A DNA stretch of 64,000 nt from a virus, in IMG/VR virus record IMGVR_UViG_3300033512_000218, positions 1-64,000 of that record; one strand, 5' to 3'. The notes beneath the pieces were generated by a model that searched no databases, was not told the origin of the DNA, and worked only from the letters and a program-made list of their open reading frames with translations. The translations under genes were made by a program, and so were the position numbers. Shown here one piece after another: positions 1 to 64,000 of this stretch (positions are counted from its first letter, which is position 1; every line of letters starts with the position of its first letter).

Positions 1-283
1 CCAATATATCAAAACTATATAATGATTGGTATCCACTATATTGAATATTTTGAAATTTAAGATATTGATAATCATGATTTCCTAATAATAATTCAACTTT
101 ATTAGTATTATTCTTTTTTAATTCTAAAATACTTTTAAAATTGTCCATTTGAATACTAAATGGTATATCAAAACTATCAAAATAATCCCCGACAAATATA
201 ATTTTATTATATTGGGATATATCTATATTCTTCCATGTATCTCTTCCATGAACATCTCCTACAACTATAATTTTATTCTCCAT
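1..283 (-). CDS. metallophosphoesterase (calcineurin-like), runs off window start
   Basis: Manual translation MENKIIVVGDVHGRD...FVGDYFD...IIGNHDYQY shows DxH, GDxxD and GNHD motifs. Confidence 0.88.
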   Translation of the reverse strand, partial: MENKIIVVGDVHGRDTWKNIDISQYNKIIFVGDYFDSFDIPFSIQMDNFKSILELKKNNTNKVELLLGNHDYQYLKFQNIQYSGYQSLYSFDIL

Positions 284-554
284 TTAATATTTTTTTAATA
301 TCTAAAAAATTACACCAATATTCATCGGAATAACATTCATCATTGATTTCTGAATCATATATATTTTTTGATGTTAAAACAATATTATTTATTTTACTGA
401 TAATATCATTATTTTTGATTATATTAAATGATAAACATATTGATTTAATTATGCCAGTTAAATTATTATAATCAACTGAATTAGGTAATAATCCAGTTGA
501 TTCAGTTATATTTTTCTGATAAGTATTTATTAAACTATCAATTATTTTTTCCAT
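273..554 (-). CDS. hypothetical protein
   Basis: 93-aa ORF tightly packed in a minus-strand operon. Confidence 0.6.
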   Translation of the reverse strand: MEKIIDSLINTYQKNITESTGLLPNSVDYNNLTGIIKSICLSFNIIKNNDIISKINNIVLTSKNIYDSEINDECYSDEYWCNFLDIKKILNGE

Positions 555-904
555 TATTGATTGTATGTTTGTTTTAATTTATTAACTTCTTTATCATATA
601 AATATTTATTAGCAGTTTCAAGACTACTAAAACATTTATATGTTTCTCCATATAAATTATATAATGATTTTTTAATTTCACTCATACTATAATTTAAAGT
701 ATTTGTTATTTGAGGAAATTTGATATTATCATTTACACAATAAAAATCAGTATTTTCATATAATCCTACACCATCTTCAGTAAGTAGTACGATACCTTCA
801 ACTATTTCAATGGATTCATTTATATTTAAATCATATATGGTAATTGAATGATAACCTTTAACAGATGAATATATACTGAAAGCAAAATTATCACTTCTAT
901 TCAA
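554..904 (-). CDS. hypothetical protein; frame stays open upstream to ~1009 and the ATG at 1013 is one base out of frame
   Basis: ORF track plus manual reading (NNKKELLSEIKLKYPSG... upstream in frame); possible 1-nt frameshift or sequencing error. Confidence 0.5.
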   Translation of the reverse strand: MNRSDNFAFSIYSSVKGYHSITIYDLNINESIEIVEGIVLLTEDGVGLYENTDFYCVNDNIKFPQITNTLNYSMSEIKKSLYNLYGETYKCFSSLETANKYLYDKEVNKLKQTYNQ

Positions 905-1009
905 ACAAATATCTCCACTTAATTCATATAGAATATTATTTTTATCTCGTACTATTGTACCAGAAGGATATTTTAATTTTATTTCCGATAATAATTCTTT
1001 TTTATTATT

Positions 1010-1330
1010 TCATAGATTATTATTGGTAGGTAATGAAGGTATAATAGAACTTTGAATATTCCAATCATTTTCAGATGCAAATTCCCATCCACATTCAACT
1101 CCTTTTAAAAAATGATAATCATCTTTATCTAACAATAAAAAACATGATTGTATACCATTAATTTTAAATATATTTAATACTTTATATATTTCACCTTCTG
1201 TAGTATTTTCATCATATTTATAATTTAATGCTCCTAATTCTGTTGCATCAGGATGAGTTGTATAATCTGACCCTATATCAGTTACTTTAATAAATTTAAC
1301 TTGCTCGATTGGAATTTTAATTTTTTTCAT
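1010..1330 (-). CDS. hypothetical protein
   Basis: 106-aa ORF in operon. Confidence 0.6.
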   Translation of the reverse strand: MKKIKIPIEQVKFIKVTDIGSDYTTHPDATELGALNYKYDENTTEGEIYKVLNIFKINGIQSCFLLLDKDDYHFLKGVECGWEFASENDWNIQSSIIPSLPTNNNL

Positions 1331-1332
1331 AA

Positions 1333-1992
1333 TTATTTTGTGTTTAAAGTGAATAATTTAATTTTGTTATCTCTATAATGATATGTATATATACCAAATA
1401 ACCAAGCATATTCTAAATATTCTGTTTCGTTATCAATATAAAAAACAACATCATATTTTTTTCTTATTTCAATTAATCTTTTAATTTTCTGTAATTTACC
1501 TTTCATTGCATGTATTTCTTTTGGTAATCTTAAATTATTTTTTTCAAAATATTCATTTGTTACTGTTGGATTAGCAGTACAAATTTCAATTTTAATTTTA
1601 TCATGTAATAGTTCATATAACTTATGAAAATTATGTGAAGTACAAACTCCATCAAAATCCAATATTAATGTTGATTTTATCCCAGAATGCATATTAATCA
1701 TGTCAAACAGATTTTGTGAATCTGTTTTAACAATTGTATCTAAATCGTAACGATAAGCCCTATCAAAATGATGAACTTTTCTCATTAAATTTGTTAAATA
1801 TTCAACATATTTAATTATATCATAACCTAAATATTCTAAATATTTATTTATTTCTACAGTTTTACGATTGAAAACTTCAGTCATAATATGTTTTATGTGT
1901 ATAACAGCTCTATGAACAAGTAGGGTTTTACATAAACCGTACTCTGAAATATTATTCGGCATATTTGTTAAATAATTTTCCTCCCAATTCAT
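1333..1992 (-). CDS. HAD-superfamily hydrolase-like protein
   Basis: LILDFDGVCT (DxD motif I), later YIDN; start moved to ATG 1992, downstream of the promoter repeat. Confidence 0.6.
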   Translation of the reverse strand: MNWEENYLTNMPNNISEYGLCKTLLVHRAVIHIKHIMTEVFNRKTVEINKYLEYLGYDIIKYVEYLTNLMRKVHHFDRAYRYDLDTIVKTDSQNLFDMINMHSGIKSTLILDFDGVCTSHNFHKLYELLHDKIKIEICTANPTVTNEYFEKNNLRLPKEIHAMKGKLQKIKRLIEIRKKYDVVFYIDNETEYLEYAWLFGIYTYHYRDNKIKLFTLNTK

Positions 1993-2010
1993 AATAATAT
2001 TTTTTAAAAT

Positions 2011-2076
2011 TTGATAATACAAAGATAGACTATTTATTTCTAAAATCCAAATAAAACATTGTTAATAAATGTTAAA
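2011..2076 (-). promoter_or_regulatory. conserved 66-bp early promoter repeat
   Basis: TTTAACATTTATTAACA...TTTG...TATCTTTGT on minus strand. Confidence 0.8.
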
Positions 2077-2146
2077 ATTTATATTTTTAAAAAAATAGCA
2101 AATATATCTATTATATAATCAATGAGTTAAACTGTTAGTAATAATA

Positions 2147-2346
2147 CTATAATAGTGTTTTATAGTAAAGTTGTAATTCAGTTTCATTTTTAAAATATTT
2201 AATATCCTTTGGTATATAATTAACCATTTCTCTACCTTTAATTATCAATCCATCATAACCTATATTTAACATTTCTTTTTCCATTGAAGTATTATCATTA
2301 AAATATTTAACTGAATAATCAGTGCCATTTTATTTATGTTTTTCAT
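2147..2346 (-). pseudogene. frameshifted gene remnant (…GYDGLIIKGREMVNYIPKDIKYF…)
   Basis: ATG at 2346 is out of frame with a protein-like open frame; GYDG...E...P..IK resembles the C-terminus of phage ADP-ribosyltransferase-like domains. Confidence 0.3.
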
Positions 2347-2360
2347 AATTTATTTTTTAT

Positions 2361-2846
2361 TTAATTTTCAACATCCCAACTATTTGAATATGTATGATTA
2401 CGATAAAAATGAGCTATTCCTAATTGTTGTTTTAATCTCAAAAATTCTTCTGCTTCCATTCCTAAGTTTTCACAAATTTCTATATCGTTCATTCCTAAGT
2501 TTGATAATTTAACAACCAAATGACTCATTCCTTCAACTTGATGCATTCCTTTTATCCTATTCATAAGAACAGTTAATTGCATACGTTGTTCAGGTTTAAT
2601 ATCTAAATTAATAATACTAACTTTATCACTTTTTAATCTTTTTAATGTTTCATATCTATGATACCCATCTATAATAATATATTTATCTCCTTCTTTATTT
2701 ACTACAATAGGAAATAAAAACCCATAATCAACTATACATTCCGCTAATAAATCCATTTCCTTTTTAGGCATTTTATTAGGGTTATAATCATTAGCTATAA
2801 GTAAATCAATATCAACTATTTCAGGTATTTTAAAATCTATAATCAT
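2361..2846 (-). CDS. ParB/Srx-like nuclease domain protein (IbrB-like)
   Basis: NDYNPNKM, GFLFPIVV, IIDGYHR, NRIKG motifs; overlaps the IbrA-like gene. Confidence 0.88.
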   Translation of the reverse strand: MIIDFKIPEIVDIDLLIANDYNPNKMPKKEMDLLAECIVDYGFLFPIVVNKEGDKYIIIDGYHRYETLKRLKSDKVSIINLDIKPEQRMQLTVLMNRIKGMHQVEGMSHLVVKLSNLGMNDIEICENLGMEAEEFLRLKQQLGIAHFYRNHTYSNSWDVEN

Positions 2847-3919
2847 AATATATCAATCCATTTTTGTTTAACTTCCTTTCTTTTTTCTTCATGGTCTGTT
2901 TTTACATCAGTAATATTTTCCCAATCATTTATTAATAATTGTCCTACTTGCTGTTTATATACATCTTCATTTTTGGGATGATTTTCAAATCGTTTTTGAA
3001 ATCTTTCTTTTTGTTTTTTATTTGGATGATTAGTTAATAAAAAATCTCTAAATTCTTTCCAATTATTATAATGAGTAGGTAATTTTTCATTTGAATACAT
3101 TTGTTTTTCTTTTGCATATCTCATTGCTGTATCAATACCTTTTACTCTTTTACATAACCATTCAAATGTATCATATTCAAATTCGGGTAAATCTGTTAAA
3201 CATCTATAACTTTTTTCATGTATTAAACATGATACCCTCATTTCTTCTTTATGATAATCCTTTGCAAATTGATAATCATATATTTTATTATATCTAATAT
3301 TTTCATCATAAATATATCTCCAAATATCATCAAATCCCCAATCATAAATAGGATAAAAATTTATAAGATTATTATTAGATGTTTTACTACTCCAAGCAAT
3401 ATTATTAATTGCTGGATGTTTTGTTACTGCTCTATATCTATTAAGACTTTCATTACTTCTTAATCCTATTAATTGTGCTGTTGGTTTTGTATATTGTTTT
3501 TCTATATTAGGAATTAGTTTTTCCCATGTTAAGTTATTAGAAAATCCTATGTCTTTTATAGAATCAGTTTCAAATGTTCTTATATTATTACCGTCCCAAC
3601 AATGTAAATAATCTTGTTCATAAGATACTGAATTTGTCATGTAAAATGATAATTGATACCATTTCATATTTACATTTGATAATTTAGATATATAACGTAT
3701 TATATTTATAGTATCTTTATATTCAGCTTCTTGGTCAATAAACATAACATCTATAAATCTATTTCGTTTTATAGCCTCCTTCCAAGTTAAATGAAATAAT
3801 ACAGAACTATCCTTACCTCCACTAACTGATACACTTATATTTTCATACATATCAAATAATAGTGAAATTCGTTCTTGTGAAGCTGTTAATACTGATTTTT
3901 TTCTATAAATTCTGCTCAT
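2843..3919 (-). CDS. PAPS-reductase family protein (IbrA-like)
   Basis: PP-loop SVSGGKDS, FIDQEAEY, IGLRSNESLNR, YPIYDW, MRVSCLIHE. Confidence 0.88.
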   Translation of the reverse strand: MSRIYRKKSVLTASQERISLLFDMYENISVSVSGGKDSSVLFHLTWKEAIKRNRFIDVMFIDQEAEYKDTINIIRYISKLSNVNMKWYQLSFYMTNSVSYEQDYLHCWDGNNIRTFETDSIKDIGFSNNLTWEKLIPNIEKQYTKPTAQLIGLRSNESLNRYRAVTKHPAINNIAWSSKTSNNNLINFYPIYDWGFDDIWRYIYDENIRYNKIYDYQFAKDYHKEEMRVSCLIHEKSYRCLTDLPEFEYDTFEWLCKRVKGIDTAMRYAKEKQMYSNEKLPTHYNNWKEFRDFLLTNHPNKKQKERFQKRFENHPKNEDVYKQQVGQLLINDWENITDVKTDHEEKRKEVKQKWIDIL

Positions 3920-4502
3920 ACGTTAATGATTGTCTTGTACTACTTCTTCTTTTATCTATCATAGAAATACCTATTCTATGATTAACTAAATTAGGAATAA
4001 CAATCCAATATTTTAATTTATTTTGTTTAAAAAATTGTGCCATTACAATATCTGTAGGACATCCTTTTTCATTCATTGTTTTTTCATATTCTTTTGCAAA
4101 TATATATAATTCATTTGCTAATCCTTTTGGTAAATAATAACATTGTTGCATTAGAAATTTACTTCCTGCTTCATATCTACTACCTATTATAATATCATTT
4201 TTTCTCATTGAAAAGAATTGGATAATATCATTAGGTCGTTTTGATATTTCATTAAGTATTTTATTATAAAAATCTTTACATAATACTATATCATCATCCA
4301 TTTGTACAGTTGCATTATTACCTACTAATTTCCATCCTCTTAAATAATTCTTCCATACAGATGTTATAATATCATTATCAGAAATAAAATCATCATAATT
4401 AACAATTAAATTATTTATATTTAAATTAAGATAATTAATATAACTTTCTCTTCCTTTACATGTTTGTACTATAAAAGTAGGTAAATTTGTTTCTAAGTTC
4501 AT
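3903..4502 (-). CDS. putative GT-A fold glycosyltransferase
   Basis: VQMDDDIVLC (DxD) and C-terminal PNLVNH. Confidence 0.5.
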   Translation of the reverse strand: MNLETNLPTFIVQTCKGRESYINYLNLNINNLIVNYDDFISDNDIITSVWKNYLRGWKLVGNNATVQMDDDIVLCKDFYNKILNEISKRPNDIIQFFSMRKNDIIIGSRYEAGSKFLMQQCYYLPKGLANELYIFAKEYEKTMNEKGCPTDIVMAQFFKQNKLKYWIVIPNLVNHRIGISMIDKRRSSTRQSLTYEQNL

Positions 4503-5481
4503 TATTAAAAATTTTATTATAAAAATAACTTTCTAATTTATTATTTGTTAAATTTAATTGAATAACTTTTTGATTATCATTTAACTCTGATTCAATATAT
4601 ATCCAATCATGTGGTTTTACAATAGGCATTTCAGCCAAAATAATTGTATCAAATTTTGTATATAATGAAGGATTAGAATGTATTGATATAAAACTTACAT
4701 TTTTATTTTCCATATACTTTAAAAACATTTTTGGGTATATTACTAAACAATTAATTGCTATTGCAACATTACCATTTAAGTTTTTAGTTATATCATTTAT
4801 TATATTAAATTTAGTTTCAATTAAATTAATTTTTTCGCTACATGTATTATATAGTTTAATTGGATTTTTAAAATCTTCTACTTGAAGTTGTTTTGTATTT
4901 TCGTATTCTTTTATATCATTATCATTCATTTGCCAAGTTATTACTTCTCTATTTTTAAAGAAATATTCATAATCTTGAATATAATACTCACTTATTTTTT
5001 CTTTTATTATTTCAAACGAATGTGCTGTATTTATTGTTCCATCATTTTGTTCTTCTAAATAATTTGATTTAAATGTATTATATGAATTATATCCTAATAT
5101 TTCTTTACCTAAAAACCAAAAAGGATAAAATATTTCGTATGGTTCTGTATAAAAAGGAACTACATCAGTAACAATAATATTATTAATTGATTGACTAATA
5201 TCTTTTAAATACTTCTTTTTTCCATCTCCAAAAAATATAAACTTTAAAACATTATCAATTATCAATAAACTATTTTTTGTAAATGTATTTACAAAGGTTA
5301 TCCAATTAGAATTTTTATTTAATTCTTTTAACGGTAATATAATAGCATTAATATTATCAAATATATTTTTTCTATGTTCTTCACATAAAATATAAACATA
5401 ATCTGGTTTTATTTCAGATATTGATTTTTTTATAAATGATACTTTATTTTTATCGCTTTTTGAAACATAAAATTTTTTCAT
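4456..5481 (-). CDS. hypothetical protein, possibly a degenerate SF2-helicase-like fold
   Basis: LLIID, PYEIFYPFWFLGKEILGYNSY loosely SNF2-like; no Walker A; first gene of the IbrAB-like operon. Confidence 0.4.
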   Translation of the reverse strand: MKKFYVSKSDKNKVSFIKKSISEIKPDYVYILCEEHRKNIFDNINAIILPLKELNKNSNWITFVNTFTKNSLLIIDNVLKFIFFGDGKKKYLKDISQSINNIIVTDVVPFYTEPYEIFYPFWFLGKEILGYNSYNTFKSNYLEEQNDGTINTAHSFEIIKEKISEYYIQDYEYFFKNREVITWQMNDNDIKEYENTKQLQVEDFKNPIKLYNTCSEKINLIETKFNIINDITKNLNGNVAIAINCLVIYPKMFLKYMENKNVSFISIHSNPSLYTKFDTIILAEMPIVKPHDWIYIESELNDNQKVIQLNLTNNKLESYFYNKIFNNELRNKFTYFYSTNM

Positions 5482-5588
5482 AATACATTTTTTATTTTAT
5501 ATAAATTAAATAAAAAAACACTAAATGTTTGATTTAGTGTTTAAATATATTGAAATTATTTTATACCTTTATTTTTTTTATATAGTTT

Positions 5589-6767
5589 TTATCTTGTGTA
5601 TATAAAATGTGGAATAGTATTAAGTATTCCAGTAATACTTTCATTTTCTCGTTGAATAACTTCCAATTGATTTACATTCATCATTTGTTCAAGTTGTTCT
5701 CTTAATTGTTCAATTAGATTTTGTCTTAATTCCATACCTTCACTTTTAAGAGAATCTCCATTTAAACTTACTTCACTATCAGGAATAGGAATACTTGAAT
5801 ATTTTCCTCTAATTTCACCCAATAATATTTTTGAACATGCAAAAGTTAATTCTCTTATCCATTCTTTTCCAGGTTGATTTATTTTACTATATTGTATAAT
5901 ACCATATGGAGCATTACTATAATCAGTAATAGTATTTCCATCATCATTATTATTAACAACACTATCCCTATCTTCTATAATAATATAATCAAAATAAACT
6001 CTTGATACATCTGTAATAGGATATGGAAATAATGTTAATTGATTATTTACTAATTTAAAAGTATATGCACTTTTTCTAACAGTCATATTAAATTCAATAG
6101 CTTGTAATCTTAGTAAATCTTCATAAATAGGCATCATAACAAAACTAACTGCTGGACTCATTTTGTCCCAACCAAATTCACTCATCATATAATTTGTACC
6201 AACACCTGTACCAACGTATGGGTCAAAATAACGAGATATTGCAGGAGGAGCTTCATGATATACTTTTTTAATTTCAATTGATTTACCTGGAACATTCAAT
6301 TCTGCCCATTCATTTAAATTATATGTTTGTTTGTTTAGTATTAAATCAATATATCCTTTATGATATGTTATAGTTCCACCAGAACCTGCTTCAGAACCAT
6401 ATTCTTTAGCTAAACGTATAATTGAACCTAATCCTGATTTAACTTGTTTATTTGTTAAATCTTGACTTGTTGAAGCACCTTTAATTCTTAATAAGTTTTC
6501 TCTTATTTTATATTTATTTAATTCAGATGTATATGTATAAATAGCATCTTCAAAACAAGTGTAAATATTAATATCTTGTAATTCAACATCAACTAAAGGA
6601 TAACCTAATTTATATGCTACATATTTTGCTATTCTTGGAGCATCACTTTGAAATTGTATATCATTATCATAATATCCAAACGGAGGTAATCCTTCAACTG
6701 GTCTTGGATGATTATCCCATACAGGTATATTATCAATTAAATCATTTGGAATATATTCTTTACTCAT
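5589..6767 (-). CDS. putative neck / head-tail adaptor protein (T4 gp13-like)
   Basis: LGYPLVDVEL near N-terminus and LGEIRGKYSSIPIP..VSLNG near C-terminus; late motif upstream. Confidence 0.7.
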   Translation of the reverse strand: MSKEYIPNDLIDNIPVWDNHPRPVEGLPPFGYYDNDIQFQSDAPRIAKYVAYKLGYPLVDVELQDINIYTCFEDAIYTYTSELNKYKIRENLLRIKGASTSQDLTNKQVKSGLGSIIRLAKEYGSEAGSGGTITYHKGYIDLILNKQTYNLNEWAELNVPGKSIEIKKVYHEAPPAISRYFDPYVGTGVGTNYMMSEFGWDKMSPAVSFVMMPIYEDLLRLQAIEFNMTVRKSAYTFKLVNNQLTLFPYPITDVSRVYFDYIIIEDRDSVVNNNDDGNTITDYSNAPYGIIQYSKINQPGKEWIRELTFACSKILLGEIRGKYSSIPIPDSEVSLNGDSLKSEGMELRQNLIEQLREQLEQMMNVNQLEVIQRENESITGILNTIPHFIYTR

Positions 6768-6776
6768 AATTTTTAA

Positions 6777-6785
6777 TATAAATAC
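6777..6785 (-). promoter_or_regulatory. putative late promoter GTATTTATA
   Basis: ~10 nt upstream of neck gene ATG; recurs before virion genes. Confidence 0.55.
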
Positions 6786-6850
6786 ATTTTAACATTTATT
6801 AACACTAATTAATTTAAAATACACTTTAATAATTAAAGTGTATTTTTTTT

Positions 6851-6859
6851 GTATTTATA
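6851..6859 (+). promoter_or_regulatory. putative late promoter GTATTTATA
   Basis: just upstream of ATG 6872. Confidence 0.5.
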
Positions 6860-6871
6860 TTAAATAATAAA

Positions 6872-7153
6872 ATGAATAATATAGATAAACTAATATATGA
6901 TGTAAATATTCTAATACAAATATTAGAATATAAAATTAAACGTGTTGTTAGAAATAACAAAATTGTTAAAAAGAAAACATGCGGAGAAGGATATAAATTT
7001 AATAGTAATACAAATAAATGTGAAAAAATGTCCCCACTTGAAATTATAAATAGAAGACGTTCACAAAAAAGGGCATCATTTAAACGTAAATCAAAATCTT
7101 CTCAAATAAATAGAAAACGTAATAAATCAAATCAAAAAAGAAAATCATTTTAA
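6872..7153 (+). CDS. small, highly basic protein (possible virion DNA-binding protein)
   Basis: K/R-rich C-terminus, two Cys; late motif upstream. Confidence 0.55.
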   Translation: MNNIDKLIYDVNILIQILEYKIKRVVRNNKIVKKKTCGEGYKFNSNTNKCEKMSPLEIINRRRSQKRASFKRKSKSSQINRKRNKSNQKRKSF

Positions 7154-7162
7154 ATTGATATA

Positions 7163-7555
7163 TTAAAAATAAACATAACAATTCGGAAGAAGCATTTTTA
7201 TTTCATTTCTATTATCCAAAGAAATATCATTACCTTTTAAATGAAGTCGTGTTAATGATGTAAGGTATTTTATCTCCTTAGGTAAATATGTTAATTGATT
7301 ATTACTTAAATCTAACCAGGTTAATTTAGTTAATTTTTTTATTTCATTTGAAATATTTGATATTTTATTATTACATAAATAAAGTACTACTAAATCAGTA
7401 TACTCATTAATATAATCAGGTATTATTTTTATATCATTATTATTTAAATTTAATAATGATATTTTTTTATGATTTAAAGAATTAAATAATGGGAAATTAT
7501 TCAAATTTGTATTATTTAATTCTACTGTTTTGTTATTTTCGTCTATATTATTCAA
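7163..7555 (-). CDS. leucine-rich repeat protein
   Basis: LxxLxLxxNxL repeats (LTWLDLSNNQLTYLP). Confidence 0.85.
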   Translation of the reverse strand: MNNIDENNKTVELNNTNLNNFPLFNSLNHKKISLLNLNNNDIKIIPDYINEYTDLVVLYLCNNKISNISNEIKKLTKLTWLDLSNNQLTYLPKEIKYLTSLTRLHLKGNDISLDNRNEIKMLLPNCYVYF

Positions 7556-7572
7556 TATTTATTAGTTTTAAA

Positions 7573-8016
7573 TTATAAATTTAATATTCTTTGTAGTATA
7601 TATAACCCAGCAATTAAACATATACCTTTTATTAATAAATAAAACATTAAACTTGTAGGAGTTTTAAATATTTTCTTTAATATTATATCAAATAAAGAAG
7701 TATTTCCTATGTATAGAGGATGTTTACCACTTACAATATTAACTATAAAATCAAATATTCCAAATCTAACAAGTGAATATCCAATTAGTAATACTGATAT
7801 AAAATAAAATGTGTTATTTTTTAGTAATATTAAAGCTGTATTACTTAATAGAACAGGAGTTAATACTAAAAATAATAATGATAATATTGTTAATGCAAAG
7901 AAAAAATGATATAAATATCCTAATAATTTATTTTCTTTATACGTAAATGCTCTAATTCTAACTCCATCTGCAACAGAATTAAATATAATCGAAAGTGTTA
8001 ATAATAGTGTAATCAT
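7573..8016 (-). CDS. multi-pass membrane protein
   Basis: ~4 hydrophobic segments; GTATTTATA motif at 8032-8040 (-). Confidence 0.65.
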   Translation of the reverse strand: MITLLLTLSIIFNSVADGVRIRAFTYKENKLLGYLYHFFFALTILSLLFLVLTPVLLSNTALILLKNNTFYFISVLLIGYSLVRFGIFDFIVNIVSGKHPLYIGNTSLFDIILKKIFKTPTSLMFYLLIKGICLIAGLYILQRILNL

Positions 8017-8197
8017 AATTTGTTGTTTTTATATAAATACTAAAAAGGATAATTTAGTTAAAAATTATCCTTTCATCTTTACTCATCTTTATTCAAATTT
8101 TTAAAAATATGTTTTACTATTATTATTCCTAAAACTAAACCACAAACAATTACCGTAGCAATTATTCCTCCAATAACCAAAATTGCTATATTCATAT

Positions 8198-8581
8198 TTA
8201 TCTATTTTTATAATCATTTACGAAATCAACCATTTTATTATATACAAGTTCAAAATTATTATTATATTCTTTAAATAACCAATAATATGTTGAACTATTA
8301 CCTCCACATTCATAATCAATATCAACACCTATTCCAATATTAAATATATAAACATGAATATGCCAACCATTATAGCAACTTCCTGCGTATTTAAAATAAC
8401 ATGAGCTAATATAATCTATTTTTTCATTTTCTATTATATTATAACTACAGTAACTATCATTTTGTCTATATATAAATCCTTCAGTATTAATAAAGTTCAA
8501 TGTTTCAGGATAAAATATTTCTGTGTTGATATCAGGTGTATTATTTTTTGGTATGTCATTTAATGATTTTAAATTATTCAT
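8198..8581 (-). CDS. hypothetical protein
   Basis: 127-aa ORF. Confidence 0.6.
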   Translation of the reverse strand: MNNLKSLNDIPKNNTPDINTEIFYPETLNFINTEGFIYRQNDSYCSYNIIENEKIDYISSCYFKYAGSCYNGWHIHVYIFNIGIGVDIDYECGGNSSTYYWLFKEYNNNFELVYNKMVDFVNDYKNR

Positions 8582-8972
8582 TATCTTCCTCTTTTGAAAT
8601 TAAATTTATTTTTATATCATTATTAATTATAAGACAATCTTTTAATATAGTTGGATTAAAATCAGTTTCTGAATTAAATATATAAATTCCATTTAACTCA
8701 TTTCCAATAAGTTCAGTTATATCTAAAATATTATCTTCTTCAAATAATTCAACTGGAACAATTGATAATATTCCACTATTGCAATATAATCTAATATCAT
8801 TTTTATTATTACTGTAGATAAATTCAGGTGCTACAATAGTTGTAAAAACTTTACAACTAAATATCACATTTTCACTATTTTCAAAATAATTTGTTTCTTT
8901 TGTTATAGTATCAAATGTTAATTCGTTGAACATATAACTCAAATCACCTAAATAATAAGTTCCTTTTTTCAT
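8574..8972 (-). CDS. hypothetical phage protein
   Basis: GTYYLGDLSY N-terminus and NSGILSIVP, a pattern I recall from phage hypotheticals. Confidence 0.6.
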   Translation of the reverse strand: MKKGTYYLGDLSYMFNELTFDTITKETNYFENSENVIFSCKVFTTIVAPEFIYSNNKNDIRLYCNSGILSIVPVELFEEDNILDITELIGNELNGIYIFNSETDFNPTILKDCLIINNDIKINLISKEEDNE

Positions 8973-9068
8973 GTTAAAATATTTTAAGTTGTTAATAATA
9001 ATATAAATAAAGTAAATTTTTTAAACTAATATAAATAAGTTCAATTAGTTTCATATCTTTAGTTGTTA

Positions 9069-9134
9069 ATAATATCACAAAGATAATATAAATAAAGTAA
9101 AAATACAAATAAAATAGTGTTAATAAAAGTTAAA
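9069..9134 (-). promoter_or_regulatory. conserved early promoter repeat
   Basis: TTTAACTTTTATTAACA...TTTGTA...TATCTTTGTG. Confidence 0.75.
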
Positions 9135-9171
9135 TATTTTTTATTTTTTTTAAATTAAATAAAAAATATAT

Positions 9172-10263
9172 ATGTATAATGTAAATATAAGTAATTCCGA
9201 TAATAATATAATCATTGAATTAACTGATATAAATGAAGAATCAAAAATATATCAATATATAAACTATATTTTAAATTATAAAAATGAAATATTAATAAAA
9301 GAAAAAATATTTGAATTATTAAAACTAAAAAGAATTGCTAATATAAATAATAAAAAATATTTTGATACATTATTAAATGAGATTAGTGATATATTTTTTA
9401 AATGTATTGATTATAAATATATTATTAGTTTTTTAGATTTAATTATAAAAGAACCATATATAATGGATGTATCAAATAATAATATATTTAATATATCTGA
9501 TATTATAACATACTATATTAATAAATTAAATATTACAGATAATAGTATTATAAATATCAAATTATTTTTAAATTTATTTATCAATTATAAAACTATTACT
9601 ACAATAGGAAAAGGAGAATTTTTTATTCTTATTATGACAGATACCAAAATAAGCGATATAGATGGAAAAAGTGATATAATGATTGATGGGTTCCTAATTG
9701 AATTAAAAGGCAACAGTGGACGTTTAAGAGGTCAATATGGATTTAATTCAACTGGTATAGCATGGAATAATTTTGTTAAGAAATTAAATGAAACTTTACC
9801 TATCAATATAATAAATGAATTAAATTTAACCGAATTAAATACTTGGAATTTTAATAATAAACAACTAACAAATGTTATTTCAAATTATAAAAAAATTATA
9901 GAATATACAGATATAAATACATTCAATGATATAATCAAATCATTCTTTAAAACTTTATATACAAATATAGATGATTATGATTTAAACAGATTTATTAATA
10001 TGATAACAATTAAGGATAAAATTGTATTAAATGAAAACCAATTACTTAATTTATATCTTACCCTAAATTATAATTATTATAAGAAAATAGAACAATTCGA
10101 TTTTCTAATGTTATTTGATACAAATGATACATATAATATATTATTTATTAGAGATGAAATAGATTTTATTTCTAAATTAGGAAGAAACTTGTTTAAAGTT
10201 AGTTCTGGTATATCTATGAAGGATACAAGTATAGCAAATGCATTTGGAATTTCATTAACTTAA
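9172..10263 (+). CDS. putative PD-(D/E)XK nuclease-fold protein
   Basis: GKGE...SDIMIDGFLIELKG. Confidence 0.5.
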   Translation: MYNVNISNSDNNIIIELTDINEESKIYQYINYILNYKNEILIKEKIFELLKLKRIANINNKKYFDTLLNEISDIFFKCIDYKYIISFLDLIIKEPYIMDVSNNNIFNISDIITYYINKLNITDNSIINIKLFLNLFINYKTITTIGKGEFFILIMTDTKISDIDGKSDIMIDGFLIELKGNSGRLRGQYGFNSTGIAWNNFVKKLNETLPINIINELNLTELNTWNFNNKQLTNVISNYKKIIEYTDINTFNDIIKSFFKTLYTNIDDYDLNRFINMITIKDKIVLNENQLLNLYLTLNYNYYKKIEQFDFLMLFDTNDTYNILFIRDEIDFISKLGRNLFKVSSGISMKDTSIANAFGISLT

Positions 10264-10272
10264 TTTAATTAT

Positions 10273-10572
10273 ATGATTGCTTATAAATTATGCAGAAAAA
10301 AGAAAAATGGAGATATAACTTCATTATTCATTAATAAATCAGAAACATTATTATTTAATGTTTGGATTGAAGCAAAATCGTTTCCAACCAAAGGATTTAA
10401 AGTTAGACCTTTTTGGCATTGTACATCTTCACCTATTGCTCCTCATTTATTTTTAAAAGGAAGAGTTTGGGTTAAAGTTGAAATAGATGATTATGAAATA
10501 TTTAATCGTCCTGAAAATCAAGGAGGTATTTGGTTTTTAGCAAAAAAAATAAAATTGTTGGAAATTATTTAA
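10273..10572 (+). CDS. hypothetical phage protein
   Basis: 99-aa ORF (RPFWHC..P.APHL). Confidence 0.65.
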   Translation: MIAYKLCRKKKNGDITSLFINKSETLLFNVWIEAKSFPTKGFKVRPFWHCTSSPIAPHLFLKGRVWVKVEIDDYEIFNRPENQGGIWFLAKKIKLLEII

Positions 10573-10602
10573 AATAAATTATTTAATTTAAAATAAAAAG
10601 TT

Positions 10603-11388
10603 ATGGACGATAATATTATTATTAAAGATATTTATGGATTTTATAGCGGAGAACATTATAAACAACCATATATAAGTGTAGCAAGTTTAATCGAAACGAC
10701 ATTAAAACAAATTCCAAAAGAACATAAATGGGATTTTATTAGAAGTATTGGATGTGATACTGATTTAACCGAAATTATAACTGATAGATTAATTGGAGTA
10801 GATAAAGGATGTTGGGTTAGTGATGATGCAAAACAAAGATTAAGACTATTGGAGAAAACATATCTTAATGATTATTACGCAAAACATAATGAGTTATTAA
10901 AAGAAATTGAATTAAAAATAAAACAAGTAGAAACAAGTTCTTCATTATTTTATAAACTATATAATGATTATGATATAAGTGAACAATTTAAACAAATAAT
11001 TGGAAAAAGACCTGATTTAAATTTGAATGAATATACTAAGGGATATACTTCAGAATGTTTAAATAAATTATATCAATTAGCAGAAGATATAAAAAATAGT
11101 ATTCCTAAAATAACTGATGAAGAATATGAATTAATTTCAAATATAGAAAATAAAAATAGTATTGAAAATAAACATGTTAAAATAAGAATTTTTAAAGTAA
11201 CAGACAATATATATTTACCTACAAAACAAGAAAAAACTTTTGCTTTAGGTGTTGGAGAATATATAGTATGTATTGATAATAATGTATATATACCTGAATG
11301 GAATGATATTAGTAAACCATATATATTAACTGATACAGATATTAATTTTATTTTAACAAACAATACAATATTTGATGAAATATTATAA
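10603..11388 (+). CDS. hypothetical protein
   Basis: 261-aa ORF in plus-strand operon. Confidence 0.65.
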   Translation: MDDNIIIKDIYGFYSGEHYKQPYISVASLIETTLKQIPKEHKWDFIRSIGCDTDLTEIITDRLIGVDKGCWVSDDAKQRLRLLEKTYLNDYYAKHNELLKEIELKIKQVETSSSLFYKLYNDYDISEQFKQIIGKRPDLNLNEYTKGYTSECLNKLYQLAEDIKNSIPKITDEEYELISNIENKNSIENKHVKIRIFKVTDNIYLPTKQEKTFALGVGEYIVCIDNNVYIPEWNDISKPYILTDTDINFILTNNTIFDEIL

Positions 11389-11391
11389 AAT

Positions 11392-11784
11392 ATGAAAACA
11401 ACAATTATTATAGAAAAACCACATTCATTTGTAGATTTAATAACCAATTCATCCACTGAATTATTTATTGTTAATACTGATAAGGAAATGAAAGTCGTTG
11501 AAGAACTATTAAATGAAGTACAATCAAAATATCCAAATGATTATGGTTATAGAATATATGTTAATAAGGTAGAAGAAGATGATTTAATGAATATATTTGA
11601 CTATTATTATGAAAAGGATAAATGTATTGAATATTTGACCATGTTAGGTTATAAAATAATTAGTCCAGATGATAATACCAATAATTATATTAAATTATCA
11701 ATTGAACGAGGGTATTTAAATGATAATACTAAAAAATTTATTGAGGAAACATTTAATATTGTTTATTATTCATCCGAAGCATAA
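11392..11784 (+). CDS. hypothetical phage protein
   Basis: HSFVDLITNSSTELF motif, familiar from large-phage hypotheticals. Confidence 0.7.
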   Translation: MKTTIIIEKPHSFVDLITNSSTELFIVNTDKEMKVVEELLNEVQSKYPNDYGYRIYVNKVEEDDLMNIFDYYYEKDKCIEYLTMLGYKIISPDDNTNNYIKLSIERGYLNDNTKKFIEETFNIVYYSSEA

Positions 11785-11810
11785 AATAATAATTACTAAA
11801 AATAAAATAT

Positions 11811-12035
11811 ATGAAACTAAATGAATTTTTATATAACTTAAATAAAATGGTTGTACAAAACCCAGAAATATTAAATTATGATGTTATTTATAATAAAGAT
11901 GATGGAAAAAATGTTTTTAATAAAATTAATTTCAATCCAATATTATGTCATTTAGATGTTTATGAATTTTATCCTGATTATGAGATTAATGAAAAGGAAT
12001 ATAAAATGAAAATAAACTCAATATGTATAAATTAA
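11811..12035 (+). CDS. hypothetical protein
   Basis: 74-aa ORF. Confidence 0.6.
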   Translation: MKLNEFLYNLNKMVVQNPEILNYDVIYNKDDGKNVFNKINFNPILCHLDVYEFYPDYEINEKEYKMKINSICIN

Positions 12036-12046
12036 AAAAATAAAAT

Positions 12047-12448
12047 ATGAAACTAATTGAACAAATAAATTTAGATTTTTTAGAAGCCCGTAAATCTAAA
12101 AATAACGATATTTCTTTATTATTATCAACGTTAAAAGGTGAAATAGAAAGAAAAAAAACTAAAACAAATGAGGATAATGATATAATTACAATTATCAAAA
12201 AAATGATTGATAATTGTATAGTAACCAATACAAAACAAAGTATAGATGAATCAAAATACCTACAAAAATATTTACCTACGTTATTAACTGAATCAGAAAT
12301 AGAAACAATTTTATTTATATTTATTAATGAAGGATTAAATACTTTACCACTGTTAATGAGAAAATTTCAGGAACAATATAAAGGTAAAGCAGATAATAAA
12401 ATGGTAACAAATATAATAAATAAATTATTAAATGAAAATAGATTTTAA
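12047..12448 (+). CDS. GatB/YqeY domain protein
   Basis: MKLIEQINLDFLEARKSK...LQKYLP.LLTESEI...YKGKADNKMV. Confidence 0.85.
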   Translation: MKLIEQINLDFLEARKSKNNDISLLLSTLKGEIERKKTKTNEDNDIITIIKKMIDNCIVTNTKQSIDESKYLQKYLPTLLTESEIETILFIFINEGLNTLPLLMRKFQEQYKGKADNKMVTNIINKLLNENRF

Positions 12449-12773
12449 TAAAGTACATAATGATATATTTAATACTTGTAAAGGAATTTTTATTAACTTT
12501 TATACATTAAAAAATTATAATATTAGTTCAATTTATATAGTATCTCCATCAACAGGAATAATTAAAAATATAGATTATGGTATTAGAGCTGAATATTTGA
12601 ATAATAAAATTGATTTTATTGATAAAGACGAAAATACAATTATTATAAAAGTCAATGATATTTTATACACTATAAAATATATCAATAATACATTTAATGT
12701 ATTCAATAATGAAAAATTTATATTTTCACATAAAAATTTTAAAAAAATACTTATAAAAATAAAAAATACTTAA
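12432..12773 (+). CDS. hypothetical protein
   Basis: 113-aa ORF. Confidence 0.55.
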   Translation: MKIDFNKVHNDIFNTCKGIFINFYTLKNYNISSIYIVSPSTGIIKNIDYGIRAEYLNNKIDFIDKDENTIIIKVNDILYTIKYINNTFNVFNNEKFIFSHKNFKKILIKIKNT

Positions 12774-12775
12774 AT

Positions 12776-13240
12776 ATGAATAAAGAATTTATGGATTTAG
12801 CAGTATCTATATCAATCAAGAATGTAGATGAAGGTGGTGGTCCTTTTGGAGCTGTTATTGTAAAAGACAATAAAGTTATATCAATGACAGGAAACAGTGT
12901 AACCAAAGATAATGACCCAACAGCACATGCAGAAATTAATGCAATAAGAAAAGCATGCAAAGAATTAAACACATTTGATTTAAGTGGATGTGTATTATAT
13001 AGTTCTTGTGAGCCATGTCCAATGTGTATGTCCGCAATTAATTGGTCTCATATTGATACAGTATATTATGCAAATACAAAAGAAGATGCAGAAAGTATTG
13101 GATTTGATGATAATTTTATATATGAAGAATTAAAAAAAGAACCTAAAGATAGAAAAATACCATTTATTTCAGTTAATAAAGATTATGCAATAACTTGTTT
13201 TGATAAATGGACATCAAAAAACGATAAAATAGAATATTAA
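12776..13240 (+). CDS. guaD: guanine/nucleoside deaminase (cytidine-deaminase fold)
   Basis: GGGPFGAVIV, NDPTAHAE, SSCEPCPMC, IGFDD; closely follows the Bacillus-type GuaD pattern. Confidence 0.85.
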   Translation: MNKEFMDLAVSISIKNVDEGGGPFGAVIVKDNKVISMTGNSVTKDNDPTAHAEINAIRKACKELNTFDLSGCVLYSSCEPCPMCMSAINWSHIDTVYYANTKEDAESIGFDDNFIYEELKKEPKDRKIPFISVNKDYAITCFDKWTSKNDKIEY

Positions 13241-13243
13241 ACA

Positions 13244-13624
13244 ATGAGTATAAAAAATATTATAATCAATTCAAGTCGAGATTTTGTAACAGTTCCATTA
13301 TGGGAAGAAGGAGATTATAGATTAGCAGTTAATGTTTATAAAGTATTCGATGAATTACCAAGTAATATTAAATTAAATCAATTAACCCCATTTGATTTAA
13401 CAACAATAAATACACGGTTAAATATAGATGATTTTATTGTTTATTTGGATTTTGATGTTTTAGACTATAAATATGATATTAACTTACAAAAGGTTAGTAA
13501 ACCAGACATATCATATATTGTTAATTTTGAAATAAAATTTAAAGAATACAATGATTCAAATGATTTAGGTTTGGATAAATTAGTATCATTAGCAAATTGT
13601 ATAATATCCTTTTATGAAAAATAA
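13244..13624 (+). CDS. hypothetical protein
   Basis: 126-aa ORF. Confidence 0.6.
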   Translation: MSIKNIIINSSRDFVTVPLWEEGDYRLAVNVYKVFDELPSNIKLNQLTPFDLTTINTRLNIDDFIVYLDFDVLDYKYDINLQKVSKPDISYIVNFEIKFKEYNDSNDLGLDKLVSLANCIISFYEK

Positions 13625-13889
13625 ATATTTGGTTATAATAAATTCAATTGCTAAAGAAAAAGAATTATTTGATTTATTAAATGACAATAAATTAAAATTT
13701 TGGCATTATATAGATGGATTTTGGATTATTATAGGTAATATAGATATAAGTGAGTTATCCGATTTGCTACAAACAATATATAAAACAAAAATTATTATAT
13801 TTGAGGTTGATAAAATAAAAAATATAAATTATATAACATCTAATAATCAATCACTTGATTGGCTATTGGAACATTTTAACATTGATTAA
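13614..13889 (+). CDS. hypothetical protein
   Basis: 91-aa ORF overlapping previous stop. Confidence 0.6.
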   Translation: MKNKYLVIINSIAKEKELFDLLNDNKLKFWHYIDGFWIIIGNIDISELSDLLQTIYKTKIIIFEVDKIKNINYITSNNQSLDWLLEHFNID

Positions 13890-13890
13890 T

Positions 13891-14205
13891 ATGAAAGAGA
13901 AAATATTAAATGAAATAAGTAAAAATATAGATGTCCCTAAACTTTTAAATGAATTAGTTGATAATCAATTACAACTAAAATTAATAAGTCCTTCTGAAAT
14001 ATCAAATAAAACAAATATAAAGGAAACTATATTAAAATATATAACTGATAACTTTACAGAAGATGAATTATTGGATTTATATAATATTACAAAACAAGAA
14101 AAATTTATAAAAATATTTAATAAATTTAACAACTCAATGAAACCAGATATGATAAAAATAATTAAATATTGGGTTGATTTAATGGTTAAAGAAATAGAGT
14201 TATAA
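13891..14205 (+). CDS. hypothetical protein
   Basis: likely start MKEKILNE at 13891. Confidence 0.55.
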   Translation: MKEKILNEISKNIDVPKLLNELVDNQLQLKLISPSEISNKTNIKETILKYITDNFTEDELLDLYNITKQEKFIKIFNKFNNSMKPDMIKIIKYWVDLMVKEIEL

Positions 14206-14229
14206 TTTATATAACTCTATTTTTAATAA

Positions 14230-14499
14230 TTAATTATTCTTTTTAAATTTTTTAATAAACTCGACAAATAATCGTATAATAACTTCTGAATCTAACTTTC
14301 TTTCCTGTATTAAATAATCGGTAAATTCAGATAATACTTTATTTATTAATGCTCTACTGTTTACCACTTTTTTTAATAATAATGGTTTTAAAATACCATC
14401 ATTATTAACTGTTGTATTTTTCACTTCTTCTTCATTCAAATGAGTTCTTACTTGTTTTTCGATGTAAGATTCCAATAATTGTTTTTCTTTTGTTGTCAT
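14230..14499 (-). CDS. putative virion internal protein with conserved N-terminal leader
   Basis: MTTKEKQLLESYIEKQVRTHLNE nearly identical to N-terminus of 31935 ORF; ATATTTATA upstream. Confidence 0.55.
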   Translation of the reverse strand: MTTKEKQLLESYIEKQVRTHLNEEEVKNTTVNNDGILKPLLLKKVVNSRALINKVLSEFTDYLIQERKLDSEVIIRLFVEFIKKFKKNN

Positions 14500-14512
14500 T
14501 GTTTTATAAATA

Positions 14513-16171
14513 TTATTTTGACGTTCCTCTAAAATATATTTTTGTACTACTTGGACTATATTCATCTATAACTTTAAAACCTAAACTAATACTAACTATC
14601 ATAGGTACTTCATGAATAACATCCCAAGGATACTCATCATCTATTGTAAAACTCAGTGAATCCATAATAACAGGTAATCCTGTTGAAGCTGTTTTACTAA
14701 ACCACATTCCTAATTTTAAATTAATTATTTGTCCTGTCATTTGTCCTGTTTCACTTATAATAGGACTTTGGTATTGTACTAACTTATTTAATTTATAATA
14801 AACTGAATCCATTTCTTTAGCACTAAATAAAGGAACTAATAATGTAAATGATATTGCTCTACTTGTACCCTCATATACATGAACTTCATCTGGTCGTCCT
14901 ATGTATTTTGTTGGAGTCCAACTTGGAGAATATGTATCAGTTATTCCTGTAACAAATGAACGAAATTGTATGGAACCTATTCTTGTTTTTATTAAATCTT
15001 CACTATTATTACTACCCATATTAATAGCATCTGTTCCTCTTGGTTGTATTTCATTCTTTAAACTACTTCCTAATCCACTATTTTCAGGTAATGGACTAAA
15101 ATCAGCAATACCTAAACGTTTAGCCATATTCCAATTTTGAAAATAACTTACATTTTTATCATAATTATATTTTTCTTGGTAACCAGGTATATCTTTAAAA
15201 TAATCTACTTTTTCTTGTAGTATTTCGGGTTTTTCAAAGTTTACATATTGTTTACTATATGGAGAATAATTTGTTTGTAGATTAACTATGTCCTGATATG
15301 TATTCATTGTATTACTATCTAATTCATATTGTGGACTTTCTTTGAATCCAGGTCTATTATTTTTATCTACAAATACATTTGTATATAATTTTGTTAGATT
15401 ATTATATTCATCATATTTATCTGAATATGTATTATCTACATTATATATATTATTTTCAATTGGAGTTAATCCACTTGTACTTTTATGTATTAGAGTACTA
15501 CCTATTCCATAAAATGAGTTAGGACCTCCTATTTGAGAAAATTCTTTATTTATATTTCCATTTAATTTATCATTTATATTTTTTATAACATTTTTAACTT
15601 TTTCATTTTGTATATTATCAGTTAAATATTTAGTTATGGTATCAAATGGACCTTTATTATCATTTATTACTTCACTATTATTCAATCCAAATTCGTCATA
15701 TAATCGTAATAATCTATTTCCTGTTTTATATGTTTCAGTTGTATTTAATAATGAATAAAATTTTTCATATCTTATTTCATCATTTATAGTAAATCCGTAT
15801 CTATCAATATGAAATCCTCCTTGAGGAACATTCATTAAAAATTTAATTGGATTAAATATTTGTATTGGGTCTATTCCAGTAACATAACCACGTTTTGGAT
15901 TCATTAGATGTAATCCTTCTTGTTTTAACGACCATAAAATACCTTCACCACTTGTAAGATATTCTGTAACTCGTTTTGTATCTTTTAAAGCGTGGTCTAA
16001 ATAATAATTACCTCCTTGTACAAAATCTATTTTACTTGAAATATATTTATCAACTGTTTCTGATGTTGTATTAGAAGGTTGTTTTATAGGGATTGTATTT
16101 GAATTAATTGTTCGATTTATATTATATGATGAATCATTAAAAAAATCTTTTAGATTTGTTCTTAATACCAT
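14513..16171 (-). CDS. putative baseplate hub / tail-tube-initiator-like structural protein
   Basis: C-terminal IQFRSFVTGITDTYSPSW..KYIGRPDEV..YEGTSRAISFTL; late motif at 16185-16193 supports start at 16171. Confidence 0.55.
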   Translation of the reverse strand: MVLRTNLKDFFNDSSYNINRTINSNTIPIKQPSNTTSETVDKYISSKIDFVQGGNYYLDHALKDTKRVTEYLTSGEGILWSLKQEGLHLMNPKRGYVTGIDPIQIFNPIKFLMNVPQGGFHIDRYGFTINDEIRYEKFYSLLNTTETYKTGNRLLRLYDEFGLNNSEVINDNKGPFDTITKYLTDNIQNEKVKNVIKNINDKLNGNINKEFSQIGGPNSFYGIGSTLIHKSTSGLTPIENNIYNVDNTYSDKYDEYNNLTKLYTNVFVDKNNRPGFKESPQYELDSNTMNTYQDIVNLQTNYSPYSKQYVNFEKPEILQEKVDYFKDIPGYQEKYNYDKNVSYFQNWNMAKRLGIADFSPLPENSGLGSSLKNEIQPRGTDAINMGSNNSEDLIKTRIGSIQFRSFVTGITDTYSPSWTPTKYIGRPDEVHVYEGTSRAISFTLLVPLFSAKEMDSVYYKLNKLVQYQSPIISETGQMTGQIINLKLGMWFSKTASTGLPVIMDSLSFTIDDEYPWDVIHEVPMIVSISLGFKVIDEYSPSSTKIYFRGTSK

Positions 16172-16430
16172 AATTTTAGTTTTATATAAATACAAATTAC
16201 TTAATTTAATAAAAACTAAATTATATGGAAAAGAAATATTATAAATGCCAATGTGGCTCAGAATCATTTATTAGAGTATATAATGTTGAAATAAAGGTTA
16301 AAATAAATGAAAAAGATGGTTAGGAATATTGGGATGAAGAATATGTTGAAGTGGAAAAATATCATAGATTTGGTATTATATGCAAAAACTGTAGACAAGA
16401 TGCACAGGAATTAAATGATGGGTTATAATT

Positions 16431-16496
16431 TTTAACATTTATTAACACTAATTAATTTGTATTCTGTTAATAAATAGTTTATCTTTGTAATATAAT
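16431..16496 (+). promoter_or_regulatory. conserved early promoter repeat
   Basis: TTTAACATTTATTAACACTAATTAATTTGTATT...TATCTTTGTAATATAAT. Confidence 0.85.
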
Positions 16497-16511
16497 TTAA
16501 ACTCAATAAAG

Positions 16512-17762
16512 ATGTATTATATTCCAACATATTCAGAATGTATAAAAATATCCGATAAAAATCAAACAATGGATTTTTATTATACAACCCATAATATTCA
16601 AGGACATCGAGTTGATATATTCAACTATAAATTTGCTTTTTATAAAGAATTTTATGAAATAGCAAATGAATTTAATATTCCTCATTCTAAAGAAATGAGA
16701 GGATTGACATTTGTATTTAATGATAATATTATTCCAGGAAAAGACTATTCTATTATAGAATTAGAAAATAATATATTTAATAGATATATTGCATTAGAAA
16801 AGTTTTTTAATATTAACCAAACACAAGAAACATTAATAGAAAATTTTTATAATGTACCAATAAAAAATATATCTGAAAAATATGATGGTTCATTAGCTTT
16901 ATTTATAAAACTTCCAAACAATAAAATTGTAGCAAAAACAAAAGCAGGTTTTAATAATGAACAAACAGAAAGAATACAATATATTTATAATAATAACGAT
17001 TATATTTATAACTTAGTGAATTATTGTTTTGATAATAATATAATTCCTATTTTTGAATATGTATCATTTTCAAATAAAGTTGTATTGGATTATAATGAAG
17101 AAAAATTAGTATTAACAAAATTAAGAAATAATACAACAGGAAAATATATTGATATTTATGATTTACCGAATAATATACTTAATAAAATAGATATATCAAT
17201 TCCTAAAACAGTACAAGAATTTATAAATGAATATGATAATAATACAACAGATTATTCAATTAATAATGTTTTTAATATCGTGTCAAATTTAGAAAAAATT
17301 GAAGGTATTGTTGTTCAATTTGTTAATGGTTATCAAATAAAAATTAAAACTAAATGGTATTTTGATAATCACAAATTAATGTCCGAATTTGTTCATTTAG
17401 AACATCATTTAATTAATCTAATACTAACAAATAAAATAGATGATGTATTGTCACAAATGGATAAAAATGTTAATTGTAGTGTTATTAACAATATTAATAT
17501 TATAATTGATAAATTAAATACATATATAACCAATTTAACTAATGTATTATTACCATTTATAAATGAGTTCTACAATAATATCAATGATTACTCATTATTC
17601 ACTAAAAAATATAAAAAATATGAATATTACCATTTAATAATGGGAATAATTAGAAAGGATAATAAAGTTAATAATATGATAATACAGGATGAAATATCAA
17701 AATTCATATTAAGAAATACATCCAAACTAAATCAAGCAAAACAATTCTTAAATAAAATTTAA
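16512..17762 (+). CDS. T4 Rnl1-like RNA ligase
   Basis: EMRGLTF, KFFN, motif I EKYDGS, FEY, EGIVV, KIKTKWY. Confidence 0.88.
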   Translation: MYYIPTYSECIKISDKNQTMDFYYTTHNIQGHRVDIFNYKFAFYKEFYEIANEFNIPHSKEMRGLTFVFNDNIIPGKDYSIIELENNIFNRYIALEKFFNINQTQETLIENFYNVPIKNISEKYDGSLALFIKLPNNKIVAKTKAGFNNEQTERIQYIYNNNDYIYNLVNYCFDNNIIPIFEYVSFSNKVVLDYNEEKLVLTKLRNNTTGKYIDIYDLPNNILNKIDISIPKTVQEFINEYDNNTTDYSINNVFNIVSNLEKIEGIVVQFVNGYQIKIKTKWYFDNHKLMSEFVHLEHHLINLILTNKIDDVLSQMDKNVNCSVINNINIIIDKLNTYITNLTNVLLPFINEFYNNINDYSLFTKKYKKYEYYHLIMGIIRKDNKVNNMIIQDEISKFILRNTSKLNQAKQFLNKI

Positions 17763-17823
17763 CATTTATTAACATATATTAATTTGTATTTTGTTAATAA
17801 ATGTTTTATCTTTGTGGTATAAA
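17758..17823 (+). promoter_or_regulatory. conserved early promoter repeat
   Basis: same 66-bp consensus. Confidence 0.85.
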
Positions 17824-17838
17824 TTAAAAATGTAAATT

Positions 17839-18159
17839 ATGAATGATTATACAGAAATACAATTAATTACATTTGCTAATCAAATCAAAGGTAGCAATAA
17901 ATCAGTTGAAATAATGCTTTATAATGAAACATTAAATTATAATACAACTATAAATAATTTAATGAATAATAATATAAGTAAAAAAGAAGCCGTTGAATTG
18001 TTTCAACTTAACATTCAATTTTTCCATAATACTTTTTTAAATAATACAAAGGAATGGATTTTATCAAATAAAATACGTTTCCAACAAATGCTATACATTG
18101 AACTCGACAATTTATTTGCTGTTAAAGAATTTATTGGAACATTAAAATATGTTATTTAA
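17839..18159 (+). CDS. hypothetical protein
   Basis: ORF directly after promoter repeat. Confidence 0.6.
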   Translation: MNDYTEIQLITFANQIKGSNKSVEIMLYNETLNYNTTINNLMNNNISKKEAVELFQLNIQFFHNTFLNNTKEWILSNKIRFQQMLYIELDNLFAVKEFIGTLKYVI

Positions 18160-18180
18160 TATATTAAAATAAAACACAAT

Positions 18181-18450
18181 ATGAAAACATTAGATTTAAG
18201 TTTATATAATTCGGATAGCAATGCAATGTGTGCATTGAAATATTTCATTACAGAATTTATCAATCATAAATGTATTAAAATTGCAATGGATTTTGCAAAT
18301 GATTGTATTGATAATGAAACTGAATTAAATGAGTTTAATTCATTGTTAAATGAATTTAAAAATGAATGTATGATAGTAACAAGAAAAATATTTAATGATG
18401 ATTTAAAATTAGTAGAAATAAAATATAATAGAACACAAATAGATATTTAA
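18181..18450 (+). CDS. hypothetical protein
   Basis: 89-aa ORF. Confidence 0.55.
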   Translation: MKTLDLSLYNSDSNAMCALKYFITEFINHKCIKIAMDFANDCIDNETELNEFNSLLNEFKNECMIVTRKIFNDDLKLVEIKYNRTQIDI

Positions 18451-18470
18451 TAATTAAAAAATAAAAAAAT

Positions 18471-18758
18471 ATGTTACCGATTGAAAGTATTGAGACAAGA
18501 TTAGAATTAATACAAAATGAATTAATTCATTTAATTAAAAATCGTTTAAAAAATAGTTATACTGAAGTTTTAGAAATAAAACAAGATTTGATTATTGATA
18601 ATAGAAAAATCACTCATGCATATTATCATGAAGGTTGGAAAACAAATGATGTTTGGTTATATTATGATTATGATAATAGAGAAGAAATATTATTATCATC
18701 TATAACAAATATCTACGATTTATTAAACATATATAAAATTATAAATTATGAAGGATAA
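18471..18758 (+). CDS. hypothetical protein
   Basis: 95-aa ORF. Confidence 0.6.
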   Translation: MLPIESIETRLELIQNELIHLIKNRLKNSYTEVLEIKQDLIIDNRKITHAYYHEGWKTNDVWLYYDYDNREEILLSSITNIYDLLNIYKIINYEG

Positions 18759-19521
18759 AATAGGAGATAAAATAAAACAGTATGAAAAAACTATAACAGG
18801 TATTAAATTAGATAGTACAATACCTATTATTATCAGATTAGATGGTAATAATTTTAGTCAATTTACTAAATCATTGAATAAGCCATTTGATATTAAATTT
18901 AATGAATTAATGCAAGAGGTAACAAAATTTGCACTTAAAGAAACAGGTTATACTTTTGCTTATACCCAAAGTGATGAAATAACTTTAGTGTATATCCCTA
19001 AACATAATTTAAATTCAAGTACGTATCACGATGGTAAAGTTTATAAAATATTAAGTAAATTATCAAGTAAGGTATCAGTTTATTTTAATAAATTATTACC
19101 TGTGTATTTACCAACAAAAATAAATGAAAGTCCTATTTTTGACTGTAGAATTTTTAATGTTCCTAATATGGATATAGTTTATGAAGTATTATTATGGAGA
19201 TTTAAAGATGCAAGAAGAAATAGCATTTTAAATATGGGTTATTGGAAATTATCTCATAAACAAATTATAAATAAAAATACAAGTGAAGTTATTGAATTAT
19301 TAAAAAGCAATAATTTTTATTGGGATAATGAACCAATTGAATTTAAATATGGTACATTTTTTAAATCAGAAACAATAAAATCAAAACTATCAATTGAAGA
19401 ATTAAATATATTACCTGAAAAACATAATGCTCATAAAAATCCAGAACTTGAATTTGAAAGAAACATTATAAATAAAACATTAATTGATAATTTTGAAAAT
19501 TTAAAAAAAATTATTCAATAA
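18748..19521 (+). CDS. tRNA(His) guanylyltransferase Thg1-like protein
   Basis: IIRLDGNNFSQFT..L.KPFD, AYTQSDEI, FDCRIF, WR..DA.RNS, KYGTF. Confidence 0.92.
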   Translation: MKDKIGDKIKQYEKTITGIKLDSTIPIIIRLDGNNFSQFTKSLNKPFDIKFNELMQEVTKFALKETGYTFAYTQSDEITLVYIPKHNLNSSTYHDGKVYKILSKLSSKVSVYFNKLLPVYLPTKINESPIFDCRIFNVPNMDIVYEVLLWRFKDARRNSILNMGYWKLSHKQIINKNTSEVIELLKSNNFYWDNEPIEFKYGTFFKSETIKSKLSIEELNILPEKHNAHKNPELEFERNIINKTLIDNFENLKKIIQ

Positions 19522-19714
19522 TTATATAAAAAATTACTTAATTTAAAATAAAAACAATGGAAGATACAATTGACGAATTAAATGCAATTAAAATAATGTT
19601 GAATATAGCACAAGAACATAATTTAACTAATGAAGTTATTTTATATGCTATAAAACATATGAAACAAAACAATTCTTTAAATATTTCAGAAGTTATTAAT
19701 TTATCTATAAATGA

Positions 19715-20206
19715 ATGGATACGATAGTATATAATACAGGTGAAAATGATTATTGTGTTGATACGAAAAATATCAATTCAATTTCAATAGATGATATTAG
19801 TATAAACAATTCAAATATATATGTTATTGGTTATGGATATATTGCATATATATTTGAAGATTATATTTATTTAACTAAAATAGGAGAAAATCTATTTACT
19901 AATAATGTTTTTTTAACACATTATCCGATTTATTCATTATCACATAATATTAAAAATGAAATTAAACAACTTTTTAATATGAAATATATATTGAATACAT
20001 ATAAGAAAGGAGTTATATTTAAAGGATTAATTGATAATGAATATTATGTGAGTTATGGAGAACTAAATCATCCTGTGGGATATAAAAGTGTTTCAATTTT
20101 ATGTATGAGTATTGACTCATATAATAGAAAAAATAAAAAAATAATAACACCGGAATCAAGAATAACAGTATATTTAAACGACATTTTTAGTGAAATTAAA
20201 AAATAA
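19715..20206 (+). CDS. hypothetical protein
   Basis: 163-aa ORF. Confidence 0.55.
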   Translation: MDTIVYNTGENDYCVDTKNINSISIDDISINNSNIYVIGYGYIAYIFEDYIYLTKIGENLFTNNVFLTHYPIYSLSHNIKNEIKQLFNMKYILNTYKKGVIFKGLIDNEYYVSYGELNHPVGYKSVSILCMSIDSYNRKNKKIITPESRITVYLNDIFSEIKK

Positions 20207-20299
20207 TAAATTATGATACTATTTATAATATTAATAGCATTTGTTGGACTTATTTGGATTGGTATATCATCCGTTGCTCATGCAAATAAAAGGTAAAAA

Positions 20300-21415
20300 T
20301 TAAAATAATTTCATTTTACCATATTTATAATTTAATAATAATTTATATGGTAAATAATTATTATTTTTACTGTATTTTATAGCAGAGTTCGTTTTGATAC
20401 TTAATATTCCATTTTTTAATGATTTATAATACCACTTTGTTTTTCCTTTTATTTCTATTAATTGGTATTTATCATTTATTTTAATTTTAAAATCTACATA
20501 ATAATAGTGAGTTTTATTATTATGATAGTATTTAATTTTATCTCCATTTTCTATTGGAATGTTATTATCTTCGCAATATTTTATAAACTCCAATTCCATA
20601 TTGGATTGATAATTAATATCGGAATTGTTTTTTAAAGTATATTTTCTTAATTTATATGTACTTTTTCGGGAAGACATGTTTTTATTAAATATGTCTTCCA
20701 CTTGCATAATATTTTCTACTCCATATTTAGATAATATTGTTTGCTTTATTTTATCAGATAATATTTTTGAGCCCTTTAGTACACCCCCGTATTTATTATT
20801 GAATGTAAGCAATGTATTTTGCTTATACGCCTCATTTTTCATTGGATGTTCAACATTATATTTTTTGAAACACGTTATTTTATATTTATTTTTAATTATG
20901 TTGGATTGAGTATGATGTTCTGTTCCATATTTATTCAAACATGTTTCTTTATATTTTTCTTTATATTCCAATGTACCAGTTGAAAATATTCCATTATGAT
21001 TTTTTAAATTAGTTTCTTTATTTTTTAAAGAATTATTATATGTTTCATTTTCATAACGTTCCAATTTTGTTTTTTTAACTTTATTTGAATTACCTACTAT
21101 TTGACTTGCATTTTTAACTCCATACTTTTTAAGTAATGAGTTTTCTGTATTTTCTTTTTTAATTTTTTTAATTGTTGAATTTTTTGAACTACATTCATGA
21201 TTGCAATGTCTATCATAACCTTTAAGTATTGATTTGAATTTTGTTTTTTTACAACAATGTTCACATAACCCTTCAGTATCATTTTTAATTATATATTTTA
21301 TATAATAATGTTCCAATGATTCAATTTCATTATTTTTAATATGTGTATGTATATGATTAGATAAGGAAGGAATTGATTTGCATATTTTACTACATATTTG
21401 ACAAATATATTCCAT
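20300..21415 (-). CDS. putative homing endonuclease (Zn finger + KYGV repeats + PD-(D/E)XK domain)
   Basis: CxxC..HxxxH finger, repeated KYGVKN/KYGTEH/KYGVEN, C-terminal YYVDF...LIEIKG; ATG abuts terL-N stop. Confidence 0.7.
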   Translation of the reverse strand: MEYICQICSKICKSIPSLSNHIHTHIKNNEIESLEHYYIKYIIKNDTEGLCEHCCKKTKFKSILKGYDRHCNHECSSKNSTIKKIKKENTENSLLKKYGVKNASQIVGNSNKVKKTKLERYENETYNNSLKNKETNLKNHNGIFSTGTLEYKEKYKETCLNKYGTEHHTQSNIIKNKYKITCFKKYNVEHPMKNEAYKQNTLLTFNNKYGGVLKGSKILSDKIKQTILSKYGVENIMQVEDIFNKNMSSRKSTYKLRKYTLKNNSDINYQSNMELEFIKYCEDNNIPIENGDKIKYYHNNKTHYYYVDFKIKINDKYQLIEIKGKTKWYYKSLKNGILSIKTNSAIKYSKNNNYLPYKLLLNYKYGKMKLF

Positions 21416-22030
21416 TTAATTATATTTAAAACTATGATATAAATCTCCTATTTTAACATTTTCTACTATTCCTGTTATTTTATTTCGTACTGTTATAGTT
21501 GTATCGTATTTTACGCACTCATCAATAACAAGTAGTGATAATGCTTCTGACCTACCAGCATCTTCCGTCATTGGAACAGCTTTAACGTGTGAACCTGTTG
21601 CAAATTCTATTTCTGTTTTGTTGAAACTCCTTAAAACATATAAATCTCTTAACCATTTAGGAAGATTTTCATACATTACTCTTATTTTAGTAATAAGGTT
21701 TTGTGCAACGAGCATTTTAATAGCTACAACCAATACATTTTTATCCTTATGAAATAATATCATCCATAATATATATCCAGCTAATAAGGTTGATATACCC
21801 ATTTGTCGTGCTTTAAGAATGATATTAAATCTATTTTCTGTAACTGTTTTAATTGTATCTTCTTGGAATGGATATAAATTAAATTTTATTCTTCCTTTTA
21901 TAGGATGTTGGATATAACAATAATTTTTCATGAAATGAACTGAATCAGTAATTATTTTTACAAGTTCCTTTCTTATTAGTTCTTTTGTATTATTTTGATT
22001 ATTATCTATTTTTGCTAATTTATTATTCAT
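21416..22030 (-). CDS. terL: terminase large subunit N-terminal half fused to split-intein N fragment
   Basis: LYPFQ, Walker A KARQMGIST, Walker B LLVIDE, then CVKYDT...KIGDLY (33 aa) and stop. Confidence 0.88.
   Translation of the reverse strand: MNNKLAKIDNNQNNTKELIRKELVKIITDSVHFMKNYCYIQHPIKGRIKFNLYPFQEDTIKTVTENRFNIILKARQMGISTLLAGYILWMILFHKDKNVLVVAIKMLVAQNLITKIRVMYENLPKWLRDLYVLRSFNKTEIEFATGSHVKAVPMTEDAGRSEALSLLVIDECVKYDTTITVRNKITGIVENVKIGDLYHSFKYN
21419..21517 (-). mobile_element. atypically short split-intein N fragment (33 aa)
   Basis: Begins with Cys right after DE; CVxxDTxI..KIGDLY resembles AceL-TerL/GOS-TerL IntN. Confidence 0.82.
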
Positions 22031-22056
22031 ATTTTATTTATTTTAAATAAATACAT

Positions 22057-22122
22057 TTTAACATTTATTAACATGAATTAATTTGTATTTTGAAAATAAA
22101 TAGTTTATCTTTGTGGTATAAT
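22057..22122 (+). promoter_or_regulatory. conserved early promoter repeat
   Basis: same 66-bp consensus. Confidence 0.85.
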
Positions 22123-22147
22123 TATTAACAATTAAAACTTAAAAACA

Positions 22148-22390
22148 ATGAGAATAGAATATAAGGACATTATTGATAATTCAGTGGTTGATAGTGATGA
22201 TTATTCATTTAACTATATATTATCCAATACTGATACACAAAAACAGTTGGATAATACTATTTATTTAATTGAAAATTTTTGTGATATTCTTCTACAAAAG
22301 AATATTTTATCAAAGGAAGATATTAAAAAACTTCTGTTCCCTAATAATAATTCAGAATATATTTCAAATTTTAAAATTAACGGAGAATAA
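22148..22390 (+). CDS. hypothetical protein
   Basis: ORF after promoter repeat. Confidence 0.6.
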   Translation: MRIEYKDIIDNSVVDSDDYSFNYILSNTDTQKQLDNTIYLIENFCDILLQKNILSKEDIKKLLFPNNNSEYISNFKINGE

Positions 22391-22396
22391 ATTACC

Positions 22397-22843
22397 ATGA
22401 AAAAAATATATGTTGTATATCAAAATAATAGTTATCCTATAACAGATTGTGAATTTTTCAAGGATATTATTGTTTATAGAAGTTTTCAAGAATTTGAAGA
22501 AGAAGTTTTTATTCCTATTAATGAATATACTATTGAAGAAGAGGATGTTATTATTAATTCATTAACATATAACGAATTTCAACAAACAGAGAAAGAAAAA
22601 AACGATAAAAGAAGTGATATTACCGATGAAGCATGGGCAAAATTCCCAAATCCAATACATCCATATAACGATATGTTAAATGATAGAATATTTAAATGGT
22701 TCTGTTTTGATATTGAGGATTGTATCTTAGGACAAACAACTAATTATCCAACTAAGAAATTAAAAGATTATCCTTTTTTTAACTTTGAGATTTATAAACA
22801 ATATTTTAATGAAGTATTAAATATGGAATCAAAAAAGAAGTGA
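22397..22843 (+). CDS. hypothetical protein, paralog of 28237..28695
   Basis: shared CEFFKD, IPI.EY.I.E, INSLT..EF.Q.EK, DEA...P.PI.PY. Confidence 0.75.
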   Translation: MKKIYVVYQNNSYPITDCEFFKDIIVYRSFQEFEEEVFIPINEYTIEEEDVIINSLTYNEFQQTEKEKNDKRSDITDEAWAKFPNPIHPYNDMLNDRIFKWFCFDIEDCILGQTTNYPTKKLKDYPFFNFEIYKQYFNEVLNMESKKK

Positions 22844-22885
22844 TTATATAGATGAAAAGTATAAGCAATTAAGTTTATAAAAAAT

Positions 22886-22921
22886 AAAAAACAGTTTAAT
22901 TTGATTTTAAACTGTTTTTTT
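22886..22921. terminator. bidirectional intrinsic terminator
   Basis: AAAAAACAGTTTAA-loop-TTAAACTGTTTTTT between convergent genes. Confidence 0.7.
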
Positions 22922-23000
22922 ATTTTCACTATTTATATTTTAGTATATTAACACATAAAATGCACATTAACATTCATTGTGTTAATATGCAAAAGTATAG

Positions 23001-23408
23001 TTAATATATTTGTGTTTTATTTAGTTCCAACAATTTTTTTATATTTTTTGTCGTCCCACTAATTCTATTATTATCTGAATTAAAATCAATTGCTATAAAA
23101 TGACTACACAAATTAATAGCATAATTATCTCTTTCTTTATCAGATTTAAAATCACCTATTATTTTCCATTTTTCTACATTAGTTTTAAATTTATCAGGTA
23201 AATAACGTGGTTGTTCATAGCAATAAAGTATTTGAACATTATTTGTTTTATCCTTTAAATACTCCATAGTCAATGTATCTGCTCCTCTAAAATCACCCAT
23301 TATAAAAGTATAGTTATCATTTAAACAGTTATTTATTTTAGGAATATAATATGATTGAAATACATCAAAAGAAATATTACCATTTCCAAATATATAAACT
23401 ACATTCAT
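23001..23408 (-). CDS. SLOG-family protein
   Basis: IFGNG, GDFRGADTL, ERDNY, SGTTKNI. Confidence 0.65.
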   Translation of the reverse strand: MNVVYIFGNGNISFDVFQSYYIPKINNCLNDNYTFIMGDFRGADTLTMEYLKDKTNNVQILYCYEQPRYLPDKFKTNVEKWKIIGDFKSDKERDNYAINLCSHFIAIDFNSDNNRISGTTKNIKKLLELNKTQIY

Positions 23409-23455
23409 TGTATTTTTTTATTTATTTTATATTACTTAAATAAAATTAAATATTT

Positions 23456-24370
23456 ATGGAAAAGCAATTATTATTAGAAAAATTATTAAGCATACTAAAT
23501 CCTATATCAGATGTTATATTGTTTTTATTTACAACTAAAATAGGAATATTAATAACTGTATTAAGTATTATTATATTTGTGAATTTATACTTATCCAATA
23601 AAATAAAAGAAAGAAAATTATTATTAAATAATAATACTATTTCATTTAAGGACTATATGTCATTAGTATTAAATGAATTACTAATATTATTTGGAAAATT
23701 TGTAACTAACTTTGGTAATATTTTAATATCTCTTATTATATTACTAACTATTGTAGGATTAACAACATCATTATCTACTGTTAATGAATATTTTCAAAAT
23801 ATTCAAAAAATAAAAGAATTAAAACAAGCATTAAAAAACTTAAATGTTAGATATAAAATTGCTACAATAACAGTTATAAATTATAATCCACATTCAAACA
23901 TATCCAAATTACATATAGATTATTATAATTATGATAAAAATATTGTAAATAAACAGGATATAACAATATTAGGTTCTGATATATATTTTTTAACATATGT
24001 TATTAATTTTGAATATTCAATAATTGAAAATAATACAGCTAAAAATATTGCAATTCCATATAAAATATTTAGTGAATGTGTTCCTCAATCGAAAGGAATA
24101 ATATTAAATGTAAATAATAAGAATAATATTCCTTATATATATGAACGTACAAATGAAAGTTTATATGGTATAACAGAGGAAGATTATAATGAACAGTTAA
24201 ACTATATTTTAACCATTGTAAATAATGAAAATGAATCAAAAGAAAGTGGAATTAGAAGTTATTATGCTTCATCACCTCATTATGTTAAATCAATACAATC
24301 AGGAACAAAGTATAGTATTTATATTGAACAAACAGGTGGTTTAACTATAAAAGAAGAAGAAGAATGGTAA
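23456..24370 (+). CDS. membrane-anchored hypothetical protein
   Basis: two N-terminal hydrophobic regions plus soluble domain. Confidence 0.65.
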   Translation: MEKQLLLEKLLSILNPISDVILFLFTTKIGILITVLSIIIFVNLYLSNKIKERKLLLNNNTISFKDYMSLVLNELLILFGKFVTNFGNILISLIILLTIVGLTTSLSTVNEYFQNIQKIKELKQALKNLNVRYKIATITVINYNPHSNISKLHIDYYNYDKNIVNKQDITILGSDIYFLTYVINFEYSIIENNTAKNIAIPYKIFSECVPQSKGIILNVNNKNNIPYIYERTNESLYGITEEDYNEQLNYILTIVNNENESKESGIRSYYASSPHYVKSIQSGTKYSIYIEQTGGLTIKEEEEW

Positions 24371-24372
24371 AC

Positions 24373-24403
24373 AAAAAAGGATAATTTAATAATTATCCTT
24401 TTT
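24373..24403. terminator. bidirectional intrinsic terminator
   Basis: AAAAAAGGATAATT-loop-AATTATCCTTTTT. Confidence 0.7.
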
Positions 24404-24947
24404 ATTTTATTTCAAATAATAATTCAGTACCATTCTGAAGTTTAAGTGTTAAATTATTGATTGTATCATTTCTAACAGGATTATATGAATCACACATACT
24501 AAACTTAATAATATCAATGAAGTATTGATTTCCTTCATATAATTTTCTTTTATTTGGCTTTTTTAATTCATTATTAATATACTTATGGCACATCATATGA
24601 TTTGATACCAATTCATAAACTTTCTCCCAATTAACATTATATTTATCAAATAGATGTTTATATTCATCTATATATTTAAGAGATTTAAATTCATGTCCAA
24701 TATTACTAATTTTAAATCGTACTAATCTACCCATATAATAAATAGGTTTATATTGTGTACTTTCTAATTTACCTAAATCATGAAATATAGCGGATATTAG
24801 TAAATCAATATCACTATTCCAAAATGTACAAACATTATTATAAACTTGAATTATATGATTATAAACACTTCCTTCAGGATGATGTATTGTATCCTGTGTA
24901 CATTTCTTTAATTTTTCTATTATTTCTGTTGGTAGTAAATTTATCAT
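24402..24947 (-). CDS. HD-domain phosphohydrolase (CCA-enzyme HD-like)
   Basis: Q...HHPEGSVYNH, AIFHDLGK, GHE, NHM. Confidence 0.85.
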   Translation of the reverse strand: MINLLPTEIIEKLKKCTQDTIHHPEGSVYNHIIQVYNNVCTFWNSDIDLLISAIFHDLGKLESTQYKPIYYMGRLVRFKISNIGHEFKSLKYIDEYKHLFDKYNVNWEKVYELVSNHMMCHKYINNELKKPNKRKLYEGNQYFIDIIKFSMCDSYNPVRNDTINNLTLKLQNGTELLFEIK

Positions 24948-24963
24948 ACTATATACTTTTTAA

Positions 24964-25029
24964 TTTATAATACAAAGATAAAACATTTATTAAACAAATA
25001 CAAATTAATTCATGTTAATAAATGTTAAA
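24964..25029 (-). promoter_or_regulatory. conserved early promoter repeat
   Basis: same consensus on minus strand. Confidence 0.85.
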
Positions 25030-25393
25030 ATGTTTCATCTAAAATATTTTTATATTCAGGAAAAACAGAATAAATACGAGCTTTATATTTTTCACTTATC
25101 TCGTTTATTTTACCCAATTTCACTAATTCAAAATCAGATTTAAATTCATCTGGAACAGAAAATACATAAGTAGCATAAGATGAACCTTCTTCAAAATCAA
25201 AATCTCTTAAATAATTAGGATGTTGATATAATTCATCTTCTCCATATCCACAATTTCTATTTTCTCCTCCAACACGAGTATCAATATGTATTTCATTATT
25301 TTCAATGGTACAACCTCTAAATCTTGGATAATCGTCTGGATGTTTATCACCTAACATGGGTAAAATAAACAAATAATCATATTCTCCTTTCAT
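25025..25393 (-). CDS. hypothetical phage protein
   Basis: 122-aa ORF (TRVGGENR, HPNY..D.D). Confidence 0.65.
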   Translation of the reverse strand: MKGEYDYLFILPMLGDKHPDDYPRFRGCTIENNEIHIDTRVGGENRNCGYGEDELYQHPNYLRDFDFEEGSSYATYVFSVPDEFKSDFELVKLGKINEISEKYKARIYSVFPEYKNILDETF

Positions 25394-25421
25394 AATAATT
25401 TTTTTATAAATTAAATAAAAA

Positions 25422-25853
25422 TTATTTGATTATTTTAAACTTTAGTGTTCTATTTATTTTTTTAATTAAATCAAAAAATGATTTATCTTTAATATCAGAC
25501 ATATCAGAGTATAAAGATGAATCTATAAAATATATAACAATATCACAATTTTTTATCATTTCATTATATCTCATATATGAATTACGTTTACATTTTGAAT
25601 ATATATTATATAATTTAGTTGTAAATGGAGTAATAACTTTATAAGGAGGAGTATATTCTTCCATATCAATTTCAAATTCTCTACAATATTTTTTAACTAA
25701 TAAATCAATATGTAATCTATCTTCTAATTTATATTCTCCTCTATTTAATATTAACAATCTATCATCTTTAAACCTTTGTTTAAGTTCAAATAAAAAGTCT
25801 TTTATTTGTATTGGATTGTTTATTTGTTTATAACCTGTGATTAATACGTTCAT
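25422..25853 (-). CDS. SLOG-like protein
   Basis: MNVLITGYK...RYNEMIKNCDIVIYF. Confidence 0.45.
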   Translation of the reverse strand: MNVLITGYKQINNPIQIKDFLFELKQRFKDDRLLILNRGEYKLEDRLHIDLLVKKYCREFEIDMEEYTPPYKVITPFTTKLYNIYSKCKRNSYMRYNEMIKNCDIVIYFIDSSLYSDMSDIKDKSFFDLIKKINRTLKFKIIK

Positions 25854-25854
25854 A

Positions 25855-26685
25855 TTATATACTTAATTTAAATTTGTTACAATAAGGAGTTCCTTTATAT
25901 TCACACCAAACACAATTATTTTCATCTGATGTTTGATTAAATTGAATGTTTTTATAATCTCCGTTTTCTTCAAATACAGATAATATAAAATCTTTCAAAT
26001 CATACAATATATTATTATCAATAGGTATATTAGGTTCGTAAATTTCAATATTACTATCTTCCAATGATAATATTATGTAAATTATTTTGATTTTAGTTTC
26101 ATCTATATTTAATATTTTTGATAATAATTTTTTATATAGAAATAATTGTGATAATTTATGTATATCATTTTTTTGTTCTTTAGTCCATTGTTTATTAGAT
26201 GTTTTAATATCGTAAATATAATAGTTACCATCTTTATCTTTAAACAATAAATCCAAATAACTAACAATACCTATATTATTAAATATATTGTTATCACTAA
26301 ATAAAATAGAAAGTGGTTCTCTTATTTCAAATTCATTTGCCACATAATTATAATCATTGTGTATATATGTATTATTAAAAAATATTTTTAATACATTTAT
26401 TGAATTATTATAATATTTTAATAATTCTTCGCTTGTAGTAAACTTTTCTTCAAACTGTTCCTTATCTTTTTTAACATTAGTTTGTAATCTATCCATTAAA
26501 TATGTACTATAATCAAAATTATTTTTATTATTATCAAAATAATATTGAATTGTTTCATGTACACTTGTACCTATTACAGTATTAATAGACGGTTTATGAA
26601 TGGATAATTTATGTATATATGATAATTCATATTGTTTTTTACAATTTAAAAATTGATTAAATTGTGAATAACTTATATATTTCAT
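25855..26685 (-). CDS. PD-(D/E)XK RecB/Cas4-like exonuclease
   Basis: SYSQ...C, GTSVHE, YLDLL, IYDIKTS, CxxC....C. Confidence 0.85.
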   Translation of the reverse strand: MKYISYSQFNQFLNCKKQYELSYIHKLSIHKPSINTVIGTSVHETIQYYFDNNKNNFDYSTYLMDRLQTNVKKDKEQFEEKFTTSEELLKYYNNSINVLKIFFNNTYIHNDYNYVANEFEIREPLSILFSDNNIFNNIGIVSYLDLLFKDKDGNYYIYDIKTSNKQWTKEQKNDIHKLSQLFLYKKLLSKILNIDETKIKIIYIILSLEDSNIEIYEPNIPIDNNILYDLKDFILSVFEENGDYKNIQFNQTSDENNCVWCEYKGTPYCNKFKLSI

Positions 26686-26960
26686 GTTTTTATATTTAAT
26701 GATTTAAAATATTGTTTATTTTCATCAATTATAAATATATAATCCATTGTAGATGAAAATATATCAGATAATACGATAATATTATCTTTTATTGAACTTT
26801 TATAAATATTTATATCAAATATTTTAAAAAAATAATCAATATTATTAAAAATATTATACAACAAACAATCATTTTCATTATTATATATAAAATCCTGTTT
26901 AGTAGGATATTTTATTAAATGAGTGTTTATTATGTTTAAAAAGTATTCTTTATAATTCAT
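26682..26960 (-). CDS. hypothetical protein
   Basis: 92-aa ORF in operon. Confidence 0.55.
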   Translation of the reverse strand: MNYKEYFLNIINTHLIKYPTKQDFIYNNENDCLLYNIFNNIDYFFKIFDINIYKSSIKDNIIVLSDIFSSTMDYIFIIDENKQYFKSLNIKT

Positions 26961-27215
26961 TTATTTTATACTTTTTATAACTTTTGGTTGTATTGAATTT
27001 TTTGTTGGTATTTTTACTTTAAATTCTTCGTTTGTATGTCCACAGTTTTCACATACAAAAACAGGAATAGGATAATAGCTTACTTTTCCATTAGGAGATA
27101 TTGTTTGTGGAACTTGTCTTAATACAAATAATTGTTTAAAATATTCATATCCACAATTTTCACATTTCGTTTCATTTGTTAAACTTAAATCTAAATTTAT
27201 TTCTTGATTATTCAT
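26961..27215 (-). CDS. zinc-ribbon protein
   Basis: two CENCG motifs. Confidence 0.75.
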   Translation of the reverse strand: MNNQEINLDLSLTNETKCENCGYEYFKQLFVLRQVPQTISPNGKVSYYPIPVFVCENCGHTNEEFKVKIPTKNSIQPKVIKSIK

Positions 27216-27250
27216 AATTTTTTAATTTAAATAAATATAAATAATAAAAT

Positions 27251-27259
27251 GTATTTATA
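27251..27259 (+). promoter_or_regulatory. putative late promoter GTATTTATA
   Basis: directly upstream of tail completion gene. Confidence 0.55.
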
Positions 27260-27267
27260 TAAAAAAT

Positions 27268-28167
27268 ATGACAAATAACGCAGAAAATATAAATAATGAT
27301 TTTCAATATAATTTAGGAATTGAACAAATTGATATTTCAATTAAAACATTCTTTGAAAATACTTTAAAGGTTAGAATTACAGAAAGAGATAATATTATAA
27401 ATGTACCTATTCTTTATGGTTCTCCCGAAAAATGGAAAAATATACGTAAAGATGGATTTTTAAGGGATATGAGAAATAGAATTATGGCTCCTATGATAGT
27501 ATATAAAAGAACTTCTATTACAAAAAATAAATCTTTTATGAGGAATATTGATATTAATAAACCAAATATGTTTATAACTAAAATGTCAAAATATAATAAA
27601 GATAATACATACGAACCTCTTAATGTTTTAAATAATAGAAATACTAAAAATGAATTTGTAAATTTAATTGTACCTGATTATATTGATATTACTTATGAAT
27701 TTGTTATGTGGACTAATTATATTTCACAAATGAATGAATTAATTGAAATAATAAGTCCATCTGATGGAAGTTATTGGGGAGATATGAAAACACACAGATT
27801 TTTAGTTTTATTTGATAGTTTTAGTAATACTACTGAAGTAAATGATGGAGATGATAGAATTATACGTTGTAATTTCGATATTACTTTAAAAGGGTTTATA
27901 TTGCCTAATACACTATTAAGAAATATTAAACAAACTAAATCTTATTCTTATGCTACAGTTAATTTTACTGAAAGTGTTGTAACGGAACTTCCAACTAATC
28001 AACAAATAATAAATATTACTGATGGTGATAATATTATTACTAATGACACATATAAGGAATATGAAAGTAATAATGTTAATGATATTATTATACCAGAAGA
28101 AAAAAACTTAAATGATAATAATTATCAATCATTAAAAGATGATTATTTTAAAAGAATGGGAATTTAA
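27268..28167 (+). CDS. tail completion / sheath stabilizer protein (T4 gp15-like)
   Basis: VPILYGSPEKW, PDYIDITYEF..WT.YI.QMNELIE, DRII...F.ITLKG. Confidence 0.7.
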   Translation: MTNNAENINNDFQYNLGIEQIDISIKTFFENTLKVRITERDNIINVPILYGSPEKWKNIRKDGFLRDMRNRIMAPMIVYKRTSITKNKSFMRNIDINKPNMFITKMSKYNKDNTYEPLNVLNNRNTKNEFVNLIVPDYIDITYEFVMWTNYISQMNELIEIISPSDGSYWGDMKTHRFLVLFDSFSNTTEVNDGDDRIIRCNFDITLKGFILPNTLLRNIKQTKSYSYATVNFTESVVTELPTNQQIINITDGDNIITNDTYKEYESNNVNDIIIPEEKNLNDNNYQSLKDDYFKRMGI

Positions 28168-28228
28168 CATTTATTAACACTAATTAATTTGTATTTTGAA
28201 AATAAATAGTTTATCTTTGTGATATAAA
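28163..28228 (+). promoter_or_regulatory. conserved early promoter repeat
   Basis: same consensus. Confidence 0.85.
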
Positions 28229-28236
28229 TTTTAAAA

Positions 28237-28695
28237 ATGAAAAAAACAGTTGTAGTATATAAGGATGAAGATTATTCAATAAACGAGTGTGAATTTTTTA
28301 AAGATTGTATATTATTTGATGAAGATATGATAATTCCAATTACAGAATATAAAATTATTGAGAAAGAGATACCAATTAATTCTCTGACATTAGATGAATT
28401 TAGACAAATAGAGAAGAACAATGAAAAATTACATTGGATAATTATTGATGAGGCATATAAAATATATCCTGACCCAATAACTCCATATGAAAATAAAATT
28501 AGCAATGACAATTTTTCAGATTTTCTATCTAAAATAAGAGATAGTATTAATAATAATACTAAAATTCCATCTTTAAAAAGATACAATTTTTTTGATTTTG
28601 ATTTATATAAATCTTATTTAGATGAATTTGAAAAAAGAGTAAAAATAAGAAACGAATATATAGAACAAAAATATAAAGAGTTTGGATTAAAATAA
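28237..28695 (+). CDS. hypothetical protein, paralog of 22397..22843
   Basis: direct sequence similarity. Confidence 0.75.
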   Translation: MKKTVVVYKDEDYSINECEFFKDCILFDEDMIIPITEYKIIEKEIPINSLTLDEFRQIEKNNEKLHWIIIDEAYKIYPDPITPYENKISNDNFSDFLSKIRDSINNNTKIPSLKRYNFFDFDLYKSYLDEFEKRVKIRNEYIEQKYKEFGLK

Positions 28696-28733
28696 AAACA
28701 AAAATCTACTTAATTTAAAGTAGGTTTTTTAAT

Positions 28734-29183
28734 TTAAAAGTTTTGACATCCATATCCTTTATAATAATTCATATTTATTAATGATTTAGTAGAATTTGCA
28801 TTAACAAGTGAAGTTTTTGAATTATATGAATCAATATAATAATTATCTTCTAATATACAATATTTCATTCTACTCAATACTTCATTACTATTTATTCTAT
28901 CTATATATGTATATTCAGTTTCATCTGGATATTGATTAATTCTACTTACATTTGTAGCAATATTTGTATTAAATTGAGTTTCTATTTCACTTTGAGTTAA
29001 ATATCCATCTATTATTGTTGTATATAATAAACAACTTATTCTTTCATCCATATTTATTAAATTTGGATTATTTGATACTCTTAATAAATGTCGTATTTTA
29101 ATTTCATCATTTGAATAATAATCACTTGCATAAAAAGTAAATATTAAATCTATTGCTGTTAAGTAATCGTTTATATTTGTCAT
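28734..29183 (-). CDS. degenerate RelA/SpoT-type (Mesh1/SAH) HD-fold protein lacking the HD dyad
   Basis: HLLRV...LLYTTIID...YIDRINSN...KYCILEDN aligns by eye to HPLRV...LHDVVED...YI.RI..N...KLADLEDN. Confidence 0.5.
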   Translation of the reverse strand: MTNINDYLTAIDLIFTFYASDYYSNDEIKIRHLLRVSNNPNLINMDERISCLLYTTIIDGYLTQSEIETQFNTNIATNVSRINQYPDETEYTYIDRINSNEVLSRMKYCILEDNYYIDSYNSKTSLVNANSTKSLINMNYYKGYGCQNF

Positions 29184-29206
29184 AGTTATTTTTTATATAA
29201 ATACTA

Positions 29207-29272
29207 TTTAACATTTATTAACACTAATTAATTTGTATTTTGAAAATAAATAGTTTATCTTTGTACTATAAT
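29207..29272 (+). promoter_or_regulatory. conserved early promoter repeat
   Basis: same consensus. Confidence 0.85.
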
Positions 29273-29886
29273 TATTAACAATTAAAAATATATATTATGG
29301 AAAAAATATTAGAAAAATACTGTGCGATTTTTTGTACAGATTTATATGAATTTAAAAATATGACTTTTCAAAATACAGATGATGGTGTATATATTTATAT
29401 AAACAGTGATAAACATTATGATACACCATTTACTGATGAAATTAAATTGGAAACTTTTATATTATCTCTACCTTAATAAATAAAATTAATAAACAATTAA
29501 ATATTAAATTTGATGATGAAATAATACCTTCGGGTAATGGAGAAACATTTGTATTAGATTTAAAACAGGAAATATTTCAGAAATTTAATTTATTAACAAT
29601 TGATACCACAGAATTTATTTGGTACAATTTTCAAATGATTAAAAACTTAAAGAAACAAAAATGAATAATAATAAAAACGAAGACATGAATATTATAGAGC
29701 ATAATTTTACCACAACTGAGGTTATTGCTTTATTCCAGAAGTTAGAAGAAAATAGAAGTCATTACTATGCAGAAGATGCTTGTGATATACTTCCACTTAA
29801 TGAATTTTTAAAATATGAAGGACTTATAGAATAGATTTATTATATACTAAAATATTAATAAAAACTTACTTTAAATAAGTAGGTTT

Positions 29887-31854
29887 TTATATTTTAAACA
29901 TCTTTTGAAAAAATACATCTGTATGTTTAAATTTATCAGCTTTTATCTTTATTACCTCTCCTTCATTAACTGAACTTGTAATAACTTTTTTATCATTAAT
30001 AGTATCATAAATATAATAATCAACTGTATTTTTAGCAAGTATATGATATATTGTAACTTTATCATCTGTTTGTCCTATTCTATGGGCTCTATCTTCGGCT
30101 TGTTCCCTTTCTCCCGGAGTCCAAGGTTGTTCAATAAATAAAACATCACTTGATTTTGTAAGTGTTAAACCAACTCCTCCTGCTTTAATATTTAAAAATA
30201 TTAAATTTATTTTATCAATACTTTGAAAATCATCTACAAATTGTTGTCTTTGAATAATATCAGTTTCACCTGTTATAATAGGAACATAGTAATTAAATTT
30301 ATCGGTATAATATGATTGTAATTCTTTTAAAGCTAATTTATGTACTCCAAATACAATAAGTTTTTTATTAGGATTATTGACATAAAATTCATCAATCCAT
30401 TCTTTTATAAATTTTATTTTTTGTGATATTGTTATCATTTGATATTTCGTTAATAACATAATACCTATTGCATTTATTTTATTTTCAGGTATTAATTCAT
30501 TTTCAGATAATTCTGATAATATAGAACGTAAATATTCTGAATCATTACTATTATGTCGTGTTTCTGTAATAGAAAATATAATATCCTTTAATATTTCACA
30601 TTCGGCATTTTTATATTCATTATAATCATCTAATTCAGTTTCAATAATAATATGATTTTTATCAGGTAATTCTTTTAAAACATCTTCCTTTTTTCTTCTA
30701 ACATAACATACCTTTCTAAGTTCTTCATTTAATTGTAATAGGTTAGTATCTATTAAAACATAATTATTCCAATAATGCCAAAAACCACCTAATTCATTTA
30801 ATTTATTTAAAATAGTTAATTGTGATATAAGTTCATTTGGTTTATTAAGAATAGGTGTTCCTGTTAAACATAATCGTACATCTATTTTTTTTGTTAAATC
30901 TTTTATAGCAATTGTTCTTTTTGCTTTATAATTTTTAAGATAATGACTTTCATCTATAATCACAGATTTAAAATTAATACTTAATAATTTATCACTTAAT
31001 TTTTCAACTATATCATAATTAATAATAACTATATCTGTATCATATACATTATTATCTTGTTTTATTTTTTTATTATCTTTTTTATTTGTAATAGTTTTAA
31101 AATTATCAGCAGAAATAATTGAAGTTGTATATTCTTTTAAACTCCATTTTTCAACTTCTTTTCTCCAATTATATTTTAATGAATTAGGACATATAACAAG
31201 TAAAGGAAAAGTATTTAATTGTATTATTGAAGTTAGTGCCTGAATTGTCTTGCCTAAACCCATTTCGTCACCTAATAACACTCTTTTTTTATCAATGATA
31301 TATTCCACTCCAGATTTCTGAAAAGGTCTTAATTCACCTTTAATTCCTTTAATTTCTATATCACTAATATGTGATTTTGATAAAATTAAATTACTATCTA
31401 ATTTTTTTTTAAAATTTTCAATATAATTATATACAATATCATCTATTTTAAAAATAGGATATAATTTTTCTTCTATTATTGGAATTGTTACAAGTGTAAT
31501 ATCTATTGTCCAATATTTATGTTTATTATTAAATTGACGTGTTGGAATAGATTTAATTAATTCAACTAATTCTGCATTATATTTAAATTCAGTAATTAAT
31601 TTATTATTATCTGATAATTTAAGAAAATTATTTAATTTATTTGTTTCTTCCTTACTGATTAAATTTAATTCATTAAACTTAATATTTTTTAAATCTTTTT
31701 TATGTCGTCTTAATATATGATATAATTGTATTCTATTATCAATTGTTAAACTATTGGTTTCAGTATAATAATTAATAATTGAATTTATTATGGGTTGTTC
31801 ATAAATTGAATTAAATTGTATGTTTTGTATTTCTGTTATAATTGTATTGAACAT
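29887..31854 (-). CDS. SNF2-family helicase (HARP/SMARCAL1-like)
   Basis: GDEMGLGKT, IIDESH, LTGTP, GGVGLTL, QAEDRAHRIGQ. Confidence 0.92.
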   Translation of the reverse strand: MFNTIITEIQNIQFNSIYEQPIINSIINYYTETNSLTIDNRIQLYHILRRHKKDLKNIKFNELNLISKEETNKLNNFLKLSDNNKLITEFKYNAELVELIKSIPTRQFNNKHKYWTIDITLVTIPIIEEKLYPIFKIDDIVYNYIENFKKKLDSNLILSKSHISDIEIKGIKGELRPFQKSGVEYIIDKKRVLLGDEMGLGKTIQALTSIIQLNTFPLLVICPNSLKYNWRKEVEKWSLKEYTTSIISADNFKTITNKKDNKKIKQDNNVYDTDIVIINYDIVEKLSDKLLSINFKSVIIDESHYLKNYKAKRTIAIKDLTKKIDVRLCLTGTPILNKPNELISQLTILNKLNELGGFWHYWNNYVLIDTNLLQLNEELRKVCYVRRKKEDVLKELPDKNHIIIETELDDYNEYKNAECEILKDIIFSITETRHNSNDSEYLRSILSELSENELIPENKINAIGIMLLTKYQMITISQKIKFIKEWIDEFYVNNPNKKLIVFGVHKLALKELQSYYTDKFNYYVPIITGETDIIQRQQFVDDFQSIDKINLIFLNIKAGGVGLTLTKSSDVLFIEQPWTPGEREQAEDRAHRIGQTDDKVTIYHILAKNTVDYYIYDTINDKKVITSSVNEGEVIKIKADKFKHTDVFFQKMFKI

Positions 31855-31934
31855 TTTTAGCTTATTAAATATATCGTATAATAAAACAAAATAAAAATAA
31901 ATTGTATATATTAAACAAAATAAAAATAAATATT

Positions 31935-32468
31935 ATGACTATAAAACAAAAACAATTATTAGAATCTTACATAGAAAAACAAGTAAGAAAATATTTAAAC
32001 GAAAGTGATTCATATGAGGTTAAAAATAAAAATACAAAAAAAATAATGAGCTTTATTAAAGTGGATGATGTTGTTGATTTTATGTATAATAAACATTTTT
32101 CCCAATATGATATATTTAAAATCAAAAATGGTAAAAAAATAAAGATTCCATTTGAAACATCAAATTTAGAAAAATTTGCACTTCAATTAATAAATGAAGT
32201 TACAATACCTCAAAATATTAAAGAATTTGCTAAAAGAAAAGGGGTTGAATCTTTAGTGAAACAAGTTGCATCATGGGTTGAAAAATCGGGTAAACATATA
32301 GTAGGTGGTACTGCAATAGGTAAAAATTATGATACATTAATTTTAGATTTAACTTATCAAGGAGCAGAAATATATATTGATTTGGATACTGAAATAGTTA
32401 AATTATATAGACAAGTAGTGGATAGTGCTAAATCATTTGCTACAGTAATAAAAAGTAAGGAAAAATAA
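31935..32468 (+). CDS. putative virion internal protein with conserved N-terminal leader
   Basis: MTIKQKQLLESYIEKQVRKYLNE shared with 14230..14499; internal LINE. Confidence 0.55.
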   Translation: MTIKQKQLLESYIEKQVRKYLNESDSYEVKNKNTKKIMSFIKVDDVVDFMYNKHFSQYDIFKIKNGKKIKIPFETSNLEKFALQLINEVTIPQNIKEFAKRKGVESLVKQVASWVEKSGKHIVGGTAIGKNYDTLILDLTYQGAEIYIDLDTEIVKLYRQVVDSAKSFATVIKSKEK

Positions 32469-32470
32469 AA

Positions 32471-32498
32471 AAAAATAGGACTTAGTTGTCCTATTTTT
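32471..32498. terminator. intrinsic terminator
   Basis: AAAAATAGGAC-loop-GTCCTATTTTT. Confidence 0.7.
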
Positions 32499-32559
32499 CT
32501 TTTTTACGTATTTATTTTCTTTTTTACGTATTTATTTTCTTTTTTACGTATTTATTTTC
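32495..32559. repeat. 20-bp tandem repeat x3 (TTTTCTTTTTTACGTATTTA)
   Basis: read directly from sequence. Confidence 0.9.
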
Positions 32560-32563
32560 CTTT

Positions 32564-33064
32564 TTATTTATTTATTCGACTTGGTTGAGAATTTTCATTA
32601 TCCTCAAACCCAATATTAATTATTTTAGTTTCTTCATAATTATATTTATTATTTTCTATAAATTGAAAATCTTTGTCCCAACTCCCAACGTTTAAATCAA
32701 CATACCAAGATACATCAAAATAATCAGTTTGGATATCAGACCTATCATAATGACCTTTGTATAATACACTAAATATTTTATCATATATATTTGCATATAA
32801 AAAATCTTTCATAAAATATTGGTTTATTGAAAAATTTGTTATTTTTCTTGTCAATACTTCAAGACGTTCATTATCATTATATTTATCTTTTAATAAACAA
32901 TTTCTATAATCTGTTATTAAATCAATTGGAGCTGATAAAATATCGACAACAATGGTTGAATAATGACGTCTTCTTATTGATAATTTCCAGCCATCTTTTG
33001 AAGGGAATAATTTTTTTATTTCACTTCTCATTTCATTTACTCTTTCAGTACTTATATATGCCAT
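32564..33064 (-). CDS. LPD29-like early protein
   Basis: IKKLFP...KLSIRR...YSTI.V and YDRSDIQTDYFDV. Confidence 0.55.
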   Translation of the reverse strand: MAYISTERVNEMRSEIKKLFPSKDGWKLSIRRRHYSTIVVDILSAPIDLITDYRNCLLKDKYNDNERLEVLTRKITNFSINQYFMKDFLYANIYDKIFSVLYKGHYDRSDIQTDYFDVSWYVDLNVGSWDKDFQFIENNKYNYEETKIINIGFEDNENSQPSRINK

Positions 33065-33089
33065 TTTGTTTAATTTTTAATTGTTAATA

Positions 33090-33155
33090 ATTATAACACA
33101 AAGATAAGCTATTTATTAACAAAATCAAAATTAATTTGTGTTAATAAATGTTAAA
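33090..33155 (-). promoter_or_regulatory. conserved early promoter repeat
   Basis: same consensus. Confidence 0.85.
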
Positions 33156-33169
33156 TGTGTGTTTAACTG

Positions 33170-33430
33170 TTAATCAATTTGATGAATATTATTAGGGATA
33201 ATATTATTATTTTCATTAAAAACCAACCTAAAAGAAAAGGTATGAGTTTTATCATTAATTTTTAAATACATTAATACCTCATTTGGAGGGCTACAAGGAT
33301 GAAAACTAACTTGTTGTTTATCTTTAAAATTTAAAAATAAATGTTTATTTTCAAACACAATATTCAATAAATCATCTTGGTATTGATTTGAAGGTTTATT
33401 ATACCAATAATCATAATATACTTGTTCCAT
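33170..33430 (-). CDS. hypothetical protein
   Basis: 86-aa ORF. Confidence 0.55.
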   Translation of the reverse strand: MEQVYYDYWYNKPSNQYQDDLLNIVFENKHLFLNFKDKQQVSFHPCSPPNEVLMYLKINDKTHTFSFRLVFNENNNIIPNNIHQID

Positions 33431-33435
33431 AATTT

Positions 33436-33954
33436 TTATTTATTTAAATTTTTGCTTTTATTTGTTTTTTTAACATCAAAAATAAAAGTTGGAATATGAT
33501 TATATAAAATTTCATAATTTTTTAATATAATTCCATTATTTATAATTTCCTTACGAGTAATATTCTTTTCTGAATATCCTTTCTTTGATGTTGTTGGTAA
33601 ACAATAAGGATTTTTAAATTTTAAATAATAAATATTGTTATTATAACTAACATAATCTATTTGTTTTAAAAAAATTAATTGTTGTTTTCTACAATCCAAA
33701 TATATCTCAAATAATTTAGGATTAGTTATATCTTCAGGACAAATTAAGTATTTTTCAAATATATAATTTGAGTTGTATTCATAATTAAAATTTGTATGAA
33801 ATGTCAATTCAGTTTTCTTTTCATTAAAAAATAAATTAAATGTTTTCTCATTTATGTTTAAATAATAAGAAAATAAATTAGTATTAAACGTAATACTATA
33901 TTCAATATCATGTCTCTTAATTGATTGTTTTATTTTCGTTAAAAATATTTTCAT
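33436..33954 (-). CDS. hypothetical protein
   Basis: ORF after promoter repeat. Confidence 0.6.
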   Translation of the reverse strand: MKIFLTKIKQSIKRHDIEYSITFNTNLFSYYLNINEKTFNLFFNEKKTELTFHTNFNYEYNSNYIFEKYLICPEDITNPKLFEIYLDCRKQQLIFLKQIDYVSYNNNIYYLKFKNPYCLPTTSKKGYSEKNITRKEIINNGIILKNYEILYNHIPTFIFDVKKTNKSKNLNK

Positions 33955-33976
33955 TTTATTTTAATTTTAATTGTTA

Positions 33977-34042
33977 ATAATAACACAAAGATAAACTATT
34001 TATTAGCAAAATCAAAATTAATTTGTGTTAATAAATATTAAA
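33977..34042 (-). promoter_or_regulatory. conserved early promoter repeat
   Basis: near-identical to the 33090 copy. Confidence 0.8.
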
Positions 34043-34334
34043 TTTGTATTTTTTAAATTTGTGCATAATATATAGTTTTCATATACTATAAATGTCGGAT
34101 TTTGGTAAAAATCTGATACACAATATATTCTATATAATATTATTTTTATATTTTTAGATTTTAATTTATAATAAAACTCTAAAAATTTATACGAACAACA
34201 AGCATCAAATTTTTTTAGTTTTTATTTTACCATTATTATCTTTATAAGTTATACTATATTCAGGATTTTCAATTTTATCCTTTTCCGTTGGAGTTTTAAA
34301 CTCAGATAAATCAATTGCTACCATATATTTTATA

Positions 34335-34400
34335 TTTATAATACAAAGATACAATAAATAAAGTAAAAATACAAATTATTTATTGTTAATAAATGTTAAA
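34335..34400 (-). promoter_or_regulatory. conserved early promoter repeat
   Basis: same consensus, back-to-back with late motif. Confidence 0.8.
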
Positions 34401-34402
34401 TA

Positions 34403-34411
34403 GTATTTATA
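34403..34411 (+). promoter_or_regulatory. putative late promoter GTATTTATA
   Basis: upstream of baseplate/tail-fibre operon. Confidence 0.6.
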
Positions 34412-34420
34412 TAAAAACAA

Positions 34421-34684
34421 ATGAATAGATATTCCGATAATAAAATTATACGTACAGGAAAAAAGAATCATTATAAAGTATCCATATTACCAAATACAAC
34501 TGATAATGTAAATGATATATATATTGTAACAAAAAGAGGAGATAGATTAGATTTATTGGCATATAATTATTATAATGATAAAACAAAATGGTATATAATA
34601 GCAATAGCAAATAATTTAGGTAATGGTAGTATGATATTAGAACCGGGATTAAATATAACTATACCATATAATACTAATATTTAA
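34421..34684 (+). CDS. LysM-domain baseplate protein (gp53/gpX-like)
   Basis: YIVTKRGDRLDLLAYNYY.D..KWYIIAIAN...PG..I.IP. Confidence 0.85.
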   Translation: MNRYSDNKIIRTGKKNHYKVSILPNTTDNVNDIYIVTKRGDRLDLLAYNYYNDKTKWYIIAIANNLGNGSMILEPGLNITIPYNTNI

Positions 34685-34698
34685 AAAATACATAAATA

Positions 34699-37600
34699 AT
34701 GAGTGAATTTTTAAGACCAGATGAAATATTAAATAATGTTTATCAAAATGGAGGAATTAATACATTTCTTCGTCCAGATGAAATATTAAATCTTGTATAT
34801 TCAGAATCAGAAAATGCTTTAGCTGTTAATATAATCGGTGGAGGTGGAACATCTAATTTATCTGTATTTGATACAGTTAGTTCCGCAGAAAGTACCCAAA
34901 CAAATTCATTAATATATGTTAAAGAAACTGATACATTTTATAAATATGAACTAAATGGTTCATCTTATATAGTAAATGATACATCAATTTTAAATACATT
35001 AAATGCTGGAAATACACGTTACATAGGTGTTTCAGGTAAATATACAGAAATATTATCAATTGAACAATTATCAACTAAAGAATTAACAGGTATTCCCACT
35101 CAGGAATTATCTAAATTTACAATAAATTATAATCCTACAAATAGAGTATTAACTTTAACTCGTATATCAGATTATACATTCTTTGTTCAAGGAAAACAAT
35201 TTACAAAAAATTCAACTATTATTATGCCTGCTCATAATAATACAACAGGATTGTATTATTATTATTTTGATACTGACGGAGTACTAAAAATGTCGTTATC
35301 AATGCCAGATGTATTTAATTCAGTTGCTTTTGTAACATATATTTATTATAATGCAGATTTAATTGATGGTTTTGCTGGTGATGAAAGACATGGAGTTATA
35401 ATGGATGGAGATACTCATAAACTATTACATTATACATTTGGAACTCAATATAAAACAGGATTAAATATAGATGGCTATACATTACAATCTGATTCTATTT
35501 TAGATACAGTGTATAATATAGAAGAAGGAACTATTTACGATGAAGATATTCAATTAACAATACCAGAATTAACAACTGATTATACTATATTTTATAAAAA
35601 CGGTATATTAGGAGATTGGTATTGGAATGATGCTCTATCTTTACCGTATTCAATTTCTAATGATAATATTCAATATAATGAATATACAGGAGTAACATGG
35701 CAATTAACAGAATTAAATGAAAATAAATTTTTTAATTCATATGTATGTGCAACTGATATTATTGACACAAGATTTAAAATTGTTATTGTTATAGGACAAT
35801 ATTTATATAATACACAAACCGAAGCAGAATCTCGTAGTTTTGCTGATTTGGATTTAACTAAATTCCCATTCACTGAAACACTTCCTATTTATCAAATAGT
35901 ACATAAATACGATACAACTTATTCAACAACAACAGGTAAAAGTAGATTTGAAACAGTTATACAACTTTTTAATAATAGAAAAATAGTTAATAATAATTGG
36001 TCAATTGACAAAATTAAAAAATATGTTGATAATAAAAGAGACCCAAAAATAATAAATGTAGCTAAAAATGGAGGACAATTTACAATTATTAACGAAGCAT
36101 TAAATTCCATTACAGATAATTCAATGATAAATCCTTATGTAATAAAAGTTGGAACAGGAATTTATATTGAAGATTCTATTATAATGAAAGACTATGTTTC
36201 AATTATAGGTTCTGGAGAACAAATTACTATTATACAAGCATTAAATACTACTCAAACAATATTTACAGGAGCAACAAATTGTGAATTATCATCTATGAAT
36301 ATAACAGGTGCAACTGGTTCTGGTGGAATTTGTATAAAAGTAAATAATTTAGCTTCTACTAATCCATTTAGAATGAGTAATATTTATTTCGGCTCAAATG
36401 AAACTCAATTAAATGTAACATCTACAACTGGAATTACAATATGTACACTGAAAAATAGTTATATTGGAAGTTCTTCTATTTTTACAAATGGATTTAAAGT
36501 AGATTCTATAAATGCTTCACAACCATCATTATTAGTTGTAGAAAACTTTTCATACTTAGATATTATTGCTCCATTTTTAACAACTTCATTATTTAATGCT
36601 GATGGAATAGGTGCTCAATTAGTATTATCAAGTGTTCTAACAAGAAGTTCAGGAAATACAGGAACAGCCATGTTAATTGAAAATGGTGCTTCATTAAGAA
36701 TACTTTCTGGTACATTTAGAGGATTTGCAAATGGAATACATTGTCCTGCTACAGGTACAGGACAAACAATAATAGCAAATGCAATTAATTTAGAATGTTT
36801 TTCAAAAGATGTATTAATAGAAAATGCAAATACAATAGGAAATTTAACGGGTTATACATCATATAATAAAACAAGTATAAACGATAATTGTTCCTTCTTT
36901 ATAATAAATAAAGATTTAAAAGTTATATCTGTTGCTAAAAGAGGAGGTGACTTTACTTCAATTGCTTTGGCATTAAATGCAATAACTGATTCAACTGCAA
37001 CAAATAGATATAAAGTAGATATTGGTCCTGGAATATTTATCGAACCAGAATTAACAATTCCTTCATACGTATCTTTAGTAGGTAGTTCAATAAATACAAC
37101 TGTTATTGAACCTGATACAAATGACCACAATGTTATAAATATGAATGAAATGACAGAAATTTCATTTTTAACTATTGAAAATGCAGGTGTCGGTTATTCA
37201 GCTGTATCATCAATTAATAGTGGTAATTTTACTCAACTACATAAAATATCAATATATAATTCTGATTATGGAGTTTATTTTAAATCCACAACAATTGATT
37301 CTCAATTATATTTAGAATATGTTGATATAAATGGAATTTATTCTGAAGCTATAACTTGTATATCTGAAAATGGATTTGAATCATATATAAATACAGAAAA
37401 TACATACACATTTCCAGACAATTTAAACATTGCATCAAATCAAGTATTAGTGGATGGTACAAATGCTATAATGAGAGTAGGAAATGCTGGTGTTTCAAAT
37501 GTAATTGGTAATGGAGGTATTGGATTTTTAGTTACAAATGGAGCTTCTTTATTTTTAAAAGGTAGTAGTGTATCAAATTGTTCAAAAGGTATTTATTTAG

Positions 37601-40600
37601 ATACTAATGGAATAAATCCATTTATACGAATGACAGGATTAACATTTAATGATAATACTATTAATTTTGATATATCAAATACAACGGCAAGTGGTGAATA
37701 TACAGGATATACAGAATATACTAAAAAATCAATTAATTCATCAAATAGTTTCTTTATAACAAATAAAGATAGTAATATTATTACAGTTGCTAAAAAAGGT
37801 GGAGATTTTGATTCCATAACAAATGCAATAAATTCCATAACAGATGCAACAGATATAAATCAATATATTATATCAATTGGACCCGGTTCTTTTATAGAAG
37901 ATACAATTCAAATGAAAGAATATATATCTTTATCTGGTAGTGGATATGAAACAATTATAGAACCGTCTGATTCAAATAATCATATTATATTAGGGCAAGA
38001 CCATTCACAAATAAGTTATATTACTGTAAACGGATGCACTAATAATTCCGCTATTTATTATTCAGCTAATTTGTCAAGTCCAAATGATTATTTTGTAATT
38101 GAACAATGCCTTTTTGGAAATAATTCGACACAAATAGAAATATACTCTGATGAAAATCCTACAATCATATACGCTAAATCTTGTGAATTAGGGGGCAATT
38201 TCCAATTTGATACATTTGCACATATTCATAATAATCCTACACATAATGCCATTGCATCATTAAGAATGTTTCAATTAGGTTCTCCAGGAGGAGTAGTTGC
38301 ACCTTATCCAAATCCTTTTATTTTATGTGAAGGTATAAATGCTGATTTTAGTGTTAATAGTTGCGGTTTAATAGGCGGAGGTACGGGTAATTGTATTCAA
38401 GTAAGAAATGGGTCACAAATAAGATTAAGTTCTGTTCAAATTATTAATTTTGGTACAGGTATATTATGTGAAAATATTGGAACTGCTCCATTGATAAATG
38501 CGACTGCTGTCACATTTGAAAATTGTATAACGGATATAAATATTGACCATCCTGGAACAAATGGTTCAATAAGTTGTAGTGCTGATAACTCAAAAGTATT
38601 TATTGATGAAAATTCCACAATAGGAATACAATATAATGAAAATTCAAATGATTTAATAGGAACAGTTACTGTTGGAGATATATATCAAGGAACACGACAT
38701 GATAGATTATTAAATTTATCCAAATTAACAACAAATTCATCCACATTGGGATTATATAGTGGAGGAACATTAGATGTGAGTTATTCAGGTATAGATATTA
38801 TTGTTAATGAAGGTGTTGGATTTTTACTTAACCCAACTGATTTTTACATTAAAGAAGTTAATTGGATTACAACAGAATTAGCCATACCAGATAATAATGA
38901 ATCATATATTTATATTGATACAAATTCTGATATACTATATTCATCTTCACTTGTTGATTTAGAGGAATATATTGTTTTAGGGCGTGTGTATAAAAACAAT
39001 TCAAATATTATTTTTATAGAGGAAACTCCAGTTAAAATAAATCATTATTCAAATGAAAATGAAGAATATATTAGAGATATAGTTGGTTCTATTTACAGCT
39101 CGGGTTCAATTGTATCAGAAAATATATCCGATAGAAAATTAGATATTACTTCTGGTTCTTACTATTATGGTACAAATAATTATTTACCTTCGGGAGGAAC
39201 AAATATAACATTTTTACATTTATATCATAATTCAGGAACATGGGATTATGTTTATACTGATACAATAAATAATACTCAATATGATAATGGAACTAATTTA
39301 GTTAATTTAACTGCATCTTATTATTCAAAACACTCATTATATATATCAAGTGAAGGATTAAATGAAAATTATTTTGTTATACATTCACAATTAGAATATG
39401 AAACATTACTTGAAGCACAAAACGGCACAATACCTACAACTCCTACTTGGATAAAAAACGGAATAACATTAATTGCATCAATAATTGTACAACAAGGAAC
39501 AAGTTCAATAATAGAAATTATAGATTTACGTCCTGTTTTTAATGGAAGTGCAAGCTCTTCATCTGAGGCAGTTACAAGTCATAGTGATTTAACAAATTTA
39601 GATTCTGATGATCATTTACAATATTTGTTAGCGACAGGTAGTAGAGTATTATCTGGAAATTTAGATTTAGGGAATAATAATATTACTAATGTAAATTTAG
39701 TCGATGGTATTGATGTAACTTCCCATAAATCAAGACACGATTTTAATGGGAGCGACCCATTGTTATCTGATATAGCATTACCAATTAGTGATTCAACAAA
39801 TTTAGAAGGAGTTAGTAATACAAAAGTTTCAAGATATGACCATGTCCATGCACACGGAAATAGAATAGGTGGAACATTACACGCAGCCGTAACAACTTCT
39901 GTAAATGGATTTATGATTGCTTCTGATAAAGTATTATTAAATAAATTAGCAAATACAAGAATACCAATATCAGATACTAATTATACTATAACATCAGCAA
40001 CGGATGTAACAGTATCGTATGTAACATTAACAGCGAATAGAACTATTACATTACCCGTTGCAACTAATTTAAATCAAACAATTATTATTTTAGATGAATT
40101 AGGAAATTGTTCTGTTGATAAATATTTGAAAATAGTACCAAATGGTTCAGATACTTTAAATGGATTTGTATATTCATTAATTGTAACTTCTTATAGTAGA
40201 GTTAGATTAGTTAGTAATGGTATATCTAATTGGTCATTTACAACAGAAGATATTCAATACTCAACAGGTACAATTAAAAAACCTACATATACAGATAATA
40301 ATAATGGTTCTATTACTATCGGAAATGAAGGTATTTATAATTTACATAAAGATACAACAGGATTAGATAATATATATCCTTATATTGTTAATGGAAATTC
40401 ATTTGTTTTAACTGATTTAACAACAAATTATATTGTTATTAATTATAATTCAGGTACACATGTTATGCAAAAAATAACAGATGTTAGTTTAATAAATGAA
40501 ACTACAATAATACCTATTTATACAATTTATAGAGAAGGTTTAAGATTACATACAATTGATTGGGATAGTTTAGGATTGAGTCTTGTAAATAAAATACATC

Positions 40601-41748
40601 AAAGTATAGTAAAAACACAAAGATACAGATTAGAATATGGATTGGGATTATCAGAAGCATCAACTCGAAAAGTTGTTGTTGAAGATGGAAAGGTTTGGAT
40701 AGGTGCAAATGGGTTTTTATTAGATTCATTTAATTCAAATACAAATGAAATGTTTTTCTTATTTCATTCAAGTAATGTTTGGGATACTCCTTCATTAGAA
40801 ACAGACTATAATAATACCCAATATGATGATGGTACTGATTTAAAAACATTGGATGATGGTAAATATGCAGTAAATTTTATTTATAGAGGTATTGAAGTTG
40901 AAAATGAATGTTATTTTGTTTTAGGACAAGGCAATTATACATTATTAGAAGCTCAAAATAGTATTCCTCCTGCTAATCTTCCTCATATTATTACATCACA
41001 TACAATGTTAATTGGTAGAATTATTGTAAAAAAGGGAGAAAATACAGCGACACAAATAGATAGTATATTTGAAGCGGCTTTTAGATTATCACCAGGTATT
41101 AACCATAATGATACAAGTGGAATTCAAAATGCTCCAAATAGTGTAGTAGGAGAACATTATCATTTATCATCTGCTCAAGCAACTGTTGTAAGTAACACAT
41201 CTAATACAAATACAGGAGATGAAACAGCGGCAAGAATAGGAGCAATAGTAAATGGAGCAACTAATTATACAACTCCATTAGATGCAGATAAGATTGGAAT
41301 TTGGGATACTTTAAATAGTTTATATAAAGCAGTAACTTGGACTAATATAAAAGCAACATTAAAAACTTATTTTGATACTTTATATCGTAAATTAAGTTGG
41401 AATTATAGAGCATCTACAAATGCAAATAATATAACAACTGATAGAGATTTAAGTGATGGAAACATTGCAACAAATATATCTCCTTTTATAATACCAGTAA
41501 CAAGTTCCTTAAAAAGAATATCAGGATTTGCAAATACAACCTCATCAGCCACATCATGGGTGATTGATATTTTAAAAAACGGAACTTCAGTTGTAACATT
41601 GATAGTTACTTCTCCAACTCAAAAAGCAGTATCAACTGATTTAAATGTTAGTTTTTCTGCATTAGATGAGGTAAGAATAAGAGTAACAACGATAACAGGT
41701 GGAAATATTGACAGTCCTTCTGTAGATATTTACTTTTTAGAAAATTAA
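34699..41748 (+). CDS. giant tail fibre/tailspike-like protein with three beta-helix-like modules
   Basis: 2349 aa; three I.VAK.GG.F..I..A.N.ITD...N.Y.I.IG.G.F.E repeats; repeated TQYD.GT.L..L...Y...EAQ modules. Confidence 0.7.
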   Translation: MSEFLRPDEILNNVYQNGGINTFLRPDEILNLVYSESENALAVNIIGGGGTSNLSVFDTVSSAESTQTNSLIYVKETDTFYKYELNGSSYIVNDTSILNTLNAGNTRYIGVSGKYTEILSIEQLSTKELTGIPTQELSKFTINYNPTNRVLTLTRISDYTFFVQGKQFTKNSTIIMPAHNNTTGLYYYYFDTDGVLKMSLSMPDVFNSVAFVTYIYYNADLIDGFAGDERHGVIMDGDTHKLLHYTFGTQYKTGLNIDGYTLQSDSILDTVYNIEEGTIYDEDIQLTIPELTTDYTIFYKNGILGDWYWNDALSLPYSISNDNIQYNEYTGVTWQLTELNENKFFNSYVCATDIIDTRFKIVIVIGQYLYNTQTEAESRSFADLDLTKFPFTETLPIYQIVHKYDTTYSTTTGKSRFETVIQLFNNRKIVNNNWSIDKIKKYVDNKRDPKIINVAKNGGQFTIINEALNSITDNSMINPYVIKVGTGIYIEDSIIMKDYVSIIGSGEQITIIQALNTTQTIFTGATNCELSSMNITGATGSGGICIKVNNLASTNPFRMSNIYFGSNETQLNVTSTTGITICTLKNSYIGSSSIFTNGFKVDSINASQPSLLVVENFSYLDIIAPFLTTSLFNADGIGAQLVLSSVLTRSSGNTGTAMLIENGASLRILSGTFRGFANGIHCPATGTGQTIIANAINLECFSKDVLIENANTIGNLTGYTSYNKTSINDNCSFFIINKDLKVISVAKRGGDFTSIALALNAITDSTATNRYKVDIGPGIFIEPELTIPSYVSLVGSSINTTVIEPDTNDHNVINMNEMTEISFLTIENAGVGYSAVSSINSGNFTQLHKISIYNSDYGVYFKSTTIDSQLYLEYVDINGIYSEAITCISENGFESYINTENTYTFPDNLNIASNQVLVDGTNAIMRVGNAGVSNVIGNGGIGFLVTNGASLFLKGSSVSNCSKGIYLDTNGINPFIRMTGLTFNDNTINFDISNTTASGEYTGYTEYTKKSINSSNSFFITNKDSNIITVAKKGGDFDSITNAINSITDATDINQYIISIGPGSFIEDTIQMKEYISLSGSGYETIIEPSDSNNHIILGQDHSQISYITVNGCTNNSAIYYSANLSSPNDYFVIEQCLFGNNSTQIEIYSDENPTIIYAKSCELGGNFQFDTFAHIHNNPTHNAIASLRMFQLGSPGGVVAPYPNPFILCEGINADFSVNSCGLIGGGTGNCIQVRNGSQIRLSSVQIINFGTGILCENIGTAPLINATAVTFENCITDINIDHPGTNGSISCSADNSKVFIDENSTIGIQYNENSNDLIGTVTVGDIYQGTRHDRLLNLSKLTTNSSTLGLYSGGTLDVSYSGIDIIVNEGVGFLLNPTDFYIKEVNWITTELAIPDNNESYIYIDTNSDILYSSSLVDLEEYIVLGRVYKNNSNIIFIEETPVKINHYSNENEEYIRDIVGSIYSSGSIVSENISDRKLDITSGSYYYGTNNYLPSGGTNITFLHLYHNSGTWDYVYTDTINNTQYDNGTNLVNLTASYYSKHSLYISSEGLNENYFVIHSQLEYETLLEAQNGTIPTTPTWIKNGITLIASIIVQQGTSSIIEIIDLRPVFNGSASSSSEAVTSHSDLTNLDSDDHLQYLLATGSRVLSGNLDLGNNNITNVNLVDGIDVTSHKSRHDFNGSDPLLSDIALPISDSTNLEGVSNTKVSRYDHVHAHGNRIGGTLHAAVTTSVNGFMIASDKVLLNKLANTRIPISDTNYTITSATDVTVSYVTLTANRTITLPVATNLNQTIIILDELGNCSVDKYLKIVPNGSDTLNGFVYSLIVTSYSRVRLVSNGISNWSFTTEDIQYSTGTIKKPTYTDNNNGSITIGNEGIYNLHKDTTGLDNIYPYIVNGNSFVLTDLTTNYIVINYNSGTHVMQKITDVSLINETTIIPIYTIYREGLRLHTIDWDSLGLSLVNKIHQSIVKTQRYRLEYGLGLSEASTRKVVVEDGKVWIGANGFLLDSFNSNTNEMFFLFHSSNVWDTPSLETDYNNTQYDDGTDLKTLDDGKYAVNFIYRGIEVENECYFVLGQGNYTLLEAQNSIPPANLPHIITSHTMLIGRIIVKKGENTATQIDSIFEAAFRLSPGINHNDTSGIQNAPNSVVGEHYHLSSAQATVVSNTSNTNTGDETAARIGAIVNGATNYTTPLDADKIGIWDTLNSLYKAVTWTNIKATLKTYFDTLYRKLSWNYRASTNANNITTDRDLSDGNIATNISPFIIPVTSSLKRISGFANTTSSATSWVIDILKNGTSVVTLIVTSPTQKAVSTDLNVSFSALDEVRIRVTTITGGNIDSPSVDIYFLEN

Positions 41749-41761
41749 ATTATTAAACATT

Positions 41762-42217
41762 ATGAATAAAATTTCATTATCAACCACAGGAATTATTTCA
41801 TCAATCACTATTAATGATTTATATGCATCAATATTCACTCATCCTTCTATAAATTTAATTTTGGTAGAAGAAAATAGTCATAATTATCCTTATACATTAG
41901 ATGAAATAAAAAATAGTGATGATTTACAAACTGCAATAGATAATGGATACATTGTTTTAAAAGATGAAAATGATATAGAAATACCAATAATTAAACAAGT
42001 GGAGATTGAATTATATAATCCAATTATAAATAATTTTACTAATGCAAAACATAATCATAGTAATGATACAACCGGAGGGGTATTAGAGAATGTTACTGTT
42101 CCGATAAAAACAACATTGGAAAGAATATCTATGATTACACATGTAGGATTAATCGTATATGATTCAAATTATAAAAGTATTTTTTCATTTGATGGTGAAT
42201 CATGGATTGAAAATTAA
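41762..42217 (+). CDS. virion protein; N-terminus paralogous to 44024 ORF
   Basis: LSTTG.ISSITINDL.AS.F.HP...YPY..D.IKNS.D.QTA..NGYIVL.DEN. Confidence 0.7.
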   Translation: MNKISLSTTGIISSITINDLYASIFTHPSINLILVEENSHNYPYTLDEIKNSDDLQTAIDNGYIVLKDENDIEIPIIKQVEIELYNPIINNFTNAKHNHSNDTTGGVLENVTVPIKTTLERISMITHVGLIVYDSNYKSIFSFDGESWIEN

Positions 42218-42226
42218 AATAATAAG

Positions 42227-44008
42227 ATGGCTATAGATAAAGAAATAAAATTTAAAGGGACAAAAGCATATCAATATAATGCAAATGATAATACATGGTA
42301 TATATCAAAGAATATTCGACCGTTATGGTGGTTAAATATAGACGATAATTTGTCAATACAAAATAATTTAACTGTTCCTTTAAATGAATATTATTTTGGA
42401 AATGCTGGCACTGAAATTATACAAATTAAAACTATTATTACAAACAGAATATTAGTTCCAAGTACATCTAACATGACCATAGGAAATCCGAACATTCCTT
42501 GCATATGGCATACATTAGTACTCGGTGATATAATATCAATATCTGTAACAAATGCTGGATTTACTGCAAATTCATCGTATTATGTTACGTCAGTTAATCC
42601 AGGTGTTTCATTTCAATTGTCTTCATCATATACAAATACATCAAGAGTAATAAATCCAACATCTGCAACAATTGGATTGTTTTATAAAAAACAAGGAATT
42701 GCAATTTCCAATGCTTATATTACAGAAGGATATAGATCATTAACATTTGACCATGGAAATCATATTCAAGGCTCTTATCTTAGTGGCACTATACCTAACA
42801 ATAAAATATTAACTCAATGGGGCGTTCATATGTTTATAAAACCTTGGACAACAAACCAACCATTTCCTGTTGGAATTGCTCCAGAAAGAACTATTTTTCA
42901 CATTAAAGATTCTGTAAGTGGAAAATACATTAGAATATTTATTTCTACAACAAATTTAATGTCAGTTGATATTAATGGTAATCTACTTAATTTAGTAAAA
43001 GATTTATTTGCATCCAATTCATCAACAGCTGGATATGTTGTTGCTAAATACGATGGAACAAATTTAACATTACGTTCTTCTTCATTATTTTCAACACATT
43101 TTTCTGAAACATTATCAATTCCTGGATTAACATGGGAATTTAATAGTACAAATACTATTATAAGTATTGGAGCAAAAACAGATGGAACAACTGCATTATC
43201 AAAAATAAATATAGATAGTTTTAGATTTTATGATAGATATTTAACTGATGAAGAAGAAGTTGTTTTATATGGTAAAAACTATGGAAATGTATTTTCATCA
43301 TTTACTTCAACTGCTATGTATATGGATTATTTTAAATGGAGATGTGAAGAAACGAATGATACTCAACCAATGCAACAAACAGGATTTAATGGAACAATAA
43401 CTCCAGATAATGGAACTGTAAATTTAATAAGAAATGCAACAGGAACAGGAGTACTTATTAATCAATTAAATGAAAAAAATATTTGTTATGAATTTAATGA
43501 ATTATATAAAGGTTATTTATCATCTACAATAACTATACCTAATTTAAATGCTAATAGTGCTATAAGTATTGGAATGTGGTTTAAAGATACATCAACAACT
43601 ATTGATAATAGAAGATGGATTACTAATTCAACATTAAATAGCGGAATTGGATTAAAAATATTTAGTTTAGGACAAAGCAGTACAGGACAAAATATAATTC
43701 GTTTTAATAGTAATAATATTGAGAAATTGATTACAACAACCGATTGGAGAAATGTTTGGAATTATTGGACTATCGTTTTTGATTGTTATAAAAATATAGT
43801 TTTTTTATATAAAAACGGAATTTTATTAGATTCAATTACTCCAACAATATATACTCCTGTAGCAGGATTATTTATTGGAGGTAAAAATATTACAACCAAT
43901 ACAGAATATATTAATGGTTATATTAGAGATATTTCTATTAAACAATATCGAGTATCTGTCGGTGAAATGAAATTAACATATAATAACGGACATCCGTTAC
44001 AAACATAA
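42227..44008 (+). CDS. LamG/concanavalin-A-like domain virion protein
   Basis: IDSFRFYDRYLTDEE, ISIGMWFK, WNYWTIVFD, LYKNG, NGYIRD. Confidence 0.75.
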   Translation: MAIDKEIKFKGTKAYQYNANDNTWYISKNIRPLWWLNIDDNLSIQNNLTVPLNEYYFGNAGTEIIQIKTIITNRILVPSTSNMTIGNPNIPCIWHTLVLGDIISISVTNAGFTANSSYYVTSVNPGVSFQLSSSYTNTSRVINPTSATIGLFYKKQGIAISNAYITEGYRSLTFDHGNHIQGSYLSGTIPNNKILTQWGVHMFIKPWTTNQPFPVGIAPERTIFHIKDSVSGKYIRIFISTTNLMSVDINGNLLNLVKDLFASNSSTAGYVVAKYDGTNLTLRSSSLFSTHFSETLSIPGLTWEFNSTNTIISIGAKTDGTTALSKINIDSFRFYDRYLTDEEEVVLYGKNYGNVFSSFTSTAMYMDYFKWRCEETNDTQPMQQTGFNGTITPDNGTVNLIRNATGTGVLINQLNEKNICYEFNELYKGYLSSTITIPNLNANSAISIGMWFKDTSTTIDNRRWITNSTLNSGIGLKIFSLGQSSTGQNIIRFNSNNIEKLITTTDWRNVWNYWTIVFDCYKNIVFLYKNGILLDSITPTIYTPVAGLFIGGKNITTNTEYINGYIRDISIKQYRVSVGEMKLTYNNGHPLQT

Positions 44009-44023
44009 AAAATAAAAAAATAA

Positions 44024-47023
44024 ATGGCAAATCAAATTAAATTATCAACAACAGGAACAATATCATCAATAACAATTAATGATTTATTTGCTTCTAAGTT
44101 TGTTCATCCTATCATAGATATGATATTGTGCGATATAACAAATCCTGCGGCATATCCATATTCAAACGATGATATTAAAAACAGTATTGATATTCAAACA
44201 GCAGTTACAAATGGCTATATTGTTTTACGAGATGAAAATAATAATATTATTTCTGATGTTACAGAAAGAAATTTTAATATATGGTCACCTGATGTAGATT
44301 CAACATCATCATTAAAAATAACAAAAGCAGATGGAACTACTGAAATATTAACTGTAGACAGTATAAATTCTATTATTAAAACAAATAGCATTGGAAATTT
44401 AGATGGAGTAGTTGTTTTTAATTTGCAAGATAGACAATTTTTTGATTCTGTAAATAAACAATCATTATCAACACAAGATAGAACTTTAAATAATACATCA
44501 GGAATTCCTATTATTCAATGGGGAAGTGGATTAAATGTATTTGATGATAGTGGCAACACATTGTTTTTAATATATCCTGAACACCCCGTTAGCAAAATAT
44601 CCATCAATAGAGAAAATCCTGTTAATTGTTTGGAAGTTGGAATGGAAAGTGATAATGACACTAATTATATTAGTGCTATGTCTTCTTCTGATAAAACTCG
44701 TGGTTTTAGTATTGATGATACAAATGGATATAAATGGGCAAATTATGTATTCAAAGAAGAAGATGGTGATACACAATATTTTGCTTCTGGAAATTCACAA
44801 AGAGATATTTTAGTTATGCAAAGTGATGGAAGAATCGGGATAAATATTCCAACTATAATAAACAATCTTGAAATTGTTAGAATAGTACAAACATCAAGTA
44901 ATACATATGCCACTGTTACAACTGAATTAACTCATAATTTAACAAACTTATCAATTGTTAAAATTATAAATGCTACTAATTCTAAATTTAATGGAACATT
45001 TTCAGTTGGTAATGTTGTTGGATTAACATTTAGAATTAATGGAGTATCAGTTGGTGCAATAACAGAAGAACCTACAAATGCTCAAGTGATTCAAGAAACA
45101 AATATTCCTATTGATTTTACTATAATGCCTCAGTTTTTAGATGCAATATATAGTTTTAATAAATCTTTAGATGTCGGAGTTGGAACAGGATTCATTGATT
45201 TAACTGCAAATATGCGTACATCATTTGGAACTGCTGATGTTATATTGCCTATTGCAACAGGTAGCTATTTATATGTAGGTCAAAAATATACATGGAAATC
45301 GACTTCATTTAATATTACAACTGCAACCGTTGGTTCTACTGCTATTACAGTAGAATATTCAAGTGGAACTAATTCTTGGACAGCTTTAACAACCTCCTCA
45401 ACATCAGGAAATGGATTAGTAGATGGAACAAGTAGATTAACTAAAGACGGAAATATTTCATGGAATCTTTCAACATTCAAATACTTATGGACAAGTAGAG
45501 AAATTATTATCGAAACGACTCCTCGTTCAACTGAAGAATTATATTGGATTAGAATAAGTTTAACAGGAACTATTACTGTTGCACCAACTGCTCAATCAAT
45601 TAGTAATAATGGAGGGAATAGAGTTGGAGTATACGCACAATCAGGAGATATAAATCCATTTTTTAAATTAGATAGTTTAGGTAGAGTAGGATTTTTACCA
45701 CCCGAATTAGAATCTCAATATAGTTTAGGTTCTTTAACTGGTCTTACAACGTCTAAATTTGAAGTTATTGCTGAAGATGGAGCAAGAAGTGATTTTATTT
45801 ATTACTTAGCAAATAGTACATCTGCTTCTCATCCTGCAATTGTATTAGCTAAAAGTGCTGGTACAATAGCTTCTAAAACACCTATAACAAATGGAAGTGA
45901 TATTGGAGCTGTATATGGATTTGGTTATGACGGAACAACTTTTAGAGAAAGCTGTAAAATTTTATTTGAAGCTGATGCTGGACATGGTGCAGGAGTTGTA
46001 TCAGGTAAAATGTCTTTATGGACAACAATAGGAACATCTGCAAACGAAAGAATGACAATAAAAAGCAGTGGTAATATCGGTATTGGAATAACAAGTCCTA
46101 CTGCAACATTACATTTAAAAGCAGGTACTGCAACAGCAAATACATCACCATTAAAATTAACAACAGGAGTTGCTTTAACAAATCCAGAAAATGGTTCATT
46201 AGAATATCATACTTCTCATTTATATTTTACAATTGGAACAACAAGATACCAATTAGACCAACCCACTATATTAGGTACTGTTACTTCGGGCGTTTGGAAT
46301 GGAACTACTATAGCAATTGCAAATGGTGGTACAAATTCTACAACAACCTTAAATAATGGTAGAGTAATGATTAGTGCAGGAGATTCAATTGTAGAGAATT
46401 CCGCATTAACATCATCAGCTTTAGTTTTGGGAGGTATTTCTTTATCTTCATTATCATTGGGAACTGCTAATCAAATAGTAGGAATGAATAATGCTGGTAC
46501 AGGAAATGAATATAAAACATTATCAGTAGGTACAAATGGAACAGATTTTAACATTGTATTAAATTCTGCAAATAGTATTGTTTTAAATTTACCAGATGCT
46601 TCTACTTCTAATAGAGGAGTTGTTACAACAGGAATCCAATCTTTTAGGGGACAAAAAACATTTACTAATTCAGTTATTTTTAATCAAAATATAGTAAATA
46701 ACGGAATTATAACAGTATCCATAACAGCATCTCAAAATAATTATAATCCTGTTGGATTATCAACTTGTAATGTAATAAGAATATCATCAAGTGCATCATA
46801 TAACATAACGGGTTTAACGGCTCAAGAATCTGGTAGAACTATTATGATAATTAATATAGGTACTCAAGCAATAACATTAGTAACTGAAAGTGCTTCATCT
46901 ACAGAATCAAATAGATTTGCATCACCATCAAATCAATTAGGAGCTAAAGAAAATGCTATTTTATGGTATGATATAACTTCAGCAAGATGGCGTGTAATAG
47001 CAAATAGTGTAAGACAATCATAA
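44024..47023 (+). CDS. tail fibre protein
   Basis: T/G/S-rich; ERMTIKSSGNIGIGITSP..TLH and GTVTSGVWNGTTIAIANGGT. Confidence 0.75.
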   Translation: MANQIKLSTTGTISSITINDLFASKFVHPIIDMILCDITNPAAYPYSNDDIKNSIDIQTAVTNGYIVLRDENNNIISDVTERNFNIWSPDVDSTSSLKITKADGTTEILTVDSINSIIKTNSIGNLDGVVVFNLQDRQFFDSVNKQSLSTQDRTLNNTSGIPIIQWGSGLNVFDDSGNTLFLIYPEHPVSKISINRENPVNCLEVGMESDNDTNYISAMSSSDKTRGFSIDDTNGYKWANYVFKEEDGDTQYFASGNSQRDILVMQSDGRIGINIPTIINNLEIVRIVQTSSNTYATVTTELTHNLTNLSIVKIINATNSKFNGTFSVGNVVGLTFRINGVSVGAITEEPTNAQVIQETNIPIDFTIMPQFLDAIYSFNKSLDVGVGTGFIDLTANMRTSFGTADVILPIATGSYLYVGQKYTWKSTSFNITTATVGSTAITVEYSSGTNSWTALTTSSTSGNGLVDGTSRLTKDGNISWNLSTFKYLWTSREIIIETTPRSTEELYWIRISLTGTITVAPTAQSISNNGGNRVGVYAQSGDINPFFKLDSLGRVGFLPPELESQYSLGSLTGLTTSKFEVIAEDGARSDFIYYLANSTSASHPAIVLAKSAGTIASKTPITNGSDIGAVYGFGYDGTTFRESCKILFEADAGHGAGVVSGKMSLWTTIGTSANERMTIKSSGNIGIGITSPTATLHLKAGTATANTSPLKLTTGVALTNPENGSLEYHTSHLYFTIGTTRYQLDQPTILGTVTSGVWNGTTIAIANGGTNSTTTLNNGRVMISAGDSIVENSALTSSALVLGGISLSSLSLGTANQIVGMNNAGTGNEYKTLSVGTNGTDFNIVLNSANSIVLNLPDASTSNRGVVTTGIQSFRGQKTFTNSVIFNQNIVNNGIITVSITASQNNYNPVGLSTCNVIRISSSASYNITGLTAQESGRTIMIINIGTQAITLVTESASSTESNRFASPSNQLGAKENAILWYDITSARWRVIANSVRQS

Positions 47024-47039
47024 ATAAAAAAATAAAAAT

Positions 47040-47759
47040 ATGTATAATTTATATAGAGAAAATATAGAGAATTGGACTTCTATTAATGATAGTGGAATTC
47101 CAACTTTTAAATTTAGTAATTCTATTCCAAATGGATATGTACCATACGATTCGATATTAGAAATATTTAGTGCTATTGAATATTGTAAAATTTTAATTAT
47201 TGATAATATTGAATATTATTGTGATTATAAGTTTATAAGAGATAGAATAAAAGATAAGTTTACTGAATGGAATAATCATTCAATACAAGAAAAATCTATA
47301 TTTTGTCAATTAAAAATAGGAAGTGAAACTGAAAGAATTGAATTTTTAGAAAGTATATATCCAACGCAAGGATTTATTATAAATCAAAAAATGATGCTAA
47401 ATTATGCTTATAAAGCAACAACTATAAGCAGAGGAAATAGAGTTAAATTAGCATTTAATGAAATATGGTGTAGATTAAATCCAGACGATGCAAAAATAAT
47501 AGCTTCAAAAGGTTCAGAATCAGTTATAGCATATACTACTTTTGGTTCTGATGGAACAATAAATAATGACATGGACGGTATTTATGATTTTATTTATGGA
47601 ATATCAGGAACAAAATATGAAAATAATGGAATATTACAACAAAATCTAATAAGTGAACCAATTGGATATACTCAATTAGAGTTTTGTAACTTTTTATTTA
47701 ATCTTGCTATAACAGGTGAATATTTAAATTTACAAATGGCTCAAGCAATTGGATTATAA
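47040..47759 (+). CDS. hypothetical protein (possible tail fibre assembly protein)
   Basis: follows tail fibre; function from position only. Confidence 0.5.
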   Translation: MYNLYRENIENWTSINDSGIPTFKFSNSIPNGYVPYDSILEIFSAIEYCKILIIDNIEYYCDYKFIRDRIKDKFTEWNNHSIQEKSIFCQLKIGSETERIEFLESIYPTQGFIINQKMMLNYAYKATTISRGNRVKLAFNEIWCRLNPDDAKIIASKGSESVIAYTTFGSDGTINNDMDGIYDFIYGISGTKYENNGILQQNLISEPIGYTQLEFCNFLFNLAITGEYLNLQMAQAIGL

Positions 47760-47783
47760 AAATAAATACATAAACTAAATATA

Positions 47784-48080
47784 ATGAGTGAATTTTTAAG
47801 ACCAGACGAAATATTAAATAATATATATGATTCGTATACAATAGAAACATTTCAACGTATCGATGAAATTCTTAATGTAGTATATTCAACTGATGTTAAA
47901 GCATTAGCAATTAAAATAATAGATGGTATAACAATATCAAATATTATTGATGATGCTAATATTAATAATGTAGGTAAATTTAGATATTATGATGATGATA
48001 CTAATTCATATTTAGATATGTGTATGAAAACAGGATTAGATACGTATGAATGGATTAATATAAAAACAAATACTTGGTAG
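47784..48080 (+). CDS. small virion protein sharing the N-terminal module of 34699 ORF
   Basis: MSEFLRPDEILNN.Y....I.TF.R.DEILN.VYS....ALA..II. Confidence 0.75.
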   Translation: MSEFLRPDEILNNIYDSYTIETFQRIDEILNVVYSTDVKALAIKIIDGITISNIIDDANINNVGKFRYYDDDTNSYLDMCMKTGLDTYEWINIKTNTW

Positions 48081-48089
48081 AAATATTTA

Positions 48090-48098
48090 GTATTTATA
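48090..48098 (+). promoter_or_regulatory. putative late promoter GTATTTATA
   Basis: directly upstream of response regulator. Confidence 0.5.
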
Positions 48099-48108
48099 TA
48101 TAAATAAG

Positions 48109-48528
48109 ATGAAGATGAAAATATTAATAGTAGATGATTATCATATAGATTTATATTTAGCCAAAGAAACAATAAATGAATTAAATATACATTGTGAAAT
48201 CTTTGAAGCTGAAGATGGTGAAAAGGCATTACAAATATTAAATAGTAATAATATTGATATAGTGTTGTTGGATATTAAAATGCCTAAAATGGATGGAATT
48301 GAAGTATTAAAACAAATTCGTAAAAATAATAAAAATATAAATGTTATAATGCTTACAACAAGTGATATGGATGACGATATTAAAGAAACATATAAGGAAA
48401 AAGCAAATGGTTATATTATTAAACCAATTAAACCACAAATATTTGTAAATAGATTGAAAACAATGAAAGGAGTTTTTGTTGATAAAGATTTTGAATATAT
48501 TAACTTCTATAATACTTCTATTTTATGA
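48109..48528 (+). CDS. single-domain response regulator (CheY/Rcp1-like receiver)
   Basis: ILIVDD, LLDIKMPKMDG, MLTTS, YIIKP; all catalytic residues present. Confidence 0.93.
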   Translation: MKMKILIVDDYHIDLYLAKETINELNIHCEIFEAEDGEKALQILNSNNIDIVLLDIKMPKMDGIEVLKQIRKNNKNINVIMLTTSDMDDDIKETYKEKANGYIIKPIKPQIFVNRLKTMKGVFVDKDFEYINFYNTSIL

Positions 48529-49034
48529 GAAAAATAATTTTAATTATATTATATATTCTTTTTTTTAATATAACATCTTATTCAATAGGTGATACAATAC
48601 CTAAACAACAAGTATATTATCAAGTACCAATTAAAAATAATAATGATACTACAAATCAATCCTATTTAATTGTAACAATAATTACAGTTTTATTTGGTGC
48701 AAGTGCTGGTATTTGGGGTATTATAAAAATAGCCCAACAAAATAATGTTCAAAAATACTTAAAATCAGAAAGTATAAAGGAAAAGAGTTTAGATTATAAT
48801 TTTAAAAACGATGAAGATTTTCAACAAGGTATTGTTAAAAGATTGATTGATGAATATGTTAATCAAAATAGTTGGATAACAACTGAATTTAGTGCAAGGT
48901 TGGATAAACTTATTACCGATACAGTTGAATCAAATAAATTAATTAAAGATATATATGCTCAATTAGATATTACTCGGAGAGAATTAAGAGAATATCAAAA
49001 ACAATTAGAAGAATTATTAAAAAAAGGGAAATAA
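48525..49034 (+). CDS. membrane protein with C-terminal coiled coil
   Basis: signal-like N-terminus, TM segment, ATGA overlap with regulator. Confidence 0.65.
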   Translation: MRKIILIILYILFFNITSYSIGDTIPKQQVYYQVPIKNNNDTTNQSYLIVTIITVLFGASAGIWGIIKIAQQNNVQKYLKSESIKEKSLDYNFKNDEDFQQGIVKRLIDEYVNQNSWITTEFSARLDKLITDTVESNKLIKDIYAQLDITRRELREYQKQLEELLKKGK

Positions 49035-49046
49035 ATTCCCTTTTTT
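49021..49046. terminator. intrinsic terminator
   Basis: AAAAAGGGAA-loop-TTCCCTTTTTT. Confidence 0.7.
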
Positions 49047-49048
49047 AT

Positions 49049-49198
49049 TTATAAATTAATATCTGGTTCAGAATGTTTATATTCTTTTAATGTTGTTTGC
49101 ATTGCATTAATTAAATAAGATACTTCTTTATATGGTTGTTCTTGTAAATAAGTAATTATTTTAACAGCCAATTCCTCTGTAATAATAAAGTCTTTCAT
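49049..49198 (-). CDS. small hypothetical protein (49 aa)
   Basis: manual translation MKDFIITEELAVKIITYLQEQPYKEV... Confidence 0.6.
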   Translation of the reverse strand: MKDFIITEELAVKIITYLQEQPYKEVSYLINAMQTTLKEYKHSEPDINL

Positions 49199-49200
49199 GA

Positions 49201-49407
49201 TTATTGTAAAATAGTTTGAATGTTTGTTTCTGTTTGTGATTTAATAGTATAATCCGAATATACTCCTTCATAATATTTAGCAACAATTGCTTCAATTTCT
49301 GTCATTCCTGACGTATATACTATTAATCTTTCAGTTCTTTTTTTTGTTTTTTCTGTTTCTTCATCCATTGTATTAACAACAATTTTCACATCATAATATT
49401 TATTCAT
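49201..49407 (-). CDS. DUF4494-like small protein
   Basis: YYDVKI...KKRTERLIV...MTEIEA resembles the Bacteroidota DUF4494 pattern. Confidence 0.5.
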   Translation of the reverse strand: MNKYYDVKIVVNTMDEETEKTKKRTERLIVYTSGMTEIEAIVAKYYEGVYSDYTIKSQTETNIQTILQ

Positions 49408-49476
49408 CTTGTTAAATTTTTAAAAATTATTAATTAAGTTTGTTTTGTATTTATTTTAAAATAAAGTAAATAAAAA

Positions 49477-50418
49477 ATGATTAATACGATACTTCAACAA
49501 AATTCAATTGGTTTTTTATTGGCAGACGAAAACAAAAAAATTATATCATTAAATAAATATATAACTAATTTATTTAATATAAATAATTCTGAATTTATTG
49601 GAGCGGATGTTACTATTATGTTTAAAATAGATAAAAATAATCTACAAAAATTAAATATAATAGGATTTGTATCTTTTGATAGTTATGTAAATAATTATGA
49701 TAAATTAATAAATATTACAGTTATTAAAAATGACAAATTTTATTATGGTATTATATTGGATAAAACAAATGAAAATAATCTACATAATGAAATAATTAAA
49801 ATAAATAATTTATTTAAAAATAATATAAGTGAAAATGAAAGATATAAAACATTATTAAACAGTATAATTAATGCTTTGGCTCATAATTTTAGAACAAATA
49901 TTTATACTATAAAAAAATTATCAAATACTGATTCCATTAAATATTCAGATAATATTATTACTCTTATAGATGATATATTAAAATATTATAATGTATTTAA
50001 TCATGATGTATCAATATCAGATGTAAAATTAATTAACTTAATACATCCTAATACACTAATTGAAACAAATATAGATGATTTAATATATATAAAATCAGAT
50101 ACAGTATTATTAAATATTATATTTAATGAAATTATTGATAATGCTATAAAATTCGGTAATAACAATATAATAAAAATTATATATACTGATTTAGGATTTT
50201 ATCATAAAATAAGTATAAAAGATAATGGAATAGGATTTAATATAAAATATAAAAACGAAATATTTAAATTGTTTAGTAAATTAAATACAACTTTTACTGG
50301 TACAGGACTTGGATTAGCTATTGTAAAATTATGTATTGATAAACTAATAGGTAATATTAATGTAAACAGTCAAATAAATATAGGTAGTGAATTTATTATT
50401 TTACTTGATAAACAATAA
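49477..50418 (+). CDS. soluble sensor histidine kinase (PAS-like + HisKA + HATPase_c)
   Basis: H-box LAHNFRT, N-box IIDNAIKF, G1 DNGIG, F-box IFKLF, G2 GTGLGLAI. Confidence 0.88.
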   Translation: MINTILQQNSIGFLLADENKKIISLNKYITNLFNINNSEFIGADVTIMFKIDKNNLQKLNIIGFVSFDSYVNNYDKLINITVIKNDKFYYGIILDKTNENNLHNEIIKINNLFKNNISENERYKTLLNSIINALAHNFRTNIYTIKKLSNTDSIKYSDNIITLIDDILKYYNVFNHDVSISDVKLINLIHPNTLIETNIDDLIYIKSDTVLLNIIFNEIIDNAIKFGNNNIIKIIYTDLGFYHKISIKDNGIGFNIKYKNEIFKLFSKLNTTFTGTGLGLAIVKLCIDKLIGNINVNSQINIGSEFIILLDKQ

Positions 50419-50465
50419 ATAAATTATTTAATTTAAAATAAAAATGATTATAACTTTATTTAAAA

Positions 50466-50798
50466 ATGAAAAATAAACTAAAAATTGAAATAAGATTAAT
50501 TTGGTATTTTATTGAATCAATGTATACAAAATTATTAAGACTGTTTCATATTAATAAAGATAAATCAATTATTCCTAAATGAATGTATTGCTATGTAATG
50601 GATGAAGAACTAAATAAACAAAAACCTACTTCAGAAGAGGGATATTATATAAAAACATGCAAATATTATAGAAGTACTCCAAAAACAAAAGGAATAGCAT
50701 GTACATATACAGGTTATTATGGATTTGATTTTGGTCTTTATGACCAATGCAAAATTTGTGGAGAAAATGATGAAATAGATGAAAGAGATTTAATATAA
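50466..50798 (+). pseudogene. Cys-rich hypothetical gene with in-frame TGA at 50580-50582
   Basis: ATG 50466 reads in frame to DKSIIPK*MYCY. Confidence 0.5.
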
Positions 50799-50814
50799 AT
50801 AAATATATTTAATT

Positions 50815-51024
50815 ATGATAGTTGATATTAAATGCCATAAATGTAAAAAAGAATTTGAAGCAGAATGGAATGTGAGAGGAAAATGTCCTAATTGTGAAAA
50901 CAAATATGATTGGACATGGGATGGTGAGTTGTGGAGTGATTTTGAAACTTGTTTTCCAATATTTGAAAGTGAAACGGAAGGTGTTAAAAACTCTTTTTTA
51001 CTTGTAATAGATTGGGATTTTTAA
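50815..51024 (+). CDS. small zinc-ribbon protein
   Basis: CHKC and CPNC. Confidence 0.65.
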   Translation: MIVDIKCHKCKKEFEAEWNVRGKCPNCENKYDWTWDGELWSDFETCFPIFESETEGVKNSFLLVIDWDF

Positions 51025-51026
51025 AT

Positions 51027-51092
51027 TTTAACATTTATTAAGATAATTAAATTTGTATTTTTACTTTATTTATATTATCTTTATAATATAAT
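51027..51092 (+). promoter_or_regulatory. early promoter repeat upstream of cassette array
   Basis: consensus with TATCTTTA variant. Confidence 0.7.
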
Positions 51093-51210
51093 TTAAAATG
51101 AATATTAACCAACAACTGATATTAGGACAGAAACAATGGCTTATATTTGTTGTAAGCAAATAATCACTAAATTGTATGTTATGTACTTTTATCATAATAC
51201 ATTAATCAAA

Positions 51211-51447
51211 ATGGAAAATATAAAAATGAGTTTTAAAGATGCCCCTGTCGGTGCAAGATTTAAGTATCCAAATGATACAAGCGGAAATATTTGGGTTAAA
51301 ATTAATTCATATCCACAAAGTAGATTTGAAAGCGGATTAGGATTGATTTGTAAATGGGAAGGAAATATAAAAAGTTATCAATCTTTTTGCTCGTTTAGTG
51401 ATGAAAATAATGGAATTTCATTTGAAACTGAAATCGAGTTATTATAG
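51211..51447 (+). CDS. cassette 1 hypothetical protein
   Basis: MENIKMSFKDAPVGARF...; stop just before site 1. Confidence 0.65.
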   Translation: MENIKMSFKDAPVGARFKYPNDTSGNIWVKINSYPQSRFESGLGLICKWEGNIKSYQSFCSFSDENNGISFETEIELL

Positions 51448-51448
51448 T

Positions 51449-51581
51449 TGCTAACGGTTGCAAATAAACACAGTAAAAGATATGAAAGAACAAATTTTAG
51501 AAATAGCAGAAAAACTTAGATTAGAACTAATAACTGAATACGAAGCACAAAACCTTTTATTTGGTTTATTTAGTGTTATAC
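51449..51581. repeat. attC-like site 1
   Basis: TGCTAAC..aaataaac..agtaaaag / cttttatt..gtttattt..GTTATAC. Confidence 0.7.
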
Positions 51582-51691
51582 AACGAAGTGAACAGTTGGT
51601 TGCTTTTGTAAAATGGTTAGAAGCTAATTCAGACCACTCAATTGATAGAGGTTGGATAGAAGAATATATTGAAGCAACCAATTGTGTATAA
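51482..51691 (+). CDS. cassette 2 hypothetical protein (starts in hairpin loop)
   Basis: MKEQILEIAEK...; stop TAA lies inside GTATAAC. Confidence 0.7.
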   Translation: MKEQILEIAEKLRLELITEYEAQNLLFGLFSVIQRSEQLVAFVKWLEANSDHSIDRGWIEEYIEATNCV

Positions 51692-51807
51692 CGGCTGAGT
51701 ATTGGCGTTGTTGCCATCATAAACGATTATTAATAACACTAAATTATAAAATTATGACAAAAGTTTCAGAAAACCACGAAGGCAATAACGCTAATACTTT
51801 GTTAGCC
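51686..51807. repeat. attC-like site 2
   Basis: GTATAAC ggctg agtattggcgttgttgcc / ggcaataacgctaatact tt GTTAGCC (16/18 plus 2 G.T). Confidence 0.85.
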
Positions 51808-51978
51808 ACAGTTATTCCTCAATCAAAAGAAGAGTTGTTAGAATGTATTCAAAATTTGATGGGTGTATTTGACACACCAGTTTCAAGAAGAGCAATAAAG
51901 GGTGAATTTGCCGATGAAGTTCGTAAGATAGGTCGTCAAATTTTGGAAAGTAATGGTAAATCAATGTACGATATATAA
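51754..51978 (+). CDS. cassette 3 hypothetical protein (starts in hairpin loop)
   Basis: MTKVSENHEGNNANTLLATVIP... Confidence 0.7.
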   Translation: MTKVSENHEGNNANTLLATVIPQSKEELLECIQNLMGVFDTPVSRRAIKGEFADEVRKIGRQILESNGKSMYDI

Positions 51979-51982
51979 TTGT

Positions 51983-52074
51983 GGCTAACGTATCGTGTAT
52001 GAGCAGTGGCACTTGTACACACTTTCAAATTAGCTACAACGATTATGTGCCATTGCTTATACACGGTGTTAGTG
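51983..52074. repeat. attC-like site 3
   Basis: GGCTAAC gtat cgtgtatgagcagtggcac / gtgccattgcttatacacg gt GTTAGTG. Confidence 0.88.
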
Positions 52075-52109
52075 ACAGTACTTTTTTTAATAATCTAATA
52101 ATCAATTAT

Positions 52110-52664
52110 ATGAAAGCTGAAAAACAAATAATTTACGATGACGAAAATGCAGCCAGATTCGTTGAAAATATCAAAGGTTGGGTTGATATTAATAATCAAT
52201 TTTATGGGAATAATTCAGATTCTGAACATATGGCACGTTGGTCAAGTTGCACACATAAAAAATGTAAATGCGGAAAGCTAATAACTAAAGGATGGACGAA
52301 ATGCGATGAATGTAGAACTAACTCCGAAATTGAAAGATATAACCAACTTACATTTAAAGAATATAATGGTGATATAGTTTATTCACATTATGCTGACCGA
52401 TACTTTATGGATTCTGATGAAATAGAAGATTATTGCTCTGAGGAAGAAATTGAGACTAAAGATTTGAGGCTTGTATTTTGCGAACCAAATAAATTTAGCC
52501 AAATATATAGTGACTATTGGGAAGATGTATTGCAAGAAGATTCAGAAGGCGAATTACCTACGAAGTTACAAGAGGCTTTAGATAATTTAAATAAAATCAT
52601 TTCTGAAATGCCTCCAGCGAGTTATTGCCCAAGTAAAACACGAACTGAATATCGTAGCGTGTAG
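52110..52664 (+). CDS. cassette 4 hypothetical Cys-containing phage protein
   Basis: MKAEKQIIYDDENAA...EHMARWSSCTHKKCKCG...CDEC. Confidence 0.75.
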   Translation: MKAEKQIIYDDENAARFVENIKGWVDINNQFYGNNSDSEHMARWSSCTHKKCKCGKLITKGWTKCDECRTNSEIERYNQLTFKEYNGDIVYSHYADRYFMDSDEIEDYCSEEEIETKDLRLVFCEPNKFSQIYSDYWEDVLQEDSEGELPTKLQEALDNLNKIISEMPPASYCPSKTRTEYRSV

Positions 52665-52670
52665 TATTGG

Positions 52671-52765
52671 CACTAACGGTTGGGTGTATGAAACGTAACC
52701 TAACTACAAACTTTAGTATTAACCACTGAACTATAATAGGTTATGTTTTATACACCTTGTTATAT
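52671..52765. repeat. attC-like site 4
   Basis: CACTAAC ggttg ggtgtatgaaacgtaaccta / taggttatgttttatacacc tt GTTATAT. Confidence 0.88.
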
Positions 52766-52862
52766 GCAGTGCGGACTTATAGTGGAAATGTTGATACGAG
52801 AGATGAACCTTTTTGTTTTATTTTTTGTGCGGTGGGAAAGTAATTAACTTAATAACTAAAAT

Positions 52863-53435
52863 ATGAAATACGAAATAATATACGCTGATCCAGCTTGGGA
52901 ATACAATACAAAGGAATGTTTGGCTAAAACATCAATACTTAATGGAGAATTGAATACCCATTATAGCACAATGACATTGAAAGACTTAAAAGCATTAGAC
53001 GTGCAAAGTATTTCAAATAAAAATTGTATGCTGTTTTTGTGGGTTGTAAGCCCGATGTTAAAAGAAGGTATTGAAGTGATGGAAGCGTGGGGCTTTAAAT
53101 ATGCCACAATAGCTTTTATATGGCACAAGCAAAGAACAAACCCTGGACATTATACAATGAGTGAATGTGAAATTTGCTTGGTAGGGAAGCGTGGCACAAT
53201 ACCAACTCCAAGAGGAGCAAGGAATGTAAGGCAATTTTTATCTGAAATGCGAGGCAAACATTCTGCTAAACCTAATGAAATAAGAACGAGAATTGATACA
53301 ATGTTTCCAACTCAAAATAAAGTAGAATTATTTGCAAGGCAGAATGTTTTAGGATGGGATGCTTGGGGTAACGAATGCGAAAACTCTATAACTATTGGAG
53401 GGGAGGAAAAAAAAATTAAAACAAATTGCGTATAA
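52863..53435 (+). CDS. cassette 5: MT-A70 family adenine methyltransferase
   Basis: IIYADPAW, HYSTM, LFLW, WGFKY, HSAKP, ELFAR, GWDAWGNE; stop inside GTATAAC. Confidence 0.92.
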   Translation: MKYEIIYADPAWEYNTKECLAKTSILNGELNTHYSTMTLKDLKALDVQSISNKNCMLFLWVVSPMLKEGIEVMEAWGFKYATIAFIWHKQRTNPGHYTMSECEICLVGKRGTIPTPRGARNVRQFLSEMRGKHSAKPNEIRTRIDTMFPTQNKVELFARQNVLGWDAWGNECENSITIGGEEKKIKTNCV

Positions 53436-53500
53436 CGAATGGTGCTATGAGCAGGTTTGTGTTGCGCCTGCGGCAAACTTGCTTATAGCACGTGTTACTG
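53430..53500. repeat. attC-like site 5
   Basis: GTATAAC gaatg gtgctatgagcaggtttg / caaacttgcttatagcac gt GTTACTG. Confidence 0.88.
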
Positions 53501-53568
53501 GCTGGCTCGGTTAATTAACCACTAAACTCAAATCGAAGCATTAAACAAAAGAATTTAAAAAAAGAGGG

Positions 53569-54330
53569 ATGGAAAAAAATAAAATATATAACGAAAATTG
53601 CCTTGAAACAATGGCTAAAATGCCTGATAAGTTTGTGGACTTAACGGTTACTTCACCGCCTTATAATATGCGAACACGTATAAGAAACGGACAATATACC
53701 ACAAGAGAGAAAAGCGAACATTTTAGCAAAAAGTATAAGTATTTTGACGATGCTTTACCAATAAATGATTTTTACGAATTTCATAGCAGCGTATTGACTG
53801 AACTATTGAGAGTATCAAAAATTGTTTGCTACAACTTTCAAATAGTGACAGGAAGCAAAGAAGCGTTTTTTAAAATCATTGGCGACTTTAACAAGGATAT
53901 TAAGGATATTATCATTTGGGATAAAGGAAGCGGACAGCCTGCAATGCACGGAATGGTTTTAAATAGCTGCTATGAAATGGTATTGATATTAGAAGATGAT
54001 AAAAGAGCAGGGAGAGCAATACAAAATGCTAAATTCAAAAGAGGTGAAATGAATAACATTTTGAGAATCGGCAGAGGCAAAAAAGTATCTGATGTTCACG
54101 GTGCAATTTTTCCAGAACAACTACCATTTGATTTGATAAACGCTTTTTCAGAAAAAGAAGCATTGATTTACGACCCTTTTATGGGAAGTGGAACTACTGG
54201 ATTAGTAGCAAGTAAATTAGGTAGAAACTATATTGGAAGTGAAATAACAGAAGAATATTGTCAAATAGCTGAAAATCGTATTAAAGAGTGCGGTGGGCTT
54301 TTTTTGAACTCTTTTGAACCGAAATGTTAA
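53569..54330 (+). CDS. cassette 6: N4-cytosine/N6-adenine DNA methyltransferase (beta class)
   Basis: VTSPPYN, H.A.FP, YDPFMGSGTT, GRNYIGSEI. Confidence 0.92.
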   Translation: MEKNKIYNENCLETMAKMPDKFVDLTVTSPPYNMRTRIRNGQYTTREKSEHFSKKYKYFDDALPINDFYEFHSSVLTELLRVSKIVCYNFQIVTGSKEAFFKIIGDFNKDIKDIIIWDKGSGQPAMHGMVLNSCYEMVLILEDDKRAGRAIQNAKFKRGEMNNILRIGRGKKVSDVHGAIFPEQLPFDLINAFSEKEALIYDPFMGSGTTGLVASKLGRNYIGSEITEEYCQIAENRIKECGGLFLNSFEPKC

Positions 54331-54355
54331 ATCGCAGCACAAATGTAGAGCTTGC

Positions 54356-54450
54356 CAGTAACGTTGGTGCTATGAGCAGGTTTGCCTTGCAGAAATGTTC
54401 AAATTTAGCACTAATGTTATTGGCAAACTTGCTTATAGCACGTGTTATGT
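54356..54450. repeat. attC-like site 6
   Basis: CAGTAAC gttg gtgctatgagcaggtttgcc / ggcaaacttgcttatagcac gt GTTATGT; arms same as site 5. Confidence 0.88.
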
Positions 54451-54483
54451 GCCGTTTTTATTCACGAATTTAAAATTAGTAAG

Positions 54484-54996
54484 ATGAAAAAATATGATGT
54501 AATTTATGCCGACCCTGCTTGGCGATATGACTTTAGCAAAAGTAATAGCAGGGAAATTGAAAACCAATACCCAACAATGACCATAGATGAAATATGTGGA
54601 TTAAAAGTACCTGCAAAAGATAACGCTGTGCTTTATATGTGGGCAACTGCACCAAAGCTATTGGAAGCAATAAAAGTATTAAATGCGTGGGGCTTTGAAT
54701 ATAAAACACAAGCAGTTTGGGATAAGGAAATTATCGGAATGGGTTATTGGTTCAGAGGACAACACGAAATATTAATAGTTGCTACAAAGGGTAAATTTTC
54801 ACCACCCGAACAACCATTAAGAATAAGTAGTGTGATTAAGGAAAGGAGAACCAAGCATAGCAAGAAACCGATTTATGTAAGAGATATGATTGAAAAATGG
54901 TTTCCCGATTCTGAACGATTAGAAATGTTTGCCCGAACAAGCGGTGAAAATTGGGATGTTTGGGGAAATGAAGTTGAGAGTAGTGTCGCTCTTTAA
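54484..54996 (+). CDS. cassette 7: MT-A70 family adenine methyltransferase
   Basis: VIYADPAW, YPTM, LYMWAT, WGFEYKT, HSKKP, EMFAR, WGNE. Confidence 0.92.
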   Translation: MKKYDVIYADPAWRYDFSKSNSREIENQYPTMTIDEICGLKVPAKDNAVLYMWATAPKLLEAIKVLNAWGFEYKTQAVWDKEIIGMGYWFRGQHEILIVATKGKFSPPEQPLRISSVIKERRTKHSKKPIYVRDMIEKWFPDSERLEMFARTSGENWDVWGNEVESSVAL

Positions 54997-55002
54997 AATG
55001 GC

Positions 55003-55096
55003 ACATAACGGTTGCGTGTATATTTCAGGTTTGCTTGTACGAACTTTGAATTATGCACAAATGCTGATGCAAACTTGAATATACACGTTGTTAGTA
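55003..55096. repeat. attC-like site 7
   Basis: ACATAAC ggttg cgtgtatatttcaggtttgc / gcaaacttgaatatacacg tt GTTAGTA. Confidence 0.85.
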
Positions 55097-55167
55097 ACAG
55101 TAGCATACGACAATGTTAATTTGAAACGCTACACTTTTTATTTTAAATTTTTAAGGAGGGATTTTTT

Positions 55168-56148
55168 ATGAATATTTTGAGTTTATTTGATGGTATAAGT
55201 TGTGGGCAAATAGCGTTGGAACGTGCTAATATTAAAGTTGATAAATATTACGCAAGTGAAATTGATGCCAATGCTATTAAAGTTACGAAACACAACTACC
55301 CAAATACAATACATATTGGAAGTGTGAATGATATTGATTTTAGTAAATACCAAGATATTGATATTTTAATTGGTGGTAGCCCCTGCCAAGACTTATCACG
55401 TTGTAATTTAGAAAATAAGGGATTAGAAGGAGAACGATCTAAATTATTTTTTAAATACATAGAATCGTTAAAAATTACTAAGCCTAAATATTATGTATTT
55501 GAAAATGTTGGAAGTATGACCAATGAGAATATGGAAACCATAAGTGAATATTTCGGACATAAACCAATTTGTATAAACTCAAATTTAGTTTCTCCACAAA
55601 GCAGAGAAAGATATTATTGGACAAATATACCAAACGTAATACCACCAATAGATAAAAACATTTTGGTTAAGAATATAATTGAAAAAACCGTACCCGAAAA
55701 GTATTACTTAAAAATGGATTATGCTTATGTACCAAAGGAAACAAAACATAATTCAAAAAGCGGATTACAATTTGTTTGTGGTATTATTAGCAAAAAGAAA
55801 TGGCTTGATGATGGGAAAGGAAATTCACGTAATTTTTCACAAGGAAATAGAGTTTATTCGATAAATGGAAAATCTTGTACTATAAATGCAAATGCTGGAG
55901 GATTAGGTGGTAAAAGTGGATTATATTATTTAGAAGATGGAAAGGAATTTAGCAAAAGCAATATAAGAAGATTAACACCATTAGAAACAGAACGATTACA
56001 AACAATACCTGACAACTATACCGATATAATAAACGAAACAAATAGGTACAAATGTATTGGCAATGGTTGGACGGTAGATGTAATTGCACATATTCTTTCT
56101 TTTATAAATGGTTTTGAAAAAACCACAGATCGTGGGCAAAAAATTTAA
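55168..56148 (+). CDS. cassette 8: DNA cytosine-C5 methyltransferase
   Basis: SLFDGISCG, GGSPCQ, FENV, QSRERYYW, GNGW. Confidence 0.93.
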   Translation: MNILSLFDGISCGQIALERANIKVDKYYASEIDANAIKVTKHNYPNTIHIGSVNDIDFSKYQDIDILIGGSPCQDLSRCNLENKGLEGERSKLFFKYIESLKITKPKYYVFENVGSMTNENMETISEYFGHKPICINSNLVSPQSRERYYWTNIPNVIPPIDKNILVKNIIEKTVPEKYYLKMDYAYVPKETKHNSKSGLQFVCGIISKKKWLDDGKGNSRNFSQGNRVYSINGKSCTINANAGGLGGKSGLYYLEDGKEFSKSNIRRLTPLETERLQTIPDNYTDIINETNRYKCIGNGWTVDVIAHILSFINGFEKTTDRGQKI

Positions 56149-56196
56149 AATAAAAAATTATTATGCACGAACCTTGCTACGAAGAAAGGCTATTGT

Positions 56197-56241
56197 TACT
56201 AACTATTATATATAAACAAGTGTATTTAATTTATTGATTAT
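56197..56241 (-). other. array-terminal site (candidate attI equivalent)
   Basis: TAACTATTATATATAAA-N10-TAAtTTATTGAtTAT, repeated with identical spacing at 57841-57882. Confidence 0.6.
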
Positions 56242-56306
56242 GAATACAAAAGACAAAACAAATCTTGAAATTTTCGAAGATATTTCTTGAGTTGAAAATT
56301 ATAAAT

Positions 56307-56372
56307 TTTAACATTTATTAACACAAATTAATTTTGATTTAGTTAATAAATGTTTTATCTTTGTGATATAAT
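56307..56372 (+). promoter_or_regulatory. conserved early promoter repeat
   Basis: same consensus. Confidence 0.85.
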
Positions 56373-56388
56373 TTAAAAAATTAAACAA

Positions 56389-56820
56389 ATGAAACATTTT
56401 ATTACATCATTAAGAGCAACCTCAAAAGAAGAAACATTAAATCGTTTTAAAGAAACAAATGATTATAATGAAAATAAAGTATATTCTGCTAATCTCAATT
56501 GGTATACACAGGATTGGGATATATACGAATATGATTTAAAAGAAGGTGATTATATTGCATTTGAATATGAATATGAAATAGGTGACCCTGAAATAATAGT
56601 TGATAATATTTCATTTGTATATGAAGATAGAGTAATCGTACACTTTTTATATGGTTATAAATCTGAAACTTGTACTATTTTAAAAAAAGATATTTTAGCA
56701 ATAGGAAATAAACTAAATGGAACAACAAAATTATTAGGTTGGACTGGCTTATTTGATATTGTAAATGAAACAGATTTTTTAATTAAAAATATAGAATATG
56801 AAACAAAATCTAATAGTTAA
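56389..56820 (+). CDS. hypothetical protein
   Basis: ORF after promoter repeat. Confidence 0.65.
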   Translation: MKHFITSLRATSKEETLNRFKETNDYNENKVYSANLNWYTQDWDIYEYDLKEGDYIAFEYEYEIGDPEIIVDNISFVYEDRVIVHFLYGYKSETCTILKKDILAIGNKLNGTTKLLGWTGLFDIVNETDFLIKNIEYETKSNS

Positions 56821-57010
56821 AAAAGGACAAATAATTAAAACCGAGAGAAATGAAATTTTCAAAGTTAAATTGGAAAATGATAATATTATTACCTGTACAA
56901 TATCAGGTAAAATGAGATTAAATAAAATTCATTTAATTGAAGGTGATTTCGTAACGGTTGAATTATCTCCTTATGATATGACACGAGGTAGAATTAGTTG
57001 GAAAGGATAA
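56798..57010 (+). CDS. infA: translation initiation factor IF-1
   Basis: FKVKLEN...ISGKMR.N.I.L..GD.V.VELSPYD.TRGRI. Confidence 0.93.
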   Translation: MKQNLIVKKGQIIKTERNEIFKVKLENDNIITCTISGKMRLNKIHLIEGDFVTVELSPYDMTRGRISWKG

Positions 57011-57067
57011 ATTCTATAATATTAAATTTATTATCTATTTTATTATTGGTTTTATAAGATTATATGT

Positions 57068-57390
57068 TTATTTTATTAAAGTTGATACTGTTTCTTCTTC
57101 TTCTTCAGTAAAATATGATAATAAATATTTAATTAATTCAATTGATTTTTTGGCGTATTTTTATTTAGTTTTCTTTTTAAATTATCTAATCTATCTGCTA
57201 TTTTAATAATTATTAATTTATTTCTTGTATCAGAATCGAGTTGTGGTAATATTTGAGTTAAATGATGTAAAGGTTCATTATCAATATTATCAGATGTTTT
57301 GGTTTCACTACTTATATATCTGATTATTTTTTTAGCTTTATCATATATATTAAGTTTATCGATATCTCCTCCTTGTTCTATATAATCATG
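57068..57390 (-). pseudogene. truncated, frameshifted RelA/SpoT-type HD hydrolase
   Basis: manual translation HDYIEQG...IIIKIADRLDNL; no start codon; 5' part missing where the solo cassette begins. Confidence 0.7.
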
Positions 57391-57396
57391 AAATGT

Positions 57397-57489
57397 TTAT
57401 AGCAGTTTGCAATATGAAACGGTTGCATTATAAAACGTTTCAATTTTAGTAATAGCTTGACAGCAACAGTTTTATATTGCTTGTTAGGT
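57397..57489. repeat. attC-like site of solo cassette (left core AGC instead of AAC)
   Basis: TTATAGC agttt gcaatatgaaacggttgc / gcaacagttttatattgc tt GTTAGGT. Confidence 0.78.
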
Positions 57490-57504
57490 ATAATAATTTT
57501 TATT

Positions 57505-57843
57505 ATGGGAATGTACACACAATTTATTATCGAATGCAAGTTAAAAGAAGAAACTCCTTACAAAATTATCGAATGTTTAGAAGATATGATAAACGACATT
57601 GATAATGATTTATTTACTTATAATCGAAATCCTTTAAACAATTATTGTGAAAGCAATAAATATTTTAAATCATTTAAAGATTTAGTGTTAAAAGCACATG
57701 GGGATATAAAAAACTATCAGACTGATATTGATAGGTTTACTGATTTTATAAAACCTTATGTGGAAATAGGGTTTTTAGAAAATAATTCTTTTGCTAAATC
57801 ATTATACGAAGGATATGATGAGTGGACGTATTATTGTACCTAA
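57505..57843 (+). CDS. solo cassette hypothetical protein
   Basis: MGMYTQFII...IKNY..DI..F.DFIKPY; bracketed by GTTAGGTATAATAA / TTATTGTACCTAAC; stop inside the AAC core. Confidence 0.75.
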   Translation: MGMYTQFIIECKLKEETPYKIIECLEDMINDIDNDLFTYNRNPLNNYCESNKYFKSFKDLVLKAHGDIKNYQTDIDRFTDFIKPYVEIGFLENNSFAKSLYEGYDEWTYYCT

Positions 57844-57882
57844 CTATTATATATAAAAATCTCAACCTAAGTTATTGACTAT
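57838..57882 (-). other. second array-terminal site (candidate attI equivalent)
   Basis: 17/17 and 13/15 identity to the two boxes at 56200-56241. Confidence 0.6.
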
Positions 57883-57897
57883 ATTTAAAATTATATT

Positions 57898-57963
57898 TTT
57901 AACATTTATTAACATAATTAAATTTGTATTTTTGATTTATTTAATCTATCTTTGTAATATAAT
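57898..57963 (+). promoter_or_regulatory. conserved early promoter repeat
   Basis: same consensus. Confidence 0.85.
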
Positions 57964-57978
57964 TTAAAAAATAATAAA

Positions 57979-58290
57979 ATGAAAGATTTATCAAATTTAT
58001 CAATTAGTCAATTGGAAAAATATAAGGATGATTATATTGCCTTATACGTTGGTGATTTTTATAAACCTTTGGATTATAAAAAAACAATTCAATATATTAA
58101 TCAATTATTGGATTATAAACAAATTAAATTAAAAAATAAAATTCAGAAAAAAATATATACTCAAAATGAAGTATTTGGATTATTATCAAAAATATTACAG
58201 GACTATGACACTGTACTACAAGATAATAATATTAATACATTATTGATACAGTTTGATAAAAGGGAATGGTTTAATAAACACAAAAAATAA
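57979..58290 (+). CDS. hypothetical protein
   Basis: ORF after promoter. Confidence 0.6.
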   Translation: MKDLSNLSISQLEKYKDDYIALYVGDFYKPLDYKKTIQYINQLLDYKQIKLKNKIQKKIYTQNEVFGLLSKILQDYDTVLQDNNINTLLIQFDKREWFNKHKK

Positions 58291-58296
58291 AAAAAT

Positions 58297-58593
58297 ATGA
58301 AAATAATTTATTTAGGACAAGAAATTGATAATTCAGTTGAACAAGAAATTATCAGTGATGAGGAAATTGGATTTAATGTTTCTTATAACTTTAAAGAAGG
58401 AACAAGACCTTATAAAAGTGTAACAGTATATAATGTATCTGGATTTTATTATTTAGGAGAACAATTGGAAAATGGCTTTTCCTTACATAGTCAAATACAT
58501 GACAATGAAATTAATAGTAACATTAAAGATATTGATATAATCAAAATAGATATATCTGATAGAGTATATACTGAATTTAAAAGGTATGAATAA
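58297..58593 (+). CDS. hypothetical protein
   Basis: 98-aa ORF in operon. Confidence 0.6.
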   Translation: MKIIYLGQEIDNSVEQEIISDEEIGFNVSYNFKEGTRPYKSVTVYNVSGFYYLGEQLENGFSLHSQIHDNEINSNIKDIDIIKIDISDRVYTEFKRYE

Positions 58594-58942
58594 AGAAATA
58601 AAAATAGGTAATAATATTTATACGGATAATCTTAAATCATTAAATCCTACTTATGAAAATAGTGGGATTTATGAAAATGAAAGTTGTTTTAAAATAAGCA
58701 ATCTATTATTTGATTATGAAATTTATATATCTAAAAAACATAAAGAAGGTATTAGATTAAAAAATATGATTTATGATAAAAAAAATATAAATGATATTAT
58801 AAACTATTTAAATCTTATAATAATAAAATCAATAAAAATAAGTGATATTAAACGTGAAATTAATTATTTGGAAAATATTGCTTATCTTAAAGGTAAAGAA
58901 GATATGAAAACTGAATTTAGAAACTTATTAAATTTAAAATAA
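58586..58942 (+). CDS. hypothetical protein
   Basis: 118-aa ORF in operon. Confidence 0.6.
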   Translation: MNKEIKIGNNIYTDNLKSLNPTYENSGIYENESCFKISNLLFDYEIYISKKHKEGIRLKNMIYDKKNINDIINYLNLIIIKSIKISDIKREINYLENIAYLKGKEDMKTEFRNLLNLK

Positions 58943-58943
58943 A

Positions 58944-59582
58944 ATGGATACAAATTATATATTAAAACCTGTTTCAATAAGTGAACGATTAACTGAATAT
59001 TTAATCGAAATACCAGTAATTAGTTCTGGAATTAATAGAACTGCATATTTGGATAGGGATAAAAAATTTTATTTAGTAACAGGTGAAGAAATAGATGTTG
59101 AATATTGGTATGAACCAATAAAATTATCTGAATTAGATAGTTTTAAAATATTACCTACTGAAAAAAGGTTGAAACAAAGAGAGGAATTGGATTGGATGCA
59201 TCCTTCTGATATAGCATTACTATATCATAAAGCTCTTGAATACACTGAAAAACAAAACATTAAATTACAATTAGAAATTAAAAAATTAGAAGATTTATTA
59301 TCTGCTACAGTTATGTCTGATTTAGAAAGACATAATGATTTAATTGAAAAACATGGAGAAATTTCTTGGCAAATTGAAGAACTTGCCAATAATAGAGATA
59401 GCGAAGATGGAATGTCAAATTCATTATTCAGACAATTAGTTAGAGAATTATTGGAACAGGGAGCAAATAAAAGATATATTAATTCAATTGATTCTATTAA
59501 AGAATCATATTGTTATAAAACATATGATAAATTTTTAAATAATGCATTAAAAATAGCATCATATGGAAAACTTAAAAAATAA
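58944..59582 (+). CDS. hypothetical protein
   Basis: 212-aa ORF in operon. Confidence 0.65.
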   Translation: MDTNYILKPVSISERLTEYLIEIPVISSGINRTAYLDRDKKFYLVTGEEIDVEYWYEPIKLSELDSFKILPTEKRLKQREELDWMHPSDIALLYHKALEYTEKQNIKLQLEIKKLEDLLSATVMSDLERHNDLIEKHGEISWQIEELANNRDSEDGMSNSLFRQLVRELLEQGANKRYINSIDSIKESYCYKTYDKFLNNALKIASYGKLKK

Positions 59583-59636
59583 TTAAAATTATGAAAATAC
59601 AATTAAACTAATTTTTAAACACTTAAAATACAAAAT

Positions 59637-60284
59637 ATGAAAAATAAATTATTACATATATTAGAAAAAATTAAATCATTTACAAAATATTATATAACAA
59701 ATAAAAATGGAGTTTCTGAAGTAAAATATCAAAACTTAAATCTTAAAGTTAGTATTAAAAATAGTAAAATTGATATTGCAGTTGAATCTAAAACAAAAGA
59801 ATTGATTATTTATTGTTGTTTAGACTTTATTATTGATACAGAAATTGAGTTTTTTATTGAAAATGATTCATTTATACTTCTTTTAACTCAATTAAATGAT
59901 GAAATACAATTTATTAGTATTGAAAATGGATTACTAAATATAAATAATATTTATAGTAATATAATTAACCCCGATTTATGTTATGCTTTCCCTAAAATAA
60001 CAAAATTACCTGAATTTATTCCGTTTGATTTATCATTTTTAAACGATAAATTACCAATAAAATACAATGATAAATCAGAAATAAAAATATCTGATAGTAA
60101 ATTACAATTAAATCAATGTAATAATTTTAAATTGTATATTGATAATTATTATACATATAATAATAGTATTATAGAAATTATAAATAATAATCCTATTATA
60201 AATTGTTATAAACAATCATCATTGTTATTATTTAAATTTGAGTTAGATAATATTCTATGTTTTTTTAGCTTAACACATATTTAA
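59637..60284 (+). CDS. hypothetical protein
   Basis: 215-aa ORF. Confidence 0.6.
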   Translation: MKNKLLHILEKIKSFTKYYITNKNGVSEVKYQNLNLKVSIKNSKIDIAVESKTKELIIYCCLDFIIDTEIEFFIENDSFILLLTQLNDEIQFISIENGLLNINNIYSNIINPDLCYAFPKITKLPEFIPFDLSFLNDKLPIKYNDKSEIKISDSKLQLNQCNNFKLYIDNYYTYNNSIIEIINNNPIINCYKQSSLLLFKFELDNILCFFSLTHI

Positions 60285-60293
60285 TATAAAATT

Positions 60294-60539
60294 ATGATAC
60301 AATTAACAAAAGATTTATTAATAACCGAATTTAATAAAATTACACTCGTTAAAACCCAAAAAACAATATTAAAAAAATGTATAAATAATTTCAATGATAC
60401 TGATTTAATTGTGGATAATAGTACCACTGACCTTCATGTTCTTATGGGACATATATCATCTGAAATTAAAATTAATTTATCTGATGCTAAATTAGTTTTT
60501 AATAATGTTTTAACTTTTATCAATAATTATAAAATATGA
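60294..60539 (+). CDS. hypothetical protein
   Basis: 81-aa ORF. Confidence 0.55.
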   Translation: MIQLTKDLLITEFNKITLVKTQKTILKKCINNFNDTDLIVDNSTTDLHVLMGHISSEIKINLSDAKLVFNNVLTFINNYKI

Positions 60540-61342
60540 AAATAGTAGATTTTATTTCAAAAATGATACAGAAATATCCTAAATTGTTTAAAGATATTGA
60601 TTATGAAAAATCAAAATTTAAAGTATTAAATCAAGTATTTTTTAGTTCTACAGATGATTTTGTAATAGCAAAAATAAAAAATCCATCAGAAAGTGGTTAT
60701 ATTGTTGAACCTAAATATAAAAAAGATAAAAAAACAAGTAAATATAATAGAATTATAGATAAACCGTATGGAAAAGAAAAGTATAAACTGATACCTAAGG
60801 AATATTTTGATAATGATGTTTATTATGTTTATACCAATGAAATTCCTTTGAATACAGTTTATATAAAAAATAAACACAAACGTGATAAAGTTTATTTTCT
60901 TTATAAAAAAACAAATGATGAATTTATGGAACCTAAATTATATAAAGCAAATAATTTACGTTATTTTCAACCATATCCATTTAGTAAAGAATCTTCTATT
61001 GTATGTGACATATTTTATAATAATATTTTCCTACAAGATGACTGGATGTATGAGTTGATTTTATTATGCAAAAGAACTTTGGAATATTTTAATGATGAAA
61101 ATCAATATAAAAATGATATATTTTATCCAAACCAAATAAATATTAATAAGGAATTAAAACGTGTTAAAGATTATTTTAATCAAAATGGATTAAATGAACT
61201 GCAAAAAGATTTAGGTTATATAATAAAAGAAACTTTACCTGATAATAATGAAATTGAAATTAGATTAACTAATATTTGGAATAATTATCGTAATGACCAA
61301 ATAGAATTTTTAAATAATTTTTTGCAAAAATATACTAATTAA
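60536..61342 (+). CDS. hypothetical protein
   Basis: 268-aa ORF with ATGA overlap. Confidence 0.65.
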   Translation: MKIVDFISKMIQKYPKLFKDIDYEKSKFKVLNQVFFSSTDDFVIAKIKNPSESGYIVEPKYKKDKKTSKYNRIIDKPYGKEKYKLIPKEYFDNDVYYVYTNEIPLNTVYIKNKHKRDKVYFLYKKTNDEFMEPKLYKANNLRYFQPYPFSKESSIVCDIFYNNIFLQDDWMYELILLCKRTLEYFNDENQYKNDIFYPNQININKELKRVKDYFNQNGLNELQKDLGYIIKETLPDNNEIEIRLTNIWNNYRNDQIEFLNNFLQKYTN

Positions 61343-61371
61343 ATCATTTTAACTTATATTAATAATACATT

Positions 61372-61545
61372 ATGAAAGATAAATATATAATTATTGACCT
61401 TAGAAATATGAATGTCATGAAAAATAAAGAAGGTAAAATAATTTTTTATAATACAGAAGATGAAGCATATGAAGTATGAGGAATGTATGAATTTGAAAAT
61501 GTCTGGGTTATGAAGTTAATTTATAATCATATTGAAAATTATTAA
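61372..61545 (+). pseudogene. small gene with in-frame TGA
   Basis: MKDKYIIIDLRNM...EAYEV*GMYEFENVWVMKLIYNHIENY. Confidence 0.5.
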
Positions 61546-61594
61546 ACAATACAAATTTTATAGAATGGAAATTAATTTTACATACAAAAATAAT

Positions 61595-62086
61595 ATGAAT
61601 ACAAATAAAAAATATGAATTAACAAATGAAACAATTAGTCTTAATGGTTATACGTTATATAGAATTAAAGCATTAAAATCATTTTCAGATGTAAAGGAAG
61701 GAGATTTAGGAGGTTTTATACAATCAGAAAAAAATCTATATCAAAAAGATGAATGTTGGGTTTATGATAATGCAATGGTGTTTAATGAAGCAAGAATATT
61801 TGAGAATGCTACAATATCCGAAAACACTAAGGTTTTTAATAATGCATGGGTTTTTAACAATGCTAAAGTTTATGGAAATTCCCAGATTTATGGTAATGCT
61901 AAAATTTATAGAAATGCTAAAGTTTTCGGTGATACTAAGATTTATGATAATGCTAAAGTTTTTGGGAATACCAGAGTTTATGGAAATGCTAAAGTTTATG
62001 GTGATGCTAAAATATTCGTAAATAGTTTAATTTGTGGAACTGCAAATGTGGATTATGATGTTAGTAGAGGTGAAATAAACGAATAA
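61595..62086 (+). CDS. hexapeptide-repeat (left-handed beta-helix) phage protein
   Basis: KKYELT...LYRIKAL.SF.DVK.GDLGG.I..E.NL, then (V/I)(Y/F)GNAK repeats. Confidence 0.85.
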   Translation: MNTNKKYELTNETISLNGYTLYRIKALKSFSDVKEGDLGGFIQSEKNLYQKDECWVYDNAMVFNEARIFENATISENTKVFNNAWVFNNAKVYGNSQIYGNAKIYRNAKVFGDTKIYDNAKVFGNTRVYGNAKVYGDAKIFVNSLICGTANVDYDVSRGEINE

Positions 62087-62247
62087 GTACAGCTATTTCA
62101 ATTATTTTATTTTCCTAAACAAATACACTACATTGAAATAATATTTGTTTAGAATCAAAATAAACATTTAAAGAATTAATATATTAATCCATATTAAAAA
62201 CATTTGATTGCATACATCAAATGTTTTTTATTATAAAAGTTTAAATA

Positions 62248-62256
62248 GTATTTATA
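62248..62256 (+). promoter_or_regulatory. putative late promoter GTATTTATA
   Basis: upstream of second hexapeptide-repeat gene. Confidence 0.5.
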
Positions 62257-62285
62257 TTAAATAAACAATTTAAAATAAAAACAAT

Positions 62286-62888
62286 ATGGATAAAAACGAA
62301 TTGAACAATTTAATTAAAAAAATTGTTAGTGAAAATACTATCAATGAAGATATTAATAAAAAATATGAATTAACTAAAGACAGTATTAATATTAATGGAA
62401 ATAAATTATATCGAATCAAAGCATTAAGGTCATTTTCACATGTTAAAAAAGGAGATTTAGGAGGATATATTCAATCAGAAAATAATTTATCACATGAAAA
62501 AAAATGTTGGGTGTATAATGATGCTAAAGTATATGGAAATGCTGAAGTTTCTGATAATGCAACAATTTCTATGGATGCTTTAATTCTTGACAATGCTAAA
62601 GTATATGGAAATGCTGAAGTTTCAGGTAATGCTAAAGTTTACGGAGATTCTAAAGTGTTTGGTAATGCGTATGTATATCAAAAATCTGATATTTATGGAA
62701 ATGCTAAGGTTTATGGTCATGCTCAAATATTTGGGTATGCGAAAGTTTATGATAATGCGAAAGTTTATGATACAGCTGAAGTATTAGCACATGCAGAAAT
62801 ATTTGGGGATGCCCAAGTTTTTGGAGATGTATTAGTTTATAATGCTAAAGTTAATTATAAAATTAATAAAGGTGAAATAAACGAATAA
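62286..62888 (+). CDS. hexapeptide-repeat protein, tandem paralog with an added N-terminal leader
   Basis: MDKNELNNLIKKIVSENTINE fused to the same KKYELT... domain; both end GEINE. Confidence 0.85.
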   Translation: MDKNELNNLIKKIVSENTINEDINKKYELTKDSININGNKLYRIKALRSFSHVKKGDLGGYIQSENNLSHEKKCWVYNDAKVYGNAEVSDNATISMDALILDNAKVYGNAEVSGNAKVYGDSKVFGNAYVYQKSDIYGNAKVYGHAQIFGYAKVYDNAKVYDTAEVLAHAEIFGDAQVFGDVLVYNAKVNYKINKGEINE

Positions 62889-63011
62889 GTACAGTTATTT
62901 TAATTATTTTCTTTTCATAAACAAATATACTACTCTAAAATAAAAATCGTTTAGAATTAAAATACACAAGTAAAAAACCTAATATATTTAATCTATATTA
63001 GGTTTTATTAT

Positions 63012-63953
63012 TTATTGTATTTGTAAAGGTTGCCAATTTTGGTCTTCAGTATAATCCCAATCAACTGTACAATGTCTATGTGATTTAATATAATCATTTA
63101 TTTCAGTTGGAATTAGTCTTGCACTTCTTTTACAAAGTATTTTTTTTAAGTTGGGTAAATTCCAAATAGGTTTAAAACTTGTAGCCATTGTAAACGTTAT
63201 ATCTAAATATTCTAATTTTTTTAAATTTTTTAATGGAGTTAAATCAGATACAGCAGTATTTCGTACATTAAGTTTTTTTAAATTAATTAATTGAGATAAA
63301 GGTTCTAATGTTTTTAAATTAAAATGTTCTCCGTTTATATATGTTAAGTTTATAATTTTACTTAAATCATTTTGAGTTGGATTTCCTTGAATATTTATAT
63401 GTTTTTTAAATATTGATTTCCAATCCTGATTTAAATTATTCCACCAAACAACTAATTGGTTATTATTATTGTTTTCTATTGGTTTATCATTATTTTCTTT
63501 ATTTGATAAATATTTTTCTACAACATCATATATTATTTTTTTTAAATCATGTATATTTATTTCATTTACTGATTTAGGTATTATTTTATCTTTATTATCT
63601 TCTAACCATTTAATTAAAATAGGATAATCACTTTTAGTATATGTGTATTTATCAATAATATTATTATCTATTAAATCATTTGCTAATTGTTTATTATCAT
63701 TGATTATTTCGTTATAATATTCATCATCCTCTTTTTTTAATGATGATAAATAATCACTTACTATATTTATAGCTGTTTCATTATTTTTTGTATTAAATAA
63801 AATATTATAATCTGTATACATTAAATCTTTTTGTGTACTTTTATTATCAGATATTTCAATTATATCATAAATCATTTTAGGAATAACTATATATGATTTA
63901 TCTTTAAATATTAATGTGTATATTTTATTTTCATTTAATTTTTTGATATACAT
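63012..63953 (-). CDS. C-terminal leucine-rich repeat protein (start may lie outside window)
   Basis: LEPLSQLINLKKLNV.NT.VSDLTPLKNLKKLEYLDI; WWNNL...WK cap. Confidence 0.8.
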   Translation of the reverse strand: MYIKKLNENKIYTLIFKDKSYIVIPKMIYDIIEISDNKSTQKDLMYTDYNILFNTKNNETAINIVSDYLSSLKKEDDEYYNEIINDNKQLANDLIDNNIIDKYTYTKSDYPILIKWLEDNKDKIIPKSVNEINIHDLKKIIYDVVEKYLSNKENNDKPIENNNNNQLVVWWNNLNQDWKSIFKKHINIQGNPTQNDLSKIINLTYINGEHFNLKTLEPLSQLINLKKLNVRNTAVSDLTPLKNLKKLEYLDITFTMATSFKPIWNLPNLKKILCKRSARLIPTEINDYIKSHRHCTVDWDYTEDQNWQPLQIQ

Positions 63954-64000
63954 ATCATAATCAGTATCCTTTAGTTTATTGGTATATTTAGTATTTTCGG

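What the first reader, a model, noticed from the sequence alone, without database searches (positions are those of the whole stretch)
56197..57882. Both cassette loci end in the same bipartite non-hairpin site (candidate attI)
Seen: after the last AAC of the long array (56200) and of the solo cassette (57841) no hairpin follows. Both instead continue TAACTATTATATATAAA (17/17), then 10 variable nt, then TAA(T/G)TTATTGA(T/C)TAT (13/15) at identical spacing. On the minus strand this reads TTTATATATAATA-GTTAG. Inference: the primary integration site lies at the 3' end of the genes, with an accessory recombinase-binding box. New cassettes would be added at the 3' end, consistent with the 5' end (51100-51190) being the most decayed.
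Basis: partly seen in the sequence, partly recalled or inferred. Interest (0 to 1): 0.75.

Follow-up and report, generated by a model that had tools for sequence, protein, structure and literature searches.

The report
Docking site of phage integron-like arrays
The shared sequence that closes each gene-cassette array in this large flavobacterial-type phage is the conserved docking site found just in front of a small recombinase gene in many related phages. In this phage only short stubs of that gene remain, so the arrays look like relics of a phage-borne, integron-like gene-capture device.

Summary
The exact 17-mer occurs three times in the 139.6-kb virus record: at 56200, at 57841, and at genome position 74846 outside the window. 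Each copy closes one of the only three hairpin-cassette loci, and none of them folds.

Comparison with other phage contigs shows what the site is. In at least 42 IMG/VR loci the same block (TAACTAYYATATAT) lies about 40 nt upstream of a ~270-aa Xer-type tyrosine recombinase gene, at the downstream end of same-strand hairpin arrays. The window keeps only a 16-codon stub (56240-56287), and locus B keeps no stub at all.

The junction lies at TAAC:
- Four contigs with identical recombinase sides diverge exactly there.
- In four metagenomes, near-identical copies of the last cassette match 55006-56203, from TAAC to TAAC.
- Ten Polaribacter phage Freya isolates differ by 0-4.9 kb inserted at the equivalent AAC.

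The attI-like reading is therefore well supported. The "accessory binding box" is not. No recombinase is present in this roughly 60%-complete record, so the arrays may be fossils.

The recombinase lacks the insertion specific to integron integrases (IntI), and the genes face the site. This is a new variant of the integron kind. The scan has noted the same system before in at least 28 other genomes. The only related paper I found reports arrays without an integrase (CALINs) in phages.

The parts
51026..51098 (+). Copy of the ~70-nt early-promoter-like repeat that reads into array A. Further copies lie at 56306-56378 and 57897-57969, just after the two terminal sites.
   Evidence: Repeat family D1. 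About 35 copies genome-wide carry Bacteroidota-type -33 TTTG and -7 TAnnTTTG elements. Promoter function is inferred.
51211..56203 (+). Array A: eight ORFs separated by seven hairpin sites. The two 5'-most hairpins are decayed. The last four cassettes encode DNA methyltransferases.
   Evidence: Folds. Covariance-model hits at 51442, 51679, 51976, 52664, 53423, 54349 and 54996, all on the + strand. Pfam MT-A70, N6_N4_Mtase, MT-A70 and C-5 methylase. GC is 28-36% against a ~20% background.
55006..56203 (+). Last cassette of array A as a mobile unit: TAAC, hairpin, C5-methyltransferase gene (55168-56148), end box and TAAC.
   Evidence: Contigs from four metagenome runs of four studies match it at 95-100% identity. 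In three of the runs the matches start at 55006 and stop at 56203; in the fourth (X3) they start at 55005, and its listed pieces do not reach the right end. In each case the contig continues as unrelated sequence (table 8).
56188..56203 (+). Terminal half-site of array A. This is the end box of the last cassette and finishes in TAAC. It is cassette-derived, not part of the conserved site.
   Evidence: Its reverse complement matches the cassette's own 5' end (55090-55105) at 14 of 16 positions (alignment A7).
56200..56216 (+). Block 1 of the terminal site. TAAC is the junction and the AT-rich conserved block follows it. This is the candidate attI-type core.
   Evidence: Exact 17-mer. Nearly invariant in 16 loci whose recombinases are only 50-63% identical (A3). 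Does not fold.
56227..56241 (+). Block 2: leader and start codon of the lost recombinase gene.
   Evidence: The ATG at 56240 aligns with the recombinase start.
56240..56290 (+). Stub of the recombinase gene: 16 codons plus a stop.
   Evidence: Aligns with the N-terminus of full-length ~270-aa recombinases that follow the same site in L030/L101 and L055/L126 (A1).
57390..57497 (+). Hairpin of the solo cassette (locus B). Its left core is TAGC instead of TAAC.
   Evidence: Fold z = -3.0. Covariance model 79.7 bits.
57505..57843 (+). ORF of the solo cassette (112 aa, no Pfam family). Its stop codon is the TAA of the terminal TAAC.
57829..57857 (+). Terminal half-site of locus B (57829-57844) and block 1 (57841-57857).
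   Evidence: The reverse complement of 57829-57844 matches the cassette's 5' end (57483-57498) at 14 of 16 positions. Exact 17-mer.
57868..57882 (+). Block 2 of locus B. The start codon is lost, and the promoter repeat follows at 57897.

Best explanation
The shared terminal sequence is the double-stranded docking site (attI-type) of a phage-borne, integron-like cassette platform.

Each cassette is a unit made of a core C, a spacer, a hairpin, GTTA plus a 4-nt tag, one gene, the complementary tag, and TAA. Its two ends pair with each other. The + (coding) strand can therefore fold into a full site when the unit is a circle or single-stranded.

A short Xer-type tyrosine recombinase is encoded immediately downstream of the site in related phages. 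It is inferred to exchange strands inside TAAC, between a folded cassette site and the unfolded docking site. Each new cassette then lands next to the site, at the 3' end of the operon, and older ones are pushed towards the distal promoter.

The geometry, read along the folding strand, is hairpins, then docking site, then recombinase gene. This matches a classical integron read on its bottom strand, except that the cassette genes lie on the folding strand and point towards the site.

In this phage all three platforms have lost the recombinase gene, leaving stubs of 16, 0 and 28 codons. They are relics that could be active only with a recombinase supplied in trans.

Shown: the anatomy, the conservation, and the position of the junction. 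Inferred: binding, strand choice, the chemistry, and the direction of growth.
For: (1) Three of three hairpin loci in the record end in the site, and three of three copies of the site follow a hairpin locus. There are no hairpins elsewhere.

(2) The ORFs after the site are the first 16-28 codons of a ~270-aa recombinase (PF00589 + PF13495). This gene is full-length right after the same site in other phage contigs. In the close relative L128 a C-terminally truncated copy (236 aa) follows the same site.

(3) In 16 loci chosen only by the recombinase match, TAAC plus the following AT-rich block is nearly invariant about 40 nt before the ATG, while the proteins are only 50-63% identical. The pattern TAACTANNATATAT occurs just upstream of the gene on the + strand in 42 of 80 loci, once per locus except L105, which has a second copy after a second array (L174 also holds a copy, far from its recombinase gene).

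(4) Of 199 hairpin hits in 44 sources, 198 lie on the recombinase strand and almost all lie upstream of it. Among 97 loci holding the exact 17-mer, every locus with hairpins has them on the same strand as the site and just upstream of it.

(5) Every cassette's 5' end is the reverse complement of its own 3' end, and this includes the three terminal half-sites. The part left of TAAC is therefore cassette DNA and the part right of it is platform DNA.

(6) Contigs L110-L113, from four samples, are identical from TAAC rightwards and unrelated leftwards, with three different cassettes.

(7) The last cassette recurs at 95-100% identity in four metagenome runs. In three of them the boundaries are 55006 and 56203; in the fourth (X3) the match starts at 55005 and its listed pieces do not reach the right end. 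The hairpin therefore travels with the downstream gene, and the terminal TAAC is a true cassette boundary.

(8) Isolates Polaribacter phage Freya_1 to _10 have a recombinase 38% identical to the query. They differ by 0-4.9 kb inserted exactly at an AAC 49 nt before the recombinase ATG. Freya_9 and Freya_10 differ by a single 307-nt unit next to that point.

(9) Hairpin scores and GC content decline towards the 5' end of array A.
Against: - No recombinase gene is present in the 139.6-kb record. Nothing shows that the sites are used in this phage.
- No binding or recombination data exist. The conserved block right of TAAC could instead be conserved as the promoter, operator or leader of the recombinase gene.
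- The recombinase lacks the IntI-specific insertion that integron integrases use to read folded sites.
- The exact 17-mer also occurs in about 70 unrelated virus contigs without arrays, so the word alone is not diagnostic.
- Differences next to the site may reflect loss as well as gain of cassettes.
- The first ORF of each array has no hairpin of its own, so the 5' boundary of the platform is unexplained.
Confidence: 0.75

Rival explanations
1. Only TAAC is the recombination point. The conserved AT-rich block and box 2 are conserved because they are the promoter, operator and untranslated leader of the recombinase gene, not because the recombinase docks there. In this phage they are simply leftovers of the deleted gene.
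For: The block lies at a fixed ~40 nt from the ATG. Box 2 includes the start codon and first codons. In classical integrons the integrase promoter also overlaps attI, so the two roles are hard to separate (general knowledge of class 1 integrons). The subfamily L110-L113 keeps block 1 but has a different leader and spacing.
Against: The block has no Bacteroidota -33/-7 promoter elements of the kind seen about 35 times in this genome. A four-base TAAC alone could not give site specificity. The Flavobacteriaceae chromosomal relatives have a similar TATATA-rich stretch beside the junction although it lies at the 3' end of their recombinase gene, where it cannot be its promoter.
Confidence: 0.12
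2. The site is a phage attachment site (attP) for integrating the whole phage into a host chromosome through the adjacent integrase. The variable genes beside it are ordinary 'moron' accretion next to an att site.
For: attP sites usually lie next to int genes. The authors of the Freya, Leef and Ingeline genomes read the integrase as a sign of a possible temperate lifestyle (PMC8776804). The site has a loose likeness to Xer/dif-type sites; that likeness was judged by eye and not tested.
Against: Three copies occur in one genome, and two or three in another contig, which makes no sense for an attP. The left half of each site is the end box of the neighbouring cassette and pairs with that cassette's other end. 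Cassettes with TAAC-to-TAAC boundaries recur in other contexts. No host junction was looked for.
Confidence: 0.04
3. The three copies are paralogous remnants of one duplicated segment and have no site function. The arrays were built by homologous or illegitimate recombination between repeated hairpins and promoters, as proposed for promoter-stem-loop cassettes of T4-type phages.
For: The promoter repeat flanks all three loci. Hairpin arms fall into a few near-identical types, so they could support homologous exchange.
Against: The site is conserved in dozens of phage lineages whose recombinases have diverged to 50-60% identity. Break points fall on the same four bases in independent comparisons. 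The tags next to the core covary within each cassette, which homologous exchange between hairpins would not maintain.
Confidence: 0.05

Closest known systems
Classical integrons (IntI integrase, attI, attC cassettes; class 1 attI1, Vibrio chromosomal integron, VchIntIA structure 2a3v)
   Same: - One-gene cassettes are bounded by imperfect hairpins with AAC/GTT cores.
- Each cassette's two ends are complementary.
- A non-hairpin partner site shares the core and lies beside the recombinase gene.
- The order hairpins, then site, then recombinase gene along the folding strand is the same.
- The oldest-looking cassettes lie farthest from the site.
   Different: - The recombinase is a ~270-aa Xer-type enzyme. 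It has 27 residues where VchIntIA has 77, so it lacks the IntI insertion, and it scores below the integron-integrase cut-offs.
- Cassette genes lie on the folding strand and point towards the site.
- The array is driven from a distal promoter instead of a Pc promoter at attI.
- The site is AT-rich, with no evident DR1/DR2-type repeats.
- In this record the recombinase gene is absent.
CALINs (clusters of attC sites lacking an integron-integrase) reported in virulent phages, e.g. Polaribacter phage P12002L (Qi et al. 2023, PMC9892861)
   Same: These are phage-borne clusters of attC-like sites with no IntI gene nearby, and methyltransferases are among the cargo. Arrays A to C here would be called CALINs.
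   Different: That paper describes no phage-encoded recombinase and no attI for such arrays. It explains their presence by capture from bacteria. Here the arrays end in a conserved site followed by a recombinase gene or its stub.
Archaeal XerA / bacterial XerC/D with dif
   Same: The best sequence matches of the recombinase are XerA structures 4a8e and 5hxy and NCBIfam NF040815. It has a simple two-domain architecture.
   Different: Xer enzymes act on one double-stranded dif site to resolve dimers. They are not associated with arrays of hairpin-bounded cassettes. The phage proteins score below the XerA cut-off (166-181 against 220 bits).
Related arrays on Flavobacteriaceae chromosomes (e.g. 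Maribacter, locus L211)
   Same: The recombinase is about 45% identical, the hairpins match the same covariance model, and a TATATA-rich stretch lies beside an AAC junction next to the recombinase gene.
   Different: The array lies downstream of the recombinase gene, the hairpins are on the opposite strand, and the cassette genes run the same way as the recombinase gene. The recombinase has an extra N-terminal ~110 aa and passes the NF040815 cut-off.

Membership tests
Integron | Integron integrase (IntI) with the IntI-specific insertion in the catalytic domain | tested here: not met
   The family's recombinase (from L101) aligns to VchIntIA 2a3v in two pieces, with 27 residues where IntI has 77. 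TIGR02249 scores 130-149 bits against a cut-off of 265, and PRK15417 scores 76-87 against 435. No recombinase at all is present in this record.
Integron | attC-type sites: imperfect hairpins with outer AAC/GTT core boxes, an unpaired spacer, an inner stem and a variable loop | tested here: met
   Folds score z -1.5 to -4.6 (five of seven at -3.0 or below). The consensus structure has 12 pairs, 5 of them with compensatory changes. There are 199 model hits in related loci. IntegronFinder's own attC model could not be run.
Integron | Each cassette carries complementary ends, so that a circular cassette reconstitutes one site | tested here: met
   In alignment A7, seven cassettes have 5' ends equal to the reverse complement of their own 3' ends, at 11-15 of 16 positions (five of seven at 14-15).
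Integron | attI: a non-hairpin site that shares the core, lies adjacent to the integrase gene and marks the end where cassettes are inserted | tested here: met
   Position and conservation. Junction at TAAC. Recombinase binding and insertion activity are not testable with these tools.
Integron | Cassette genes read away from attI and are expressed from a Pc promoter at the attI/intI end | tested here: not met
   All cassette ORFs point towards the site and the recombinase gene. The promoter-like repeat lies at the distal end.
CALIN (attC cluster without integrase) | Two or more attC-type sites with no integrase gene nearby | tested here: met
   Array A has seven sites, and there is no PF00589 match in the whole record. 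Loci B and C have one clear site each, so by the usual two-site rule they would not count.
Phage attP next to int | A core identical to a bacterial attB, with the prophage flanked by split sites | not tested
   No search for host junctions was made. Three copies per genome argue against this.
Xer/dif | The recombinase passes the XerA/C/D family thresholds and acts on a single chromosomal dif site | tested here: not met
   Phage proteins score below all Xer cut-offs. The sites are associated with cassette arrays.

The most novel reading that the evidence does not exclude
Flavobacterial and related phages carry their own complete gene-capture machine. It comprises a short Xer-type recombinase without the IntI insertion, an AT-rich docking site directly upstream of its gene, and hairpin-bounded cassettes that fold on the coding strand and insert at the 3' end of an operon. 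Through it, phages trade anti-restriction methyltransferases and other counter-defence genes. The same enzyme family runs arrays of the opposite geometry on Flavobacteriaceae chromosomes. Integron-type recombination would then be older and broader than the IntI clade.
Probability: 0.6. Interest if true: 0.85.

Novelty: new variant of a known kind. Interest (0 to 1): 0.7.

Why it matters
Integron recombination is thought to depend on the IntI-specific domain, and in phages only integrase-less attC clusters have been described.

A conserved docking site that abuts a short Xer-type recombinase gene gives a defined, testable pair of substrates plus an enzyme. The substrates are the site (about 75 bp) and any hairpin cassette. 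With these one can ask whether folded-site recombination works without the IntI domain.

The finding also explains how phages could assemble panels of orphan methyltransferases against host restriction. It gives a sequence landmark for finding such platforms, including decayed ones like those here.

Tried and rejected
- Exact 17-mer scan of IMG/VR. Of 97 stretches, about 70 are unrelated AT-rich contexts, for example upstream of an unrelated gene family repeated in about 10 contigs. The word alone is not diagnostic and is not counted as support.
- Search for relatives of the gene just downstream of array A, 56389-56817. None were found, so no syntenic comparison of this very locus was possible.
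- Rfam scan of 50500-58500. Only two sub-threshold microRNA-model matches, taken as chance.
- Phage GenBank DNA search with the locus. Only methyltransferase-gene similarity.
- The Python machine was lost. No scripted statistics, trees or genome-wide pattern counts could be made after that.
- The covariance model fits the Freya hairpins only weakly. Freya is used only for the position of strain differences.
- Read laying. Parts without cover, and joints with short sides (for example 52065 to 54442, 51526 to 58282), were not used as evidence.
- Box 2 as a direct repeat of the cassette end box. Only the ATTG part matches, so this is inconclusive.
- The sigma-70 promoter scan was not run, because Bacteroidota promoters are not covered by that tool.

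Full report
WHAT IS THERE. The window is the first 64 kb of a 139,610-bp IMG/VR virus record. The record has 22% GC, is linear, and CheckV estimates it at about 60% complete. It has a third exact copy at genome position 74846, outside the window (sequence in L003). No other copy with up to one mismatch exists in the record. Looser matches are as frequent as in shuffled sequence. The second box follows at the same 10-nt spacing in all three copies. The three terminal stretches do not fold better than shuffles, whereas the internal sites are strong imperfect hairpins.

A covariance model built from nine hairpins finds hairpins in only three places in the whole record:
- seven in array A (51442-55104),
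- one in locus B (57390-57497),
- one in locus C (genome ~74150).
Every hairpin locus therefore ends in the site, and every copy of the site follows a hairpin locus.

WHAT THE LEFT HALF IS. Each cassette begins with GTTA plus about 12 nt. This stretch is the reverse complement of the about 12 nt plus TAAC at the same cassette's own 3' end. It is not the complement of the partner arm in the same hairpin (alignment A7). The three terminal half-sites (56188-56203, 57829-57844 and the one in L003) obey the same rule. Everything left of TAAC is therefore cassette DNA, and the conserved platform sequence starts at TAAC. The few mismatches are G against A, which gives G.T pairs only when the + strand folds. 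This agrees with notes by other readers of this genome.

WHAT THE RIGHT HALF IS. Many of the IMG/VR contigs holding the 17-mer continue with a similar short ORF. In L055 and L030 the same site is followed by full-length ORFs of 268-271 aa. These carry Pfam Phage_integrase and the N-terminal SAM-like domain PF13495. The window's ORF at 56240-56287 and the ORF in L003 align with the first 16-28 residues of these proteins. The close relative L128 has the same promoter repeat, an array of five ORFs, and the same site. In locus B even the ATG is gone. The record holds no tyrosine recombinase.

HOW GENERAL IT IS. A scan of IMG/VR with the recombinase returned at least 107 loci, of which 80 were kept.
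- I aligned 16 loci chosen only because the protein match starts at residue 1. In them, TAAC and the following AT-rich block are invariant or nearly so, about 40 nt before the ATG, although the proteins are only 50-63% identical.
- The pattern TAACTANNATATAT occurs in 42 of the 80 loci, on the recombinase strand and just upstream of the gene, once per locus except L105, which has a second copy after a second array (L174 also holds a copy, far from its recombinase gene).
- Of 199 hairpin hits in 44 sources, 198 are on the recombinase strand and almost all are upstream of it.
- Among the 97 loci holding the exact 17-mer, 23 have hairpins, always on the same strand as the site and just upstream of it. 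The other ~70 are unrelated contexts, as expected for an AT-rich word in a very large collection.
- One contig (L105/L054) has a second array ending in the site with a decayed recombinase start. This is the same relic state as in the window.

WHERE THE JUNCTION LIES. Three independent comparisons agree.
(a) Contigs L110-L113 come from four samples. They are identical from TAAC through the recombinase gene and unrelated to the left, with three different neighbouring cassettes.
(b) Logan contigs from four runs of four studies (three of lake water, one of wastewater) contain the last cassette of array A at 95-100% identity. In three of the runs the match runs from 55006 to 56203, from the TAAC that opens the hairpin to the terminal TAAC; in the fourth (X3) it starts at 55005 and its listed pieces stop short of the right end. 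In each case the contig continues as unrelated sequence (table 8). This shows two things. The hairpin travels with the gene downstream of it, and the terminal TAAC is a real cassette boundary.
(c) Ten isolates of Polaribacter phage Freya have a recombinase 38% identical to the query. They differ by 0 to 4.9 kb inserted exactly at an AAC 49 nt before the recombinase ATG. Freya_1 has nothing there. Freya_9 and Freya_10 differ by one 307-nt unit next to that point. Freya_8 lacks three distal genes. The paper describing these phages read the integrase only as a sign of a possible temperate lifestyle (PMC8776804).

MECHANISM (inferred). The unit that moves is C-spacer-hairpin-GTTA-tag-gene-tag'-TAA. 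Exchange inside TAAC between such a unit and the unfolded site places the unit directly left of the AT-rich block. The solo locus B has exactly this form. Read along the folding strand, the order is hairpins, docking site, recombinase gene. This is the order of a classical integron read on its bottom strand. The difference is that the cassette genes lie on the folding strand and point towards the site. New cassettes therefore arrive at the 3' end of an operon driven by a distal promoter repeat. The decline of hairpin scores (26.9 and 39.6 bits against 60-90) and of GC towards the 5' end of array A fits older cassettes lying farther from the site. Recombinase binding to the AT-rich block, the strand used, and the chemistry are not shown.

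FAMILY MEMBERSHIP. The recombinase is not an integron integrase. It scores below the TIGR02249 and PRK15417 cut-offs. Its best relatives are archaeal XerA structures. It has 27 residues where VchIntIA has the 77 that include the IntI-specific insertion. The system works like an integron but fails that defining feature, and it also fails the usual gene orientation. In this record it is, formally, a set of integrase-less arrays (CALIN-like).

The only paper I found on such arrays in phages reports CALINs, including one in a Polaribacter phage with methyltransferase cargo. It describes no phage recombinase and no attI (PMC9892861).

Flavobacteriaceae chromosomes carry a recombinase that is about 45% identical. 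There the arrays lie downstream of the gene on the other strand, and a TATATA-rich stretch lies beside an AAC junction. Because that stretch lies at the 3' end of the gene, it argues against a pure promoter role for the AT-rich block.

WHAT REMAINS OPEN.
- Whether box 2 has any role beyond being the leader of the gene. It differs in the L110-L113 subfamily.
- Whether the AT-rich block is a binding site, a regulatory element, or both.
- What forms the 5' boundary of the arrays, since the first ORF of each has no hairpin of its own.
- Whether this phage still has a working recombinase in its unsequenced part.

The scan has noted the same kind of system before in at least 28 other genomes. I did not rely on those notes as evidence.

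Noticed in passing
whole record; in the window e.g. 16434, 17761, 22060, 28166, 29210, 51030, 56310, 57901: About 35 copies of a ~70-nt repeat. It has Bacteroidota-type -33 TTTG and -7 TAnnTTTG elements and an inverted repeat around the -33 region. It is probably a family of early promoters with an operator. Each cassette locus lies downstream of one copy.
   Followed up: partly
window 56798-57010 (+): A phage-encoded homologue of translation initiation factor IF-1 (Pfam eIF-1a, E 1.8e-20), lying between array A and locus B.
   Followed up: no
window 57011-57390: About 380 nt just upstream of the solo hairpin with no ORF of 40 aa or more on either strand. By eye, a long open frame without a start codon lies on the minus strand. 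It may be a gene cut by the insertion.
   Followed up: no
window ~52810-52845 and L128 ~5095-5130: The same ~30-nt promoter-like leader (TTTG ... TAttTTTG) precedes two different methyltransferase genes in two phages. This suggests that some cassettes carry their own promoter (by eye).
   Followed up: no
L211 (Maribacter sp.) 3662-8783 and about 25 other Flavobacteriaceae/Bacteroidota loci: Bacterial chromosomes carry a 376-aa relative of the recombinase, about 45% identical, that passes NF040815. It is followed by cassette arrays whose hairpins match the phage model on the opposite strand. A TATATA-rich palindromic stretch lies at the junction.
   Followed up: partly
L181-L187 (Polaribacter phage Freya_1, 6, 8, 9, 10; MT732463-MT732472): The length differences among the ten isolates (44.0-48.9 kb) lie in one block of small genes inserted at an AAC 49 nt upstream of the integrase. 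The GenBank record of Freya_1 starts within that AAC.
   Followed up: yes
L026 3790-5980 (-): A 531-aa TnpB-like ORF with a zinc-ribbon motif lies next to a 195-aa serine-recombinase-like ORF. This looks like an IS607-type element, 1.5 kb downstream of that phage's terminal site (by eye, not tested).
   Followed up: no
L105 10901 / L054 (contig IMGVR_UViG_3300014502_000005): A second array in the same phage ends in the same site followed by a recombinase start whose ATG is lost. This is the same relic state as in the window.
   Followed up: partly
window 51461-51694: Near-identical pieces of the early cassettes also occur in lake-water contigs. The matches end within 2 nt of the TAAC at 51689-51692 (records 10 and 25).
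   Followed up: no
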